A stretch of 64,000 bases of DNA from an uncultured Rickettsiales bacterium (GTDB lineage Bacteria; Pseudomonadota; Alphaproteobacteria; Rickettsiales; RI-342): the NCBI GenBank assembly GCA_964538615.1, contig CAZIGK010000009.1:8072-72071 (forward strand). The letters run 5' to 3'. Shown one piece after another: positions 1-64,000 of this stretch. Numbering within the stretch: position 1 is the first letter of the stretch; each line of letters starts with the position of its first letter. Position numbers and translations under genes: made by a program. The notes beneath the pieces are model-generated. The model was given only the letters and a program-made list of their open reading frames with translations. It was not told the origin of the DNA and did no database searches.

Positions 1-626
1 TCCGGCAATACCAGAGCCAGCTCTTCTTCCGTCACGCTCCCATGCCGTAAAATCCGGTAGGGTTGTTCACTCATATCCAGCACGGTGGATTCAATGCCCA
101 CAGCGCATTCCCCCCCATCCAGAATAAGAGGCACAACATCACCCAGCGATTCCGCCACATGCTGCGCACAGGTTGGGCTGACCGCACCGGAGCGGTTGGC
201 ACTGGGTGCCGCCAGCAACAGGCCACTTTGCTGCAACAGGGCGCGTGCAACCGGGTGTGCCGGCATGCGCACCGCGACTGTGTCCCCGCCTGCACTGACC
301 AAAGGGGAAAGGGTACAACCCGCCGCTCGGCGCAACACCAGTGTCAATGGCCCCGGCCAGAACATATCTGTCAGCAAGGTGGCTTCCGCAGGCCATTCCA
401 CCTCTGGGTACAGGGACTCTTTGTGCGCCACATGCACAATCAATGGGTTATGCGATGGCCGACCCTTCACAGCATAAATGCGCTGTACCGCGGCATCCTG
501 ACGGGCATCCGCCCCCAGTCCATATACTGTCTCGGTTGGGAAAGCCACCACCTCTCCGGCATGCAATAACTGGCAGGCATAAAGAAGTGCTTGGGAATGG
601 GTCGCCGGTTGAATAATTTTTTGCAT
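1..626 (-). CDS. tsaC: L-threonylcarbamoyladenylate synthase (Sua5/TsaC); 3' end runs off the window
   Basis: Not in the ORF track; manual reverse-strand translation from ATG 626 gives MQKIIQPATHSQALLYACQLLHAGEVVAFPTETVYGLGADA...KGRPSHNPLIVH...FWPGPLTLVL...AAPSANRSG...GIESTV, the Sua5/YrdC motifs. Confidence 0.93.
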   Translation of the reverse strand, partial: MQKIIQPATHSQALLYACQLLHAGEVVAFPTETVYGLGADARQDAAVQRIYAVKGRPSHNPLIVHVAHKESLYPEVEWPAEATLLTDMFWPGPLTLVLRRAAGCTLSPLVSAGGDTVAVRMPAHPVARALLQQSGLLLAAPSANRSGAVSPTCAQHVAESLGDVVPLILDGGECAVGIESTVLDMSEQPYRILRHGSVTEEELALVLP

Positions 627-744
627 TACCACATAAAACACGCTAATCTGATAATTCGATATGCTACCATATATGGTAAAAAAGCATCACCTGCCATACA
701 ACATATATGTTAAACACAGAACAATAGCCATGAAGGGGAACACC

Positions 745-1401
745 ATGACCTGTCAGGTACTTACCATAGCCCAGCAAAAAGGTGGAGCGGGAAAAACCAC
801 CGTCACTGCGCATCTTGCTGTGGCTTACAGCCAGCAAGGCAAGCGTGTCGCCGTGATAGACATTGACCCGCAGGGCAGCCTGACCCATTGGCACAGCCTG
901 CGCACCCAGCGTTTTGGTGAAGGCTATACCGGCTTAAACTTCAGTTCCCTTTCTGGCTGGCGACTGGGCACAGAGATTGCGCGCCTGAAAAAACATCATG
1001 ATATTATTCTCATTGACAGCCCGCCTCATACAGAAACAGAAGCGAAAACCGCCATTCGTCAGGCGGATGCCATTTTGCTGCCCGTACAGCCCAGCCCGAC
1101 AGATGTTTGGGCAACCCGCGCAACGATAGAACTGGCGGAAAAAGAAAAATTGCCCGTGCATATTCTGTTCAACCGCGTTGCGCCCAATTCCAAACTGCTG
1201 CAACAATTGAAGGATGAGCTACCGCAAACTCTCACTTCAACTCTGGGTAACCGCGTTCCCTTCGCTTCCTGCCTGCTGGAAGGACGCACGGTTACAGAAA
1301 CAGCTCCCGGCTCTGCCGCTGCGCAGGAGGTGAAAATACTCGCCGCTGAGGTGGCCGCCAAACTCTGGCCTACCCAAACGCAGGATGAAGAAGCCGCTTG
1401 A
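745..1401 (+). CDS. Orphan ParA-family ATPase
   Basis: Deviant Walker A QQKGGAGKTT, DIDPQGS, IDSPP; AAGGGGAA RBS before ATG 745; no adjacent parB. Confidence 0.88.
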   Translation: MTCQVLTIAQQKGGAGKTTVTAHLAVAYSQQGKRVAVIDIDPQGSLTHWHSLRTQRFGEGYTGLNFSSLSGWRLGTEIARLKKHHDIILIDSPPHTETEAKTAIRQADAILLPVQPSPTDVWATRATIELAEKEKLPVHILFNRVAPNSKLLQQLKDELPQTLTSTLGNRVPFASCLLEGRTVTETAPGSAAAQEVKILAAEVAAKLWPTQTQDEEAA

Positions 1402-1475
1402 CAGCAGGCGCTAGGAAGACTATCAGGGCGTGCAACCTTTTACCGTATGTAACGGTAGATTTTTTCCCTGCATGA

Positions 1476-2951
<1,476 letters not shown>

Positions 2952-3051
2952 TATTTTTTCAGGTGGCGTCATAAAACCGTCATCTTTCCACCGTAGGATG
3001 CAGCCACATTCCTTAGCGGATGCACATCTATCCATAAAAAAGGGAAAACCC

Positions 3052-3351
3052 ATGTCTCAGCCCCATGCTACTGCCATTGCAGAGTTTTTACGCAGCTACG
3101 ATCAGGATCGTTGTACGCTGGGCAATGACGAAGCTTATCGCCGTGCCGATGCACGCCTGACCCGAATGGATGCGGAAGATATAGATCAGGCACAGAGCAT
3201 CCGTCTGGCATTTGTGCGCCATTTGGGAAAGCAGTCAACGGAACATCTGGACGAGAATGCGCCCTCTCCCTGCGCCGCTAACCAAAGCCTGCCAGAACTG
3301 GCCTTAGAGTTTTTGCAGCGCTTCATTAGTACTGGTCGTGGACAGTCATAA
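3052..3351 (+). CDS. Hypothetical protein (99 aa)
   Basis: AAGGGAAAA before ATG 3052; fills the gap after guaB; no family recognised. Confidence 0.55.
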   Translation: MSQPHATAIAEFLRSYDQDRCTLGNDEAYRRADARLTRMDAEDIDQAQSIRLAFVRHLGKQSTEHLDENAPSPCAANQSLPELALEFLQRFISTGRGQS

Positions 3352-3423
3352 GATATTCCCTCTTGTTGTCCTATCTGGCTTCCGCTAGATTGCGGCCTCT
3401 TTTAGGTTGTGGGGGCATGGTGC

Positions 3424-4299
3424 ATGAAACGCAAACTTGGGCTATCGGGTCTGCTATTACTGGGCGTCACCGCCTGTCAGGGCGGCTGGTGGGGGCATGA
3501 ACCCCCGAAACCGCAACCTAACCCCGTGGTTCAGCCAGTTGCTCCCACGCATCCATTTCAGCGCATTCCCTTGCCAGAAGACAAGCCAGCATTGGAACGC
3601 ATTTCAGCCAATGAAATATTGCAACGTCTCATGCCCCTCATCATGGCACAGACCCTGCAACTGCCCCTAACCACGGAAAACCGGCAACAACTGCTGCGAG
3701 AACTGAGCCGCCTGCATGAGCAGGCTGACGCGGTGGAGGATATTCGCCACCCTGTCTTGCTGTGGCAAAATGCGGAGGGACGGTTGTTGCACCTCACGCC
3801 TGTACTGGCCAATACGGCATTTCCCTTCCCTTATATTCCCGTGCATGGGGTGGCCAGCCTGAAGGCCTTGAGTTCCCACACAGATCATATCCGCATTGCC
3901 ATGTTACAAATCCCGCTACATGGCAGCCCATGGCAACAACTCATCACGCAATTGCGCAAACCCGCTGCCAAAAGCAACGAACGACAAAAACTACAGCATC
4001 GGCTGGAACATATGCTGGAACCCAACCAGCCGGATGCCGCAACACAGGCGCGACTGGCAGTGGATGTCGCGGGCTGGTTCAGCAAACAACAGCTAGATAT
4101 GGCCGCATTGACCCTGTTACAGCAAGCGGAAGAAGCCACGTACCGTATTGCTACGCTGGAAAACCAGCATGAAGAACCCGTTAAAAGCCTGACCGAAGAT
4201 ATTTTGCAACTGCAAACCCTTTTACGCCAACGCGCACCCAAACCATTTGATGGCATGGGTGAAGCTGTCCGCTCCCTGCTGGGTGCAAACAAATCCTGA
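3424..4299 (+). CDS. Hypothetical lipoprotein
   Basis: MKRKLGLSGLLLLGVTA-C signal peptide and lipobox, then a Pro-rich linker and a helical region. Confidence 0.7.
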   Translation: MKRKLGLSGLLLLGVTACQGGWWGHEPPKPQPNPVVQPVAPTHPFQRIPLPEDKPALERISANEILQRLMPLIMAQTLQLPLTTENRQQLLRELSRLHEQADAVEDIRHPVLLWQNAEGRLLHLTPVLANTAFPFPYIPVHGVASLKALSSHTDHIRIAMLQIPLHGSPWQQLITQLRKPAAKSNERQKLQHRLEHMLEPNQPDAATQARLAVDVAGWFSKQQLDMAALTLLQQAEEATYRIATLENQHEEPVKSLTEDILQLQTLLRQRAPKPFDGMGEAVRSLLGANKS

Positions 4300-4408
4300 C
4301 CTGAGCGCAACATGGCAACCCATGCCGAACAATGTCCACCTTATTTCGACTGATATTCAAGCCTGGCATGCTGAGAATGAAGGTTTTAGGAGCACCGAAG
4401 CGTACACA

Positions 4409-4530
4409 CGCTGGCCTTCAGATGTGTGACCATCAGGCAGGCAAGACAAGCCGCACGGAGCGTAGTAAACCTACGAGAGTACGGCGCGACCGATACCTAA
4501 CGACGAGGACGCACATAATGAAGGCCAGTG
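4409..4530. repeat. Palindromic intergenic element, type B (~122 bp)
   Basis: Terminal inverted repeats cgctggccttca / tgaaggccagtg (1 mismatch); central hairpin cgtag-taaac-ctacg. Confidence 0.65.
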
Positions 4531-4533
4531 CTG

Positions 4534-4678
4534 GGTTCAATCACCATTGAGTGGAGCATGTGGCGAAAATGCTGGTTTTCGAGAAACGGAAGTTCCAGTG
4601 TACTTAAACGTACATGAAAGCCGGAAGCGCAGACATTCAGCCTTTGCAGTCCATTACATGCGAAAGGGTGATTGAGCC
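4534..4678. repeat. Palindromic miniature element, type A, copy 1 (145 bp)
   Basis: TIR ggttcaatcacc / ggtgattgagcc; aligns end to end with 43722-43865. Confidence 0.88.
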
Positions 4679-5334
4679 TAGCGGAACCATCCCGCAATAC
4701 TATACCTCCGGGTTCGCGTCACTTTCACCTCGTGCGGAATCTCCGCGCTGAGAAAAAGCGCCAACACACCATCTTGGGGGGTGACCATGGCAAGCAGGCG
4801 TTCGGGGTCATCAGGGGCATAGAGACAGAGTTCCCCCCCATCACCATCCTGCCAATCCGGGTTAAGGTAGAGCACAGTGGAAAGGCGCCGGTTGCCGCCA
4901 TGCAAAGGGGAATCGGTGGGGATAGCGTCTCGGAACGCATCCAGATGTCTGGCGTAAAAGGCGCCCGGCTCGTAGCAGGCATAATGCGCTTCAAAGCGGT
5001 TCAACCCCATAAACAAATGGCTATTCACCTGTTGCCGTACCTGCTCCATGACGGCTAAGAATTGCTCTTGCGCCGGAGTTTGACCGGTTAGCCAACGGGT
5101 TTTATCCCGCCGGATATTTGTGTTGGTATGAAAATCTTCTCCCCGCCCAATGCCGGCGCGTTGTAGTTGTCCTTCTTCGGCATAGGCTTCTACCTCCTGC
5201 CGTAAGGCTTGCAACAGCGCGGGACACAGTGCCTCCGGCCAGATGGCATAATGGCGTTCTGCTATCTCATCCAACACACGCGGCAGGGATGCTTCATCCC
5301 ACAGGGGTGACAGATTAACCATGCAAAGATTCAT
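4678..5334 (-). CDS. 2OG-Fe(II) oxygenase, prolyl-hydroxylase-like (SM-20/EGLN type)
   Basis: IRRD, HYACY..GAFYARHLD (HxD), YLNPDW...GGEL, PHEV, RYSIAGWF. Confidence 0.88.
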   Translation of the reverse strand: MNLCMVNLSPLWDEASLPRVLDEIAERHYAIWPEALCPALLQALRQEVEAYAEEGQLQRAGIGRGEDFHTNTNIRRDKTRWLTGQTPAQEQFLAVMEQVRQQVNSHLFMGLNRFEAHYACYEPGAFYARHLDAFRDAIPTDSPLHGGNRRLSTVLYLNPDWQDGDGGELCLYAPDDPERLLAMVTPQDGVLALFLSAEIPHEVKVTRTRRYSIAGWFR

Positions 5335-5416
5335 TCCGAAAACAGGGAGGAGTATCTACCGCCGTTGCACCATGCACACGTCGGGCGAGAGACAACAGAG
5401 ACGGACGAAAGGGCTG

Positions 5417-6625
5417 TCAGGCAGCTTTACGCATCACCCCAAGCTCGGTCAGCACATCCACCATGCCATCCACCAGCGCATCCTGCATCTCCGTATCGTG
5501 TAACGGGGTGGGGGTAATGCGCAGGCGCTCTTCTCCACGGTTCACGGTCGGGTAATTGATGGGTTGCACATAAATTTTATGCCTCTCCAGCAACAGGTCA
5601 GAGGCTTGCTTGCACTTGGTCGCATCTCCAATCATCACGGGCAAAATATGGGTAGGCCCTTCCAGCAGGGGAATACCTGCCTGCCGGAAGCGTTCTTTCA
5701 GGCTGTTCACAATAAATTGATGGCGCTCTCGCTCTTGTCCGCTCTGGCGTAAATAGCGCACGCTGGCCAGAGCACCTGCCGCCACCGCTGGCGGCAAAGC
5801 CGAGGTAAAAATAAACCCATGGGCAAAACTGCGAACCAGATCCACAATTTCATTTTTTGCGGCAATATAGCCACCAATCACCCCATAGGCTTTGGCAAAT
5901 GTCCCCTGAATAATATCAATGCGGTCACTAAGACCCAATTGTTCTGCAATACCGGCTCCCGTGTCACCATACATACCCACCGCATGCACTTCATCCAGAT
6001 ACGTGAGGGCGTTAAACTCTTCTGCCAGTTCAATAATGGCTTCAATCGGGCCAATATCCCCGTCCATGGAGTAGACCGACTCGAAGGCAATCAGCTTTGG
6101 GCGCTCTTTGGGAATGTCCTGCAACATGGCGCGCAATTCATCCACCTGATTATGTTGAAAAACCCGCTTTTCCACCCGGCTATTGCGAATACCGGCAATC
6201 ATGGAATTATGGTTTTTTCCATCCGAAAAGACGATACAATCCGGCAATTTGCTACACAGAGTATTCAATGTGGTTTCATTGGCCATATAACCACAGACAA
6301 AGGCCAGACCCGCCTCTTTGTTGTGCAGGCGCGCCACTTCCCGTTCCAGAGCAACCACGGCCTGATGTGTACCGGAAATATTGCGGGTGCCACCAGCCCC
6401 CGCCCCCATGGTATCAATGGCCTGATGCATGGCATCCAGAACTTGTGGGTGCTGCCCCATACCCAGATAATCGTTGGAACACCAGATGACGATATCGCAA
6501 TTGCGTTCCACATCATGCGCAAGGGGGAAATTTCCCACCTGCCGTACCAATTGCCGAAACTCGCGGTAGCGTCCTTCTTCCCGCAATTGTTCCAGTTCCT
6601 GTTGAAAATAGGCCAGATAATCCAT
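5417..6625 (-). CDS. hemA: 5-aminolevulinate synthase
   Basis: [45 protein letters not shown] lysine in [18 protein letters not shown]. Confidence 0.97.
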
Positions 6626-6627
6626 GT

Positions 6628-7758
6628 CTATACTACTCCTGCAACCCTACTCTTATCCAGCCTTACTTCCGGCTCCACCTGCATCAAGGCACGCTGGCCA
6701 ACCATGGCCTGACGCACAAGACACACACTCTGCACCAACGTTGCCACAACCAGCAACGCCGTTACCTGATGCAACACCCCTAATCCCACGGGTATGACCA
6801 TCAGTAATGTGGCAATACCCAGACCAATTTGTAAGGCCAAAGCCCCCAGAATCCTGCGCGTGGAAGTCGCCAGCAGCGGTAGCATCGGCAGAGAACGGGC
6901 ACCCATATGCACTGCAATAGCCAGCAGCAGAACGACCATCGCCCACCAGCGATGCAAAAACTGAATCATGATAGGATTTTCTAAAACATTCAGCCAGACA
7001 GGTTGCAAAACATGCGCTCCCTCTGGGTACCATCGCCCATCCATAAATGGGTAAGTATTGTAGGAAAACCCCGCATCCAGACCCGCGGTGAACCCTCCCA
7101 GCACCAATTGCAGGAGAAATGCTCCACAGCTCACCAGCAGCAGGCTATGCAACTTCCACAGCCTTTGCATGGCGTCCGTGCTCAGCATCCGTGGTTCTGC
7201 CGGACGGCTCATAAAGAACAGTCCAAGCAACCAGCTAAAAATAATAAACGCTGTTATCAGATGCACGGTCAAACGGTAATGGCTGACATCTGGCCGGTCA
7301 ATCAGGCCGCTATGCACCATCCACCAGCCAAACGCACCCTGCAAGCCACCCAGTGCCAGAATCCCCAGCACATGCCAGCGCACCCGCCCCTGCACATACC
7401 CCATCCCCCAAAACAATGCCAGTGGCAGTGCAAACACGATACCCGTCAAACGGCCAATCATGCGGTGCCAATATTCCACCCAGAAAATTTGCTGAAACTC
7501 CGATAACGCCATGCCACGGTTTTTTTGCTGGTATTCCGGTGTTTGCTGGTACAATGCAAATTCTTCGTTCCATTCCTCGGTATTGGCAGGAGGAATGACC
7601 CCATGCACGGGTTTCCAATAGGTAATAGATAAGCCGGAATCCGTCAGGCGCGTATAACCGCCAACACCCACCATCAGCACCACCATCAGGGCAGACAGCA
7701 GCAGCCAAACGCGCACAGGCGCCACCAGCGTGTAGGAATATTTCACAAGCGTCGTCAC
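6628..7758 (-). CDS. ctaA: Heme A synthase (Cox15/CtaA type 2)
   Basis: [41 protein letters not shown]; about 8 TM segments. Confidence 0.95.
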
Positions 7759-7944
7759 AGCAAACCTTCAAGACCGCATTATGGCTCCCATGTCTGCCAT
7801 GATATCATGATACAAACAGGGGGATGAAATGCCATTGTCACAGACCGTGATTTATACCCCGCATCATGGCGCAAAACCAGCGAAAAATAACCCTTTGATG
7901 TGGCCATACGCATCCTATCTCTTCTGGCATCTGTTGTTTTCCAC

Positions 7945-7972
7945 TTGACCTCTGCGGTTTATTTGTTAATTT
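7945..7972 (+). promoter_or_regulatory. Putative sigma70 promoter of the metY operon
   Basis: TTGACC-N16-TAATTT ending about 10 nt before the riboswitch. Confidence 0.4.
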
Positions 7973-7981
7973 GTACATTAA

Positions 7982-8034
7982 TCGTGCCGATTTAATCCAA
8001 CTTGCGGGCACGTTAAACATACGGCTAAAGCGGG
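7982..8034 (+). ncRNA. SAM-II (SAM_alpha) riboswitch
   Basis: tcgtgccGATTTaatccaacTTGCgggcacgttaaacatacgGCTAAAgcggg has the SAM-II pseudoknot elements (P1 cgtgc/gcacg, GAUUU, UUGC, GCUAAA) and lies upstream of methionine genes. Confidence 0.88.
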
Positions 8035-8109
8035 TTTGACGGTAAAAAATATTTTTCCACCAGAAAACACACTTTAGCCTCTGTTCAACCCAGAATGGAG
8101 CGCTAAGCT

Positions 8110-9426
8110 ATGACGACGCAGAACACCCCCACCCTACACCCTGAAACCCTTGCGGTCCGCGCTGGCCAGAAGCCAGACCCAACGACTGGAGCCAGCCAAA
8201 CCCCCATTTACCAAAGTGCCAGCTTTGTCTTTGACAGCGCGGAACATGCTGCCCGCCTGTTTGCGCTGGAAGAGTTCGGCAATATTTACTCTCGGCTCAC
8301 CAACCCTACCGTCGGCGCCCTGCAGGAGCGCGTAGCTGCACTGGAAGGCGGCGTGGGTGCGGTTGCCACGGCATCCGGCCATGCGGCGCAGTTACTCACA
8401 CTGTTCAACCTGCTACAGGCTGGGGATAATATTGTCGCCTCCGGCAAACTGTACGGTGGTACGGTGACCCAGTTCAGCAAAAGCTTCAAACAATTCGGTT
8501 GGGATGCAACCTTTGCTGATCTGGATAATCTGGAGAGTTTCAAAGCCGCCATCAATGAGAAAACCAAAGCCATTTACGTAGAAAGCCTCTCCAACCCGGA
8601 AGGCAAAGTCGCGGATCTGGAAGCACTGGCCACCATTGCCCATGATGCTGGTATCCCCCTGATTGTTGATAATACCATCGCCACCCCCTTCCTGTGCAAA
8701 CCCATTGATTGGGGTGCAGATATTGTGCTGGAATCCGCCACCAAATACCTGACGGGCAATGGCTCTACACTGGGTGGTGTTATTGTGGATGCCGGGCGCT
8801 TTGACTGGGCAAAAAGTGACAAGTTCCCCTTACTTTCCGCACCGGATACCTCCTACCATGGCCTGCGCTTTACCGAACGTTTTGGCAATCTGGCCTTTTT
8901 TGTTCGCGCTATTGCTGTCGGCCTGCGGGATCTGGGGGCGTGCCTGTCACCGTTCAACGCCTTCCTCATTCTCAATGCCATCGAGACGCTGCCACTGCGT
9001 ATTCAGCGCCATAGCCAGAGCGCATTGACCATCGCCCGTTACCTGCAACAACACCCACAGGTAGCCCATGTCAGCCACCCTGCCCTTCAGGATGATGCGA
9101 ACCACCAGCTACTGCAAAAATATTTCCCCAACGGAGCCAGCGGCTTATTCTCCATTCGCCTGAAAGGAGGATATGAAGCGGGCAAGGCACTGGTCGCTAA
9201 TACGCAGTTGTTCCTGCATCTGGCCAATATCGGGGATTCGCGATCGCTTATTTTGCATCCCGCCTCTACATCGCATTCCCAATTGACGGATGAGCAAAAA
9301 CAAAAAGCCGGAGTCGGGCCGGATGTGGTGCGACTATCCATTGGGCTGGAGCATCCGGATGACCTGATTGCGGATCTGGAACAGGCGTTAGCCGCTCTTC
9401 CACAGACGCTTAGCAAAGCGGCCTAA
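8110..9426 (+). CDS. metY: O-acetylhomoserine sulfhydrylase / aminocarboxypropyltransferase
   Basis: GNIYSRLTNPT, ASGHAAQ, DNTIATP, SATKY (PLP Lys), HLANIGDSRSLILHPASTSH, RLSIGLE. Confidence 0.95.
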   Translation: MTTQNTPTLHPETLAVRAGQKPDPTTGASQTPIYQSASFVFDSAEHAARLFALEEFGNIYSRLTNPTVGALQERVAALEGGVGAVATASGHAAQLLTLFNLLQAGDNIVASGKLYGGTVTQFSKSFKQFGWDATFADLDNLESFKAAINEKTKAIYVESLSNPEGKVADLEALATIAHDAGIPLIVDNTIATPFLCKPIDWGADIVLESATKYLTGNGSTLGGVIVDAGRFDWAKSDKFPLLSAPDTSYHGLRFTERFGNLAFFVRAIAVGLRDLGACLSPFNAFLILNAIETLPLRIQRHSQSALTIARYLQQHPQVAHVSHPALQDDANHQLLQKYFPNGASGLFSIRLKGGYEAGKALVANTQLFLHLANIGDSRSLILHPASTSHSQLTDEQKQKAGVGPDVVRLSIGLEHPDDLIADLEQALAALPQTLSKAA

Positions 9427-9452
9427 CCCTCTGTTTTGCCAAAGGTCACGCA

Positions 9453-11552
9453 ATGCCTATTCTTCTGCCTCCAGAGTTACCGGCTTTTTCTATCCTGCAA
9501 GCGGAGGGCTACGATGTGCAGCCCTCCACCACGGGAAAACAGCGCACACGCATCGGGCTGGTGAACCTGATGCCCGTCAAACAGACCACGGAGCATCACT
9601 TCGCACGGGTGTTATCCCACAGCCTGACTCCGGTGGAACTGGTACTGCTGAAGTTAAAAGATCATCAGTCCAAAAACACCCCAGCCGAGCATTTGGAGCA
9701 ATTTTACCGCAATTGGCAGGAACGACAGGATAGCCCGCTGGACGGGGTGATTGTCACCGGCGCACCGGTAGAACATCTGCCCTTTCAAGAGGTCACCTAC
9801 TGGCAGGAATTACAGGCATTGTTCGACTGGCTACGGGAAAAGCGCATTCCCTCCCTGTTTATCTGTTGGGGGGCGCAGGCTGCGCTACACCATTATGTCG
9901 GGCTGGAAAAACATACCCTGCCGCACAAAGCATTGGGGTTATTTCCACATCATATCCGTCACCCAAGCCCGTTGCTACTGGGCTTTGACGATGAGTTTGG
10001 TGTACCCGTCGCACGCAATACCGAAGTGCGTGCCGAGGATATAGCCCAACATGCAGAACTAACGATCCTCAGCGATTCTCATCTCTCCGGCGTCTATGTG
10101 GTGCAACATAAAACCCTGCCGCATTTTTACGTCTTTAACCATCTGGAATATACATCCGATACCATTGTGGAAGAATATTTCCGCGAAATTCAGCAAGGAA
10201 AAAACCAACCCGTTCCCTATAATTATTTTCCGGATGGCAACCCGAAAAACCAACCCCTTAACCGCTGGCGCAGCCATGCCGCACTGCTCTACAGCAATTG
10301 GGTGCGGGAAGCCGTGCAACAACAAGCCAGCCAGATCCGCCCGCTCACGCTGGCTATTGCCGGGCTTGGCCATGTGGGTAGCGAGGTCGTACGCACCCTC
10401 TACCGCCAGCGGGAACTCATTGAGCAACGCACAGGCAGACCCATTCGTATTGCGGCGGTCTCCGCCCGCCAGCGCAGCAAAACCCGTCACTTGCCAGAGT
10501 TAGAGCAACTGCAATGGGTGGACGACCCGTTGCAGCTCTGCGACCTGCCAGAGGTGGATGTGATTGTGGAAGTGATTGGCGGCGCTGAAGGCATTGCCCG
10601 ACAGTTGGTTGAAAAAGCCCTATCGCAGGGCAAACATGTGGTGACCGCCAATAAAGCACTGCTGGCGCATCATGGTGTGCAATTGATTGCAAAAGCAGAG
10701 GCCAATAGCCTGCGTCTGGCGTTTGAGGCAGCGGTGGGGGGCGGGGTTCCCATGTTGAAAACCCTGCGTGAAGCACTGGCATCAGACCGGGTAGTACGCT
10801 TCAGCGCCATTTTGAATGGTACCGCCAATTTCATCCTCTCCCGCATGGAGCAACAAAACATGCCCTTTGCAGAGGCACTGGCAGAAGCACAGGCATTGGG
10901 CTATGCGGAAGCGGACCCAACAATGGATGTGGATGGCTTCGATACCGCACATAAGCTCAATATTCTCAGTTGTATCGCCTTTGGTTGCAATATCCGTCTG
11001 GAAGATATGCCCATCCATGGCATACGGCAACTTCAGGCACAAGACATTCAAGCCGCCCGCACTTTAGGCTATAGTATTAAGTTGCTGGCCACCGCCATTC
11101 AGGAAGATGGACAACTGGATTGCCGTGTAGAGCCACAACTGGTACCGCTACAACACCCGCTGGCGCAAACGGATAATGTGTATAATGGGTTACAATTACA
11201 TACCGTCTTTGCAGGGGATTTATACCTGCGCGGCGCCGGTGCCGGAGGACAACCCACGGCTGCCGCCGTGTTAGCCGATGTCGTGGATATTGCGACCGGA
11301 CGGGGAGGCTACCCATTCGGCATTCCCGCAGCAGATGTCAGGCAGCTTACCCCCCATGGACAAGCCGCCCAGCCCCGCGCTTATTATTTGCGTTTTGCCC
11401 ATAAGCCTGGCTCTCTGTCCCTGAATATCCCTCCGCTAAAGCAATCCTCTACCCTGTCCGATGGCCAGTATATTGCTATTACCCACCCCATACTGGCGGA
11501 TGACCTGCCCTGGGACGCACTGGCAGCCGCCTACCCATTAGCGGTATTGTAA
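9453..11552 (+). CDS. Fusion: MetA-family homoserine O-acyltransferase (aa ~1-288) + homoserine dehydrogenase (aa ~296-699)
   Basis: MetA motifs NLMP.K..TE, TGAPVE, ICWGAQA, NHLEY, NRWRSHA; Hom motifs AGLGHVG, VVTANKA, FEAAVGGGVP, LNGTANFIL, GYAEADPT.DVDGFDTAHK, GAGAGGQPTA; one uninterrupted ORF. Confidence 0.93.
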   Translation: MPILLPPELPAFSILQAEGYDVQPSTTGKQRTRIGLVNLMPVKQTTEHHFARVLSHSLTPVELVLLKLKDHQSKNTPAEHLEQFYRNWQERQDSPLDGVIVTGAPVEHLPFQEVTYWQELQALFDWLREKRIPSLFICWGAQAALHHYVGLEKHTLPHKALGLFPHHIRHPSPLLLGFDDEFGVPVARNTEVRAEDIAQHAELTILSDSHLSGVYVVQHKTLPHFYVFNHLEYTSDTIVEEYFREIQQGKNQPVPYNYFPDGNPKNQPLNRWRSHAALLYSNWVREAVQQQASQIRPLTLAIAGLGHVGSEVVRTLYRQRELIEQRTGRPIRIAAVSARQRSKTRHLPELEQLQWVDDPLQLCDLPEVDVIVEVIGGAEGIARQLVEKALSQGKHVVTANKALLAHHGVQLIAKAEANSLRLAFEAAVGGGVPMLKTLREALASDRVVRFSAILNGTANFILSRMEQQNMPFAEALAEAQALGYAEADPTMDVDGFDTAHKLNILSCIAFGCNIRLEDMPIHGIRQLQAQDIQAARTLGYSIKLLATAIQEDGQLDCRVEPQLVPLQHPLAQTDNVYNGLQLHTVFAGDLYLRGAGAGGQPTAAAVLADVVDIATGRGGYPFGIPAADVRQLTPHGQAAQPRAYYLRFAHKPGSLSLNIPPLKQSSTLSDGQYIAITHPILADDLPWDALAAAYPLAVL

Positions 11553-11677
11553 GTTTCATCAGGCTCAGAGGCTATCCGAGACGCTGCTTTTATGACACTT
11601 CCGTGAAACCATTGTGTGGCATGGCTTTTTTCGCTAGAATGATACGCATGACAGTTTAAGGGGAAAGACGCACACGC

Positions 11678-12052
11678 ATGGACCCACATATGGCATCAAT
11701 GCTGGCCAATAATGGGCAGGGTGGAAAAAGTTCCATCATGGGGATGTTGAATGAATTACCCCCCAATGCGTTGGAGAGCATAATGCCACTGCAGGAGTTG
11801 AAATTAGAAAAGCTTCTGCAAATGCTGTTTCCTCTCATGCAGCAGGCACTGATTTTCAACTTTCCCGGCGGCACCTTGTGGAACCTGCTGATTAAGTTTC
11901 TGGCAGAGAAACTGCAAATGTCCATCGGGGATTTCAAAGCACAGATGGGCATTGAAGGCGGATCTTCCGTGGATGCGGGGGCGGGTATTAACCACGGCCT
12001 CACCAGTGGTGTAGGTGGCGGGGAAAAAAGCTCCGGTATCAGTTACGATTAA
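11678..12052 (+). CDS. Hypothetical protein (124 aa, Gly/Ser-rich tail)
   Basis: AAGGGGAAAG upstream; occupies an intergenic gap; no family recognised. Confidence 0.6.
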   Translation: MDPHMASMLANNGQGGKSSIMGMLNELPPNALESIMPLQELKLEKLLQMLFPLMQQALIFNFPGGTLWNLLIKFLAEKLQMSIGDFKAQMGIEGGSSVDAGAGINHGLTSGVGGGEKSSGISYD

Positions 12053-12279
12053 TCAGAAACGTATGCCGCCTGTGCGTCAGCTTGATCAATGATTGTGATG
12101 GTAGATGCAAATGCTGTCTGGCAATCCTTTAGCCAGCGCGTAAGCCCTGTCAAATGCTCTGTCTCCAACTGCGCTTTCCATGCAGAGCGTGTGTAGGCAA
12201 ACAAGGCAATATCTGCCAACGTCATGCCATTTCCCACCAAATAGTCATGCTGCTGCAAATGCGCATCCATGTAAGCCAA
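12049..12279 (-). pseudogene. Glutathione S-transferase C-terminal fragment
   Basis: MDAHLQQHDYLVGNGMTLADIALFAY..RW matches the GST_C N-capping motif; in-frame stop just upstream, no N-terminal domain. Confidence 0.65.
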
Positions 12280-12309
12280 TATCGATGTTTAACGGCCTGT
12301 GGAAAGGGC

Positions 12310-12852
12310 TTACATCCACGGCGGGTTATAGGTCAACCAGACATTGCAATCCGGCCCTTGTGTATTCACATCGTAGGTATATTGCACAACAATGTCAGAC
12401 GTATCCCGGAAAGTAAAGGTTGTCAGGTATTTATCCCCGCTGGCACGCGGTGCCCAGTCCGGTGTGCCGTATTTATCTTCCAGATGGGCATAAAGTTGCT
12501 GAAAATAATCTGCGCAGGTGCTTTCATCCACACCCGGCTGTGCCGCAGGTAAAATAAATACTTCGGCCTTTTTTGATGCGCCTTTTTCATCAAAATATTG
12601 GCGTACCTGAACAGGATAATAGTGAAACCTATCCTGATAGGTGACCATCATTTCATTCATGTTACCCGGCACATAAGACCAAAAGCCCCGTCCCTGCAAT
12701 AACTGCGCGACATATTCTTTCGGGGTGGCAAAAGGCACAACCCCGTATCCCACGGCGCTATCCCCATGACCTTGCGGGGTGACCGACATCATCCGACTGG
12801 CGCCACAGGCGGCCAATGCACTCAGGCAAGCCACAGCGGTCATAGCGCGCAT
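12310..12852 (-). CDS. Hypothetical lipoprotein (start uncertain)
   Basis: MRAMTAVACLSALAA-C lipobox; ORF is open upstream to 12972. Confidence 0.65.
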   Translation of the reverse strand: MRAMTAVACLSALAACGASRMMSVTPQGHGDSAVGYGVVPFATPKEYVAQLLQGRGFWSYVPGNMNEMMVTYQDRFHYYPVQVRQYFDEKGASKKAEVFILPAAQPGVDESTCADYFQQLYAHLEDKYGTPDWAPRASGDKYLTTFTFRDTSDIVVQYTYDVNTQGPDCNVWLTYNPPWM

Positions 12853-13007
12853 CCATTGCCAGAGAGATGGTGAAAAATGACCTGCGAAACCGGATGGGAG
12901 TTGCAACATGAAATACCTTGTCACCGTTGGAACAATTGTAACCAGTATGACAAAAAGGATGGGCAGATACAACGGCTTTTCGTCCGTATCCGTAGCATAT
13001 CCGGCAT

Positions 13008-14072
13008 TTACCCGGCCATAAGTAGCAACATGGCTTTATCATCCGCACCGGAAGTTGGGATATCCTCCCAATTTTTGTGGGAAACCCAGCGGCCACGCGC
13101 CACCTGTAACTGCTGACGCCAGGGTATTACGATGTCGTCTGACATCGCATGTAACCAATGTTCAGGCAGCCACCATACGGAAGCCTGCAAATGAAAATGA
13201 CTGTAACTCTGCCGTATCTCGCCTTTATGGATCGCACCGGGGTGTGACTGCAACCATACTGTTGCCGGATGATGCGCGGGTAATTCCGGCAAGCGGTAAA
13301 GCCCACCCAAAAAACGGCTGCTGCGAGGTGCCAGAAACCATGTGGCATCCTCTTGCCGTTCTACGGCCAGCCATACCACCTGACGGGTAGGAATGGCCTT
13401 TTTTTGCTTTGCTGCCGGATAATGCTCCGGGTTGTTTTTTCCTGAGCAACCTGCGGCCAATGGGCATTCATCACATAATGGCTGACGAGGACGGCACACC
13501 AAGGCCCCCATATCCATCATTGCCTGATTATAATCAAACGGCTCGGCTTGTCCCATTAACGCACTGGCCGCAGCCCACCATTCGGCCTCGGTGGGTTCGG
13601 TCAGGGCAAAAAAACGTGCCACTACACGTTTCACATTGGCCTCCAGCACCGGAACAGACCGCCGAAATGCAAATGCCGCCACAGCATGCGCTGTATTGCG
13701 GCCAATACCGGGTAGTTGCATCAGCGCTTCCACGGTATCTGGCAACCGGGGGGCAGCTAGTTTGGCAGCGCGGTGTAAATTGCGTGCCCGGCTGTAATAG
13801 CCAAGCCCCTGCCATTGGTGCAATACATCCTGCTCATCCGCATCTGCTAACGCTTGTAAACTGGGGAATCTATGCAAAAACGGGGTATAGAACCGCGCCA
13901 GCACGGTTTGCACCTGCGTTTGCTGTAACATAATTTCACTAATGTAAATGGCGTAGGAATCTGTGGTACAACGCCAGGGCAAATCCCGGCGTCCGTAGCA
14001 TTGATACCATTGCATCAGGTCGCGGTGAATATGGCTGAAATCCTGACGTTTTATCGTATCCTGTGTCATCAT
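13008..14072 (-). CDS. mutY: A/G-specific adenine glycosylase
   Basis: RDLPWR, SEIMLQQTQV, WQGLGYYSRARNLH, HhH LPGIGRNTA, Fe-S motif C-x6-C-x2-C-x5-C. Confidence 0.95.
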   Translation of the reverse strand: MMTQDTIKRQDFSHIHRDLMQWYQCYGRRDLPWRCTTDSYAIYISEIMLQQTQVQTVLARFYTPFLHRFPSLQALADADEQDVLHQWQGLGYYSRARNLHRAAKLAAPRLPDTVEALMQLPGIGRNTAHAVAAFAFRRSVPVLEANVKRVVARFFALTEPTEAEWWAAASALMGQAEPFDYNQAMMDMGALVCRPRQPLCDECPLAAGCSGKNNPEHYPAAKQKKAIPTRQVVWLAVERQEDATWFLAPRSSRFLGGLYRLPELPAHHPATVWLQSHPGAIHKGEIRQSYSHFHLQASVWWLPEHWLHAMSDDIVIPWRQQLQVARGRWVSHKNWEDIPTSGADDKAMLLLMAG

Positions 14073-14222
14073 TGTACAACTTGGGTTAGCACAGAGGGTA
14101 AACAGCTCTACGGGGCTTATTGCACTTGCACAAACAAGCCTTCGTATCTAGTATCCGTTTTCTTTTTCCAACACCAGCACCAATGCTGGGATCCCCCATT
14201 GCCACCCTTACCGGACCCAACC

Positions 14223-15068
14223 ATGCAACCTGCCATGCTACATCCGACCCAGGAAAATTTGCCCCATCTGACCCCGGAAACGGCGACTAACGCGACACAA
14301 GCGGCAGAAAACAACGCTGTACGCAAAGCACGTGCGGTAGCACGCACCGCCAAACGACGGATGCAGGCCATTGCCGTATCCACGGTTCAGCAGACAGAAT
14401 CCCCGACGACGGATACACAACACACCGCAGAAACGACAACGGAAACGACAGCAGAATCTGCGCAATCGGCGCCTGTTACTAAACCGGCTTCTGTGCTGGA
14501 TGTGCCTGCGCAGGATATTCCCAATGTTCCGCTGCCATCCATGCTGACACATAAGAGTGAAGAGACAGAGAAGCCAGTTATTTCGCAACAAACATCATTC
14601 CTACGCCGTTGCGCAGCCTCTTTCTGGCAACGATTGCAGTCCGTGCGGCCTGCTGCTAACCCAGACACCATCACACACAGTGCTATAGACTCGGTCAGCA
14701 CCCCAGAGCCGGAGGCTGCTGACAACCATGCCGAAAGTATAACACCTACCGCAACCTCTTCTGTTTCCGCAGGGCGGCTGCAAGCTGCGTTACACGCCAT
14801 CCGGCATATGGCGCAATCTCTCCATACACAAGTGCGTCAGCGTTTTGCTGAACGGCTGGAGCAGCGCTGGCTGTTTGCCCTGCTGGCGGTCGCTGTGTTG
14901 GCAATTCAGGCGGTGTTCATGTATGTGCTGGATCACAGCCCTCATATGGAACCCACCCCAATGGTTCCCCCCACTACCGCAACCCAACAGCCTGAAACAT
15001 TGCCTGCCAGCACTAACACTGAAGTTGTCGACGATGCAGTGATTCTGCAGCTATTACGCCGACATTAA
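14223..15068 (+). CDS. Hypothetical protein, low-complexity Thr/Ala/Pro/Glu-rich with one C-proximal TM helix
   Basis: Long ORF divergent from mutY; TM WLFALLAVAVLAIQAVFMYVL; start uncertain. Confidence 0.6.
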   Translation: MQPAMLHPTQENLPHLTPETATNATQAAENNAVRKARAVARTAKRRMQAIAVSTVQQTESPTTDTQHTAETTTETTAESAQSAPVTKPASVLDVPAQDIPNVPLPSMLTHKSEETEKPVISQQTSFLRRCAASFWQRLQSVRPAANPDTITHSAIDSVSTPEPEAADNHAESITPTATSSVSAGRLQAALHAIRHMAQSLHTQVRQRFAERLEQRWLFALLAVAVLAIQAVFMYVLDHSPHMEPTPMVPPTTATQQPETLPASTNTEVVDDAVILQLLRRH

Positions 15069-15127
15069 AAACGGTGGATACAAACCGACCCTCTCTATAA
15101 AAAAAGACCCCTCAGGGAGATGCAATC

Positions 15128-16240
15128 ATGCAGCAACGTTTCTTGGCTTCAACAGGTTTTCTCTGCTTCATCTCCTGGGTCTGGCTTGCGCTGGTTTCCG
15201 GCCTGCCGGATTTTGCCCTTGCTGCGGAGAACACCAACCCGCGGCTGGATATGGTCATGCTAACCGGCGCAGAAACAGGAACCTATCAACGGTTTGGTGA
15301 AGATATTGCCCGTGTTACCGCACCATCTAACATTATAGTTAACCTCGCGGCATCCCATGGCTCTATTGATACCATCAAGCGCCTGCAACTTGCCAATGAC
15401 AACCCTCACCATGCAGATATGGGGATTGTGCAGTCTGATTTGCTCACCTATCTACAACGCAGCCACAAGCCAGCCATGAAACAACTGGCTGCGGGGATTC
15501 GCATCGTGTTTCCACTGTATCAGGAAGAAGTGCATGTGCTTGCCCGCCGTTCCATAGCAGATATGACGCAACTGAACCATAAACGCCTGATTGTCGGACC
15601 GGAGGGAAGTGGCCATTGGCTCACTGCTATGAACCTGTTACACATGCTGGATATTAAACCAGCATCTATCCAGCGTATGAATATGGAAGAAGCGGCGTTA
15701 GCGGTTTTGCGCAACCGTGCGGATGCCATGCTGTTTGTGGGCGGAAAACCGATACAATTGTTCAGCAACATAGCGTTACTGGGCAGTGAAGCAGGGGAAG
15801 CCTATGGCCAACTGATACAGGAAGTGCATTTTCTACCGCTCACCGATACCCGCCTGCTGAAAGATTACCGTGCCGCACGTATCTCTCCGGAAGATTATCC
15901 ATTCGTCTCACAGGTTGTCCCCACCGTAGCGGTACAAGCCTTGCTGGTGAGTTATCAACCGCACGACAGGGCGGCCACTTCTACCAAAGCGACGTCTGCT
16001 TCCTCTGCACAGGCATATTGTCAGGCATTGGGGGGTATAGGTCTGTCACTGCGCGCCAATGAATCTTACTTACAACAATATGGCCACCCGAAATGGCGGG
16101 AGGTGAAGCTGGAAGATCGTCAGGTGAAAGGATGGAAGACGGAACCGTGCGTAGATGCGTTCCGCAATGCCGCCTCGACTGTGGAAGACCCGATGGAGCA
16201 AGAACTGCTGGATAGCGTGAAGAACCGCTGGAACATGTAA
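15128..16240 (+). CDS. TAXI-family TRAP solute-binding protein (no adjacent permease)
   Basis: Signal peptide, TG..TGTY..G, S.GSID, GIVQSD, LYQEEVHVLAR, GPEGSG. Confidence 0.85.
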   Translation: MQQRFLASTGFLCFISWVWLALVSGLPDFALAAENTNPRLDMVMLTGAETGTYQRFGEDIARVTAPSNIIVNLAASHGSIDTIKRLQLANDNPHHADMGIVQSDLLTYLQRSHKPAMKQLAAGIRIVFPLYQEEVHVLARRSIADMTQLNHKRLIVGPEGSGHWLTAMNLLHMLDIKPASIQRMNMEEAALAVLRNRADAMLFVGGKPIQLFSNIALLGSEAGEAYGQLIQEVHFLPLTDTRLLKDYRAARISPEDYPFVSQVVPTVAVQALLVSYQPHDRAATSTKATSASSAQAYCQALGGIGLSLRANESYLQQYGHPKWREVKLEDRQVKGWKTEPCVDAFRNAASTVEDPMEQELLDSVKNRWNM

Positions 16241-16286
16241 GGCCCGCCATGGCGAATCTCGTCATGGCGAAGCCATATCAGGCGCC

Positions 16287-16844
16287 TTACGGCAACATCC
16301 GACGCATCAGCCCGTCTTTAAGAATCAGCGCATGATAGAGTGCAGCCAGCACATGCACGCCAATCAACACCATGACGAATGTCCCGCCCACTTCATGCAC
16401 CTCATGGGCCAAATGCCCGGTGGGTTTATCCTGCGCGACAATGGCAGGCATTTCCATCACACCAAACAGATTGACGGCATGCCCACCCGCGCTGGACATC
16501 ACCCAACCGGAAAGCGGCAGCAGCACCATCACACCATAGAGCAACCAATGCACCGCTTTAGCGGAAACAATCTGCCATGTGGCCATGCCAGCAGGCAAGG
16601 TGGGTTGTACGTTCAGCCAGCGCCAGCCAAGACGCAATATCACTAGCAATAAAATGATAATTCCAAAGGACTTATGCAGCATATATGCCAGTCCACGCAC
16701 ATCCTTGGGGTACTCTTCCATGGTCAGCCCCACGGCCACCAAAGCCATCATCCCCAATGCCATGAGCCAATGCAGGGAACGCGCCACAGCACCATATTTT
16801 TCCGACGTATTTTTTAGCATCACCATCTCTGGCTCCTTCATCAT
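16287..16844 (-). CDS. Cytochrome b561 (YceJ/CybB type)
   Basis: YG.VARSLHWLMA, HKSFG, VHWLLY, HEVHE, HVLAALYH; four TM helices with heme His ligands. Confidence 0.92.
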   Translation of the reverse strand: MMKEPEMVMLKNTSEKYGAVARSLHWLMALGMMALVAVGLTMEEYPKDVRGLAYMLHKSFGIIILLLVILRLGWRWLNVQPTLPAGMATWQIVSAKAVHWLLYGVMVLLPLSGWVMSSAGGHAVNLFGVMEMPAIVAQDKPTGHLAHEVHEVGGTFVMVLIGVHVLAALYHALILKDGLMRRMLP

Positions 16845-17009
16845 GTATGAGTGTTTCGCTTGCGTTTATGGCAGCAGCATGAGGGTTAGTATGAGCACAT
16901 GATTATACAAACGTAACGGGCTGACGCAATCCCTCGCCACTCTCAACCCGTATCAAACATTTGTGTGTCACCTGTATCTGTCTCTCGGCTGATGCAGCTG
17001 GATAATGTA

Positions 17010-17090
17010 TCGTCACGCGATGGAAAATGTACGTGACATGCGCAGCACAGCAAAACAGCCATGTGCAGGCCATTACCCATCGCGTGACGA
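17010..17090. repeat. Shortened palindromic element
   Basis: Perfect 14-bp IR tcgtcacgcgatgg / ccatcgcgtgacga enclosing gtacgtga...gcacagcaaaacagccatgtgcaggcc, similar to the type A core. Confidence 0.6.
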
Positions 17091-17096
17091 CAGAAC

Positions 17097-17537
17097 CTAA
17101 AAACCTTCGTAATTAGGTTTGCGCAAATACTCCTGCATCACTTTGCGTGCTTCAATGGCGTTTTCACTTAAGTTCTGTAATTCCAAGACAATTTCATCCG
17201 CCGATGCATCTACCGTCAACGCACCAAACACCACATACACATCTCCCAATTTACCGTAAGAAGACAGCGGCATGGGGATAGACCATTCCAACATTTTTTC
17301 CAGCATTTGGGTGCGCTTTTCCAGTACCACATCTGCATCGGAAAATAATTGCGCGATACACAATAATTGCTCACCGGAAACCGCGACAAACAGCGGCACG
17401 GTATCCAGATCCCGTACATCAATCTGCACCACCGGCATCGGACCTTCCACCCGACGTGTGGTGAAGGTAAAGCCAAACTCAGGGTTCTGCCCTGCCTGCT
17501 CTAACAATCGCTCAATATGCTCCAACTTGCGTGCCAC
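17097..17537 (-). CDS. YjfI-family (DUF2170) protein
   Basis: QLLCIAQLF, IPMPLSSYGK.GD.YVVFGAL, LSENAIEA resemble YjfI. Confidence 0.8.
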   Translation of the reverse strand: MARKLEHIERLLEQAGQNPEFGFTFTTRRVEGPMPVVQIDVRDLDTVPLFVAVSGEQLLCIAQLFSDADVVLEKRTQMLEKMLEWSIPMPLSSYGKLGDVYVVFGALTVDASADEIVLELQNLSENAIEARKVMQEYLRKPNYEGF

Positions 17538-17539
17538 GG

Positions 17540-19504
17540 TTACCTGCCTCGTCCTTTATCCATTGGTTTAACATCAGGAACCCCATCCCCATCCACATCA
17601 TTGGCTTTGGGTTTTTTCGCGCCGGAACCCACACTAACTCCCTGCTCTTTCACCTCACTCAGCTCCTGCAAGGCATGTTGCACCCGGTTTTGACGCATAT
17701 TCCAGCGTTTATTCTGGCTACGTCCGGGCTTTTTGGTCAGCTTTTGTGCTGTTGATTCGCCTTCCAACTTTTGTGTGGCCGTTTTGCCTTCCTGTTGCCC
17801 CTGTTGCTGGGGTTCTTTGGCTTTGTCTTTTTCAGGCTCCTGTTCCTGTTTTTTCGCCCGTTGTTCCTGCACCTTCTGTGCCAGCGGCTCACATTCTTTT
17901 TTCATTTGCTGCATGGGTTCCTGCCCCATGTCCTTCGCTTGCCCTTTTTCGACATAGCGTACCTGATTACCGCTCATATTGGCGGCGGCTTTGGGTTCAT
18001 ACGTCAAAGCCGTTTTGGTAAACGCTTTGGCTTGTGCCTGACTGGCAAAGGTAATCTGTAAACCCGCCTGCACCGCGGCCAGCAAATCCTGAAGCTTTTT
18101 ACGCACCTTGCCCTGCCCTTCAATATAGCACTCAAACTCCATGCTATAGGCCAGCTCTTCCGCTTTCTCTTCTGCCGTCTCGTCATCTCCACCTGAGCTA
18201 TTGGTGGTATCCATAATATCTTTTTCTTCCGAACGGTCAGGTGCGGAAAAGGTCATGCGCTTCAGGTACTCAATAATCGTCTCACCCGCCTCAATTACCG
18301 TGGCATTGGTTGTCTCTCCCAACCGGGCAGAAAGGCTTGTCTCTTCCGGCGCGGCTTCAATGCTGCTATCCATGCCCTGTTCGGCTTCCAGATCACGCAT
18401 GAGTGCTTTGAAATCACCACTTTCCGCCATATTATCTGACCACGCATGCCCTTCCGCATGATCATCCGCCGCTGCCGCGCGAGCCGTAATAGGCGCCACT
18501 TTCACTGGCTGCATGACGGTACCACTTAACGCGACCTGCATGGCATGCGTTGCCTGCTGCTGGCGCGAACTCAGTTCTTCGCAGCGCTTTTTCAGGTTGT
18601 ACAACAGCGTTGGCTCATACTGGGTCACGGCATCTTTCACTAACAGGGAAATAGTCTCAGCTTTATCCATATCCGGTATCAGGGCGGAGCGGCTTTGTTG
18701 CAAGGCAACCATCGCCATTTCATCACTCAGAATCGCGCTTAACTGTGCATGGCTGGCACCCAGAGCTTCCATATGCGGAGAAACCTGTGTCGTAATATGA
18801 CGCGCCAGATGATACCCCGCTTCATAGATGATATTGCACTGGCGTGTAGAATATTCGCATGCCCAGGGCCCTTTATCCGCCATCACTATATGTGAACTGT
18901 GAAACTCTATATCCAGATAGGCTCCCACATAAGCGCATGCCAGATCCACCGCCCAGATGGCATCCTCAATGCGTTCCATATCATCCGGATTGTATGGATC
19001 GCTACCCGTCAGATGGGCAATGGTTGCCGGTAGAGACATCCCACGTAAATACCAGTAGGGCACATGCCGACTAATGGCATAACTTACCTGATAAGACTGC
19101 TTATTCTGCACACCCCTTGTCCAGTCCCCTTCAATCAGCAATTGTTCGTAGGTCAGGCGCACAATTTTCTCGATATCCCGAAAATACAGATCCAGATTCC
19201 GCTTCTTCGTCGCCAGACCGGATAAATAATCCGGATTAATCGCCAAATGATGATGCAGCATTTCCCGGTAAAACATCAATCCGGCAGGGTACATCTTGGG
19301 AACAGGCATCAATTTGCGGGCACGGTAGAGTTGGGTGGCGATGGTTGAACCCAGATCCGCATATAAATTACCGCGCTCGGATGAATACGAATGCGCATGC
19401 ATGAAGTGACTACCAGAACGCAGCGCTTCGTAAAATTGTTCCAGCAGATAATGCGTATCAACCAGTGTGGCCATATCCACCCATGACGTGAAAGATACAG
19501 GCAC
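17540..19504 (-). CDS. Hypothetical protein (654 aa): globular N-terminal half, acidic/Gln-Lys-rich C-terminal half
   Basis: Long ORF ending 2 nt before the yjfI-like start; no family recognised. Confidence 0.8.
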   Translation of the reverse strand: MPVSFTSWVDMATLVDTHYLLEQFYEALRSGSHFMHAHSYSSERGNLYADLGSTIATQLYRARKLMPVPKMYPAGLMFYREMLHHHLAINPDYLSGLATKKRNLDLYFRDIEKIVRLTYEQLLIEGDWTRGVQNKQSYQVSYAISRHVPYWYLRGMSLPATIAHLTGSDPYNPDDMERIEDAIWAVDLACAYVGAYLDIEFHSSHIVMADKGPWACEYSTRQCNIIYEAGYHLARHITTQVSPHMEALGASHAQLSAILSDEMAMVALQQSRSALIPDMDKAETISLLVKDAVTQYEPTLLYNLKKRCEELSSRQQQATHAMQVALSGTVMQPVKVAPITARAAAADDHAEGHAWSDNMAESGDFKALMRDLEAEQGMDSSIEAAPEETSLSARLGETTNATVIEAGETIIEYLKRMTFSAPDRSEEKDIMDTTNSSGGDDETAEEKAEELAYSMEFECYIEGQGKVRKKLQDLLAAVQAGLQITFASQAQAKAFTKTALTYEPKAAANMSGNQVRYVEKGQAKDMGQEPMQQMKKECEPLAQKVQEQRAKKQEQEPEKDKAKEPQQQGQQEGKTATQKLEGESTAQKLTKKPGRSQNKRWNMRQNRVQHALQELSEVKEQGVSVGSGAKKPKANDVDGDGVPDVKPMDKGRGR

Positions 19505-19629
19505 TTACTGTACCTGCTCTTGCAGCCTAGCCTGCAAGTTTGACAGAATGGTTAATAGCGCAGATAAGCGCACCTATAGATCACACGAAACAGAAAATAT
19601 CTGGTTTACGCGTACTTGATGAATCTTCT

Positions 19630-19929
19630 CTATTTTTTCGGCGTCGTCAGTTGTGTCGGCTGCTGCTTTTTCTTTTGTTCATCCTCTTTGCCCGCGGCAC
19701 CCAGTGCATACGCGCAGAGTTCTTCAAAGTCCAGTTTTTGCTCTTTGGCAATCTGGTGTAGCTTGGCAAAGCTATCCATCACTTCCTGAGGGATGGTGCC
19801 GCCACGCTCTTTCGCCAGCCAGTCTGCCTGAAATTGCAGAGGATGATTTTCATCCTTCGGTGCCCCGATATAGACATGAAACGGCGAACGCTTGCCTTTA
19901 AAATCACAGGGAACGGTAAAACGCTTCAT
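19630..19929 (-). CDS. DUF2610 domain protein
   Basis: MKRFTVPCDF.G..SPF.VYIG.P....HPLQFQADWL..ERGG.IP..VMDS...L; GAGG RBS. Confidence 0.88.
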   Translation of the reverse strand: MKRFTVPCDFKGKRSPFHVYIGAPKDENHPLQFQADWLAKERGGTIPQEVMDSFAKLHQIAKEQKLDFEELCAYALGAAGKEDEQKKKQQPTQLTTPKK

Positions 19930-20061
19930 GGCGCCTCTAACCTCCGGTCAAAACCTCTCGTCACAACACGATCTCAGGAACAAAACTACCACCAGCATAT
20001 TACAAAACCATGAAACTGTAGGCAAGACCAGACCCTAAGACGTATTTGCAGGTGATGGAAC

Positions 20062-20685
20062 CTAGCGAGATGGTATCCCCTCGCCAGAGAGCATCGGCTG
20101 CCGCTGACTGGCATGACTGACGGCGGCCAAGGTGGCATCTGCCGCTTGTTGCCAATCGGTTGGGCGCGTCAGTGCCTCCCACGCTAAAAGACCGGATACA
20201 GCGGATTTCTCTGCGCTTTCACCCACCGCCTGCTTCTCGCCACCAAACCACATAGCAGGAACGGAAAGTGCGGCTTGGCCTGCTTCATGCAAGGCCAGCC
20301 CTGCGTAACCTTCCACCTGCGCCAGACGCTCCGCCAATGTGCGGTGATGCAGTATAAAAACATACGCCGCCTGCAACCAGCTCACCTCTATTTCAGGAAA
20401 ATTGCTTTGCCGTTCATGGGCATATGGGTAATGCACAGCATCCTGTTGCTCCCCAAGAGAAGATAATGCCTGCCATAATTCCTGAGCCACACCATCAGGG
20501 AAACGCCGTGCAATATCCAGTGTCACCCGTGTCTCTCCGGTGCGCGCCGCCTGCTCCAGCGCATCCTGTAACTGTCGCTGCACGTCATGACGCGCCTGCA
20601 AATGGCGTGGCTGAAACAAAGAATGGCTGCCCAATGCTTGCGCGAAACGCTCCGCCTGCGCGGCAATGTGTGATGAAGATCCCAT
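20062..20685 (-). CDS. Hypothetical protein (207 aa)
   Basis: AGGGA RBS; fills the gap; no family recognised. Confidence 0.6.
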   Translation of the reverse strand: MGSSSHIAAQAERFAQALGSHSLFQPRHLQARHDVQRQLQDALEQAARTGETRVTLDIARRFPDGVAQELWQALSSLGEQQDAVHYPYAHERQSNFPEIEVSWLQAAYVFILHHRTLAERLAQVEGYAGLALHEAGQAALSVPAMWFGGEKQAVGESAEKSAVSGLLAWEALTRPTDWQQAADATLAAVSHASQRQPMLSGEGIPSR

Positions 20686-20826
20686 CGTTAGTCCCTGTTT
20701 TATTTATTTATTACAGGAACAACATACCAAAACCCCATAAACGCGCAATGGCTTTTGCATGGGTGACACAGAGTCTATAGATACATGTTCGCTATGCGCG
20801 ATAGACCACAGCCATGCGTCATGTTC

Positions 20827-21165
20827 TTATTTACGCTTCGGGTTGCCGGTAAACGCATTCACTTTATGGAAGGTAAAATTATCCGCATAGGATTTTGGGT
20901 GAACCATCCGCTCTTGCGGCTGTTTCACTTCATAGGTAATGCCATGCTGCTCTGCATAGGCACGTGCCGCTTCCAGCGAAGGAAACCGCAGGCGAACCTG
21001 CTGGGTCGTATCGCGGGAGCCTGTCCACCCCATCAAATCATCGCTATAACGGCCAGCAATGGGCACAAATTCCAGCAGCCAGTCCCGCGTTTTGCGCACG
21101 CCGGATTGCATCGCGGTTTTGGCTGGGCGATAAATAACAGCTTTAGCAGGCAAGGGATGTGACAT
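20827..21165 (-). CDS. ETC complex I subunit (NDUFS4 homologue)
   Basis: IYRPAKTAMQSG...W.LEF, LMGWTGS.DT..QV.L.F, KSYADNF. Confidence 0.9.
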   Translation of the reverse strand: MSHPLPAKAVIYRPAKTAMQSGVRKTRDWLLEFVPIAGRYSDDLMGWTGSRDTTQQVRLRFPSLEAARAYAEQHGITYEVKQPQERMVHPKSYADNFTFHKVNAFTGNPKRK

Positions 21166-21242
21166 GACACACACTCTTTGACATGATGCGGGAAATCTTT
21201 ACAGATACCTTCCGTATCTACCGCAGTTTTGAGGCCTTGGCA

Positions 21243-21731
21243 ATGACCCAACCACTTCATGAAGCCCAACATATGCAGTTTTTGCGCCGTTCCATTCGGC
21301 TGGCAACGGAAAATGTGCATGCCGCAGGCGGCCCGTTTGGAGCCGTTATTGTGCATAATGGGCAAATTGTGGCGGAAGGGGTGAACCGTGTCACCGCCAA
21401 TCTGGATCCCACAGCCCATGCAGAAGTCACGGCGATTCGTCAGGCTTGTCAGGTATTGCAGCGTTTTGACTTGCGTGGTGCCACGCTCTATACCAGTTGT
21501 GAACCCTGCCCCATGTGCCTGACTGCGGCTTACTGGGCACGTCTGGATGCCGTGTTCTTCGCGGCAGATCGCTTTCAGGCCGCCCAAGGCGGTTTTGATG
21601 ATGCATGGCTGTATGATGAAGTGGTGCTCCCCTACGAAAAGCGCCATATTCCCATTCGCCGCATGCTACAAGGGGAAGCCATGCAACCTTTCGCCGCCTG
21701 GCTGGCTAAAGACGACCGGACACATTACTAG
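21243..21731 (+). CDS. Zn-dependent nucleoside deaminase (guanine deaminase GuaD-like)
   Basis: GGPFGAVIV, DPTAHAE, SCEPCPMC, GFDD, C-terminal Tyr. Confidence 0.9.
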   Translation: MTQPLHEAQHMQFLRRSIRLATENVHAAGGPFGAVIVHNGQIVAEGVNRVTANLDPTAHAEVTAIRQACQVLQRFDLRGATLYTSCEPCPMCLTAAYWARLDAVFFAADRFQAAQGGFDDAWLYDEVVLPYEKRHIPIRRMLQGEAMQPFAAWLAKDDRTHY

Positions 21732-22020
21732 GTCTACCCTTCCGCCTCAGTATTGCAAAAGCTGCGCCCCATCAGAACACGCGGTATTCACGGAGATGAT
21801 GGTGCGAGACTCTTGTCATATGGAATAATCCTAAAGTCATCGCCCGTGGATAAGTGGGCTTATCTTAACGACAAGACGATAAAAATAGCCATGGATGGAT
21901 GGTTTGTCATGAAATGGACATAAAAAAGTGGAAATATCAAGATTCCAATATAGTCACACAATGCTGCTATAGAAGCGATGTGGGCTGTATTGTACCATAC
22001 ATAAAAAACAGGAAACCAAG

Positions 22021-22368
22021 ATGCAATTTCATGAATTATCCGATCCTGAAATGTATGTACTGATCTGTGCGGTGACGTTTGCACCCAGCAGCACTAACTC
22101 CCTGAAAATGCTCTATGAAGTTATAGAGAGTATGGAGCCTCCTTATGCACGCGAGGCGATGCATGGGGCTACGGCTTCACTGTTTAGAAAACTCTCTGAG
22201 CTGGAACATGGAAGCCTTGATGAAACCAGCCAGCGATTCACCATTACGCAGCAATTGATAGATGCTGTAGAGATGTTTACAGAAGGGCGTGCCTCCGAAG
22301 ATCAAAACCTTTCTTTGATCTGTACTGAGGAAAATCAAAACTGCGCTTTGGTTATAAGCATCCGCTAA
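22021..22368 (+). CDS. Hypothetical protein (115 aa)
   Basis: AGGA RBS, AT-rich upstream region; no family recognised. Confidence 0.6.
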   Translation: MQFHELSDPEMYVLICAVTFAPSSTNSLKMLYEVIESMEPPYAREAMHGATASLFRKLSELEHGSLDETSQRFTITQQLIDAVEMFTEGRASEDQNLSLICTEENQNCALVISIR

Positions 22369-22617
22369 TATGCGTCAAGCATTGGCGCTGCCGTTGGTGA
22401 CATCAGCAAGGCGGGTTGCAACAGGCTGTCGTGCAGGCAATAGCCTGCCTGAATCAGCTGAATGATTTGGCTGGGACGGCGCATGGCATTCCCACTTGCG
22501 AAATGGCCTGATGATAGAGGTGATGGAAGGCTGGTAGCAGCGTAGTGAGCGATCATAACGTACACGGCACGAGCCGCGCAGCAATGGCGCGGTTTACCCC
22601 ATTAGAACGTGAATGCG

Positions 22618-25161
22618 CTAACTATACCACCAGTGGCGCTCTTCCACCCCCCTCCTCCACAACAACCACCCCATCAACACGGCAATCACCAGCAACCACA
22701 CCCAGCGTATCTCACCAAATTGCTGTTGCACTTCCAGATGGCTAATCCGGCTATCCGGTTCGGCACCGGCCAGTTCGGCGGTGCTGTTGAAACTGACCTG
22801 CGTGATGCGGTAGTAGCCATCTGGCTGTGGCTCTACCAACAATCCGGCACTGGCCAGACGGGACAGGCCATCTGTACCGCGTTCTGCCAGGGGCAGTAAC
22901 ATCTTGTACTCGGCAGCGACTCCCTGCACCTGTACATCCGCTGCGGGTTGCAGGGTCAGGCGTAATATCGCATGATCCGGCAGACGCTCCACCCATGCGC
23001 TTAGCTGATCTGCTGGCAGGCTACGGTAATCCGGTTTCCAGAAAGTCAGCAACATATGCGGCCATAAAAGTAACATGACCATCAGGGCGCAGGCCAGCCG
23101 TTCCCACCAATATAGACGCAAGGCTCGTACCTGCCACCATTGCATCCATAACCACAGGGCCAGAACTAACACGGCAAAAATCACCCAGCTACTCACCTGC
23201 GTGGCACTCCAGTACCGCAACCACGCAGGCTGACCCAGTTGCATCAATGCTAACATCAGCGCAAAGCTGATGAGGGGCAGCAGCTCTTGCCAGCGATAAC
23301 GAAAGATGACCGTACTGGCGACCCCCATACCGGGCAGAAAATCCCCCAACACCATCCAGAGCCAGAGCATCGTGGCAACAGATGCCTGCGGATAGACGAC
23401 TCCAAACTGTTGGCAAACCTGCAACAAAAGAGGCAGGAATAAACTCCCCATCAGCATCATTTTGGCCAATAGTGGCTGCCCGATAGTGAATAACATGGCT
23501 GCCAGTACGGTCCAGAAAACGGTGAGTCCAAACCAGCCCATGCCCATCTGCATGACCAGATTATTCAAAAAATTACTGCTTCCGATGAGGGATAATATGC
23601 CCATCATCATGCCGGCTACCGCTGCAATTACTAATACAGCAGAAAGCCAGCGCGCGGCATCCGTTGCGGTATGACGGAACGCCAGTAGCATATGTCCCAG
23701 CCGCTGTTGCCAGCGATAACGCTGTACCCGTTCTGAAAATAACCGTTGCAGGACAATCAACCAAAGACCCAGCCACGCCATTTGCCACAGGCCAGAACCG
23801 ACATCCCACAGCAGAAACGCAACCCCCACACCCCATACCCACGGCACCCAATGGTGCAAACCCTGTACCAGTAAACGGCAGGCAAACCAGTGCTCTGATA
23901 CATGTGACGCATAGCGCGTGGCAACCAAGCGCGCCAATACCATCCAGCCGATCCCCACCCCAGCCAGCAGACTGACCGATGCCCCAACCGTGGCCACCAG
24001 CGCATAGGCAGAGGCGAATAGCAGCAGAAACCACACCACCAATAATGCTCCGGCAAGCAGGGTTTGTTGCCATGGCAAATGCAGGCTAAGCCTCTGAGGG
24101 GTCGTGGCTAACGCCGCAGATACCCCCAGTCGGCCATGCCATACCACCAATAACATCAGCAGCAGAGCCACCCAACTTTGTATATGCTGATAATCCGACA
24201 GTCCCTTCGCATCGACATCCAGCGCAACGCCCAGTCCGGCTCCGCTCAGGAGGGGGGGCAGCAAAGGCATCGCCATGGTTATACCAACCAGCATCCAAAG
24301 CGCATCAACCGGTGCAATATGATGCCGACGGCTGACCTGTAGCACGTGGTATTTAGCGGCCAGCCCGTGCACCAGTGGCGATGCCGCCATCACCCCTTGC
24401 ATCATCAGGGTAAAGCTGGCCGCCCAACGGGCGCCGCGCTGCCCCAGCATGGCAAACCACCAACGCTGCCAATAATCCATACTGCCACTCTGGCGCAGAC
24501 TGGCAGCCCACAAGGTAAACAGGGCAACTTCCTGCAGGGTTGTTCCAACCCCTACCCCAAAGGCTCCATCCATCGTCAACCATTGCTGGCGAATCAGTTT
24601 GTCCCAGCCATAGTCCCGGTGCCGTAAAAACTCTGGCCACAGGCTCCATTCTCCATGCAGGGTGAACCCAAGAAGTATCACGACCCATACCACCAATAAC
24701 CGCGCCCGCCACTGCCACGCCAACCCAAGCAAACAACCCATACCTCCCAGACCCGCCCATAACAACAGCGGCATGGTCTGGTGTGCCGAGGAAAGCGCCT
24801 CCTCCCCCCGATAGCCCAGCGCGGTATAGGCAACCGTCAGGCATACACCCGCCGCCATGATTTTATAGAACACCAGCCATACGAGGGAGGGACGCCCCAT
24901 CCTTCCATAATGGGGGAGCAGTGGGGCGGCCATCAGCATAAAGGCTCCAGCAAGCGCCATATGCATCTGCCGTCCTGCCAGAGTACCCGTAAACCAGGTG
25001 GCATTAAAGGCATAGGTTGTCAGCAGCAACAGCATCCAGCCGATAGCAAACCAGCCGACCAGAATATTCCAGTAACTTTTCCATCCTTCGGCTCTGGAAG
25101 GACGAGGCGGAGTGGGCGCATGCTCAACCGATGCCTCACCCGTCATGGCCTGCTCCCCCAC
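22618..25161 (-). CDS. Divergent TAXI-TRAP fused permease (DctQM-like, DUF3394-like C-terminus)
   Basis: Many TM segments; GAFGVGVGT..ALF.LW, AAVAGMMMG and C-terminal RL..AGL...V.FNS.AE.AG resemble TRAP 4TM/12TM fusions; directly downstream of a TAXI binding protein. Confidence 0.75.
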   Translation of the reverse strand: MGEQAMTGEASVEHAPTPPRPSRAEGWKSYWNILVGWFAIGWMLLLLTTYAFNATWFTGTLAGRQMHMALAGAFMLMAAPLLPHYGRMGRPSLVWLVFYKIMAAGVCLTVAYTALGYRGEEALSSAHQTMPLLLWAGLGGMGCLLGLAWQWRARLLVVWVVILLGFTLHGEWSLWPEFLRHRDYGWDKLIRQQWLTMDGAFGVGVGTTLQEVALFTLWAASLRQSGSMDYWQRWWFAMLGQRGARWAASFTLMMQGVMAASPLVHGLAAKYHVLQVSRRHHIAPVDALWMLVGITMAMPLLPPLLSGAGLGVALDVDAKGLSDYQHIQSWVALLLMLLVVWHGRLGVSAALATTPQRLSLHLPWQQTLLAGALLVVWFLLLFASAYALVATVGASVSLLAGVGIGWMVLARLVATRYASHVSEHWFACRLLVQGLHHWVPWVWGVGVAFLLWDVGSGLWQMAWLGLWLIVLQRLFSERVQRYRWQQRLGHMLLAFRHTATDAARWLSAVLVIAAVAGMMMGILSLIGSSNFLNNLVMQMGMGWFGLTVFWTVLAAMLFTIGQPLLAKMMLMGSLFLPLLLQVCQQFGVVYPQASVATMLWLWMVLGDFLPGMGVASTVIFRYRWQELLPLISFALMLALMQLGQPAWLRYWSATQVSSWVIFAVLVLALWLWMQWWQVRALRLYWWERLACALMVMLLLWPHMLLTFWKPDYRSLPADQLSAWVERLPDHAILRLTLQPAADVQVQGVAAEYKMLLPLAERGTDGLSRLASAGLLVEPQPDGYYRITQVSFNSTAELAGAEPDSRISHLEVQQQFGEIRWVWLLVIAVLMGWLLWRRGVEERHWWYS

Positions 25162-25173
25162 AAGGCGCCTGCA

Positions 25174-26250
25174 TTACTGATACAATTCTGGCGTTTCACC
25201 TGTTTTCAGAATACCCGCTTCCTGAAACCATTGAATAGCCGCAGGATGCATGGGAACAACCATGCCCTCATGTGCCATTTGTTCTTTACTCAGGCTGGAA
25301 AAAACCGGGTGCAGGGTACGGAAATTATGAAAATTATCCTCTACCCGATCTTCTCCGGTAATTTTATTCTGGTAGGTTTTGCTGCCGAAGACAGCGCGCA
25401 AGACTTCCTGCACTACCCGGTCATCCGTTCGGCTGGTTGTCAGCAGGGCGGCTTTCACCCCGAACGATGGAATATCCTGCACCATACCTTTATACATGCC
25501 CGCCGGAATGCCCGTGCGTACATAAAACGGGTTTTGCTTCAATAGCTTTTCAATATCCAGCAAATCCAAAGGTACCATGACAGCATCGCAACTACCTGTC
25601 ACTTTCTCTACCAATGTATTCGGGTGACCAATGGTGTGTACAAATGCATCAATATCTCCATCACAGAAGGCTTTTTCCAATTCTTCAGACGCCTTCAGTT
25701 CCGATACTTTTTTGAAATCACGATAAGTCCAGCCCTTACTGTTCATCATTACGTCCATCGTAATGCGTGTACCAGAGCCGGGATTGCCAATATTCACCCG
25801 TTTGCCTTTCAAATCATTGAAGCTGCGGATACCAGACCCCGCACGGGCAACCACGGTAAAAGGCTCGGAATGTAAGGTAAAGACGGTGCGCAAATCCTTA
25901 AAGGCGCCAGCTTTCTGAAAAATAGCACTGCCGTGATACGCATGGTATTGCCAGTCAGACTGGGCAATCGCAAAATCCATATCCCGTTGATGAAGTGCTT
26001 GCAAATTGTAAATGGAACCATCCGTGGATTCCAGCAAACATTTCAAGCCATGCGACTTGATATTCAGGTTGACCAATTGGCAAATAGCACCACCAATGGG
26101 GAAATACACCCCCCGGATAAGACCGGTGCCGATGGTAAAATACTCCCGCGCTTGCGTTGGTTGCGCTTTTGCCTGCGTTAGACCAGCAGCCAACAAGCCT
26201 GCCACCACAACATACCCGATCCACCTACGCATACCCGCTCCTTCATTCAT
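25174..26250 (-). CDS. TAXI-family TRAP solute-binding protein
   Basis: TIGTG...GVYFPIGGAIC, STDGSIYN, AQSDWQYHAY, HSEPFTVVAR, GNPGSGTR, GHPN, P.HPAA. Confidence 0.95.
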   Translation of the reverse strand: MNEGAGMRRWIGYVVVAGLLAAGLTQAKAQPTQAREYFTIGTGLIRGVYFPIGGAICQLVNLNIKSHGLKCLLESTDGSIYNLQALHQRDMDFAIAQSDWQYHAYHGSAIFQKAGAFKDLRTVFTLHSEPFTVVARAGSGIRSFNDLKGKRVNIGNPGSGTRITMDVMMNSKGWTYRDFKKVSELKASEELEKAFCDGDIDAFVHTIGHPNTLVEKVTGSCDAVMVPLDLLDIEKLLKQNPFYVRTGIPAGMYKGMVQDIPSFGVKAALLTTSRTDDRVVQEVLRAVFGSKTYQNKITGEDRVEDNFHNFRTLHPVFSSLSKEQMAHEGMVVPMHPAAIQWFQEAGILKTGETPELYQ

Positions 26251-26364
26251 TCCGGCATGGAGTTTTTATCTATTCAGCATACCGGATGAAGCGCAGTTTG
26301 CAAGTGCGGCCAGTGCCGCATCATGCATCAGAAAAAAATCGTGGAGAAAAACCCCCAAGACGGG

Positions 26365-26871
26365 CTACAATTTAAAGGCATCCTGAATGTAGCGGGTCCA
26401 GAACCCTTCCAACAATCGCAGCGTGGAATTCACGCGTGCAAGAACATTGATATCAAGATCTCCGCCGCTTAACTGAAGGATATGCCGCTGATACAGGGCA
26501 TCAATTTTTTCGCAGAGTACCAACCCCTTATCGGATAATTTGACCCGCGCAGAACGTTTATCATGCGGGGAACGCTCATGCACCAGATAGCCATTTTCTA
26601 CCAGCTTTTTGACGTTATACGATACATTGGATCCCAGATAATATCCCCGGTTCGTCAACTCTCCAATGGTGAGCTGTTCATCACCGATATTATAGAGAAT
26701 CAATGTCTGGATGTTATTGATATCTTCAATACGCATCCGATCCAGCTCTGCCTTAATGACATCCAGAAAACGGCGGTGCAACCGTTCCAGCAACAAAATG
26801 GATTCCAGATAGACATTCTTCACCACTGCCTGATCCTGCAAAGCCATGGCATTCAATTTCTGTTCCGACAT
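26365..26871 (-). CDS. MarR-family regulator, LdtR-like
   Basis: ERLHRRFLDVIK.ELDR, LYNIG, RGYYLGSNVSYNVKKLVE.GY, D.RS.RV.L. Confidence 0.9.
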   Translation of the reverse strand: MSEQKLNAMALQDQAVVKNVYLESILLLERLHRRFLDVIKAELDRMRIEDINNIQTLILYNIGDEQLTIGELTNRGYYLGSNVSYNVKKLVENGYLVHERSPHDKRSARVKLSDKGLVLCEKIDALYQRHILQLSGGDLDINVLARVNSTLRLLEGFWTRYIQDAFKL

Positions 26872-26929
26872 GCGGCATCCACCTATCAACATCAACACTG
26901 AGGTTGCTAAATACTATGGGGGCTTAGGT

Positions 26930-29140
26930 TTAAGAATCCGTTGCCTGAGACGCTTTTTTCTCCTCTTCCATCACTGGCAGGCGCACCAATGCCTGCGCGC
27001 CTCCCTCCGTGCGGTTGCGAAATTGCAGGCTCCCCCGATGATCCACCAGAATTTTATGCACAATCGCCAACCCCAACCCCGTGCCCCGTGCTTTGGTGGT
27101 GACATAAGGCTCTGTCAGTTTTTCCAGCAATTCCGGCGGGATACCCGGCCCATTATCCTGTACGGTCAGGCACCATTGCTGCCCTTGCTGCTCCAATGCG
27201 ACCACCACTTTGCCTGTCTGAGGCTCGTCCCCCTCTCCAACGATAGCTTCTGCGGCATTTTTCAGGAGATTGGTCAACACTTGCATCAGTTGTTCGCGGT
27301 CTCCCTCCACCATCGCAGTCCCTGTTGGCAGTTCTTGCTCAAAATGGACGCTATTCCATCGGCATTCTTCCGAAAAAACGGCCTCTTTCACTAATTTTAC
27401 CAAATTGACCGGACGCAGAGATGGCGCCGGCATCCGGGCAAAAGAGGCAAACTCCTCGACCATGCGGCCAATGGTTTCCACGTGGCGGGTAATCGTATCC
27501 GTGTAGCGGTAGAAGTTCTCTCGTTCCTCTGGATTTTCCTGCTTATCGGCATATTTGCGACGCAGTCGCTGCGCGGCAAGCTGAATGGGGGTCAGTGGGT
27601 TTTTAATCTCATGCGCAATACGGCGTGCCACATCCGCCCAGGCGGCACTTCGCTGGCTGGTGACCACATGGGTAATATCATCAAACGTCACCACATAACC
27701 ATCTACTCCTGCCGCATATGGTGATGCCTCCGCCAGTACCCGCACATGCAGGGTCACGCTGCTCTCCGGCATCTGGTGTGGAATATCTGTCTGCACCGCT
27801 TTACCGGGCTGCCGCTCCGCCTGTTCCAGCAAGGACTGAATAGCAGGCCATACGTCTCCCAGATCACGCGCCAGATACTCCGCCTCCTCACACCCCAGTA
27901 AATCGCAGGCTGAACGGTTCAGCAACGTGACCTGACGCTTCGCGTTTAAGGCAATCACCCCGGCAGAAACCCCTTCCAGCACTGCCTCCATAAAACGGCG
28001 GCGGGCATCTAACTGTTCGTTCGTGCGCGTAACAATACGCTTTTGCTGTTCCAATTGTTCCGTCATGCGGTTGAAAGCTGTTTCCAGTGCGGCTATTTCA
28101 TCCTGCCGTTTACTTTCCTGCACCCGCACGCTGTAATCACCGCGCCCAACCTGCTCGGTCGCGGTGGCCAGTTTTCCAATGGGGCGCACCAGCCGGGATG
28201 CCAACAATAAAGCAGACGCCCATGCCACCAACAGCAGCAAGACCGTCAGCAACGCAAAACTTAGAAAAAACCGATATTGAATGGCGTTAATCTGGCTTTG
28301 CAGCTTTTGGTATTCCGATGCCGCTCCTTTGGCGCGCTCGGTATGTTCCAGAATTTTCGGATCCACAAACCGGCTCACCATCAACATGGCACCGCCCGTA
28401 CCCTCAATACGGGCAATGGCGGTCACGGCGTCATTATCCTCTTCATTCAGATACACCACCTGCCCTTCGGCGACCCGCTCCAATAACCGCTGGGGTATAT
28501 GTTGAAAGGCAAACGTTAAGGCCAGTTCTGATTCCGCAAAAATTGTATCTCCCCGAAACACCACCGCTTCTGACAGGGAGCGCACCCGCACCTGCGCGGA
28601 TAAAAATTGCCGAAACAAGCCTTCATTGGTGAAAAGAATGGTCGAGTTGCGGGCAATATCAGATGCCAGCCCCCGTGCATCCGATTGCAGATTTTGCTTA
28701 TGCTCTTCCAGATAGGCTTCCGCCACCGCCACCGATTGTTCCAGTACGGTATGTAATTTGCTGTCAAACCAGCGGTGCACCCCCACATAAAACAAATAGC
28801 CGGAAAAACTGGCCACCACACCTCCGGGCAACAGAACCAGCAAACTGAAAATAAGGATCAAGCGTTTCTGCAGACGGGAACCGCTTCTACCTTCCCGCAC
28901 TTCCCGCCAGATAGCATAAAGCCGCCACAATACCAGCCGCAGCACCAGCATCAGCAAAATCGTGTTGGCCGCAATCAGCACATAGCCAGACGGCGATTCC
29001 ATGGCCATATGTTCATCGGAAAAACTAAGCAGCCCATAACTCACCACCACGCTGACTGCGGTGACAATGAGCAGCGCAATGGTTGCCTGCCAACTGGTCA
29101 GCCGATGTTTCCAACGCTGCCAGAACGACTGGATAGGCAC
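26930..29140 (-). CDS. ntrY: Sensor histidine kinase NtrY
   Basis: GSRL..RL..IFS, HAMP, PAS, AAWADVARRIAHEIKNPLTPIQLAA.RL, EPYVTTK..GTGLGLAIV. Confidence 0.93.
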   Translation of the reverse strand: MPIQSFWQRWKHRLTSWQATIALLIVTAVSVVVSYGLLSFSDEHMAMESPSGYVLIAANTILLMLVLRLVLWRLYAIWREVREGRSGSRLQKRLILIFSLLVLLPGGVVASFSGYLFYVGVHRWFDSKLHTVLEQSVAVAEAYLEEHKQNLQSDARGLASDIARNSTILFTNEGLFRQFLSAQVRVRSLSEAVVFRGDTIFAESELALTFAFQHIPQRLLERVAEGQVVYLNEEDNDAVTAIARIEGTGGAMLMVSRFVDPKILEHTERAKGAASEYQKLQSQINAIQYRFFLSFALLTVLLLLVAWASALLLASRLVRPIGKLATATEQVGRGDYSVRVQESKRQDEIAALETAFNRMTEQLEQQKRIVTRTNEQLDARRRFMEAVLEGVSAGVIALNAKRQVTLLNRSACDLLGCEEAEYLARDLGDVWPAIQSLLEQAERQPGKAVQTDIPHQMPESSVTLHVRVLAEASPYAAGVDGYVVTFDDITHVVTSQRSAAWADVARRIAHEIKNPLTPIQLAAQRLRRKYADKQENPEERENFYRYTDTITRHVETIGRMVEEFASFARMPAPSLRPVNLVKLVKEAVFSEECRWNSVHFEQELPTGTAMVEGDREQLMQVLTNLLKNAAEAIVGEGDEPQTGKVVVALEQQGQQWCLTVQDNGPGIPPELLEKLTEPYVTTKARGTGLGLAIVHKILVDHRGSLQFRNRTEGGAQALVRLPVMEEEKKASQATDS

Positions 29141-29149
29141 AAGCAGACC

Positions 29150-29500
29150 CTAACCGCGACGACGTGCGCGTGCTTCCGCAACAGGCAGGGTGAAAATGCG
29201 GGCACGGCGGGCGCGGCGGCCACGGCTGGCGACCAGCGCATCATCAATATGCAAATCCTGAATTTTCTGACGCAGGGTGTTGCGGCTCAGACCCAGTAGG
29301 GTCGATGCTTTGGACTGGTTGCCTCCGCATTGCTTCAGCACCAGTTCCACCAGCGGTTTTTCTACCTGTTGGATAACCATGTCATATAACTGGCCTTCCG
29401 GCAGGTTTTCACCATGCTCGGCAAAAAACCGCATCAGATAGTCCTTCACCACATCCCCTAAATGGTTTTGCGGTTGCAATTGTAGTGCGACATTGTTCAT
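29150..29500 (-). CDS. Stand-alone Fis-like HTH protein (NtrC C-terminal domain-like) with an Arg-rich tail
   Basis: [43 protein letters not shown] (HTH_8); ATGA overlap with the dusB stop; GGAGG RBS. Confidence 0.88.
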
Positions 29501-30579
29501 GACAGCCCTCCCTGTCGGTGTGAATCGTCTAGTTCCAGAACAGAATCATAAAAATCATGAATCGCCTGAATAGCATCCTTCAACTGCTCAATGTGATTGA
29601 ACCGTTGCCGGAATTCCGAGCTATTGCGCAAACCGCTGCTATACCAGCCAACATGCTTGCGCGCCAGTCGCATGGCGGTGATCTCGCCGTAATGCTCCAC
29701 CATCGCCTGATAATGACCTAGCACAATCTCCTTTTGCTGCGCAAGTGTCGGCGCAGGAAAAATCTCGCCTGTCTCCAAATAATGCGCCATTTGTCCCGGC
29801 AACCAGGGTTTACCGTAGCTACCACGGCCAATCATCACCCCATCCGCACCAGACTGGCTAAGGGCCTGGTGTACATCTTCCATCGTGGTAATATCTCCAT
29901 TCACCACCACGGGAATCTTCACGGCATCCTTCACGGCACGCACAAAGCCCCAGTCCGCACTGCCCTTATACATCTGGCAGCGGGTGCGACCATGCACCGT
30001 AATCATCTGAATCCCCACTTCTTCTGCAATTTTTGCTAATTTGGGGGCATTCAGGTTGCTATGATCCCATCCCATGCGCATTTTCAGCGTGACCGGCACT
30101 TTCACGGCCTTGACCGTGGATTCCAGAATCTTTGCGGCCAGCGGTTCGTCTTTCATCAAGGCGGAACCGGCATAGCCATTGACCACTTTTTTGACCGGAC
30201 AGCCAAAATTAATATCCACAATCTGCGCGCCACGGTCTTCATTCAACTTGGCGGCCTCCGCCATGACATCCGGCTCACAACCCGCCAGTTGCACCGCCAT
30301 CATCCCTTCTTCCGGGTCACGGCTGGCTTTCAGCAGGGTTTCCCGGCCTTCCAGAATCATGGCGCGGCTGGCAATCATTTCGGAAAAAACCATGCCCGCA
30401 CCATAGCGTTTGGCCAGACGGCGAAATGGTTGATCCGACACACCGGACATCGGCGCCAGAAACACATTATTATCCACTTCATGCGGACCAATGTTGATTT
30501 TAGAGCGCACAACACGCGCCACACCACCCGCAGAAGGGGTAGCCGGTACAGTAGCAGCAGGGACAACAGCAGGGTTCAT
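29497..30579 (-). CDS. dusB: tRNA-dihydrouridine synthase B (NifR3)
   Basis: [53 protein letters not shown]. Confidence 0.96.
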
Positions 30580-30685
30580 AGGCGCAGGATCAGGATGACA
30601 AATGACATAATTCGCGTTAGGTGTGCTTTTGCATAGCCTGCTTTCACGCAGTATGCAAGATGCTAATTGCGCAAAAAATGCTCAT

Positions 30686-31954
30686 ATGTCCCCATTCCCG
30701 CACACTACCCTATCTGCTTCTTCTCAACTGGCCATCCTTGTGGTTGCGGCGGGGCGTGGCCAGCGCATGGGCGCAGCCCTGCCAAAACAATATTTGCCCC
30801 TCGCAGGTCAGCCGGTTTTACGGCATAGCATACAGGCATTGCTGGCCGCTGCGCCGTCCCTTCCCTGTCAGACATCTGTCCATGTGGTCATCCACCCGGA
30901 AGATGAAGCCCTGTACCGACACGCCACGGATGGATTACACTTAGCTCCTCCTATCGCAGGTGGCGCAACCCGTCAGGCATCGGTTTATGCGGGGTTGCAG
31001 GCATTAGCCAGCCTGCCCAACCCACCCGCCTATGTCGCCATTCACGATGCCGCACGCCCTTTCCCCTCACCCGCCTTATGGCAAAGGCTGTGGCAGGCAC
31101 AGCAGCAACAACCTGACCATGGCATCATTCCTACCCTGCTGTTGGTGGATTGTGTCAAACAGGCAGATGCTTCCGGCCTGATACAAGCAACCCTGCCCCG
31201 TGCGATGCTGCGACGGGCGCAAACCCCGCAGTGCTTCCCTCTGCAAGCCATATTACATGCGCATCAGCAGGCCGCAGGACAAGAATTGCCGGATGACGCC
31301 GCCGTCTTTGAACAGGCAGGCCTGCCCGTGCAGTGTGTGGATGGCGATGAAGCGAACCGTAAACTCACCACACCCGATGATCTGCAATGGGCAGAGCAGT
31401 TGTTGCATCCATCTCACGCATCCCACGCACCCACGGCAGCCGCCATACCCTATCTGACCATCACCGGCCATGGCTATGATGTGCATCAACTGGAGTGCAA
31501 CCCTGCTAAGCCCCTGATGATTTGCGGGGTGGCCATTCCATTTGAGCAATCCCTGAAAGGCCATTCAGATGCGGATGTCGGGCTGCATGCTTTGGTTGAT
31601 GCCATTCTCGGCACCATTGCCGCCGAGGATATTGGTTTTCATTTTTCTCCCAAAGATGCTCGCTGGAAAGATGCGGATTCTGCCACGTTTCTCCACCACG
31701 CCCTGCATTTGCTGACAGAACAGGGCGGCAGGCTGCTCCATTGCGACATTACATTGGTCGGAGAAGCCCCCAAGTTTGGCCCTCACCGCGATGCCATGAA
31801 GCGAAAACTGGCTGAGCTGACCGGCTTGCCGCTTCCACGTATCAGCATTAAAGCCACAACCACGGAAACACTGGGCTTTACCGGCCGACGGGAGGGACTG
31901 GCCGCCTTTGCCACCGCAACCGTGCAACTACCAGCGGATACCCCTGGCTCCTGA
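30686..31954 (+). CDS. ispDF: Bifunctional IspD/IspF (MEP pathway)
   Basis: AAGRGQRMG...PKQY, GG.TRQ.SV, HDAARP, QTPQ; GYDVH, GHSDADV.LHA, KATTTE.LGFTGR.EG. Confidence 0.95.
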   Translation: MSPFPHTTLSASSQLAILVVAAGRGQRMGAALPKQYLPLAGQPVLRHSIQALLAAAPSLPCQTSVHVVIHPEDEALYRHATDGLHLAPPIAGGATRQASVYAGLQALASLPNPPAYVAIHDAARPFPSPALWQRLWQAQQQQPDHGIIPTLLLVDCVKQADASGLIQATLPRAMLRRAQTPQCFPLQAILHAHQQAAGQELPDDAAVFEQAGLPVQCVDGDEANRKLTTPDDLQWAEQLLHPSHASHAPTAAAIPYLTITGHGYDVHQLECNPAKPLMICGVAIPFEQSLKGHSDADVGLHALVDAILGTIAAEDIGFHFSPKDARWKDADSATFLHHALHLLTEQGGRLLHCDITLVGEAPKFGPHRDAMKRKLAELTGLPLPRISIKATTTETLGFTGRREGLAAFATATVQLPADTPGS

Positions 31955-32182
31955 CCAGAAAGCCCATGCAGCAGCGTCCGCATACCCGGCTTCCGCTGTG
32001 GGAGAGAGCTTGCTATCAGGCACGCAATCGGATAACCTGCCTGCCGGTACATTGGTACAGGCCGCAGAAATGCTGCTTTTTGCAATTTTTTTCTAAAAAA
32101 AACCCTCGTGATGAAAATTGTCATATTTCTGCAATCTTCCTCCTCTAGGGTGTAAGAATAAAGGAACCTTGGGAGTCCAGAC

Positions 32183-33265
32183 ATGGCCGCTAAAATTGAC
32201 CTATTGTCGCTGAAATCCGTTGACACCACTGCCAACACCAAAAGCTATCACATGCGCTATGATGATGGTAAAGGCAACCATGGCTACATTGATGCGACCA
32301 TTGACGCAACAGGTGAGGTTACATCCCTCAAAGATGGCACCACGGATCTTTCTACCAATGACAGTTTAAAGGCCTTAGTGAAGGCCGCACTGGTCAAACA
32401 AAAACATACGGTCGGCGCGCAACTGGATGCTGATCCAGCGGTGGTTTATGTCGGACGCAATTCGGTTGTGAATTCAGTTTCTTTCCCTTTCTCTATTCCC
32501 GTCTATGCGAAGAAAGTGAATGGAAATCTTGAATTCTATGTGGAAACCCGTGATCCCGAAGGAAAAGTGTACGGCTTTGAAAAATACGATGCGACGAAGA
32601 ACGCCAACACCCCAGTCGGAGGTGGCTTCACCGCCAAAGATGCCGTAGCCGTCGCGCAAGAGTATTACCTTTCAGCCGATATGAAAGACATTGCGGCCAT
32701 CAACCGTACGGATGCCATTGGCAAAATGGTGGTCAAACGCCGCGAGGCTAATGATATTCCGGCGAATGTCGTCAATGAAATCGCCACACAGGGCTTTATC
32801 AGCCCCGCACGGGCTGCGGAAGCCAACGCCGCACGTGACAATGCAGAAAAAGCCGGTGAAACCCTACGTAACGGCATTGACCGCGGCATTGAAGCAGCGA
32901 AAGAAATTGGTGGTCACGGCATCAAAATTGCCGGTGGCGGTCTGGTCGGAGTCTATTTCCTGCGCCGTGCCGTTGAACGTATTCAGAAAGACGGCATCAA
33001 AGGTATTTTTGGCGCATTGGCTGAAGCAACGGTTGGTATTTTGGGTGCCGCCTTTGCCATCAATTCCAGTAAGGATTTGCTAAAGGTGGAAGAGCTGGAA
33101 GCCCTGTACCACCGTGGAACAGAAGTGGTGGCAACCTCTACCCGTGATCTGACAGAACGGGCGCGTGATATGATTGCAGGTGGTGGTGCATTGATTGGAG
33201 AATCCTCCAAGCGCGCATCTCAACAGGCGGCACAACAAATCAGCACAACGACCCCGAACTTCTGA
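32183..33265 (+). CDS. Hypothetical protein (360 aa) with two Gly/Ala-rich hydrophobic segments near the C-terminus
   Basis: GGGAG RBS and its own terminator; no family recognised. Confidence 0.8.
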   Translation: MAAKIDLLSLKSVDTTANTKSYHMRYDDGKGNHGYIDATIDATGEVTSLKDGTTDLSTNDSLKALVKAALVKQKHTVGAQLDADPAVVYVGRNSVVNSVSFPFSIPVYAKKVNGNLEFYVETRDPEGKVYGFEKYDATKNANTPVGGGFTAKDAVAVAQEYYLSADMKDIAAINRTDAIGKMVVKRREANDIPANVVNEIATQGFISPARAAEANAARDNAEKAGETLRNGIDRGIEAAKEIGGHGIKIAGGGLVGVYFLRRAVERIQKDGIKGIFGALAEATVGILGAAFAINSSKDLLKVEELEALYHRGTEVVATSTRDLTERARDMIAGGGALIGESSKRASQQAAQQISTTTPNF

Positions 33266-33293
33266 TAGAGTTTGCTTCTACGTTCAAAGATAC

Positions 33294-33327
33294 GCAGGCG
33301 GAGATGATATCTCCGCCTGCTTTTTTT
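33294..33327 (+). terminator. Rho-independent terminator
   Basis: gcaggcggagat-gat-atctccgcctgc perfect 12-bp stem followed by T7. Confidence 0.9.
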
Positions 33328-33513
33328 CGGGGGGTCAATCACGGATGAAAGAACCCTTAGACTCATAAACCCTATGTATAGGCAAACCGCCTTTTGCTAT
33401 CAAGGCAGGCCATAAACTATTGGTATATCTCTTCATTACAGTCGGCATATGTTAACATTGCCTCAATCTTTCTATACTACAGATAGTGTGTAAGAATATG
33501 TGAGGCCAAAGTT

Positions 33514-33870
33514 TTGAGAGAAGACGATCGCGCACTAGCCGAAGATACCTATCACGTGGTTTTTTTGCAGGTGAACCATCCGCAAAATGGCCCGATGTAT
33601 GTGTATTTGTCAGTGCAACATCCGCGTCTGCCGGAATTATTGGCCGTTATACGTGATAATCGGGACTTTGAAGCCGAGCAGTTGGGCGAAATCATTTTCG
33701 CAGGCTATGGCCATGAACCGGATGAAGAATTGCAGGATTATCTACAGGTCGTCTACGGTATCTTCCACAAAGATGCGGTACGGTTTAATATCCAATCTCT
33801 GGAAGCTGCAAAGCAACAATATGAGCCAGAAAACACCGCTGAAGATAACCCATACAACCCATTCGCCTAG
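33514..33870 (+). CDS. Hypothetical protein (118 aa)
   Basis: GAGG RBS before TTG; pattern Y.Y..V...GEII..GYG.EP..E...YL. Confidence 0.65.
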   Translation: MREDDRALAEDTYHVVFLQVNHPQNGPMYVYLSVQHPRLPELLAVIRDNRDFEAEQLGEIIFAGYGHEPDEELQDYLQVVYGIFHKDAVRFNIQSLEAAKQQYEPENTAEDNPYNPFA

Positions 33871-33940
33871 ATAGCATCTTCGCGGGATGGAAAAGATACC
33901 GAAAAGGCTGTGTTCGAGAACCGGAAGCGCAGCAAAAATG
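33871..33940. repeat. Truncated palindromic element (left end plus core)
   Basis: ttcgagaaccggaag and ccggaagcgcag shared with type A; left end atagcatcttcgcggga is nearly complementary to 34590-34606. Confidence 0.55.
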
Positions 33941-33941
33941 A

Positions 33942-34343
33942 CTACTGTAGCCGCACAATCACGTCCACACAGGCAATCTGGCGGTCAGCAGGCAATGCAA
34001 TAAGCTTTTCCAGCACTGCTTTGTCCAGTTCCACATCGCATAAATGCCCCGTCTCTTCGCAATAAACATGGGCATGCGGGTGAAGGTTCGTGTCAAAATA
34101 ACTGCGGCTGGCTCCTACCGGCACCTCACGCAACAATCCGGCGTCCTTAAACTGGTGGAGAGTGTTATAGACCGTTGCCAGCGAAAGCTTCATGCCTTGC
34201 TTCAATGCCTGTTGAAACAGGGATTCCGCAGTCACATGTCGGTCGCAACCATCTGCCCACAACAGCCTGCCTAACCACACCCGATGCTGTGTTGGGCGCA
34301 CATTGGCTATTTTCAGTTTCTCTGTCACCGGACATTGGCTCAT
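33942..34343 (-). CDS. Fur-family iron response regulator, Irr-like
   Basis: RPT..R..L..LL, RH.TAE.L, SLATVYNTLHQF..AGLLREV, YFDTN...H.H; no CxxC; start chosen at MSQCP. Confidence 0.87.
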   Translation of the reverse strand: MSQCPVTEKLKIANVRPTQHRVWLGRLLWADGCDRHVTAESLFQQALKQGMKLSLATVYNTLHQFKDAGLLREVPVGASRSYFDTNLHPHAHVYCEETGHLCDVELDKAVLEKLIALPADRQIACVDVIVRLQ

Positions 34344-34365
34344 GAAGGCATCAATCCAATTCATA

Positions 34366-34382
34366 GATGGAATCATTCTAAG
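34366..34382. promoter_or_regulatory. Putative iron control element (ICE, Irr box)
   Basis: GATGGAATCATTCTAAG matches 14/17 positions of TTTRGAAYNRTTCYAAA, 22 nt upstream of the irr-like start. Confidence 0.6.
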
Positions 34383-34437
34383 CATAACAGATAGCTGCAC
34401 TGCTTGCAACGTGAAGCCACGTTAACAGGAAGTTACA

Positions 34438-34682
34438 CGCATCTGAAGGGTAGCAGGCAAGTGATCGTTTGCGGCACTCATACGGACACGAACAAGGTTA
34501 GCCCTAGAGGTCACGGAAAGAAGAGCATACCAGAATGGCCATTATCGAGAACTGAAGCGCCGAAGAGCCTATTTGCAGGTCGGCAAACGTCCCGTGAAGA
34601 TAGTATCTGCTGCATACGGGTTCAAACGCACATTAAAGCGTCCATTGACGTCAGGGGCAAGCAGGCCATCTCTTCAGATACG
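34438..34682. repeat. Degenerate nested palindromic elements
   Basis: Outer IR cgcatctgaag / cttcagatacg; inner element 34511-34606 has tcgagaactgaagcgc core and cccgtgaagatagtat end. Confidence 0.5.
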
Positions 34683-34690
34683 GCCAAACC

Positions 34691-36097
34691 TTAATAGCCC
34701 GTCATCATCCGATCCACCAGTTGCTTCACCGTGGGGATGAAGCCATTGGCGTAAAATGGATCACTGCCAAAGCGGTACGCATTATGACCAGAGAACATCA
34801 GGTTATGATCAGAATCCCCGGCATGGGCTATATCCTGCAAGGTTTTCTGAATACAGAAACTGCGTGGATCCGCCCGGTGACCGGTCGTGAAGTCTTTGTC
34901 TGCATCCTGCGACCAATTGCTGAATTTGCAATGGCTCAGGCAGCCCATGCAATCCACCTGATCTTTCAGAATGGCTTTTTGCTGCTCTGGTGTCACAAAA
35001 ATCAGCGTATTGTCCGGGGTGCGCATCTCAGCGGTAAAGCCCGCAGCTTTCCAGCTTTCCACACGCGCCACATCTTCTGGCTTCACATACACAAGACGTC
35101 CCCTTGGCCCGGTGGCCAATTCTGCCGTATACACATCCTCCGCCGCCGAACGGTATTCCACCTGCCGTTCGGAACGCGCAATCAAATCATCCAGAAACGC
35201 ATTACGTACCGCCGAGGAATAAAAACCCGTCGGACTGAACTGATTGAGGAAAACATCCCCCTCTTGCAGAGACAGCAAGCGCTGCTTCCACGCCTGAGAA
35301 ACCGGGCTTTCCTGCGTCAGTAAGGGGCGTGTCCCAAATTGAAAGGCAATCGGGCCAATCTCAGGGTTATCCAGCCAGTTTTCCCACTCTGCAATATGCC
35401 AGACACCGCCTGCCATAATAATCGGCACCTGCTGTAGACCCACTTCATTCATGAAGCGACGCAATTCCGCGACACGTGGGTAGGGATCCTGTGGCACTAG
35501 CGGATCTTCCGCATTACTCAGCCCATTGTGCCCACCAGCTTTCCATGGGTCTTCATAGACCACACCGCCCAGTTTATCCACCACCTTGCCATAGGAACGC
35601 TTCCATAATGCACGGAACGCCCGCATGGAAGAAACGATCGGGTAATAATACACCCCGTAATGCGCGGCAATTTCTCCCAGCTTGTAAGGCATGCCTGCCC
35701 CACAGGTAATACCATGAATCAAGTCTTTAGCCTGTTCCAGCACGCCATTAAGAATGCTCTCAGCGCCGCCCATTTCCCATAGCACATTCATGTGAATGCG
35801 GCCCTGCCCACCGGATATCTCATGAGCCATTTTCGCTTGCGCCACGCCGCCCTGAATGCCGTAAGCAATCAGTTCCGCGTGCCGTTCACGGCGGGTTTTG
35901 CCATGATAGACCTGAAGCACGTGGTTGCCCTGCTCATCATAGCTATCCGCATTCACGCCAGAGAAGGTTCCCACCGCACCGGCAGCGGCAAAGGCTCCGG
36001 CACTTTCTCCGTTCGATACTGCAATGCCTTTCCCACCTTCAATAATCGGGTGGACTTCCTTGCCTGAAAGCATCACTGGTTTAATATTGAATCCCAC
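34691..36097 (-). CDS. Nitronate monooxygenase-family flavin oxidoreductase
   Basis: IEGGKGI, NVLWEMGG, CGAGMPY, YEDPW.AGGHNGLS, MAGGVW, QFGTRPL, CMGCLS.C, FCIQKTL. Confidence 0.9.
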   Translation of the reverse strand: MGFNIKPVMLSGKEVHPIIEGGKGIAVSNGESAGAFAAAGAVGTFSGVNADSYDEQGNHVLQVYHGKTRRERHAELIAYGIQGGVAQAKMAHEISGGQGRIHMNVLWEMGGAESILNGVLEQAKDLIHGITCGAGMPYKLGEIAAHYGVYYYPIVSSMRAFRALWKRSYGKVVDKLGGVVYEDPWKAGGHNGLSNAEDPLVPQDPYPRVAELRRFMNEVGLQQVPIIMAGGVWHIAEWENWLDNPEIGPIAFQFGTRPLLTQESPVSQAWKQRLLSLQEGDVFLNQFSPTGFYSSAVRNAFLDDLIARSERQVEYRSAAEDVYTAELATGPRGRLVYVKPEDVARVESWKAAGFTAEMRTPDNTLIFVTPEQQKAILKDQVDCMGCLSHCKFSNWSQDADKDFTTGHRADPRSFCIQKTLQDIAHAGDSDHNLMFSGHNAYRFGSDPFYANGFIPTVKQLVDRMMTGY

Positions 36098-36122
36098 GCG
36101 CTGAATCCCTTGAAATTACCTC

Positions 36123-38963
36123 TTAATGGCTTTCTGCCCAGCTATGCCCCACCCCCACATCCACGACCAGAGGAACATCCAGCCGGACAACCTGTTCCAT
36201 GGTGTGCTTCATCAGGGTGGCCACTCGCTCCGCTTCTTCAGCGGGGGCTTCGACCAATAGTTCATCGTGCACTTGTAAAAGCATGCGGGCGCAAAGTCCA
36301 GCCTCAAGCAACGCCTGATGCACGGCACACATCGCTTTTTTAACTATATCCGCCGCAGTCCCTTGAATTGGCGCGTTAATTGCCGCTCGCTCGGCAAAAG
36401 CCCGTAGTGCCTTTACTTGCATACCTTCAATGGTGCATTTACGCCCATCCAACGTGCGTACAAAACCATGTTCTGCGGCAAAGGTTTTCGTTTCTTCCAT
36501 GTAATGCGCAATACCGGGGTAGCGTTCAAAATAGCGGTCAATAAAGGCTTTAGCGGCTGCGCGCTCCATCCCTAAACGGCTGGCCAGCCCGAAAGCACTC
36601 ATCCCGTAAATAATACCAAAATTGATGGTCTTGGCCATACGGCGATCATGATCATCCACCGCATCCAGTGACTTACCAAAAATTTCTGCCGCTGTGCGTT
36701 TGTGAATATCTTCCCCCCTACGAAATGCGTCTTTCAGTTCGGGTATCTCCGCAATATGTGCCAACAGGCGCAACTCTATCTGGGAATAATCCGCCGATAA
36801 AATCACCCGTCCGGTATCCGCGATAAAAGCGGATCGGATCGCCTTCCCTTCCTCGGTACGGATAGGAATATTTTGCAGGTTCGGATCGCTGGAACTCAAA
36901 CGCCCCGTGGATGTCACCGCCATCGAAAAACTGGTATGCACCCTTCCGGTTTTCGGGTGAACCTGCTGTTGTAGCGCATCTGTATAGGTACTTTTCAGCT
37001 TGGCAAGCTGCCGCCAGTCCAGCAGCACTTTAGGCAATGCATGCCCTTGCTCTGCCAGTTCTTCCAGCACATCTGCCCCGGTTTTATAACTGCCAGATTT
37101 GCCTTTCTTGCCGCCATCCAGTTTCAATTCATCAAACAGTACCTCTCCTAACTGTTTTGGGGAACCCAGCAAAAACTCTCGCCCCGCCAGTGCATAGGCC
37201 TGCTGTTCCAGGGCGTGCATCCGCTTGGCAAAATCCTGTGACATCTGTTGCAGAAGTTGAGTGTCCACTTTTACCCCTTCGGCTTCCATGGCCACCAACA
37301 CGGGCACCAGCGGCCGCTCGATGCATTCGTACATGCCGGCCATCCCTTCCTGCCACAGTCTTGGCTTCAGGTACTCATACAGGCGCAGGGTAATATCCGC
37401 ATCCTCTGCCGCATACGCACAGGCTTTGTCCAGCTCTACATCGGCAAAGGTTGCACCTTTTCGACCAACAGTTGCCATTACGTCACTGAAAGTCACCGTC
37501 TGGTGCCCCAGATGCCTCTCGGCCAGCGCATCCATATTATGTCGGTGCGCCGTTCCATCCAATACATAGGATAACAGCATCGTATCCTCAATAGGAGCTA
37601 TCTCCAGCCCATGGTTTCTCATCACCAGCATATCGTATTTCATATTATGGCCGATCTTCACCACAGATGGGTCACGTAACAACGGCTTCAGCACCTCCAA
37701 TGCCTCCTGAAGCGGTATTTGCTGCGGGATATCCGTTGCACCGTCTCCCAGCAAATCACCCTGCGCCGCGACAGTGCCATGCGCCAGCGGCACATAGCAG
37801 GCTTTGCCCACCTCTACCGCCAGAGAAAACCCCACCAGCTTCGCACGCAAGGCCTGTAGGCTATCCGTTTCCACATCAAAAGCGACCTTGCCAGCAGCAC
37901 GGGCTTTGTCCACCCACTGCTGCAAATGTGCTTTATCCTGCACCAGCTCATACTGCGTCTCAAGAGGGGTGACCGGCACCCGGATGGCGGCAGCAGCCAC
38001 CGCAGGTGTAGCCGCTTGCCTTTGCGCTACAGGCGCTTTGCTTGCGCCAGTGGAAGCTGCTTTACCCACCCGGTTTAACAGACTGGTGAAGCCCTGTTCC
38101 CGTAAAAACGCGGCCAATGTATCATCGCAATGCAAGGCAAAACCCAATGTCTCCAGCGGCACGGGTAAGGGCACATCGTCTTTCAAAATCACCAACTGAC
38201 GGGAGAGACGGGCATTTTCTGCATGTGCCTGCAATGTCTGGCGACGCTTCGGCTGTTTAATCTCATCCAGATGCGCCAGCAGATTTTCCACATCCCCATA
38301 TTGCCCAATCAACTCAGCAGCCGTCTTGGGGCCAATACCCGGCACACCGGGCACATTATCCACGCTATCACCGATCAAAGCCTGCACTTCAATAACCTTA
38401 TCCGGGGTGACACCAAATTTCTCCATCACCGCATCACGCCCCAGCATTTTCTGCTTCATCGCATCATAAAGCTGTACGTCATCATTCACCAGTTGCATCA
38501 AATCCTTATCAGAGGAAATGATTTTCACCTGCATACCTGCCGCCAGTGCCGCTTTGCTGTAGCTTGCAATCAGGTCATCGGCCTCAAAACCGGGCAGTTC
38601 AATAGCGGGAATGCCCATCGCCAGCGTGGCTTCCCGCACCAGCGGAAACTGAGGGATCAAATCTTCCGGAGGTTCAGGCCGATTGGCTTTATAATCCACA
38701 TATAAGTCATTGCGAAAGGTTTTGCGTCCGGCATCAAAAATCACCGCCAGATAATCCACCTGCAACTGCTCTTTCAGGCGCAATACCATATTGGTGAACC
38801 CATAGACCGCGTTCACTGGCGTTCCATCCGGACGGGTCAGCGGCGGCAGAGAATGATAGGCACGAAAAATAAACCCGGAACCATCAATCAGGCAAAGCTG
38901 AGGTTTGCTGGCACTGGAGGAAGAAACGGCTGAAGCAGCAGCCTGTGTCACGGCCTGAGTCAT
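36123..38963 (-). CDS. polA: DNA polymerase I
   Basis: IDGSGFIFRAYH 5'-3' exonuclease, FDVET 3'-5' exonuclease, TGRLSSSDPNLQNIP, ADYSQIELR, AK.INFG..YG, QVHDEL. Confidence 0.98.
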   Translation of the reverse strand: MTQAVTQAAASAVSSSSASKPQLCLIDGSGFIFRAYHSLPPLTRPDGTPVNAVYGFTNMVLRLKEQLQVDYLAVIFDAGRKTFRNDLYVDYKANRPEPPEDLIPQFPLVREATLAMGIPAIELPGFEADDLIASYSKAALAAGMQVKIISSDKDLMQLVNDDVQLYDAMKQKMLGRDAVMEKFGVTPDKVIEVQALIGDSVDNVPGVPGIGPKTAAELIGQYGDVENLLAHLDEIKQPKRRQTLQAHAENARLSRQLVILKDDVPLPVPLETLGFALHCDDTLAAFLREQGFTSLLNRVGKAASTGASKAPVAQRQAATPAVAAAAIRVPVTPLETQYELVQDKAHLQQWVDKARAAGKVAFDVETDSLQALRAKLVGFSLAVEVGKACYVPLAHGTVAAQGDLLGDGATDIPQQIPLQEALEVLKPLLRDPSVVKIGHNMKYDMLVMRNHGLEIAPIEDTMLLSYVLDGTAHRHNMDALAERHLGHQTVTFSDVMATVGRKGATFADVELDKACAYAAEDADITLRLYEYLKPRLWQEGMAGMYECIERPLVPVLVAMEAEGVKVDTQLLQQMSQDFAKRMHALEQQAYALAGREFLLGSPKQLGEVLFDELKLDGGKKGKSGSYKTGADVLEELAEQGHALPKVLLDWRQLAKLKSTYTDALQQQVHPKTGRVHTSFSMAVTSTGRLSSSDPNLQNIPIRTEEGKAIRSAFIADTGRVILSADYSQIELRLLAHIAEIPELKDAFRRGEDIHKRTAAEIFGKSLDAVDDHDRRMAKTINFGIIYGMSAFGLASRLGMERAAAKAFIDRYFERYPGIAHYMEETKTFAAEHGFVRTLDGRKCTIEGMQVKALRAFAERAAINAPIQGTAADIVKKAMCAVHQALLEAGLCARMLLQVHDELLVEAPAEEAERVATLMKHTMEQVVRLDVPLVVDVGVGHSWAESH

Positions 38964-39142
38964 GGAGAAGTTCCCGGTCGGCATGGTTGCGAAGAACCGG
39001 TAACCTACGGCCTATTGTCCATGAATACAAGTTTCCAGCACGTTTCAGTACAGTACCCGATACGGTCGTCACAAGCCGGAGAATGTAGCGCCCTTTTGAC
39101 AAGCAGGCCAAATAGTCAGCAACGCTGGCCTGATTTCAGGGG

Positions 39143-39673
39143 CTATCTCACCCCTGTGACCAATGCCGGCGGCTGCATCGCGGGAGCCTGATAGCTGCCA
39201 TTCCCCATCACGGGGGCGGATGCAGCAGCGACCGGTGCCGGTGCTGGTATCATCATCGGTGCCATGGCCGCATAGGGCGTACCATAGCCATAGGGGTTAC
39301 CAACCGGCATGCGCGGTTGCTGCTGCGCCTGCATCACACCGGGCGGCAGGTTGCTACAGCCTTTAATACGGTAAATATCTCCCAAATGCTCCAGCCGCTC
39401 TTCGGCTTTGCCGATACGCCCGGTCGCATCCATATAATTACTTAAGTAGGATAAAGGAGCCACCACCCCCCCCAGAGAAGGCCCCTGCGAACGGCGCGCA
39501 CTATCCCGGTAATATTCCGCTTCATGCATTTCCAAGCGCAATTCATCACACGTGAGCAAGGTATCCGTATCGCGGGCAGGCTGAAACGCCACTGACCCCG
39601 TACCACCGGAGGCGCAGGCGCTACAAGCCAGCATCGCCATACAAACCATCGCATGTCGCAGTTTCAGGAACAT
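39143..39673 (-). CDS. Hypothetical lipoprotein with a Pro/Ala-rich tail
   Basis: Signal peptide ending ACSA-C, D..LTC.EL..E, K.C; GGAGAG RBS. Confidence 0.75.
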   Translation of the reverse strand: MFLKLRHAMVCMAMLACSACASGGTGSVAFQPARDTDTLLTCDELRLEMHEAEYYRDSARRSQGPSLGGVVAPLSYLSNYMDATGRIGKAEERLEHLGDIYRIKGCSNLPPGVMQAQQQPRMPVGNPYGYGTPYAAMAPMMIPAPAPVAAASAPVMGNGSYQAPAMQPPALVTGVR

Positions 39674-39835
39674 TCGTCTCTCTCCTTACTCTGCTGTCTG
39701 CTCCGCGTGCGGAGCAAAACATAACCTAGCGGAACCACCGCCTATATATTGACTGTGGCGCAAAAATATTACAGTTATATGACAGACGCTTATTTCTGCG
39801 TTTTTATTGCACCGCAACAGACTGGAAGGGATGCT

Positions 39836-40528
39836 ATGGCCACCCACTATGCAAATGCTCACGATGCCCTGCACGGCCTGTTGTTTGACGGCATGACCCT
39901 CATGTCCGGCGGCTTTGGTCTATGCGGTATTGCGGAAAATTGTATTGCTGCCATCCGTGATTCAGGGATCAAAGACCTCACCGTCATCAGTAATAATTGT
40001 GGGGTGGATGATTTTGGCCTCGGACTGCTGTTGCATACCCGCCAGATCAAAAAAATGATTTCCTCCTATGTCGGGGAAAATAAAGAGTTCGAGCGACAAT
40101 ATCTGAGTAACGAGCTGGAACTGGAATTCAACCCGCAAGGCACCTTAGCGGAGCGTATTCGCGCAGGTGGCGCAGGCATTCCTGCCTTCTACACAGCAAC
40201 CGGCTATGGCACCATAGTCGCGGAAGGGAAAGAAACCCGCGAATTCGATGGTCGTCACTACGTAATGGAAACAGGACTCACGGCAGATGTAACCATCATC
40301 CGCGCATGGAAGGCAGACCCGAAAGGCAACCTTATTTTCCGCAAAACCGCCCGTAACTTCAACCCTATCATGGCGACCGCAGGCACCGTGACCGTAGCCG
40401 AAGTGGAAGACATTGTACCGCATCTGGAAGCAGACGCCATTCACACCCCCAGCATTTTCGTGCAACGTATCTTCAAGGCGGAAAAGCTGGAAAAACGCAT
40501 CGAAAAACGCACTCTGAGAGCTGCATAA
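39836..40528 (+). CDS. scoA: 3-oxoacid CoA-transferase subunit A
   Basis: [49 protein letters not shown]. Confidence 0.95.
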
Positions 40529-40542
40529 CATACATTTTAACC

Positions 40543-40768
40543 TACGAAGGCCAGTAGGCCGGAATCAGTCTTGAACACGCTTCATGGTGGCGTAGGGCAT
40601 TAAAAAACCCCCAGTGGGGGTTTTTAGCCCGAAGCCCGCGGAGCCTCTGCGTAGCGGAGTAGGCCGAGCCGGAAGCAAACAAAAGTTGTTGTCATACGAA
40701 GGCCAGTAGGCCGGAGTCAGTCTTGAACACGCTTCATGGCGAGGCAAGTAGGCCGAGCCGGAAGCAAA
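40543..40768. repeat. Direct-repeat pair with a REP-like hairpin insert in the first unit
   Basis: 45-bp repeat at 40543-40587 and 40695-40739 (1 mismatch); 22-bp repeat at 40658-40679 and 40747-40768; hairpin aaaaaccccc-agt-gggggttttt only in unit 1. Confidence 0.85.
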
Positions 40769-40784
40769 GCAAAAGGCCACACCT

Positions 40785-41414
40785 ATGCCCTGGACCACCG
40801 AACAAATGTGCCAACGCGCTGCCCGGCATTTCAAACCGGGTTTTTATGCCAATCTGGGCATCGGTATGCCCACACAAGTGGCCAATTACCTGCCAGAGGG
40901 TATGGATGTCACGCTGCATAGCGAAAATGGCATGCTGGGCATGGGACCCTACCCGACCGAAGACACCATTGACCCGGATTTGATCAATGCCGGAAAAGAA
41001 ACCATTACCGAACTGCCAGACAGTGCCTATTTTGATAGTGCTACCTCCTTTGCCATGGTGCGTGGTGGCCATATTGACCTGACCGTACTGGGCGCGTTGG
41101 AAGTTTCGGAACAGGGCGACCTCGCCAATTGGATGGTACCGGGCAAAATGGTCAAGGGCATGGGCGGCGCGATGGATCTGGTCGCCGGAGTGAAAAAAAT
41201 CGTCGTCCTCATGCAGCACAGCGCCAAAGATGGCAGCCCCAAGCTACGCAAACACTGCACCCTGCCACTCACAGGCAAGGGTGTCGTGAATATCGTCATC
41301 ACGGAACTGGGCGAGTTTGAAATTCGCAAAGACGGTGTACATCTCATTGCCAAACCGGATGATGTGACGGTAGATGACATTCAAAGCAAAAGCGGCTGCC
41401 ATATTTCCTACTAG
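40785..41414 (+). CDS. scoB: 3-oxoacid CoA-transferase subunit B
   Basis: NLGIGMPT, catalytic SENG, DLINAGK, RGGHID, ANW..PG..VKGMGGAMDL. Confidence 0.95.
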   Translation: MPWTTEQMCQRAARHFKPGFYANLGIGMPTQVANYLPEGMDVTLHSENGMLGMGPYPTEDTIDPDLINAGKETITELPDSAYFDSATSFAMVRGGHIDLTVLGALEVSEQGDLANWMVPGKMVKGMGGAMDLVAGVKKIVVLMQHSAKDGSPKLRKHCTLPLTGKGVVNIVITELGEFEIRKDGVHLIAKPDDVTVDDIQSKSGCHISY

Positions 41415-41684
41415 CCGTTTGGATATGCCCTTGCTAACATAGCAACAGTTCTTCTTTGCTATTTTTACAGGGCGTCAGACTGCATATGTCCTCCTTAGCT
41501 ATCCTGCCTCCGCGCAATGGTGCTGCCACGGCCAAACGCCGCCGCAGACCCGCCACCCATGCCCCCTGCAAACAGGTGCCACGCAGCCCCCGCTTAAACC
41601 GCCCGATGGGTAAACGCGGGCAACGACAATCTGTCGTCACATCCCACGCTCTGGATGCCATGGACGTATGGCAGGAAGAGAACG

Positions 41685-42476
41685 ATGGCTAGTCCGGCTC
41701 TGTCCCTGACGCTTGGCCTGACCACACTGGCTTGTGCGGCACTGTTGGCGTTTCACGTATCGAAGCAACAGCCTTCTGAACCCTCAGCCGCGGCACAACA
41801 AACCCTTGAAATGGCTCCAGTGACTCAGACCACTCCTGCAACCCAAGCAATACCTTCCCTACATCCGACACAGGTACAGGCTCCGGCGCCGAACCCACCC
41901 TCTCCTTCTGTATCGGCACAGCGGGGGGTTGATGCGGCAGAACCCCTGTTCGATACCCCGACGATAGATCAGCTCAAACAACGTCTGGATTTCTGGTTGA
42001 GGGATGCCCGCCTGCAGGTGCTCAACTCCCTGCCCACCATCACCCTGCCAAGCATAGATATTCCCAGCGTAGGGATGGATTCTTCTCTGGCTCAACAAGG
42101 CAAAAACATCCATAATAACGCAACCGTGGCCTGTCTGAAAGATTTGGTGCGTTGCTACGAACAACACAAGCCAGACCTGCTGGCCAAATGCGAAAAAAAT
42201 GGCAATCCTCTTGCCTGTGTGCAATTAAGCACCTTAGCGCAGGAAACCGGCCATATGGCAGACGCCATCAACCCGCTGCGTCAGGCTTGCGGCGCTCCCG
42301 GCTCTCCCACGTTTGCCGCACCCGGCAGCCCGGAATATTTTACGGCCATGGCCTGCACAACCTTAGGCAACATGGCACAGCAAGCCGGACAGATGGATGT
42401 CGCCAACCAATATTTCAATCTTGGCTGCTCTAAAGGCAACCCACTGGCCTGCACGATGGGCAACAGCGGGTTTTAG
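41685..42476 (+). CDS. Exported or membrane-anchored protein with Cys-rich Sel1-like repeats
   Basis: N-terminal hydrophobic helix, Pro-rich linker, C...GNPLAC..L / AC..LG / YF..GC..GNPLAC repeats. Confidence 0.7.
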   Translation: MASPALSLTLGLTTLACAALLAFHVSKQQPSEPSAAAQQTLEMAPVTQTTPATQAIPSLHPTQVQAPAPNPPSPSVSAQRGVDAAEPLFDTPTIDQLKQRLDFWLRDARLQVLNSLPTITLPSIDIPSVGMDSSLAQQGKNIHNNATVACLKDLVRCYEQHKPDLLAKCEKNGNPLACVQLSTLAQETGHMADAINPLRQACGAPGSPTFAAPGSPEYFTAMACTTLGNMAQQAGQMDVANQYFNLGCSKGNPLACTMGNSGF

Positions 42477-42519
42477 GTCGCTCCGCCTAGCGCAGATAGA
42501 CATTGGTTCCCTATCTTCC

Positions 42520-42903
42520 CTATTCTGTTGGTGGCATCATCGCCTGAAAGAAACAACTGCGTTCCCCGGTATGGCACGCGGCGCCCTCCTGCTGCACCTG
42601 CATCAGCAGGGTATCCCCATCACAATCCAATGCACAGGCCACTAAATGCTGCCTGTGGCCGGAGGTATCTCCCTTCCGCCACAAAGACTGCCGCGACCGT
42701 GACCAATAGGTGACCTCTCCCGTCTGCAATGTCAGACGCAGGCTTTGCGCATTCATCCATGCCATCATTAACACCTGACCATTTTTCGCATCCTGCGCAA
42801 TAGCGGGAATCAGCCCATCCGCATTCCATGTCATCTTGGTCAGCCAGATGTCAATCGCTGCATCCGAGAAAGGTTGCCATAAGGGCATGGGGTCTGGGTG
42901 CAT
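42520..42903 (-). CDS. hisI: Phosphoribosyl-AMP cyclohydrolase
   Basis: [42 protein letters not shown]. Confidence 0.96.
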
Positions 42904-43061
42904 AGCTTTGGCTCCTTCTCAACAACATCCACATAGTATCCTCACCCTGCACCATACAGGGAATCCGCATAACCATGCTATCTAACGAATCTGTAACTTG
43001 TGATTCCTGCCCTGACAACCTATAGCTAAAGCAACCATATTCCCTGTCATGGAAAATAACG

Positions 43062-43667
43062 ATGTCCGATTTACCTCAACGCCCCACCCGTGAAGAAGCC
43101 GAAGCTGCTGTCCGTACCCTGTTACGCTGGGCAGGGGATAACCCGGAACGCGAAGGGCTGCTGGATACCCCAAAACGGGTCGTGAAATCCTATGAAGAGT
43201 TTTTTTCCGGTTATTTGCAAAGCCCTGAAGAGATTCTGGAACGCACGTTCGAGGAAGTGGAAGGCTATGACGAAATGGTCATACTGAAGAATATGCGTCT
43301 GGAATCCCACTGCGAACATCACATGGTGCCCATCATTGGGCAAGCTCATGTGGCCTATATTCCCAGCAAGCGGGTGGTGGGCATCAGCAAGCTGGCTCGT
43401 GTGGTAGATGTTTATGCCAAACGCCTGCAAATACAGGAAAAACTCACCGCCCAAATAGCGGATTGCATTCAGCAGGTACTGCAACCGAAAGGAGTTGCCG
43501 TGATTATTGATGCCGCGCACCAGTGCATGACCACACGCGGCGTGCATAAATGCGAAACCAACACCATTACCAGCCGCATGACCGGCCTTTTCAAAACCGA
43601 TCCTCGCACCCGTTCGGAATTTATGACCCTCATTGCCTCTCCCAATCTGGGACGCATGGGCTCATAA
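43062..43667 (+). CDS. folE: GTP cyclohydrolase I
   Basis: [39 protein letters not shown]. Confidence 0.97.
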
Positions 43668-43721
43668 ACCCTGCCCCACATAGCAACCGGCTGTTCATCC
43701 CGTGATGAGAGGAATCCGTTC

Positions 43722-43865
43722 GGTTCAATCACCATTGAGTGGAGAATGTGGCGAACATGCTGAACTTCGAGAACCGGAAGTTCCGGTGTACTTACACATA
43801 CATGAAAGCCGGAAGCGCAGACATTTAGCATGTGCGGTTCATTACAGCTAAAGGGCGATTGAACC
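43722..43865. repeat. Palindromic miniature element, type A, copy 2 (144 bp)
   Basis: TIR ggttcaatcacc / ggcgattgaacc; aligns end to end with 4534-4678. Confidence 0.88.
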
Positions 43866-43870
43866 TGACC

Positions 43871-44503
43871 TCAGGCATGCCCCACCTGAGAGGACAAACG
43901 CATCAGGTCAATGCCGCTTCGCTGAGCCGAAAGCGTCCATTTGCTATCATTGAGCGCATCAAAGACCACATCCGCTGATGCAGGCACGGTCAGCCAGCTA
44001 TTTTCTTCGATTTCTTTTTCCAACTGACCGGCACCCCAACCGGCATAGCCTAGCGCAAGCAGGCGTTTCACCGGCCCTGCGCCACGGGCAATATCCCTTA
44101 GCACCTCCACATTAGCGGTCATGGCAATCTGTTCAGAAAGCCGCACCGTCTCCGGGTGATGGTAATCCGCACTATGTAACACAAATCCCCGCGCTGCATC
44201 TACCGGCCCTCCAAAGTGAACAGGGAGATGAATGGGCTGGTCACTGGTGATAATGTGCAATTGCTGAAGCACATCCCTTGGCTGTACCGTTTGCAGTTCG
44301 TTATTGATGATGATGCCCATCGCCCCACTGGCACTGTGCGCGCAGACATAAATCACGCTTTTTTCAAAACAACTACCGACCAAACCGGGCATTGCCACCA
44401 GAAGCTGCCCCTCCAGAGAACCATGCTCATCTATCGGCAGTTTGCGTTGGCAACCTGCATCCTGCATTATTTTCGTTCGTTTGTTGCTCATGGCGTCCTC
44501 CAT
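43871..44503 (-). CDS. YqgE/AlgH family protein
   Basis: GQLLVAMP, F..SVIY.C.H...GAMG, GGPV...RGFVLH, LGYAGW..GQLE.E...N.W, GHA end. Confidence 0.93.
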   Translation of the reverse strand: MEDAMSNKRTKIMQDAGCQRKLPIDEHGSLEGQLLVAMPGLVGSCFEKSVIYVCAHSASGAMGIIINNELQTVQPRDVLQQLHIITSDQPIHLPVHFGGPVDAARGFVLHSADYHHPETVRLSEQIAMTANVEVLRDIARGAGPVKRLLALGYAGWGAGQLEKEIEENSWLTVPASADVVFDALNDSKWTLSAQRSGIDLMRLSSQVGHA

Positions 44504-44836
44504 GATAAGCAGTCATTTGGCCTTCATTCCGTATCCGGCTTTTGCATAGTACGTAGTTTTCATTGCGGCATGTTCAACCCCACCACCGGAGGTAAGCCGC
44601 TTGTTTGTCTTACGTTTACGTCCTCTATACCTAACCTCTGCCAACAAAAAACCAGCGTCAATGCTTCCGTTCCATCATGTACTATAGCATAGATTTTCGC
44701 TTCATTCGATCTGCAAATGGGCAGAAAACATTCCCTCCCTTGTATCTATGCCGACCGGAAACCTAAAGAAGCCATTGCAACTTGCCACGCATTATCTCAC
44801 AATACCAGTTCCTGCATCAACAGAGGACATGGTTTC

Positions 44837-47047
44837 GTGATACATCGGCCACATCTTTCCCGTACCGCCTATTTCCCTGCATCTTCTGTTGTATCCGTTA
44901 TCTTGTTGCAAGGTCTGTTTGTCCTGACTCTGGTCTGGATGCTTTTTGGTGCATCTCCTGCCCTAAGTTTGACCGGATCCTGGCATGAAGATGAACATGC
45001 CCGTCTGCGCCTCCTGCTCACACCGGATCAGGCATATCAGGAGAAACGGGTGCTGGGCGGCTTGCATTTTGTCCTGCAACCCGGCTGGAAAAGCTATTGG
45101 CGTTCCCCCGGTGCGGCAGGGCTGCCACCACGCCTGACCCCCCTACAGTCGGAGAATATTGCAGCCGTCGATATTCTGTTTCCTGCCCCTACCCGTTTTG
45201 TGGAAGACTGGGGACTGGAAACATTTGGTTATAAAGAAGAAATCATTTACCCTCTTGCCATCCAACTCAAAGACCCAACAAAGCCTGCCCGTCTAAAAGC
45301 AACCGTTGACTACATGGTCTGTGCGGATATTTGCGTTCCCTACAGTGCGGAAATACAGGCCGCATGGACACCGGGTGATACGTCTTCGCCAGAAGAAAAA
45401 ACCTTGCTGGCTCGCTACACCAGCCAGCTCCCTGCCCCTAACCTCTGGGCTGAGATTCAGGCGCTAGGCACCGAGAAGAAAGGGGAGAAAACCCTGCTTC
45501 GCGTTCGCGTCAAAGCGGATCACCCACTTTCAAACCCGGATTTATTTGTTGAAGGACCGGATGCGATTGCATTCCCAAAGCCAGAGGTGACACTTTCCAA
45601 AAGCCGTACCCGCGCTACCTTTCTTATTCCCTATGAGCAGGCGTTTCAGGATCAACCTCTGGAGGGTGAAGCCGTCCGCCTGACGCTGGTGGATACCCAT
45701 AAGGCCGTAGAGTTCCCTCCACAAACAGTGGATTATTGGCAGACAACCGATAACACAACCGCAGATGAGGATACCAACAGCACCGCAGCCACCAGCTTGT
45801 GGTCTATGCTATTGCTGGCATTCCTCGGTGGGCTTATCCTGAATGTGATGCCCTGTGTCCTGCCGGTTTTGTCCTTAAAAATCATTGGTGTCATCCGACA
45901 TTCCGACCTGTCACAAACCCAAATTCGCGCCAGTTTTCTGGCATCTGCCACAGGGATTCTCACCTCTTTTCTGCTTCTGGCGTTGATTGCTTTTACCCTG
46001 CAACAGGCAGGGATGTTGGTGGGTTGGGGCATGCATTTTCAGCAACCGGCCTTTATTTTGGGCATGGCACTGGTGATTTTGCTGTTTGCCGCCAATTTAT
46101 GGGGGTTGTTTGAGATTCGCGTGGGACACCATGTCACCGATAAAGTGATGACCACTATAGACGAAGCCGAAGCGGCCAACCGCCACTGGGGACACTTCCT
46201 CTCTGGCATGTTTGCCACCCTGTTAGCCACCCCCTGCACCGCACCCATTCTGGGTACCGCTATCGGCTTTGCCCTCTCTGGTAGCAGCCTGCAATTATTT
46301 TCGCTGTTTTTCACCATGGGTCTGGGGCTTGCGGCTCCTTATTTACTGGTTGCACTCACGCCATCACTGGCACGACTGCTTCCCCGTCCCGGCCGCTGGA
46401 TGAACCACCTCAAACATCTGTTTGGGTTGCTGCTCTGCCTGACATCCATCTGGCTGTTCACCGTCTTCTTTGGACAAGTGGGGCTGATCCCCACACTGGT
46501 CGGGCTGACTTTTGCTATGGATGTGCTGGCACTTCTCTGGCTGCGGCATCAGGGCAAGCTGCACCATTTATCTCCCCGGCATATGCGGGTTATTCTGGCG
46601 GCATCTCTGGTTGCGGCCATAGCCGCGCCCTTGATACTATCGCACCTACTTCCCGCCCCTCTCCATCAGACAAAAGGGGACTCGCTCAGCGGGCATTGGG
46701 TGACCTTTGATGAGTCACGTATCCCCACACTGGTCGCTGAGGGCAAAACCGTGTTTGTGGATGTCACGGCAGACTGGTGCATTAACTGCAAGTTCAACAA
46801 GCTGTTTATTCTGCAAACCCCATCCTTGCAAAGCTTACTGACGGCGGATGATGTAATCACCATGGAGGCAGACTGGACAGGACAGGATGAAACCATTGGC
46901 CGTTACTTAAAAAAGCACGGTCGCTATGGCATTCCGTTCAACATTGTGTATGGTCCGGGTGCACCGGAAGGCGTCCCTCTGCCGGAATTACTTAGTGAAG
47001 AATCTGTCACCGCTGCCTTTGCCAAAGCACGGGGTACAAAAGATTAA
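44837..47047 (+). CDS. Protein-disulfide reductase DsbD family (start uncertain)
   Basis: GWKSYWRSPG.AG, C.DICVP, LN.MPCVLPVL..K, ATPCTAP, PRPG.WM, TADWCINCK, GIPFN. Confidence 0.92.
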   Translation: MIHRPHLSRTAYFPASSVVSVILLQGLFVLTLVWMLFGASPALSLTGSWHEDEHARLRLLLTPDQAYQEKRVLGGLHFVLQPGWKSYWRSPGAAGLPPRLTPLQSENIAAVDILFPAPTRFVEDWGLETFGYKEEIIYPLAIQLKDPTKPARLKATVDYMVCADICVPYSAEIQAAWTPGDTSSPEEKTLLARYTSQLPAPNLWAEIQALGTEKKGEKTLLRVRVKADHPLSNPDLFVEGPDAIAFPKPEVTLSKSRTRATFLIPYEQAFQDQPLEGEAVRLTLVDTHKAVEFPPQTVDYWQTTDNTTADEDTNSTAATSLWSMLLLAFLGGLILNVMPCVLPVLSLKIIGVIRHSDLSQTQIRASFLASATGILTSFLLLALIAFTLQQAGMLVGWGMHFQQPAFILGMALVILLFAANLWGLFEIRVGHHVTDKVMTTIDEAEAANRHWGHFLSGMFATLLATPCTAPILGTAIGFALSGSSLQLFSLFFTMGLGLAAPYLLVALTPSLARLLPRPGRWMNHLKHLFGLLLCLTSIWLFTVFFGQVGLIPTLVGLTFAMDVLALLWLRHQGKLHHLSPRHMRVILAASLVAAIAAPLILSHLLPAPLHQTKGDSLSGHWVTFDESRIPTLVAEGKTVFVDVTADWCINCKFNKLFILQTPSLQSLLTADDVITMEADWTGQDETIGRYLKKHGRYGIPFNIVYGPGAPEGVPLPELLSEESVTAAFAKARGTKD

Positions 47048-47117
47048 AGCTTTCATAAGGAATCTGTGGTATTTTAGATACATTCAATAGAATACAGAAA
47101 CACAGGGACAGAGCATT

Positions 47118-48233
47118 ATGAATGCGGATTTTGCACAATTGCCGCACACCATGCCAAAAGAACTGCGTATCCGCCTTGCGGAGAAAATGACGCAGGGCTA
47201 TCGTAACCGCCAGCTATCAGAGTCCGATCGCAAGGTCGCGTTACAACTATTCCACCTACTGGCGGAAGATGTGGAGTTACGCATCCGCCAGATTCTGGCG
47301 GAAGAGCTGAAACAAGCGCCCGATCTCCCGCGGGATATCGCCTTGAAACTGGCACAGGATGTTGATAGCACCGTGGCCAGCCCAATGCTGCGCCATAGTC
47401 AGGCACTGACCGATGACGATCTGGAGCGGATTATTCATGCAACCGAAAATGCCGCCTGCCTGCTCGCTATTGCGGGTCGGGAAACCGTCTCTGCCCGTGT
47501 GGGGGAAACGCTGGTTGGCAAAGGTCATCTGGAAGTCGCGGCAGAACTGGCGCGTAACCACGGGGCAGATATTAGCGAATCCGTGGCATTAAAAGCTGCC
47601 GAAGTGTTTGGAGACCAGCCCTCCCTGCTGCACGCCCTGATAGAGCGTAGCGCCCTACCCGCAGACGTCGCAGAGAAAATGGTAGTTCTGGTCAGTGATT
47701 CCGTGCGACAGGAACTAACAAAAAAATATGCCATTCAGCCCAAAACCGCTGAACGCGCAGTTGAAGCCACCCGCGAGCGTATGGTGGCAGACATGTTGCG
47801 CCCAGGGCAAATGAACTGGCTGGAAACCACGCAATTCGTCAATCACCTCTTTCATTCCGGGCGCCTGACCCATTCCCTGCTCATGCAGGCGATTTGTCTG
47901 GGCAATATGCCATTCGTGGAATCCGCTCTCGCTCACATGGCAGATATTTCCGTCGATAATGTACGCAAACTGATGCAGGATAAAGGGCCGCTGGGCTTCC
48001 GTGCACTCTACAAGGCAGCCAACCTGCCCTCCAGCCTGTATGATGCTATTTCGACCGTCCTGCGCCTCGCGCTGGAGGAAACCCATGGCGGGGAAATCCC
48101 ACCCCCCGATTACCGGGAACGCATGATGCGCCGTATCATGTCTGCTGGCTACCACGAACAGATTGATAACATGCCGTTTCTGCTTACCATTCTGTCCCAT
48201 AAGCCAGATGCATTATCCTCGCAGGCGCATTAA
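47118..48233 (+). CDS. DUF2336 domain protein
   Basis: L..D.E..IR..LAE.L, LAQD....VA.PML..S..L.D.DL, AIAGR..VS, GRLT.SLL. Confidence 0.85.
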   Translation: MNADFAQLPHTMPKELRIRLAEKMTQGYRNRQLSESDRKVALQLFHLLAEDVELRIRQILAEELKQAPDLPRDIALKLAQDVDSTVASPMLRHSQALTDDDLERIIHATENAACLLAIAGRETVSARVGETLVGKGHLEVAAELARNHGADISESVALKAAEVFGDQPSLLHALIERSALPADVAEKMVVLVSDSVRQELTKKYAIQPKTAERAVEATRERMVADMLRPGQMNWLETTQFVNHLFHSGRLTHSLLMQAICLGNMPFVESALAHMADISVDNVRKLMQDKGPLGFRALYKAANLPSSLYDAISTVLRLALEETHGGEIPPPDYRERMMRRIMSAGYHEQIDNMPFLLTILSHKPDALSSQAH

Positions 48234-48373
48234 AGAAAGATAGCATCTTTACTTTTTACTCCACAGAAAACGTTGACTTTATCGCCAGACTCGCCTTAAA
48301 GGTAAAAGGGGGATATTGCACATATCTTGAAAGTTTTGTGCATCCCTGTTCCCTATTCCTCTGGTCGTGAAAG

Positions 48374-49174
48374 GTGACTCTCATGCGTAGCCTGCCTTAT
48401 GCCATCGTGGCGGATGAAACCCCCAAAGCTCAGGAAGCCCTGAAAGCACTGGAGGCGGAATATCGCTTTCTGGATTACCGTCATGAACTTAAATTGGCGG
48501 AAGGCATTGTCGCTCTGGGGGGGGATGGCTTCATGCTGCAAACCCTGCACCGCTTCACAAAACGCAACTTACCCATCTACGGTATGAACTGCGGCACTGT
48601 CGGTTTTCTCATGAACCGCTTTTGCGTAGAGCATCTGGCGGAACGGCTGGTCGCCGCCAAACCAAACATTCTGCGCCCCTTGCGGATGTTTGTGCAAACC
48701 GTGGATGGCAAGCAACATCAGGCTCTCGGCATTAATGAGGTCTCGTTGCACCGCCAGGTTCGGCAAGCGGCAAAAATTCGTGTGGTCATTGACCACGTGG
48801 TTCGCCTGCAAGAACTGGTCTGCGATGGTGTACTGGTCGCAACACCTGCGGGCAGCACCGCCTACAACCTCTCGGCCAATGGCCCCATTCTGCCTATGGG
48901 TTCATCCATGCTCACCCTCACCCCCATCAGCCCATTCCGCCCGCGTCACTGGCGGGGGGCTATTCTGCCGGATAACGTCACCATGCATTTCGATGTAATT
49001 GACCCGGAACACCGCCCGGTCAGTGCTGTCGCCGACTTTACGGAAATCCGCAATGTCGCAGCCGTGGAAGTGGGAGTGGATTCCCGCCGCCAGATGACCC
49101 TGCTGTTTGATCTGGAACATAATCTGGAAGAGCGGATTCTGAAGGAACAATTCATGGGTTCCCACACGAATTAA
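48374..49174 (+). CDS. nadK: NAD kinase
   Basis: ALGGDG, G.N.G.VGFLMN, NEVS, DG..VATPAGSTAYNLSA.GP, LEERIL.EQF. Confidence 0.95.
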   Translation: MTLMRSLPYAIVADETPKAQEALKALEAEYRFLDYRHELKLAEGIVALGGDGFMLQTLHRFTKRNLPIYGMNCGTVGFLMNRFCVEHLAERLVAAKPNILRPLRMFVQTVDGKQHQALGINEVSLHRQVRQAAKIRVVIDHVVRLQELVCDGVLVATPAGSTAYNLSANGPILPMGSSMLTLTPISPFRPRHWRGAILPDNVTMHFDVIDPEHRPVSAVADFTEIRNVAAVEVGVDSRRQMTLLFDLEHNLEERILKEQFMGSHTN

Positions 49175-51162
49175 CGGTACCCCAGATCCTTCTTTAACAA
49201 CAGTGGCACTTTGGTTTTATCTTTCGCCAGTTTGTAGCGATAGATTTGCAGGTTTTCCAGTACGCGCTGTACGTAATTACGCGTTTCGGAAAGGGGCAAT
49301 TCCTCTACCCACAAAACAGGATCTATCTCCCCCTCGCTGGGGTCACCAAAGCGTTTCACATATTGCCGAATACGCCCCGCCCCCGCATTATAGGACGCCA
49401 CCGCCAGCATCGCATTGCCATCCCACCCCTGAATCAGATTGTACAGATAGGTAGAACCTAATTGCAAATTATAGGTCGGGGTATGGGTGAGTGCCCGCAA
49501 ATCATAGCCCATGCCCAGTTTTTTGGCGGTTTCCTTGGCCGTGGAGGGCAAAAGCTGCATCAGACCCAACGCTCCCGCGCCACTACGTGCTTCTGGCCAA
49601 AACTCGCTCTCTTGTCGGGTAATCGCCATGCTCATCGCCAGTTCCAGCGGCTTTTTGGGAGGGAAACTAATGACCGGATACCCGCTGTCCACCAACAAAA
49701 TATCCTCTTTCACCGCTTCCTTGGCGGCTTTGACCCCTAAATGCAGGTTGTTCAGTTTCTGTCCCAGCTTACCAGCCATTGCCCGGCGCTTGGGCGTGGT
49801 TTCATAGGTCGCCATGTGGATGACAAACTGCTTTTCCAGCCATTTTTCACCAATCCGGTGCAGCATCAACACGGTTTGCGGCAACTCTTCCTTCAGGTAG
49901 GCTGCAAAATCATCCCGCGTCACCTCCGGGTCTTCCGGCACCACTACATTCGCATAGGGATTTAGTTCCAGTTGTGCTAACTGGCCATAAAAGGTGTAAC
50001 TGTAATGCGCAGCAATGCCATACCATTTACGGCCAATATCCTTGTTGCCATTAGCCATGGCTGCCCGCCCCGCCCAATACGCCCCCCGTGATTTACTGAT
50101 GGGATATTGCGTACCATGGTAGAGCTGGTAAAAATGTTCATACGCTTCACCGGGCTTTTTCATATGCACTAAAGACAACCAGCCCGCCAGCCATGCCGCC
50201 TCTGCCAACCCGATGCCGGATGTCTGGCCATGGTTCTGGCTCAAAATATACGCGTGCTTATAATATTTATAACTTGCCAACTCCCGTATCAAACGGTTGC
50301 GCACCGCCCACCATGCTTCTGGATAGGGCAGTTTTTTCGGCGCAATCAGCAATATTTCCTGCACACCTTCAAAATCTCTGCGGTTGGCGCGCCAGCGCAT
50401 CCGCTCGAACAACAAACCCGGATCCAACTTCAGCTTTGAGGGTATTTTCTTTAGCTTGCCTTCCACTCCACGTTGGCCTTGCGCCAGCATCATCCGTGTT
50501 TCAAACAGCAGTTGGTGATCCGCATCCACCAGATGGAACAGGCTTTTTGCCGCTGTGAAGCGATATTTCCACATCAGAGAATCAATATGGGCAATATGGT
50601 CTTCTGTTTTCAGATATTGCTTATATTTCAACAGATAATCCCGGTGCTGACTTCTGTCCACCAGACCGGATCGCCAAATATCCCGAATAATCTCTACCGC
50701 TTTGGGGTCATCCGCCTTGCCCGATAACCGTTGATACGCCTCTACCAGCTTCATTTTACCATCCCGCGTATCCGGCGGGTATTTCGTAAACCAGTCAATC
50801 ACCTCTTTTGCCGGGGTACTATCATCCATCGCAGCTTCTGCGCGCCGGCGCACGCTACGGTGATCCGGCCATGCCGGGTTATCTAACAAGAACTGTTTAA
50901 TCTCGCCAAAACTGGCATCTGCTCCATTATTGCGCAAATACATCCAATAGACCAGTTTTTGGGTCGCCCGGTCACCACTGCGACGCGCCAGCGCAATGGC
51001 ATCTTTCCATTGGCCGCCCTGCCCCAGCCGGAAAGCTTTTGCCAGCGTATCTTCTGCTTCTGCAGGAAAAGACCATGCGGCGCAGCACACCAGCCACGCC
51101 AATCCCAGGCTGCTCAGGACATTTTTCCATCTCTTCTGGCGGCTGGACTTTCGCTGTTTCAT
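49171..51162 (-). CDS. Soluble lytic murein transglycosylase (Slt70-like)
   Basis: Signal peptide, helical repeats, AITRQESEF (catalytic Glu), GLMQL.P.TA, ASYNAG, ETRNYVQRVLEN. Confidence 0.93.
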   Translation of the reverse strand: MKQRKSSRQKRWKNVLSSLGLAWLVCCAAWSFPAEAEDTLAKAFRLGQGGQWKDAIALARRSGDRATQKLVYWMYLRNNGADASFGEIKQFLLDNPAWPDHRSVRRRAEAAMDDSTPAKEVIDWFTKYPPDTRDGKMKLVEAYQRLSGKADDPKAVEIIRDIWRSGLVDRSQHRDYLLKYKQYLKTEDHIAHIDSLMWKYRFTAAKSLFHLVDADHQLLFETRMMLAQGQRGVEGKLKKIPSKLKLDPGLLFERMRWRANRRDFEGVQEILLIAPKKLPYPEAWWAVRNRLIRELASYKYYKHAYILSQNHGQTSGIGLAEAAWLAGWLSLVHMKKPGEAYEHFYQLYHGTQYPISKSRGAYWAGRAAMANGNKDIGRKWYGIAAHYSYTFYGQLAQLELNPYANVVVPEDPEVTRDDFAAYLKEELPQTVLMLHRIGEKWLEKQFVIHMATYETTPKRRAMAGKLGQKLNNLHLGVKAAKEAVKEDILLVDSGYPVISFPPKKPLELAMSMAITRQESEFWPEARSGAGALGLMQLLPSTAKETAKKLGMGYDLRALTHTPTYNLQLGSTYLYNLIQGWDGNAMLAVASYNAGAGRIRQYVKRFGDPSEGEIDPVLWVEELPLSETRNYVQRVLENLQIYRYKLAKDKTKVPLLLKKDLGYR

Positions 51163-51261
51163 ACACTAAGTTCAAAAACCCAATTTCATTGCGGCAGCAG
51201 GTATGCAACAACCATGCCCGCGCACTATGCCGATAAACCCATCCACCTGTCGAGGGGAAAG

Positions 51262-51594
51262 ATGTCACTGGCTCAAAAAGAATGTGTCCCTTGTCGCGGC
51301 GATGCAACAGTCCTCAACCGCGAAGAGGCTGAAACCCTGCTCAAGCAGATTTCAGGCTGGGAATTATCGGACGATGCCCGCTGGATCACCCGCAACTATA
51401 CGTTCAAAAACTTCAAAACCACCCTCGCCTTTGTCAACCGCGTGGGAGAGGTGGCGGAAACGGTTGGTCACCATCCGGATATTTATTTCACCTGGGGCAA
51501 ATGCCGCATTTCCATTCAAACCCATAAAATCAACGGCCTGCATGAGAGCGATTTCATTCTGGCGGCGAAAATTGATACTGTGCTGGAGGCGTAA
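51262..51594 (+). CDS. phhB: 4a-hydroxytetrahydrobiopterin dehydratase (PhhB/PCD)
   Basis: C.PCRG, F.NF....FVN, GHHPDI, THKI.GL.E.DFILAAKID. Confidence 0.92.
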   Translation: MSLAQKECVPCRGDATVLNREEAETLLKQISGWELSDDARWITRNYTFKNFKTTLAFVNRVGEVAETVGHHPDIYFTWGKCRISIQTHKINGLHESDFILAAKIDTVLEA

Positions 51595-51597
51595 ACC

Positions 51598-52497
51598 ATG
51601 GAAAAGTTGCTGGGCATGCGCGGGGTTCTCACCGCACTTATTACCCCAATGAACGATACCGCCGAAGGCAAAGGACTGGATGAACAAGCCTATCAGGATT
51701 TAGTGAACTGGCAGATTGAACAAGGCATCCACGGGCTGGTACCCACCGGCACCACGGGAGAATCCGCCACTATCTCCCATGCGGAACACCGCCGCCTGAT
51801 TGAACTGTGCGTTGAAGCCGCCGCTGGCCGTGTACCCGTCGTTGCGGGGGCTGGTTCTAACTCCACAGACGAAGCCATTGACCTCACCCGCCACGCCAAG
51901 CAAGCCGGTGCGGATGCTGTGCTGCTGGTCACCCCTTACTATAACAAACCCACCCATGAGGGGTTATACCAGCATTTCCGCGCCATTCATGATGCCGCTG
52001 AAATTCCCATCATTCTCTATAATATTCCCGCCCGCGCTGTCATTAACATGAGCGATGGGCTGATCGCCCGACTAGCACAATTGCCACGCATTATCGGCCT
52101 GAAAGATGCCACCGGGGACCTCGCCCGCGTCAGCACCTTACGCCAATTGGTGGGGGATAGCTTCCTGCAATTCTCTGGTGAAGACATGACCGCTCTGGCC
52201 TTCAATGCGCAAGGTGGCCATGGCTGTATCTCGGTCACCTCCAACATTGCCCCCAAGCTGGTATCCGATATGCAGAACGCATGGTTCAGCGGCAATTTTG
52301 CGGAGGCCATTCGCCTGCAAGACCAACTGGTACCGCTGCATGATGCCCTGTTTATGGAAACCAACCCCACCCCAGCCAAATACGCCCTAAGCCTGCTGCG
52401 TGGCTACGACCCCAAACCCCGCCTGCCGCTGGTGCTACCCGCCCAGGCCACGCAAGACCGCCTGCGTAAAGTGCTGCAGGATCTGGATTTGTTGTAA
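51598..52497 (+). CDS. dapA: 4-hydroxy-tetrahydrodipicolinate synthase
   Basis: TALITP, GTTGES, PYYNKP, YNIP.R, Schiff-base GLKDATG, SGED, GCISVTSN, ETNP.P.K. Confidence 0.97.
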   Translation: MEKLLGMRGVLTALITPMNDTAEGKGLDEQAYQDLVNWQIEQGIHGLVPTGTTGESATISHAEHRRLIELCVEAAAGRVPVVAGAGSNSTDEAIDLTRHAKQAGADAVLLVTPYYNKPTHEGLYQHFRAIHDAAEIPIILYNIPARAVINMSDGLIARLAQLPRIIGLKDATGDLARVSTLRQLVGDSFLQFSGEDMTALAFNAQGGHGCISVTSNIAPKLVSDMQNAWFSGNFAEAIRLQDQLVPLHDALFMETNPTPAKYALSLLRGYDPKPRLPLVLPAQATQDRLRKVLQDLDLL

Positions 52498-52580
52498 ATA
52501 ACCCTATAAATCTAAAGGACTGGCTTACTTGTAACGAGAATATATAGCAAAACACTCGAGACTAGTAACAATGCCTGAAC

Positions 52581-52967
52581 TCAAGCAACTGGAAACAACG
52601 CACGTATAGCCTTTTCTGTTAGCTGAAACATGCAATCAGGAGAATCATTTCGCCCACTCAGATAACGTATGTACCCGTGCTCAATCCCGCGTCTTAGGTT
52701 GCCTGCATCCAAATAGTTATCGTCGGCACCAAATACCCGAACCTTACGATAGAACGGCCTACAACCAACCGCCTCTCGAATATCATTTATAAAGCAAGTA
52801 TCTCGTTCAGAAAATTTACCCTTACAGCTGTTGTAGCTGCTAACGTCCACCGCTGTGTCGCACCTCTTGCTAAACATGCTCCTATTGTTTTTATCACTAT
52901 GATAACTCGGATGCACCTCAAAAGGAGCGCCTTCTCCCGCATCCAGTGCCAATAAATAATATTTCAC
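52581..52967 (-). CDS. Hypothetical protein (128 aa) downstream of hicAB
   Basis: AAAGGA RBS before GTG; visibly AT-richer than the flanking core genes; Cys-containing. Confidence 0.6.
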   Translation of the reverse strand: MKYYLLALDAGEGAPFEVHPSYHSDKNNRSMFSKRCDTAVDVSSYNSCKGKFSERDTCFINDIREAVGCRPFYRKVRVFGADDNYLDAGNLRRGIEHGYIRYLSGRNDSPDCMFQLTEKAIRALFPVA

Positions 52968-53006
52968 TGTGCTGTCCTTTTTATTATTGACCCTAAATAC
53001 ACACTC

Positions 53007-53402
53007 TCACTCAAACTGCCGCCGTCTCTCCAATTCATGGCGTGCCGCTACATCCAGAAAAGCAGACCGATTGCTTGCCACACGATCAATCGCTTCCAGT
53101 AATCCGCTATCCAGCACCACATTGACCCGTGCTGGCTTACCGGGAATAATACTACGCACAAAAATAAACGCCACCGCTCCTTCTGCCATGTCGCTGTGCT
53201 TTGCCTCTTCCAAAGACATCGGGCTTGGAATAGCCTCGCCATCCTCACGTAGCCCTTGAATATGCAAGGCCAGCGCCTCTTCTGCCATGTGTTGCAGTTC
53301 ATCGGGTGTGCTACCCATACTGATACAGCCCGGAAAATCAGGAAAACAAACCCCATAATCCGATGCATCATCTTTATGCACAATCCCCACAAAACTTGCC
53401 AT
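53007..53402 (-). CDS. hicB: HicB-family antitoxin
   Basis: YGVCFPDFPGCIS.G....E...A.EAL..H, IP.P, C-terminal RHH-like RVNVVLD..LL..ID....NRS.FL. Confidence 0.93.
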   Translation of the reverse strand: MASFVGIVHKDDASDYGVCFPDFPGCISMGSTPDELQHMAEEALALHIQGLREDGEAIPSPMSLEEAKHSDMAEGAVAFIFVRSIIPGKPARVNVVLDSGLLEAIDRVASNRSAFLDVAARHELERRRQFE

Positions 53403-53410
53403 ATGCGCCT

Positions 53411-53593
53411 CTACTCCAACCCAGCCTGCCTCAAAATACTTTTACACGTACCTAAAGGCAGGTCTTTTTTAGGATGCGGAACCGTCACCCGCCCTGCTTT
53501 CACAGGATGTCTAAATTGGTGATGACTGCCCTTCACAGCAACCAACTCCCAACCATCTTGTTTCAAGCGTTTGAGCAAATCACGACTATTCAT
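53411..53593 (-). CDS. hicA: HicA-family toxin
   Basis: MNSRDLLKRL..DGW.....KGSHHQFRHP...GRVTVPHPKKDLP.GT..SI..QAG. Confidence 0.95.
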   Translation of the reverse strand: MNSRDLLKRLKQDGWELVAVKGSHHQFRHPVKAGRVTVPHPKKDLPLGTCKSILRQAGLE

Positions 53594-53594
53594 A

Positions 53595-53629
53595 TGTGTA
53601 ATTATTACACACCAAATGCGAATTTTCAA
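53595..53629 (-). promoter_or_regulatory. hicAB promoter with palindromic operator
   Basis: Minus strand TTGAAA-N17-AATAAT-N7-ATG; inverted repeat tgtgtaat-t-attacaca (53595-53611) overlaps the -10; no SD. Confidence 0.7.
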
Positions 53630-53649
53630 GTATCGTGGCACGGCGCTTC

Positions 53650-56244
53650 CTAAGCCACGGCCTTCAGCCCGCCACCAAAGGTAATCCCCTCCTGATCGGC
53701 AGAGATGCTTACCGTATCGTGATCCCGCACCCGGCCTTCCAACAGCATGTTGGCCAGCGGGTTTTGAATGGTACGCTGAATCACTCGCTTCAATGGCCGT
53801 GCGCCATACATCGGGTCAAAGCCTGCTTCGGCCAGCCATTGCCGCGCTTTTTCATCCACTTCCAGCCGGATATGCCGATCCTGCAAAAACCGCTCCAGAC
53901 GCAACAGTTGAATATCCACAATATGTCCCATATCGCTGCGGGTTAGGTGATGGAACAGCAATATATCATCCAACCGATTGAGGAACTCTGGCCGGAAGGC
54001 GCTGCGCACCACCTGCATCACCTTATCCCGAATCGCAGCGGAAAGTTCGCCTTCCTTCTGCTCTGCCAGATACTCCGCCCCCAAATTGGACGTCAGGATG
54101 ATGATAGTATTGCGGAAATCCACCGTCTTACCGTGGCTATCGGTCAGGCGGCCTTCATCCAGCACTTGTAGCAGCAGGTTGAAAACATCCGGGTGGGCTT
54201 TTTCCACCTCATCAAACAATACCACCTGATACGGCCTGCGGCGCACAGCCTCGGTCAGCACCCCCCCTTCCTCATACCCCACATAGCCGGGAGGCGCTCC
54301 AATCAGGCGTGCTACCGCATGCTTTTCCATATATTCAGACATATCCACCCGCAGCAAGGCCTGCGCATCATCAAACAAAAACTGCGCCAGAGCCTTACAC
54401 AACTCGGTTTTTCCAACCCCTGTTGGCCCAAGAAAGAGGAAGGAACCGATAGGCCGCTCCTGATCCTGAATCCCCGCCCGCGCGCGGCGCACTGCTTCCG
54501 ATACCGCCTGCACCGCCTCGCGCTGACCAATCACACGCTCGCCCAGCACTTTTTCCATACGCAACAGCTTATCACGTTCGCCTTCCAGCATTTTATCCAC
54601 CGGAATCCCCGTCCAGCGGGAAACCACCGCCGCAATATCCTCATCACTAATCGCTTCGCGCAGCATGGTGCCCTGCTCGCCGTCTCCCGCTTCTGCTTCC
54701 GCAATTTGCCTTTCCAGGGTTGGAATCACGCCATAGGTCAATTCACCCGCACGCGCCAGATCACCCCGGCGTTGCACCTGCTCCAACTCCTGACGCGCCT
54801 GTTCCAGTTGCACTTTCAGGTCTTTAGCCGCATTCAGCTTGGCTTTTTCTGCCTTCCACTGCTCGGTCAGGCTTTCGGCTTGCCGCTCCAGCTCTTTCAA
54901 TTCACCTTCCAGCTTGCCCAAGCGTTCCTGCGAGACACTGTCTTTTTCTTTTTTCAGTGCTTCCCGCTCAATTTTCAACTGAATGATTTTGCGGTCCAGT
55001 TCATCAATCGCCTCTGGTTTGCTATCCACCTGCATACGCAGACGGCTGGCCGCCTCATCCACCAGATCAATCGCTTTATCCGGTAAAAAGCGATCCGTAA
55101 TATAGCGGTGGCTTAAGCTCGCCGCCGCCACCAAGGCATTATCCTGAATGCGCACCCCGTGGTGCAACTCGTATTTCTCTTTCAACCCACGCAGAATGGA
55201 TACCGTATCTTCTACCGTTGGCTCTGTGACGAACACCGGTTGAAAACGTCGTGCCAATGCCGCGTCTTTTTCAATATATTTGCGATATTCATCCAGCGTG
55301 GTGGCACCAATACAATGCAGCTCACCGCGTGCCAGTGCAGGCTTTAACAGGTTGGATGCATCCATGGAGCCTTCAGCCTTGCCCGCACCTACCAGCGTGT
55401 GCAATTCATCAATGAACAGCACAATCTCACCTCCGGCGGATTCTACTTCCTGCAACACAGCTTTCAGGCGTTCCTCAAACTCTCCCCGAAACTTCGCTCC
55501 CGCCACCAGCGCCCCTAAATCTAAGGTCAGCAGCTTTTTACGCTTCAGGTTTTCCGGTACATCACCACCGACAATTCGCTGTGCAAGCCCTTCCACAATG
55601 GCGGTTTTCCCAACCCCCGGCTCCCCAATCAGCACGGGGTTATTTTTCGTGCGGCGTGAAAGCACCTGCATGGTACGCCGAATCTCCTCATCCCGTCCAA
55701 TCACCGGATCCAGCTTGCCCTCTGCCGCCAATGCCGTCAGATCCTTGGCAAAACGCTGCAATGACTCATAATTATCTTCCGCACTGGCACTATTGGCCGT
55801 GCGCCCGGCACGCATCTCTTTAATGGCCGTATTCAGGGCTTGTGGCTGTACATTCGCAGCCTGCAACAGGCGTCCGGCATCTGTATCCACAGCTAACGCC
55901 AGTGCCAGCAACAGCATTTCGGTGGTAACAAACTTGTCCCCCGCTTTATCTGCCACATCTTCTGCGCTTACCAGCAGCTTGGCCATGGGTTTGGTCAGTT
56001 GCAGTCCACTCCCACCGCCAGATACCTTAGGGATTTTCCGCATCGCCTGTTCCACGCTGGCACGCACGGTAACAACATCCCCTCCGGCCTGCTCAATCAG
56101 GCGGGCGGCCATACCCTGCTCATCATCCAGCAAAGCTTTCAACAAATGCTCCGGCACCCACTGCTGATGGTCTTCCCGCGTGGCAATGGTTTGTGCCGCC
56201 TGCAAAAAGCCCTTGGCGCGATCGGTGTAGCGTTCCAGATTCAT
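53650..56244 (-). CDS. clpB: ATP-dependent chaperone ClpB
   Basis: Two AAA+ domains ([16 protein letters not shown]), coiled-coil middle domain, [19 protein letters not shown]. Confidence 0.98.
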
Positions 56245-56314
56245 ACAATCCCCTCACATAGTCAACTGATGTGGCACGGTCGAGTTTCAATGTTCCCTTG
56301 AGAACCTATATGAT

Positions 56315-56343
56315 ATGTAGGTACAAATAGAAGGTTTCACAAG
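56315..56343 (-). promoter_or_regulatory. Putative sigma32 (RpoH) promoter of clpB
   Basis: Minus strand CTTG-N18-CCTACAT resembles the alphaproteobacterial RpoH consensus CTTG-N17/18-CCTATAT. Confidence 0.55.
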
Positions 56344-56356
56344 ATTTGCGGGTATC

Positions 56357-57238
56357 ATGATTTTTTTCCGTGATGTTTATCACTCGTTGCTCCACCTGTT
56401 ATTCTGCGGTTGGCTGTTACTGTTCAGCCTGCCTGCCCATGCAGCTGCACCCCCGCTACATGCCTGGTACAGCATCCATTGGAGCGGCCTGCATATTGCG
56501 GATCTGGTCATCAGCCTGCAACAGGATGACAAACACTACACTCTGCAAACCCTAACCGAAAGCCGGGGGTTGGTCTGGACCATTAGCCGCTATTATAATT
56601 ACACGACAGTACAGGGGGATATGAACAAGCACACCCCCATTCCCCGCCAGTTCAGCAGTCATTTTCAGGTACGCAAAGACACCCGGCATATCGCCATGCG
56701 CTGGAGCGCAGAAGGCACGCCATTGGAACTCACCTCTACCCCGCCGGAAAAACGCTGGAAACGGCCAGAAGTCCCCATCTCTATGCGTACCGGTGCGTTG
56801 GATGCCCAATCCATGGGACTGGCGTTGCTGAACCAGTGGCTACACGCCCGCCCAAACCTGCCTCATCATCAAAACATGACCATGTTCGATGGCAGGCGCC
56901 TGTCTGATATGCGCATGGAATTTCAGCCTGCCGCACCTCTCTCCCTCAACCAGCGACCCACCCCCGGTCTGTACACAGCCTTGCGTATCCGGCGGCTGGC
57001 ATTAGCAGGCTATACAGACAATGAACTGGAACGACAAAAAAAAGAAGAGCCGGTGTTTGTTCTCTACCTGCCTGTGGCGGCGCAAACGCTGGCAGATGCA
57101 GCTCCACCCTACCTGACCGCCAAAGCACCGGTCGGCAAAGCTATCGGGTTGCTGGAACGCCTGTGCGCTACGCAGGCGGAGTGCCTGCAACTGGCCGATA
57201 TTGCCCCCCCGAAGGAACACCAGAAGATCCTGCCCTAA
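56357..57238 (+). CDS. Exported protein, DUF3108-like
   Basis: Signal peptide; Y.I.W.G..IA, G.LD..S, FDGRR pattern. Confidence 0.7.
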   Translation: MIFFRDVYHSLLHLLFCGWLLLFSLPAHAAAPPLHAWYSIHWSGLHIADLVISLQQDDKHYTLQTLTESRGLVWTISRYYNYTTVQGDMNKHTPIPRQFSSHFQVRKDTRHIAMRWSAEGTPLELTSTPPEKRWKRPEVPISMRTGALDAQSMGLALLNQWLHARPNLPHHQNMTMFDGRRLSDMRMEFQPAAPLSLNQRPTPGLYTALRIRRLALAGYTDNELERQKKEEPVFVLYLPVAAQTLADAAPPYLTAKAPVGKAIGLLERLCATQAECLQLADIAPPKEHQKILP

Positions 57239-57293
57239 ATGCCCTGAAGATTCAGGCCATAAGACATCATCGTGTTTCTGAAAATATCACCTG

Positions 57294-57407
57294 AGTTCAA
57301 TCACCCTTGAGTCGGGAATAGGGCGGAGATGCTGGATTGCGGAAACCGGAAGCGCCAATGCACCCAACGCACATCAAGGCCGGACGCGAAACCAGCATGT
57401 GCCGTCC
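57294..57407. repeat. Palindromic element, type A, degenerate copy 3
   Basis: gttcaatcacccttgagt...ggcggagatgctggattgcggaaaccggaag...cacatcaaggccgga...cagcatgtgccgtcc aligns with copies 1 and 2; right TIR lost. Confidence 0.75.
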
Positions 57408-57439
57408 GCAGTTCATGGAATGTTCGACGATTATGGCGC

Positions 57440-58156
57440 CTAAAACAGGCTACCTTCCGGCACATCATCCTCTTTCGGCTTATTGACCGAACCTTTGGGC
57501 CGACCACGGCGACGCGGAGCTACCTCTACATCCCCCTCTTCCAGTGTCACACTCGGACGGCTAACCGGCTTCGCCGGAGCCACAGGCTCTCCGCCTCCGG
57601 TAATGAAGGATGGTAACGGCAGGCTTTCATCCGCTTCCTGTTGCTTACGGAAACGCTCCCGACGGGATTCATCACGCTGGCGGCGCATCTCAGCAGTCTT
57701 TTCCTCATCATCCGAAGGGCGGGCTGTCACGACCGGTTTCTTCTGGGGAGCGGCCTCTCTGCCATCCTCGTCAGCATCGTCGGCTTCCTCTCCTTCAAAC
57801 TCATCACCCTCATCACCTTCGTCACCATCCGCCATGTCTGTTGCGCGGTTTGCTTCATCGGCTTCCTGCTGCTGTCGATCCTGCTCTTCAAAATACAGCA
57901 CAATACGGGCATAATGCTCTGCATGTTGGAAACACCATTCCGCACGGATACGATCCCCCTGCATCTGGGCTTCCTGTGCCATACTCAAATACTTATCGCG
58001 CCCCTGCAATGCCTGCTGGCGGGTTTTTCCCTCATACACATTGCTCTGCTTTTGAGGACGACGGCGAAAATTGCGGTTAAAACGCTTCCCACCCTGATTG
58101 TTATTTTGAAACTGCCCACGTTGGTTTTGGTTATTGTACATTTTTTTACGGCGCAT
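57440..58156 (-). CDS. DUF4167 domain protein
   Basis: KYL.MAQEA...GDRI.AE...QHAEHY.R; usual position after prmC; acidic disordered tail. Confidence 0.88.
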   Translation of the reverse strand: MRRKKMYNNQNQRGQFQNNNQGGKRFNRNFRRRPQKQSNVYEGKTRQQALQGRDKYLSMAQEAQMQGDRIRAEWCFQHAEHYARIVLYFEEQDRQQQEADEANRATDMADGDEGDEGDEFEGEEADDADEDGREAAPQKKPVVTARPSDDEEKTAEMRRQRDESRRERFRKQQEADESLPLPSFITGGGEPVAPAKPVSRPSVTLEEGDVEVAPRRRGRPKGSVNKPKEDDVPEGSLF

Positions 58157-58246
58157 AGGCTCGCATCTTTCCGTCTATCAATAGGTTACAGGGTACACGT
58201 CACACACAATAGCCGCTTCAACGCTACCTTGTGCTTGAATCGGCAA

Positions 58247-59095
58247 TTAGGGGGCTTTAAACGCACATACACGCACGATGCCGCGCAAGTCATTCCACTG
58301 GCCAAGCTGTTGCCACCCTTGCTGTTGGAATATAGACACAACTTGCGCCGCTTGTCCATCGCCAACTTCAACAAAACAGGCAGATTGTGGTTTTAACCAG
58401 TCTTTTGCGGCATATGCCAGATGTTGATAGGCCGCAAACCCGGCATTGGCAGCAAATAATGCACAGGCAGGTTCATAAGCGCGAACGCTGGCAGGTAAAC
58501 TGGCCACACTCTCTGGATCAATATAAGGCGGGTTACTGACTAACAGATCAAATGTTTCACCCTGTTTCAGGTGACTGCCCCAGTCGGAATGCCGCCATTC
58601 CACCCTGTGCTGCATCCCCAGAGCGTCTGCATTATACTCTGCCACGGCCAGTGCCTCGACACTAATATCACAGCCCAGCCCTTTTGCTTGCGGCCATTCT
58701 TGCAATAAACTTAATAGGATACAACCTGTTCCCACCCCCATTTCCAGCACATGTGCCGGAGCATGTCTGCCAAAATAGCCTATGGCGGCTTCCACCAGCG
58801 TTTCCGTGTCTGGCCGTGGAATCAGGGTGGCAGGCGTGACACGGAAACTCTCTTTCCAAAAATCTTTCACTCCTGTGATGTAGGCGATTGGCTCCTGCCG
58901 CTCACGCCGTTGCAAGGCCGCCTCCAACGCATCACACTGTAAAGCGGTGAGAGTTTCCCCCTGTCGCATCAACAAGGCCGTCCGGCTAAGACCTGTGACC
59001 CATTGCAACAGGACATCTACATCCAGTTCCGGGGTATCCATGCCCGCCTTCTTTAACCGGTCAACAGCATGCCGTTTGGTGTCTGCCAGCGTCAC
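58247..59095 (-). CDS. prmC: Release factor glutamine methyltransferase
   Basis: RR...EP.AYI.G...FW, LIPRPDTE, G.GTGCI, SNPPYI. Confidence 0.96.
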   Translation of the reverse strand: MTLADTKRHAVDRLKKAGMDTPELDVDVLLQWVTGLSRTALLMRQGETLTALQCDALEAALQRRERQEPIAYITGVKDFWKESFRVTPATLIPRPDTETLVEAAIGYFGRHAPAHVLEMGVGTGCILLSLLQEWPQAKGLGCDISVEALAVAEYNADALGMQHRVEWRHSDWGSHLKQGETFDLLVSNPPYIDPESVASLPASVRAYEPACALFAANAGFAAYQHLAYAAKDWLKPQSACFVEVGDGQAAQVVSIFQQQGWQQLGQWNDLRGIVRVCAFKAP

Positions 59096-59101
59096 AACAG
59101 G

Positions 59102-60178
59102 TTAATCCTGCACATCCTGCAAGCGTTGCGCCTGATCTTCCGCAATCAGCGCATCCACCACTTCACCCAAGCCTTCCCCATTCATAATTTCCTCAATTTT
59201 ATACAGGGTGAGGTTAATACGGTGATCCGTCACCCGCCCCTGCGGGAAGTTATAGGTCCGAATCCTCTCGGAGCGGTCTCCGCTTCCCACCTGCGATTTA
59301 CGGTTGGCAGAACGCTCTTTGTCTTTTCTCTCTCGCTCAATATCATACAAGCGCGAGCGCAAAACTTTCATGGCTTTCGCTTTGTTTTTATGCTGCGATT
59401 TTTCATCCTGCTGAATCACAATCAATCCTGTCGGCAGGTGCGTAATCCGTACCGCCGAGTCCGTTGTATTCACCGATTGACCGCCCGGTCCACTAGCGCG
59501 AAACACATCTATGCGCAGGTCTTTTTCATCAATATGAATATCCACTTCTTCCGCTTCCGGCAAAACAGCCACCGTTGCGGCAGAGGTATGAATCCGCCCA
59601 CCGGATTCTGTCACCGGCACCCGCTGTACACGATGCACGCCGGATTCAAACTTCAGCTTGGCAAACACACCACGCCCGGTCACGGTGGCGGTCGCTTCCT
59701 TGCAGCCCCCCACATCGCTTTCAGAGTACGACATCACCTCAAACCGCCAGCCACGCCCTTCCGCGTACCGCTGATACATACGGAACAATTCTCCCGCAAA
59801 CAATGCTGCTTCTTCGCCACCCGTTCCGGCTCGCACCTCCAGAATGGCGTTTTTCTCATCGGCCTCATCTTTCGGTAACAGCGCCAGACGCACCGCCAGT
59901 TCCAAATCTGGTAGCTGGTCTTTCAGTTCACGCAATTCCTCTTCTGCCAGTTCGCGCATCTCCGCATCCAGCGAGGCATCTTTCAGCATGGCTTCCGCAT
60001 CGCTGTAGGCTTTTTTCGCACCCAGATACGCCTCTACCTGTGGCATCACCTCATTGAGTTCCGCCAACTCCTTGGAGGTTTTCTGAAACGCCTCCGAGCT
60101 TAAATCCGGGCTGGCCAGCACATGCTGCAATTCATCATGCCGACGCCGGATACCCAGCAATTTACCTTCAATCGTCAT
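59102..60178 (-). CDS. prfA: Peptide chain release factor 1
   Basis: [25 protein letters not shown] (PxT), [18 protein letters not shown]. Confidence 0.98.
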
Positions 60179-60186
60179 AGAAACCG

Positions 60187-61452
60187 TCACTCTGCCTGCG
60201 TTGCCCGTAATCGTGTTGCCACATCCGCTGGGGCAACCATACAATGCTCCCCTGCTTTCAAATCGCGTAGCTGTACCACACCTTGTGCCAATTCGTCACT
60301 GCCAACAATCACTGCGGCGTAACATCCGGCTTTATCGGCACGCATCAGGCGTTTTTTCATGTTACCGCTATAGTCCAGTTGCACCACCAATCCGGCTTGC
60401 CGCAGGGTCGCTGCCAGCTTGAACGCTTCCATCGCCTCGGCCTCCCCAACCGGAATCACCGCCACTGCTGCCGATGCCGCCACTTGTTGCTTCAGTACCT
60501 CTTCCAGCAGCAGTTCCAGCCGTTCCAAACCACAACCCCAGCCGACCGCTGGCACATCCGGCCCACCCATGCTTTTCACCAGCGCATCATAACGCCCTCC
60601 CGCCAGCACTGTGCCTTGTGATCCCAGAACATCGGTCACAAATTCAAACGCCGTGTGAGAATAATAGTCCATTCCGCGCACCAGCCGCGGGTTCACAACA
60701 TAGGGAATGCCCAACGCTTCCAACCCGGCTTTCACCTCGGCAAAAAACTGTTGGGATGCCTCGTTCAAATATTCCCCAAATTGTGGCGCACCTGCCACCA
60801 GGGCTTTATCCCCCGCATCTTTGGAATCCAAAATCCGCAGCGGATTACGCTGCAAGCGCAGTTGACTATCCTCCGACAGGGCATCCTGATGCGTAGTGAA
60901 ATAGCCCACCAATGCTTCCCGATAAGCCGTGCGGCTTTCCGCATCCCCCAGAGAATTGATCTCCAGCGTCACATAAGGTGCCAACCCCAAGGCCTGCAAC
61001 AGGTGATACCCCAGCGCGATGACCTCAGCATCCGCCAGCGGGTTTGACAATCCCAAATATTCCACATCTAACTGGTGAAACTGCCGCAGCCGTCCTTTTT
61101 GTGGCCGTTCATACCGAAAAATAGGCCCGGTCGCAAACAGCTTCAGCGGCAAATGCTGGCTCAACCCGCCGGATATAAGCGCACGCGCAATACCAGCAGT
61201 AAACTCTGGCCGCAGTGTAATACTCTCCCCACCACGGTCATCAAATGTATACATTTCCTTCATTACAATATCAGATGCATCGCCTAACGTCCGGGCAAAG
61301 ACCTCTGTGAATTCAAAAATAGGCGTCGCAATTTCACCACAGCCATAACGTGCGGTTACCTCCCGCGCCATTGCCAGAATATGATTACGCAGTCGGTGCT
61401 GCTCCGGCAGGCAATCATGGGTGCCGCGCACAGGTTGCAGGTTTTTACTCAT
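60187..61452 (-). CDS. hisS: Histidine--tRNA ligase
   Basis: [34 protein letters not shown], anticodon-binding domain. Confidence 0.98.
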
Positions 61453-61453
61453 C

Positions 61454-62488
61454 TTATTGGTTCTCCAGCCATGTTAGGGGTGGGTTGGGGGCAACGGGCA
61501 CCGTTTCAGGTGCCGTCTCAGACACAGGTTTCTGTATGGTTTTTGGCGCAGGCTTTTGCACAGGCGCACGCACGGGTTCAGGCACCACTTGCGGTGTCAC
61601 TTGCGGTGTCGCCTTAACAGCAGGTGCGCTGTTTGACGAAGCAGGAACGGCCACAGAAGGCATTTCTGTTTCCGGCATCGGCTCTGGTATCAGTTCATCC
61701 AGCATGACCTTCCAGACATACCCCCCCTGACCATCCGCCGGAGCCGGTAACGATACGATAGCTCCGGCATGATACAACCGCAACCCATCTGCCACCATAT
61801 GTGTTACTTGCACCCCCGCCTGTAGGGGTAACAAATAGCGTGTACCTGCTTTCGTGAATCCATCCATCCAATAGACGCCATCGTTGTGTGTGGCTTGCAG
61901 GCTGAGCCAGCCATCTTTTTGCACTTCCAGCACAAACGCGTCTGGCACGGCGGCACTCAGCGCCTCGGTGCTTGCCACCACCTGACAGCGTTGTTGCCCC
62001 TGCCCATGCCACCAGTCCCGATAACACACCTTGCCCGGTGCCGGAGATATGACCACACCGCCTTCCTCTTCCACCACCAACCGTGGCGCATAGATAGCAG
62101 GCTCCGGCGTGGCATGGTAAAAACCGAACCACAACAGCAGATAGATCATGGCACAGAGCAGCATGATACCGCGCCCCGGCCTTCCACCGTGGCTGACGGG
62201 CACCACTGCCGCAAACCAGTTTAAGTTTTTGTGCTGCCCTTTTTGTTCCAGTGCAAACCGATCCAGCACATAGGCTAAATCCAGCTTCAAAAACTGTGCA
62301 TAAATGCGCAAATACCCCAAGGTATACGAGCCACCCGGCAATTCGTCAAACCGATCCAGCTCCATCGCCTGCACCTGCTGCGGTGTCAGTTTGGTCTGTT
62401 CGGTCACATCCTGTAGGGTATAGCCCAACTGGAAGCGGGTTTGCCGCAACATACCCCCTACTGTTTCCTGCGCTTCATGATGCTGCAT
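61454..62488 (-). CDS. RodZ-like protein (N-terminal HTH, one TM, periplasmic domain, Pro-rich tail)
   Basis: G..LR..R, E...FD.LPG..Y..GYLR.YA.FL.LD; lies between ptsP and hisS. Confidence 0.8.
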   Translation of the reverse strand: MQHHEAQETVGGMLRQTRFQLGYTLQDVTEQTKLTPQQVQAMELDRFDELPGGSYTLGYLRIYAQFLKLDLAYVLDRFALEQKGQHKNLNWFAAVVPVSHGGRPGRGIMLLCAMIYLLLWFGFYHATPEPAIYAPRLVVEEEGGVVISPAPGKVCYRDWWHGQGQQRCQVVASTEALSAAVPDAFVLEVQKDGWLSLQATHNDGVYWMDGFTKAGTRYLLPLQAGVQVTHMVADGLRLYHAGAIVSLPAPADGQGGYVWKVMLDELIPEPMPETEMPSVAVPASSNSAPAVKATPQVTPQVVPEPVRAPVQKPAPKTIQKPVSETAPETVPVAPNPPLTWLENQ

Positions 62489-64000
62489 GCACAGCGCTCC
62501 ATCCACGGTCACGGGCATATTCCTGCAAACTATGGCGGTTCAGACGCCCTTGTGCGGCTGCCTGCTTCACAAACTCCCGCACTTCTCCTACATGCACATG
62601 CCGGATAAACTGCCGCAAACCCGCGACCGCCGCAGGGGTGACCGATAGAGAAGATAACCCGCTGGCCAGCGCCAGCATCGCCCCTGCACGGTGGCTCACC
62701 ATTTCTCCACAACAACTGACAGGCGTCGCATGCTGATGCATCACCTGCGCCACTTGCCCTAACAGCCGATACATGGCCGGATGCACCGGATCAAATCGGC
62801 CTTGCAACTGCGGGCTTTCCCGATCTGCCGCAAATAAAAACTGCATCAGGTCATTGGTTCCGATGGAAATAAAATCCGCAGCCTCGGCCAGTTCCGGCAA
62901 TTGCCATAACAGGGATGGTATTTCCAGCATCGCACCCACGCTCACATGTGATGGGCGCATACGCCCTTTGCGGTCTGCACGCTCCAACTCTCGCTCCACC
63001 AGTTTGCGAAACTCCACAAACTCGCTGACATCCGCAATAAAAGGTGCCATCAAATGTAATTGCCGTCCACCCGTTGCCCAAATCAGGGCGCGTAGCTGAC
63101 GCAACAAAATAGCGGGTCTGTCCAGCGCAATCCGAATCCCCCGCCATCCCATGGCCGGGTTTGCTTCATTGGGGTGCTGAAAATAATACAGCGGTTTATC
63201 TCCACCAATATCAAAGGTACGGAACCACACGGGCTTCTGCCCCGCTGCATCCGCTACTTTTCGGTAGATTTCATATTGCGCTTCCACATTGGGAAAACTC
63301 TGACTGGCCAGATACGGTACTTCTGTGCGGTACAGCCCAATCCCTTCCGCACCACAACGGTTAATACGGGCGGCATCCATGGTTAGTCCGGCATTCATCA
63401 TCACCGTGACCCGCACACCATCGGCAGTGTAGAGGGGAGAATCATCCACCACGACAGATAATTGCTGCTGCTGCGATTGATACGCCTGCCGTGCCATCTG
63501 CACCACCTCCTCAGGCGGACGCACAAAGACCTCCGCATGATCGGCATCCACCACCAACGCATCGCCTTCATGAATATAGCGGGTCGCTGCGGTCACATTG
63601 CCGATCACAGGGATATTCATGCTCCGCGCCACAATCGCCACATGCGAAGTCAGAGGGCTTTCTTCCAACACTACCCCGGCCAGCTTATTCACATCATAGG
63701 CCAATAATTCCGCCGGCCCCAAGGTACGCGCCACCAACACAGCATCATCCTGCAACTCACGCTGCCCGAAATGCAGCTTTTCGCCGTGCAGGGCGGAAAT
63801 AAGTTGTCGGCTGACCTCCTGAATATCATGCGCACGATCCCGCAAATAGCGGCTACCGCCTTCATACAAACGGCTGCATAATTCATTCTGCACACGGCTG
63901 ATGGCAGCCTCGGCGGTCAGACCTGTCTGAATCGCCTCGCGAATGCGCCGCTGCCAGCCTTCATCAAAGGCATACATGCGGTAGGTCTGCAATATCTCTA
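62475..64000 (-). CDS. ptsP: PEP-protein phosphotransferase (EI-Ntr type); 5' end outside the window
   Basis: TSHVAIVARS (phospho-His), GIGLYRTE, RTFDIGGDK, E.NPAMGWRGIR, SIGTNDL, CGEM. Confidence 0.93.
   Translation of the reverse strand, partial: EILQTYRMYAFDEGWQRRIREAIQTGLTAEAAISRVQNELCSRLYEGGSRYLRDRAHDIQEVSRQLISALHGEKLHFGQRELQDDAVLVARTLGPAELLAYDVNKLAGVVLEESPLTSHVAIVARSMNIPVIGNVTAATRYIHEGDALVVDADHAEVFVRPPEEVVQMARQAYQSQQQQLSVVVDDSPLYTADGVRVTVMMNAGLTMDAARINRCGAEGIGLYRTEVPYLASQSFPNVEAQYEIYRKVADAAGQKPVWFRTFDIGGDKPLYYFQHPNEANPAMGWRGIRIALDRPAILLRQLRALIWATGGRQLHLMAPFIADVSEFVEFRKLVERELERADRKGRMRPSHVSVGAMLEIPSLLWQLPELAEAADFISIGTNDLMQFLFAADRESPQLQGRFDPVHPAMYRLLGQVAQVMHQHATPVSCCGEMVSHRAGAMLALASGLSSLSVTPAAVAGLRQFIRHVHVGEVREFVKQAAAQGRLNRHSLQEYARDRGWSAVHAAS

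Follow-up and report, generated by a model that had tools for sequence, protein, structure and literature searches.

The window analysed here is a 64,000-nucleotide stretch of DNA from an uncultured Rickettsiales bacterium. On its minus strand, dusB (tRNA dihydrouridine synthase B; 29497–30579, 360 aa) is the first gene of a presumed operon. It is followed by a 116-aa ORF resembling Fis and the NtrC DNA-binding domain (29150–29500, ATG start, TAG stop) and by the sensor histidine kinase gene ntrY (26930–29140, 736 aa, GTG start). The fused ispDF gene (30623–31954, plus strand, 443 aa) is divergent from dusB, and this divergent neighbour was also found in relatives. The dusB product matched Pfam Dus with 341 bits and the NCBIfam model TIGR00737 (DusB) with 416.5 bits against a cut-off of 293.3. 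The Pfam domains NtrY_N, HAMP, PAS, HisKA and HATPase_c were detected in NtrY, and IspD and YgbB in IspDF. The dusB TGA and the ATG of the small ORF overlap as ATGA. As read from the sequence, a Shine-Dalgarno-like GGGAGGG (29506–29512, minus strand) lies inside the 3' end of dusB, 5 nt ahead of this ATG. The TAG of the small ORF is separated from the ntrY GTG by 9 nt, and both genes are in the same reading frame. A sequence-only reading of this DNA had described the divergent ispDF, the ATGA overlap, the ribosome-binding site and the 9-nt gap; all of them were found as described. Promoter and terminator scans returned sites that were no more numerous than in shuffled sequence.

The Pfam search of the dusB–ntrY interval returned no receiver, AAA+ or NtrB-type kinase domain, in line with the earlier claim that these are absent from the locus. 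The same reading had reported that ntrX is missing. This holds for the locus, where the genes 3' of ntrY are MarR and TAXI-TRAP genes, but not for the genome. Searching the latter for rpoN and ntrX yielded both, with NtrX encoded on contig C10, unlinked to ntrY (NF051870, 679 bits against a cut-off of 600). The NtrY/NtrX pair is complete, with all five NtrY domains and NtrX, though on separate contigs. FlbD and two generic NtrC-family activators are also encoded, the latter two falling under the NtrC cut-off (TIGR01818, 390–393 vs. 558.6 bits). In the stretches inspected in a genome-wide search, no AAA+ activator adjoined an NtrB-type kinase. The possibility of an assembly gap was checked, and none was found: contigs from two public runs of one study (one run may be the source sample) tile 28800–30800 with zero differences. 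A single 1075-nt contig covers 29050–30124 and takes in the start of ntrY, all of the small ORF and the dusB 3' end.

HTH_8 (PF02954) was the sole Pfam domain above cut-off in the small ORF (54 bits vs. 22, residues 44–81). Its best NCBIfam rows were the Fis models, with scores below both cut-offs (NF002517, beta type, 75.9 bits vs. 122; NF001659, E. coli type, 62.4 bits vs. 99). The NtrC model TIGR01818 was matched at model positions 394–463 only, with 43.9 bits against 558.6. Over the N-terminal 24 alignment columns, the mean identity was 27–35% to alphaproteobacterial NtrC and stand-alone forms, as opposed to 12–20% to Fis (Neisseriaceae Fis, 12%). In the helix-turn-helix part, the mean identity was 61% to Neisseriaceae Fis vs. 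53–57% to the alphaproteobacterial groups, and a stretch of 10 residues in this part is common to the window protein and Neisseriaceae Fis. Over the whole core, alphaproteobacterial NtrC was the group with the highest mean identity (47%), and neisserial Fis (72–75 bits) scored equal to the NtrC and stand-alone forms of the order (72–76 bits). The identities of the two parts bear out the earlier statement that the protein resembles both NtrC and Fis. One homologue, the metagenomic protein P0002, is 81% identical to the window protein; it differs in the N-terminal region, and its helix-turn-helix and tail are nearly unchanged. The Arg-rich C-terminal tail (29153–29242, minus strand; residues 87–116, 12 Arg in 30 residues) was seen only in these two proteins; in 31 stand-alone and 26 full-length relatives, tails reach 13 residues at most. 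The GC3 of the small ORF is 0.581, compared with a genome mean of 0.578 (sd 0.051). A Neisseria-like composition would also blend in with the GC3 of the genome.

AlphaFold2 gave a mean pLDDT of 85.5 for the window protein and predicted helices at residues 14–29, 38–57, 62–69 and 73–82 (block pLDDT 89–97). This four-helix core (29255–29461, minus strand; residues 14–82) consists of helices A and B, the putative dimer interface, and a C–D helix-turn-helix; the Arg-rich tail was predicted to be helical at low confidence (block pLDDT 65–71). In the Foldseek search, ranks 1–31 were all Fis chains, with target-normalised TM values of 0.67–0.92 (0.79–0.92 for the top ones) and rmsd values of 1.3–2.2 Å over 73–81 columns. 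The NtrC4 DNA-binding domain and NtrX came after them. PDB sequence matches included 6m10 (E = 2.4e-12) and E. coli Fis (E = 4.2e-11). The homodimer model scored 0.70, compared with 0.00 for the best of three controls; at the mark applied, 20 of 30 proteins with structures solved as pairs passed, as did 1 of 23 with structures solved as a single chain. Contact agreement between runs was at least 67%, the partner pLDDT was at least 69, and the predicted interface comprised residues 12–57 and 67–71. A Fis-like fold and dimerisation are thus predicted for the window protein, although the homodimer result may stem from its likeness to solved Fis dimers. E. coli Fis contacts DNA through Asn73, Thr75, Asn84, Arg85 and Arg89 (PMC4784862). 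Their counterparts in the alignment are N61, S63, S72, R73 and R77. Asn73, Arg85, Thr87 and Arg89 of Fis are kept, and Thr75, Asn84 and Lys90 are replaced by Ser, Ser and Gln, respectively. Smaller side chains at Asn84 are described in the same paper as having little effect on binding to most high-affinity sites (PMC4784862). The first residue of the window protein to align with E. coli Fis is residue 10, at Fis residue 23, and model residues 1–13 form a coil without a strand, so the N-terminal beta-hairpin arm is absent. In Fis, this arm is needed to stimulate the Hin and Gin invertases.

We surveyed 251 genomes of the same order as the window, and 63 of them gave a strong match. These comprised 33 stand-alone HTH-only ORFs (the window counted), 26 full NtrC proteins, one receiver-less NtrC directly after dusB, two GNAT–HTH fusions and one contig-cut NtrC. 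The arrangement in the window is not a one-off, since 32 other genomes carry a stand-alone HTH ORF. In 29 of these 32 the next downstream match was an NtrY-like ORF, and 13 relatives share exactly the dusB–small ORF–ntrY order. The same order was also present in public records of Candidatus Megaera polyxenophila, two Rickettsiales MAGs and a Micavibrio MAG. Among the relatives with full-length NtrC, 18 of 26 have dusB–ntrB–ntrC–ntrY. The receiver-less NtrC of G331 (358 aa; AAA+, lid and HTH_8) makes dusB–[AAA+ plus HTH, without receiver or ntrB]–ntrY one state of a series. At one chromosomal position, the order thus holds dusB–ntrB–ntrC–ntrY(–ntrX), the receiver-less form, the HTH-only form and an empty dusB–ntrY junction. 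The family of the window is itself mixed: dusB overlaps ntrY with no gene between them in G002, tandem repeats separate the two in G001, and G003 has kept ntrB after dusB and, on a different contig, a full ntrC ahead of ntrY. The dusB of the window is 62–67% identical to those of its family relatives vs. 44–47% to Neisseria dusB; it is a native gene. Because these relatives are about equally distant from the window (dusB 62–67%, NtrY 44–45%), the deletion cannot be dated.

The AU test rejected a common origin for the whole set of stand-alone forms (p = 0.0097, lnL difference 42), and the stand-alone forms of family f18 were nested in the f18 NtrC clade (SH-aLRT 97). The HTH-only stage arose more than once. 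In a 128-row tree, a branch with an SH-aLRT of 99 separated all Fis from all alphaproteobacterial rows, including the window protein. The window pair lay there within 16 stand-alone proteins of f3, f7, f11, f15, f17, f19 and f36 (SH-aLRT 85), adjoining G006, a long branch (2.2–2.8). In a 57-row tree, the pair fell outside this group, and its nearest row by path was the NtrC of its own family. The free gene tree did not group the window protein with that NtrC (G003), yet forcing them together cost 9.9 lnL and was not rejected (AU p = 0.18). Joining the pair with all Fis gave an lnL 0.6 higher than the free tree (AU p = 0.52), and joining it with Neisseriaceae Fis was not rejected either (p = 0.36). 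The gene tree is therefore compatible with descent from the family's own NtrC, with a place among the other stand-alone forms, and with a position sister to or inside beta/gamma Fis. Since it does not decide between these placements, in-place truncation rests on synteny. The sequence-only reading had proposed an in-place deletion of NtrC and, from it, either an independent origin of Fis or an arrangement resembling the proposed intermediate. The graded series supports the in-place deletion and makes an independent origin plausible through synteny; the tree leaves the placement undecided.

We consider it probable that the 116-aa ORF is functional and encodes a small DNA-binding protein with the Fis/NtrC-DNA-binding-domain fold, left over from ntrC once ntrB and the receiver and AAA+ regions had been deleted in place. 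It occupies the slot that holds ntrB–ntrC in most relatives with full NtrC, and its N-terminal part is NtrC-like and not Fis-like; both support an NtrC remnant. The native dusB and the GC3 support a native origin. A Neisseriaceae-like fis, or its HTH part by gene conversion, could instead have replaced the content between dusB and ntrY, which we regard as unlikely. Neisseriaceae Fis proteins were the best matches of a genome scan (47–52% identity), but the scan was seeded with CGGNQSKA and was thus biased towards Neisseriaceae. Such a transfer agrees with a 23-residue stretch common to the window protein and Neisseriaceae Fis, with the closer HTH part, with the Fis models outscoring the NtrC model and with the two Fis placements left standing by the AU test. 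It is at odds with the split of Fis from the alphaproteobacterial rows, the NtrC-like N-terminal columns, the native dusB and the matching GC3, although a Neisseria-like composition would match too. An insertion would also need to have hit the ntrBC position precisely, leaving a 4-nt overlap on one side and a 9-nt spacer on the other, and this in an order that offers many examples of truncation in place.

The position of the window pair inside the 16 stand-alone proteins of seven families, several of which share the identical dusB–X–ntrY arrangement, would suit a single old truncation early in a large part of the order. The window copy would then be a fast-evolving orthologue, inherited vertically or by transfer within the order. 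This, too, seems improbable to us: the tree support is weak with a long-branch partner, the pair leaves the group in the 57-row tree, G003 of the same family retains a full NtrC before ntrY, and one origin for all stand-alone forms is rejected. The NtrC-like N-terminus, the Fis-like HTH and a fit as sister of all beta/gamma Fis that is no worse than any other placement lead to a further reading, in which the window protein is the closest living alphaproteobacterial relative of the Fis ancestor and the order preserves the route to Fis. We hold this to be quite unlikely. If true, alphaproteobacteria with reduced genomes would repeatedly make dusB-linked Fis-like proteins from NtrC, and Fis would have moved to the beta/gamma ancestor as a ready-made dusB–fis unit and not been cut from NtrC after the transfer. 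As a separate part of this reading, the Arg-rich tail could give the protein the role of a nucleoid protein of a new type.

Strong purifying selection acts on the stand-alone genes of relatives. Four pairs whose dS did not exceed about 1 gave dN/dS values of 0, 0.05, 0.05 and 0.12; these are values for other relatives' genes, since the search for DNA of a close relative of the window gene found none, and the window gene itself lies outside the comparison. Eleven columns were invariant across 11 stand-alone proteins. A non-functional leftover, persisting through DNA signals for ntrY expression or for want of time to decay, is very unlikely, even though two family members lack the segment and it is therefore dispensable in some lineages, given the intact ORF with its Shine-Dalgarno sequence, the conservation of HTH and tail in P0002, the constraint on the orthologues and the confidently predicted fold.

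Fis of Gamma- and Betaproteobacteria (PDB 3IV5, 1ETY, 6M10) likewise consists of helices A–D only, with a C-terminal helix-turn-helix, and gives the best sequence and fold matches, with a dimer through helices A and B predicted for the window protein. Both genes directly follow dusB, E. coli fis 25 nt past it and the window ORF with the ATGA overlap. Unlike Fis, the window protein stays under both curated Fis cut-offs, lacks the beta-hairpin arm, has an NtrC-like N-terminal helix region and an extra 30-residue Arg-rich tail, and is encoded ahead of ntrY in an alphaproteobacterium. With the C-terminal domain of alphaproteobacterial NtrC it shares the slot and neighbours of the canonical dusB/nifR3–ntrB–ntrC–ntrY–ntrX cluster and a YFxAHxxxLPxxGLY-type N-terminal helix; it differs in having no receiver, AAA+ or ntrB partner, in HTH residues nearer to neisserial Fis and in the tail. 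The stand-alone HTH_8 ORFs of the order (G175, G243, G212) have the same place before ntrY and a similar size (82–122 aa) and are 33–38% identical to the window protein. However, they keep the typical NtrC-like ATxGNQxKAAxILGINRNTLRKKI, lack the long Arg tail and have ntrX after ntrY, whereas the ntrX of the window genome is unlinked. Phage lambda NinH and Xanthomonas Flp are described as small Fis-like DNA-binding proteins (PMC7166090, PMC6640185); going by these descriptions, they are neither in-place ntrC derivatives nor linked to ntrY.

On the reading of an ntrC remnant, the in-place deletion would have taken ntrB together with the receiver and AAA+ regions of ntrC and spared only the C-terminal helices A–D. 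Translation would now start from the codon overlapping the dusB stop, and the small ORF would be co-transcribed with dusB and ntrY. Having no receiver, AAA+ part or ntrB partner, the protein could not be controlled by phosphorylation or activate sigma-54 promoters, an ability that would have gone with the ATPase. The protein, probably a dimer according to the model, would most likely bind NtrC/Fis-type sites as a sigma-54-independent repressor or a DNA-bending architectural protein. Caulobacter NtrC binds a Fis-like motif, both activates and represses, and overlaps sites of the nucleoid protein GapR at 37 of its 51 sites (bioRxiv 10.1101/2023.06.06.543975). The Arg-rich tail would be a gain of the window lineage and should increase the non-specific affinity for nucleic acids.

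In enteric bacteria, Fis ranks among the main nucleoid proteins. Morett and Bork, in FEBS Lett in 1998, are said to have proposed that it goes back to the C-terminal domain of NtrC from an alphaproteobacterium, reportedly on the basis of sequence likeness and the shared dusB/nifR3 neighbour. To our knowledge, no living intermediate has been described, and the literature searched, which largely left out subscription journals, contained no description of the stand-alone genes. This order of small-genome alphaproteobacteria shows the steps at one locus, from ntrBC through a receiver-less NtrC and an HTH-only protein to nothing, and so replays in nature the origin proposed for Fis. The repeated origin of the HTH-only form and the purifying selection on it make testable a route by which the loss of domains turns an activator under signal control into a small, constitutive DNA-binding protein. 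They also suggest that reduced, host-associated alphaproteobacteria lacking NtrBC still use the NtrC DNA-binding module, which bears on nitrogen and redox regulation by NtrY/NtrX only.

In the window, dusB (29497-30579, − strand; 360 aa, Pfam Dus) is followed by a small ORF (29150-29500, −; 116 aa) and by ntrY (26930-29140, −; 736 aa, Pfam NtrY_N-HAMP-PAS-HisKA-HATPase_c), and ispDF (30623-31954, +; Pfam IspD and YgbB) is divergent from dusB. The dusB stop and the ATG of the small ORF overlap as ATGA, GGGAGGG can be read 5 nt upstream of this ATG, and 9 nt separate the TAG of the small ORF from the GTG of ntrY. HTH_8 was the sole Pfam match of the small ORF above cut-off (54 bits, residues 44-81). 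Two Fis models topped its NCBIfam ranking, both below their cut-offs (75.9 vs 122 and 62.4 vs 99), and the NtrC model came third, restricted to its final 70 positions. The gene layout, the junctions and the Pfam and NCBIfam rankings thus confirm the dusB–small HTH ORF–ntrY arrangement with divergent ispDF that had been described from the sequence alone. The objection that an assembly gap created this arrangement found no support, since 28800-30800 was tiled without any difference by contigs from two public runs, which belong to one study, and one 1075-nt contig bridges both junctions of the small ORF, though the assembly itself may stem from one of these runs. These two DNA runs were the only public runs listed for that segment (share of words 0.96-0.97), with no RNA run among them, and both are labelled hot springs metagenome, which is unusual for a Rickettsiales relative.

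The small ORF and ntrY share a reading frame (window 29129-29242, −), with the TAG and three codons between them (…RARRRG, TAG, GLL, then the GTG start VPIQSF…). Such a shared frame has a one in three chance of coincidence, and read-through of the TAG would give an HTH protein–NtrY fusion. Promoter and terminator scans of 26200-30900 were uninformative on the transcription units because the counts (5 and 5 sites) lay near those expected from shuffles (3.8 and 5.1).

The sequence-only reading had also reported that ntrX is missing. This holds at the locus, where Pfam identified MarR and TAXI-TRAP genes downstream of ntrY, and fails genome-wide, as NtrX is encoded on contig C10 of the window genome (679 bits, cut-off 600). 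The 177-aa MarR-family regulator lies between ntrY and a TAXI-type TRAP transporter (22618-26250, −), in which an NMT1_3 solute-binding protein (358 aa) adjoins an 847-aa fused permease with DUF3394. The ntrX on C10 (L036:5853-7328, −) has motB and the gene for the ATP synthase delta subunit in its vicinity, and ntrX adjoins ntrY in none of the five genomes of the family, contrary to most of the order. The search of the genome (2.25 Mb, 53 contigs, 53.5% G+C) for rpoN, ntrB, ntrC and ntrX yielded RpoN in addition to NtrX, and bona fide NtrBC was not found. Two generic NtrC-family activators scored 390-393 bits, under the NtrC cut-off of 558.6, and FlbD is encoded beside flagellar genes. With NtrX on C10 and RpoN present, the genome retains NtrY and NtrX at unlinked sites and continues to use sigma-54.

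In the other four genomes of the family, the locus takes several forms. G003 keeps ntrB after dusB; its ntrC, interrupted by a contig end, precedes ntrY on a different contig. In G002, dusB overlaps ntrY with nothing in between, and in G004 the two genes are unlinked. G001 has 355 bp of ~59-bp tandem repeats separating dusB and ntrY; this spacer (L117:4557-4911) holds about five head-to-tail units at the place of the small ORF, and the repeat element may have filled or caused the deletion. The window dusB is 62-67% identical to those of the family relatives vs 44-47% to that of Neisseria.

For the whole order, we searched 251 genomes with a profile of 11 stand-alone (HTH-only) proteins. Matches were obtained in 67 genomes at E ≤1e-12, 63 of them at E ≤1e-19. 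By open-frame length, the 63 strong matches comprised 33 stand-alone forms (83-177 aa, window included), 26 full-length NtrC forms (485-575 aa) and four in between. For the 62 relatives, neighbors in the surrounding DNA were labelled through BLASTP with reference proteins of the window and of canonical loci. All 26 full-length forms had ntrY downstream; an NtrB-type kinase was upstream in 23 of them, and dusB preceded the kinase in 18. For the stand-alone forms of relatives, an NtrY-like ORF was the next downstream match in 29 of 32, and the exact dusB–small ORF–ntrY arrangement recurred in 13 of the 32, so that the synteny survey proposed earlier found it in 13 other genomes of the same order. 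Named records with dusB–small ORF–ntrY(-ntrX) are Candidatus Megaera polyxenophila, two 'Rickettsiales bacterium' MAGs and a Micavibrio MAG, and the order surveyed is probably Rickettsiales in a broad sense. The junctions between dusB and the next gene were tight in relatives (-26 to +80 nt), with ATGA or GTGA overlaps found twice between dusB and ntrB and once between dusB and a stand-alone gene. A derivation of the first residues of the small ORF from the NtrB N-terminus was considered, but the N-terminal peptides proved too short and divergent for comparison.

One of the in-between forms is a 358-aa protein of G331 (L168:2493-3566, −) with AAA+, lid and HTH_8 domains and no receiver. It lies directly after dusB, with no ntrB, and ntrY-ntrX follow. 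Such a receiver-less NtrC would act constitutively, like PspF, and would stand between full NtrC and the HTH-only ORFs. Two others are GNAT acetyltransferase–HTH_8 fusions directly before ntrY (L021:7898-8584, −, in G032; L187:2498-3292, −, in G185); in G238, of the same genus, NtrC is full-length, and its HTH groups with those of the fusions. The fourth is the NtrC of G003, cut by the contig end. Two split genes were also seen: NtrY forms two adjacent ORFs in L200 (G270), and NtrC is split in L203, from a named alphaproteobacterial MAG, where a 179-aa open frame of its own holds the HTH part. Either sequencing errors or ongoing truncation would account for both.

The dN/dS values bear on a second alternative, neutral decay of an NtrC remnant. 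Four stand-alone pairs of relatives with dS of about 1 or less gave 0 (dS 0.20), 0.049, 0.051 and 0.12 (Nei-Gojobori), so the estimate called for earlier places these orthologues at 0-0.12. Two more distant pairs (dS about 1.7-1.8) gave 0.25 and 0.26, and dS was saturated in seven further pairs. The alignment of the 11 stand-alone proteins has 11 invariant columns. For the window protein, a word-indexed protein search returned one homologue, P0002 (119 aa, 81% identical, from a 596-bp contig, protein only). Its changes are mostly N-terminal; the HTH and the entire Arg-rich tail are nearly identical. An exhaustive search of representatives found nothing above 87 bits besides the query, and a metagenome scan gave only Fis-type matches, whose identity did not exceed 54% over the core, with short pieces reaching 62%. 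As DNA of a close relative was found in none of the protein, representative and metagenome searches, the window gene has no dN/dS of its own and the selection values are those of relatives.

The third alternative is acquisition of a Fis gene. Bit scores of the window protein were nearly the same for Neisseriaceae Fis (72-75) and for NtrC and stand-alone forms of its own order (72-76). Over the 24 columns before LYDMV, mean identity was 27-35% to alphaproteobacterial groups, 20% to gamma Fis and 12% to Neisseriaceae Fis. In the HTH part, it was 61% to Neisseriaceae Fis vs 53-57% to the alphaproteobacterial groups, and a 10-residue HTH stretch is common to the window protein and Neisseriaceae Fis. 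The earlier remark that the protein resembles both NtrC and Fis is borne out as a mosaic: by mean identities, the N-terminal part is NtrC-like and the HTH is nearer to Neisseriaceae Fis. GC3 equals the genome mean, a comparison with little power against transfer, since a Neisseria-like donor would have similar composition.

The HTH phylogeny gave a divided answer. In the larger tree (128 rows, 88 columns, quick search), the 34 Fis rows stood apart from the 94 alphaproteobacterial rows (SH-aLRT 99), and the window protein and P0002 fell among the latter, within a stand-alone group of weak support. The careful 57-row tree gave this pair, together with the long branch of G006 from the same order, no settled place among own-family NtrC, the Fis clade and the other alphaproteobacterial rows. 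The AU tests, all made on these 57 rows hand-picked to represent each group (71 rows left out), rejected none of three placements of the pair: with all Fis (lnL 0.6 higher, p 0.52), with Neisseriaceae Fis (lnL 6.1 lower, p 0.36) and with the G003 NtrC (lnL 9.9 lower, p 0.18). The trees are unrooted, as NtrX C-terminal domains, the would-be outgroup, missed the 1e-5 threshold with the stand-alone profile. A single origin of all stand-alone forms, a group defined by ORF length before the trees and tested after they were seen, was rejected (lnL 42 lower, p 0.0097). In family f18, stand-alone forms cluster with full-length ones, and in genus g33 the fusions cluster with full-length forms (support 96-99). 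Truncation thus took place more than once in the order. Because the AU test rejects none of the three placements, the case for a putative in-place truncation of NtrC in the window rests on synteny, the native dusB, the resemblance of the N-terminal part to NtrC and the large number of parallel cases.

The Arg-rich tail follows helix D and has 12 Arg among its 30 residues. No counterpart was present in 31 stand-alone and 26 full-length relatives, whose longest tail had 13 residues. Derivation from an NtrY N-terminal extension was discarded, as comparison by eye with the NtrY N-termini of four family members revealed no likeness. The stand-alone HTH protein of G009 (L022:114-431, +) carries a Lys-rich N-terminal extension, KAKKKGKAKAVVKAKPKRKKKP, and several other stand-alone proteins have short basic C-terminal ends. 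Trimmed forms may have gained basic extensions repeatedly.

The AlphaFold2 model of the window protein, calculated from an 89-row alignment, had a mean pLDDT of 85.5 with confident helices at 14-29, 38-57, 62-69 and 73-82; the tail was helical at low confidence. In Foldseek against the PDB, the leading matches were all Fis chains (rmsd 1.3-2.2 Å over 73-81 columns; the best had target-normalised TM of 0.79-0.92), and next came the DNA-binding domain of NtrC4 and Brucella NtrX. Among solved structures, the closest in sequence were P. aeruginosa PA4853 and E. coli Fis, with the alignment starting at Fis residue 23. The window protein therefore lacks the N-terminal β-hairpin arm of Fis, an arm that serves in invertase activation. 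The counterparts of Fis Asn73, Arg85, Thr87 and Arg89 are kept, whereas Thr75 and Asn84 are replaced by Ser and Lys90 by Gln; roles of Asn73, Thr75, Asn84, Arg85 and Arg89 are described in PMC4784862. The homodimer model scored 0.70 vs 0.00 for the best of three controls. Of proteins solved as pairs, 20 of 30 attained this mark, compared with 1 of 23 of those solved as single chains. Contacts in the model agreed in at least 67%, with partner pLDDT of at least 69, and helices A and B form its interface. The high score may come from solved Fis dimers already known to the predictor.

From the Fis-like fold, the kept contact residues and the homodimer model, we propose that the window protein would be a dimeric, sigma-54-independent DNA-binding protein, predicted to act as a repressor or DNA bender. 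Caulobacter NtrC recognises a Fis-like motif, acts as both activator and repressor, and has 37 of its 51 sites in common with the nucleoid protein GapR (bioRxiv 10.1101/2023.06.06.543975). By analogy, this suggests that a repressor or DNA-bender role would be open to the NtrC DNA-binding module.

Stand-alone Fis-like genes occupying the ntrBC position have, for Alphaproteobacteria or Rickettsiales, no description in the full-text literature searched, which covers few subscription journals; Ehrlichia 'Fis family' matches refer to NtrX. Morett and Bork reportedly proposed in 1998 that Fis itself arose from the C-terminal domain of an alphaproteobacterial NtrC. Stand-alone genes already exist in public genomes and are not a wholly new kind. 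What gives the finding its value is that truncation stages occur in nature as a series, and that the window has an odd member of it, mosaic in sequence and with a tail.
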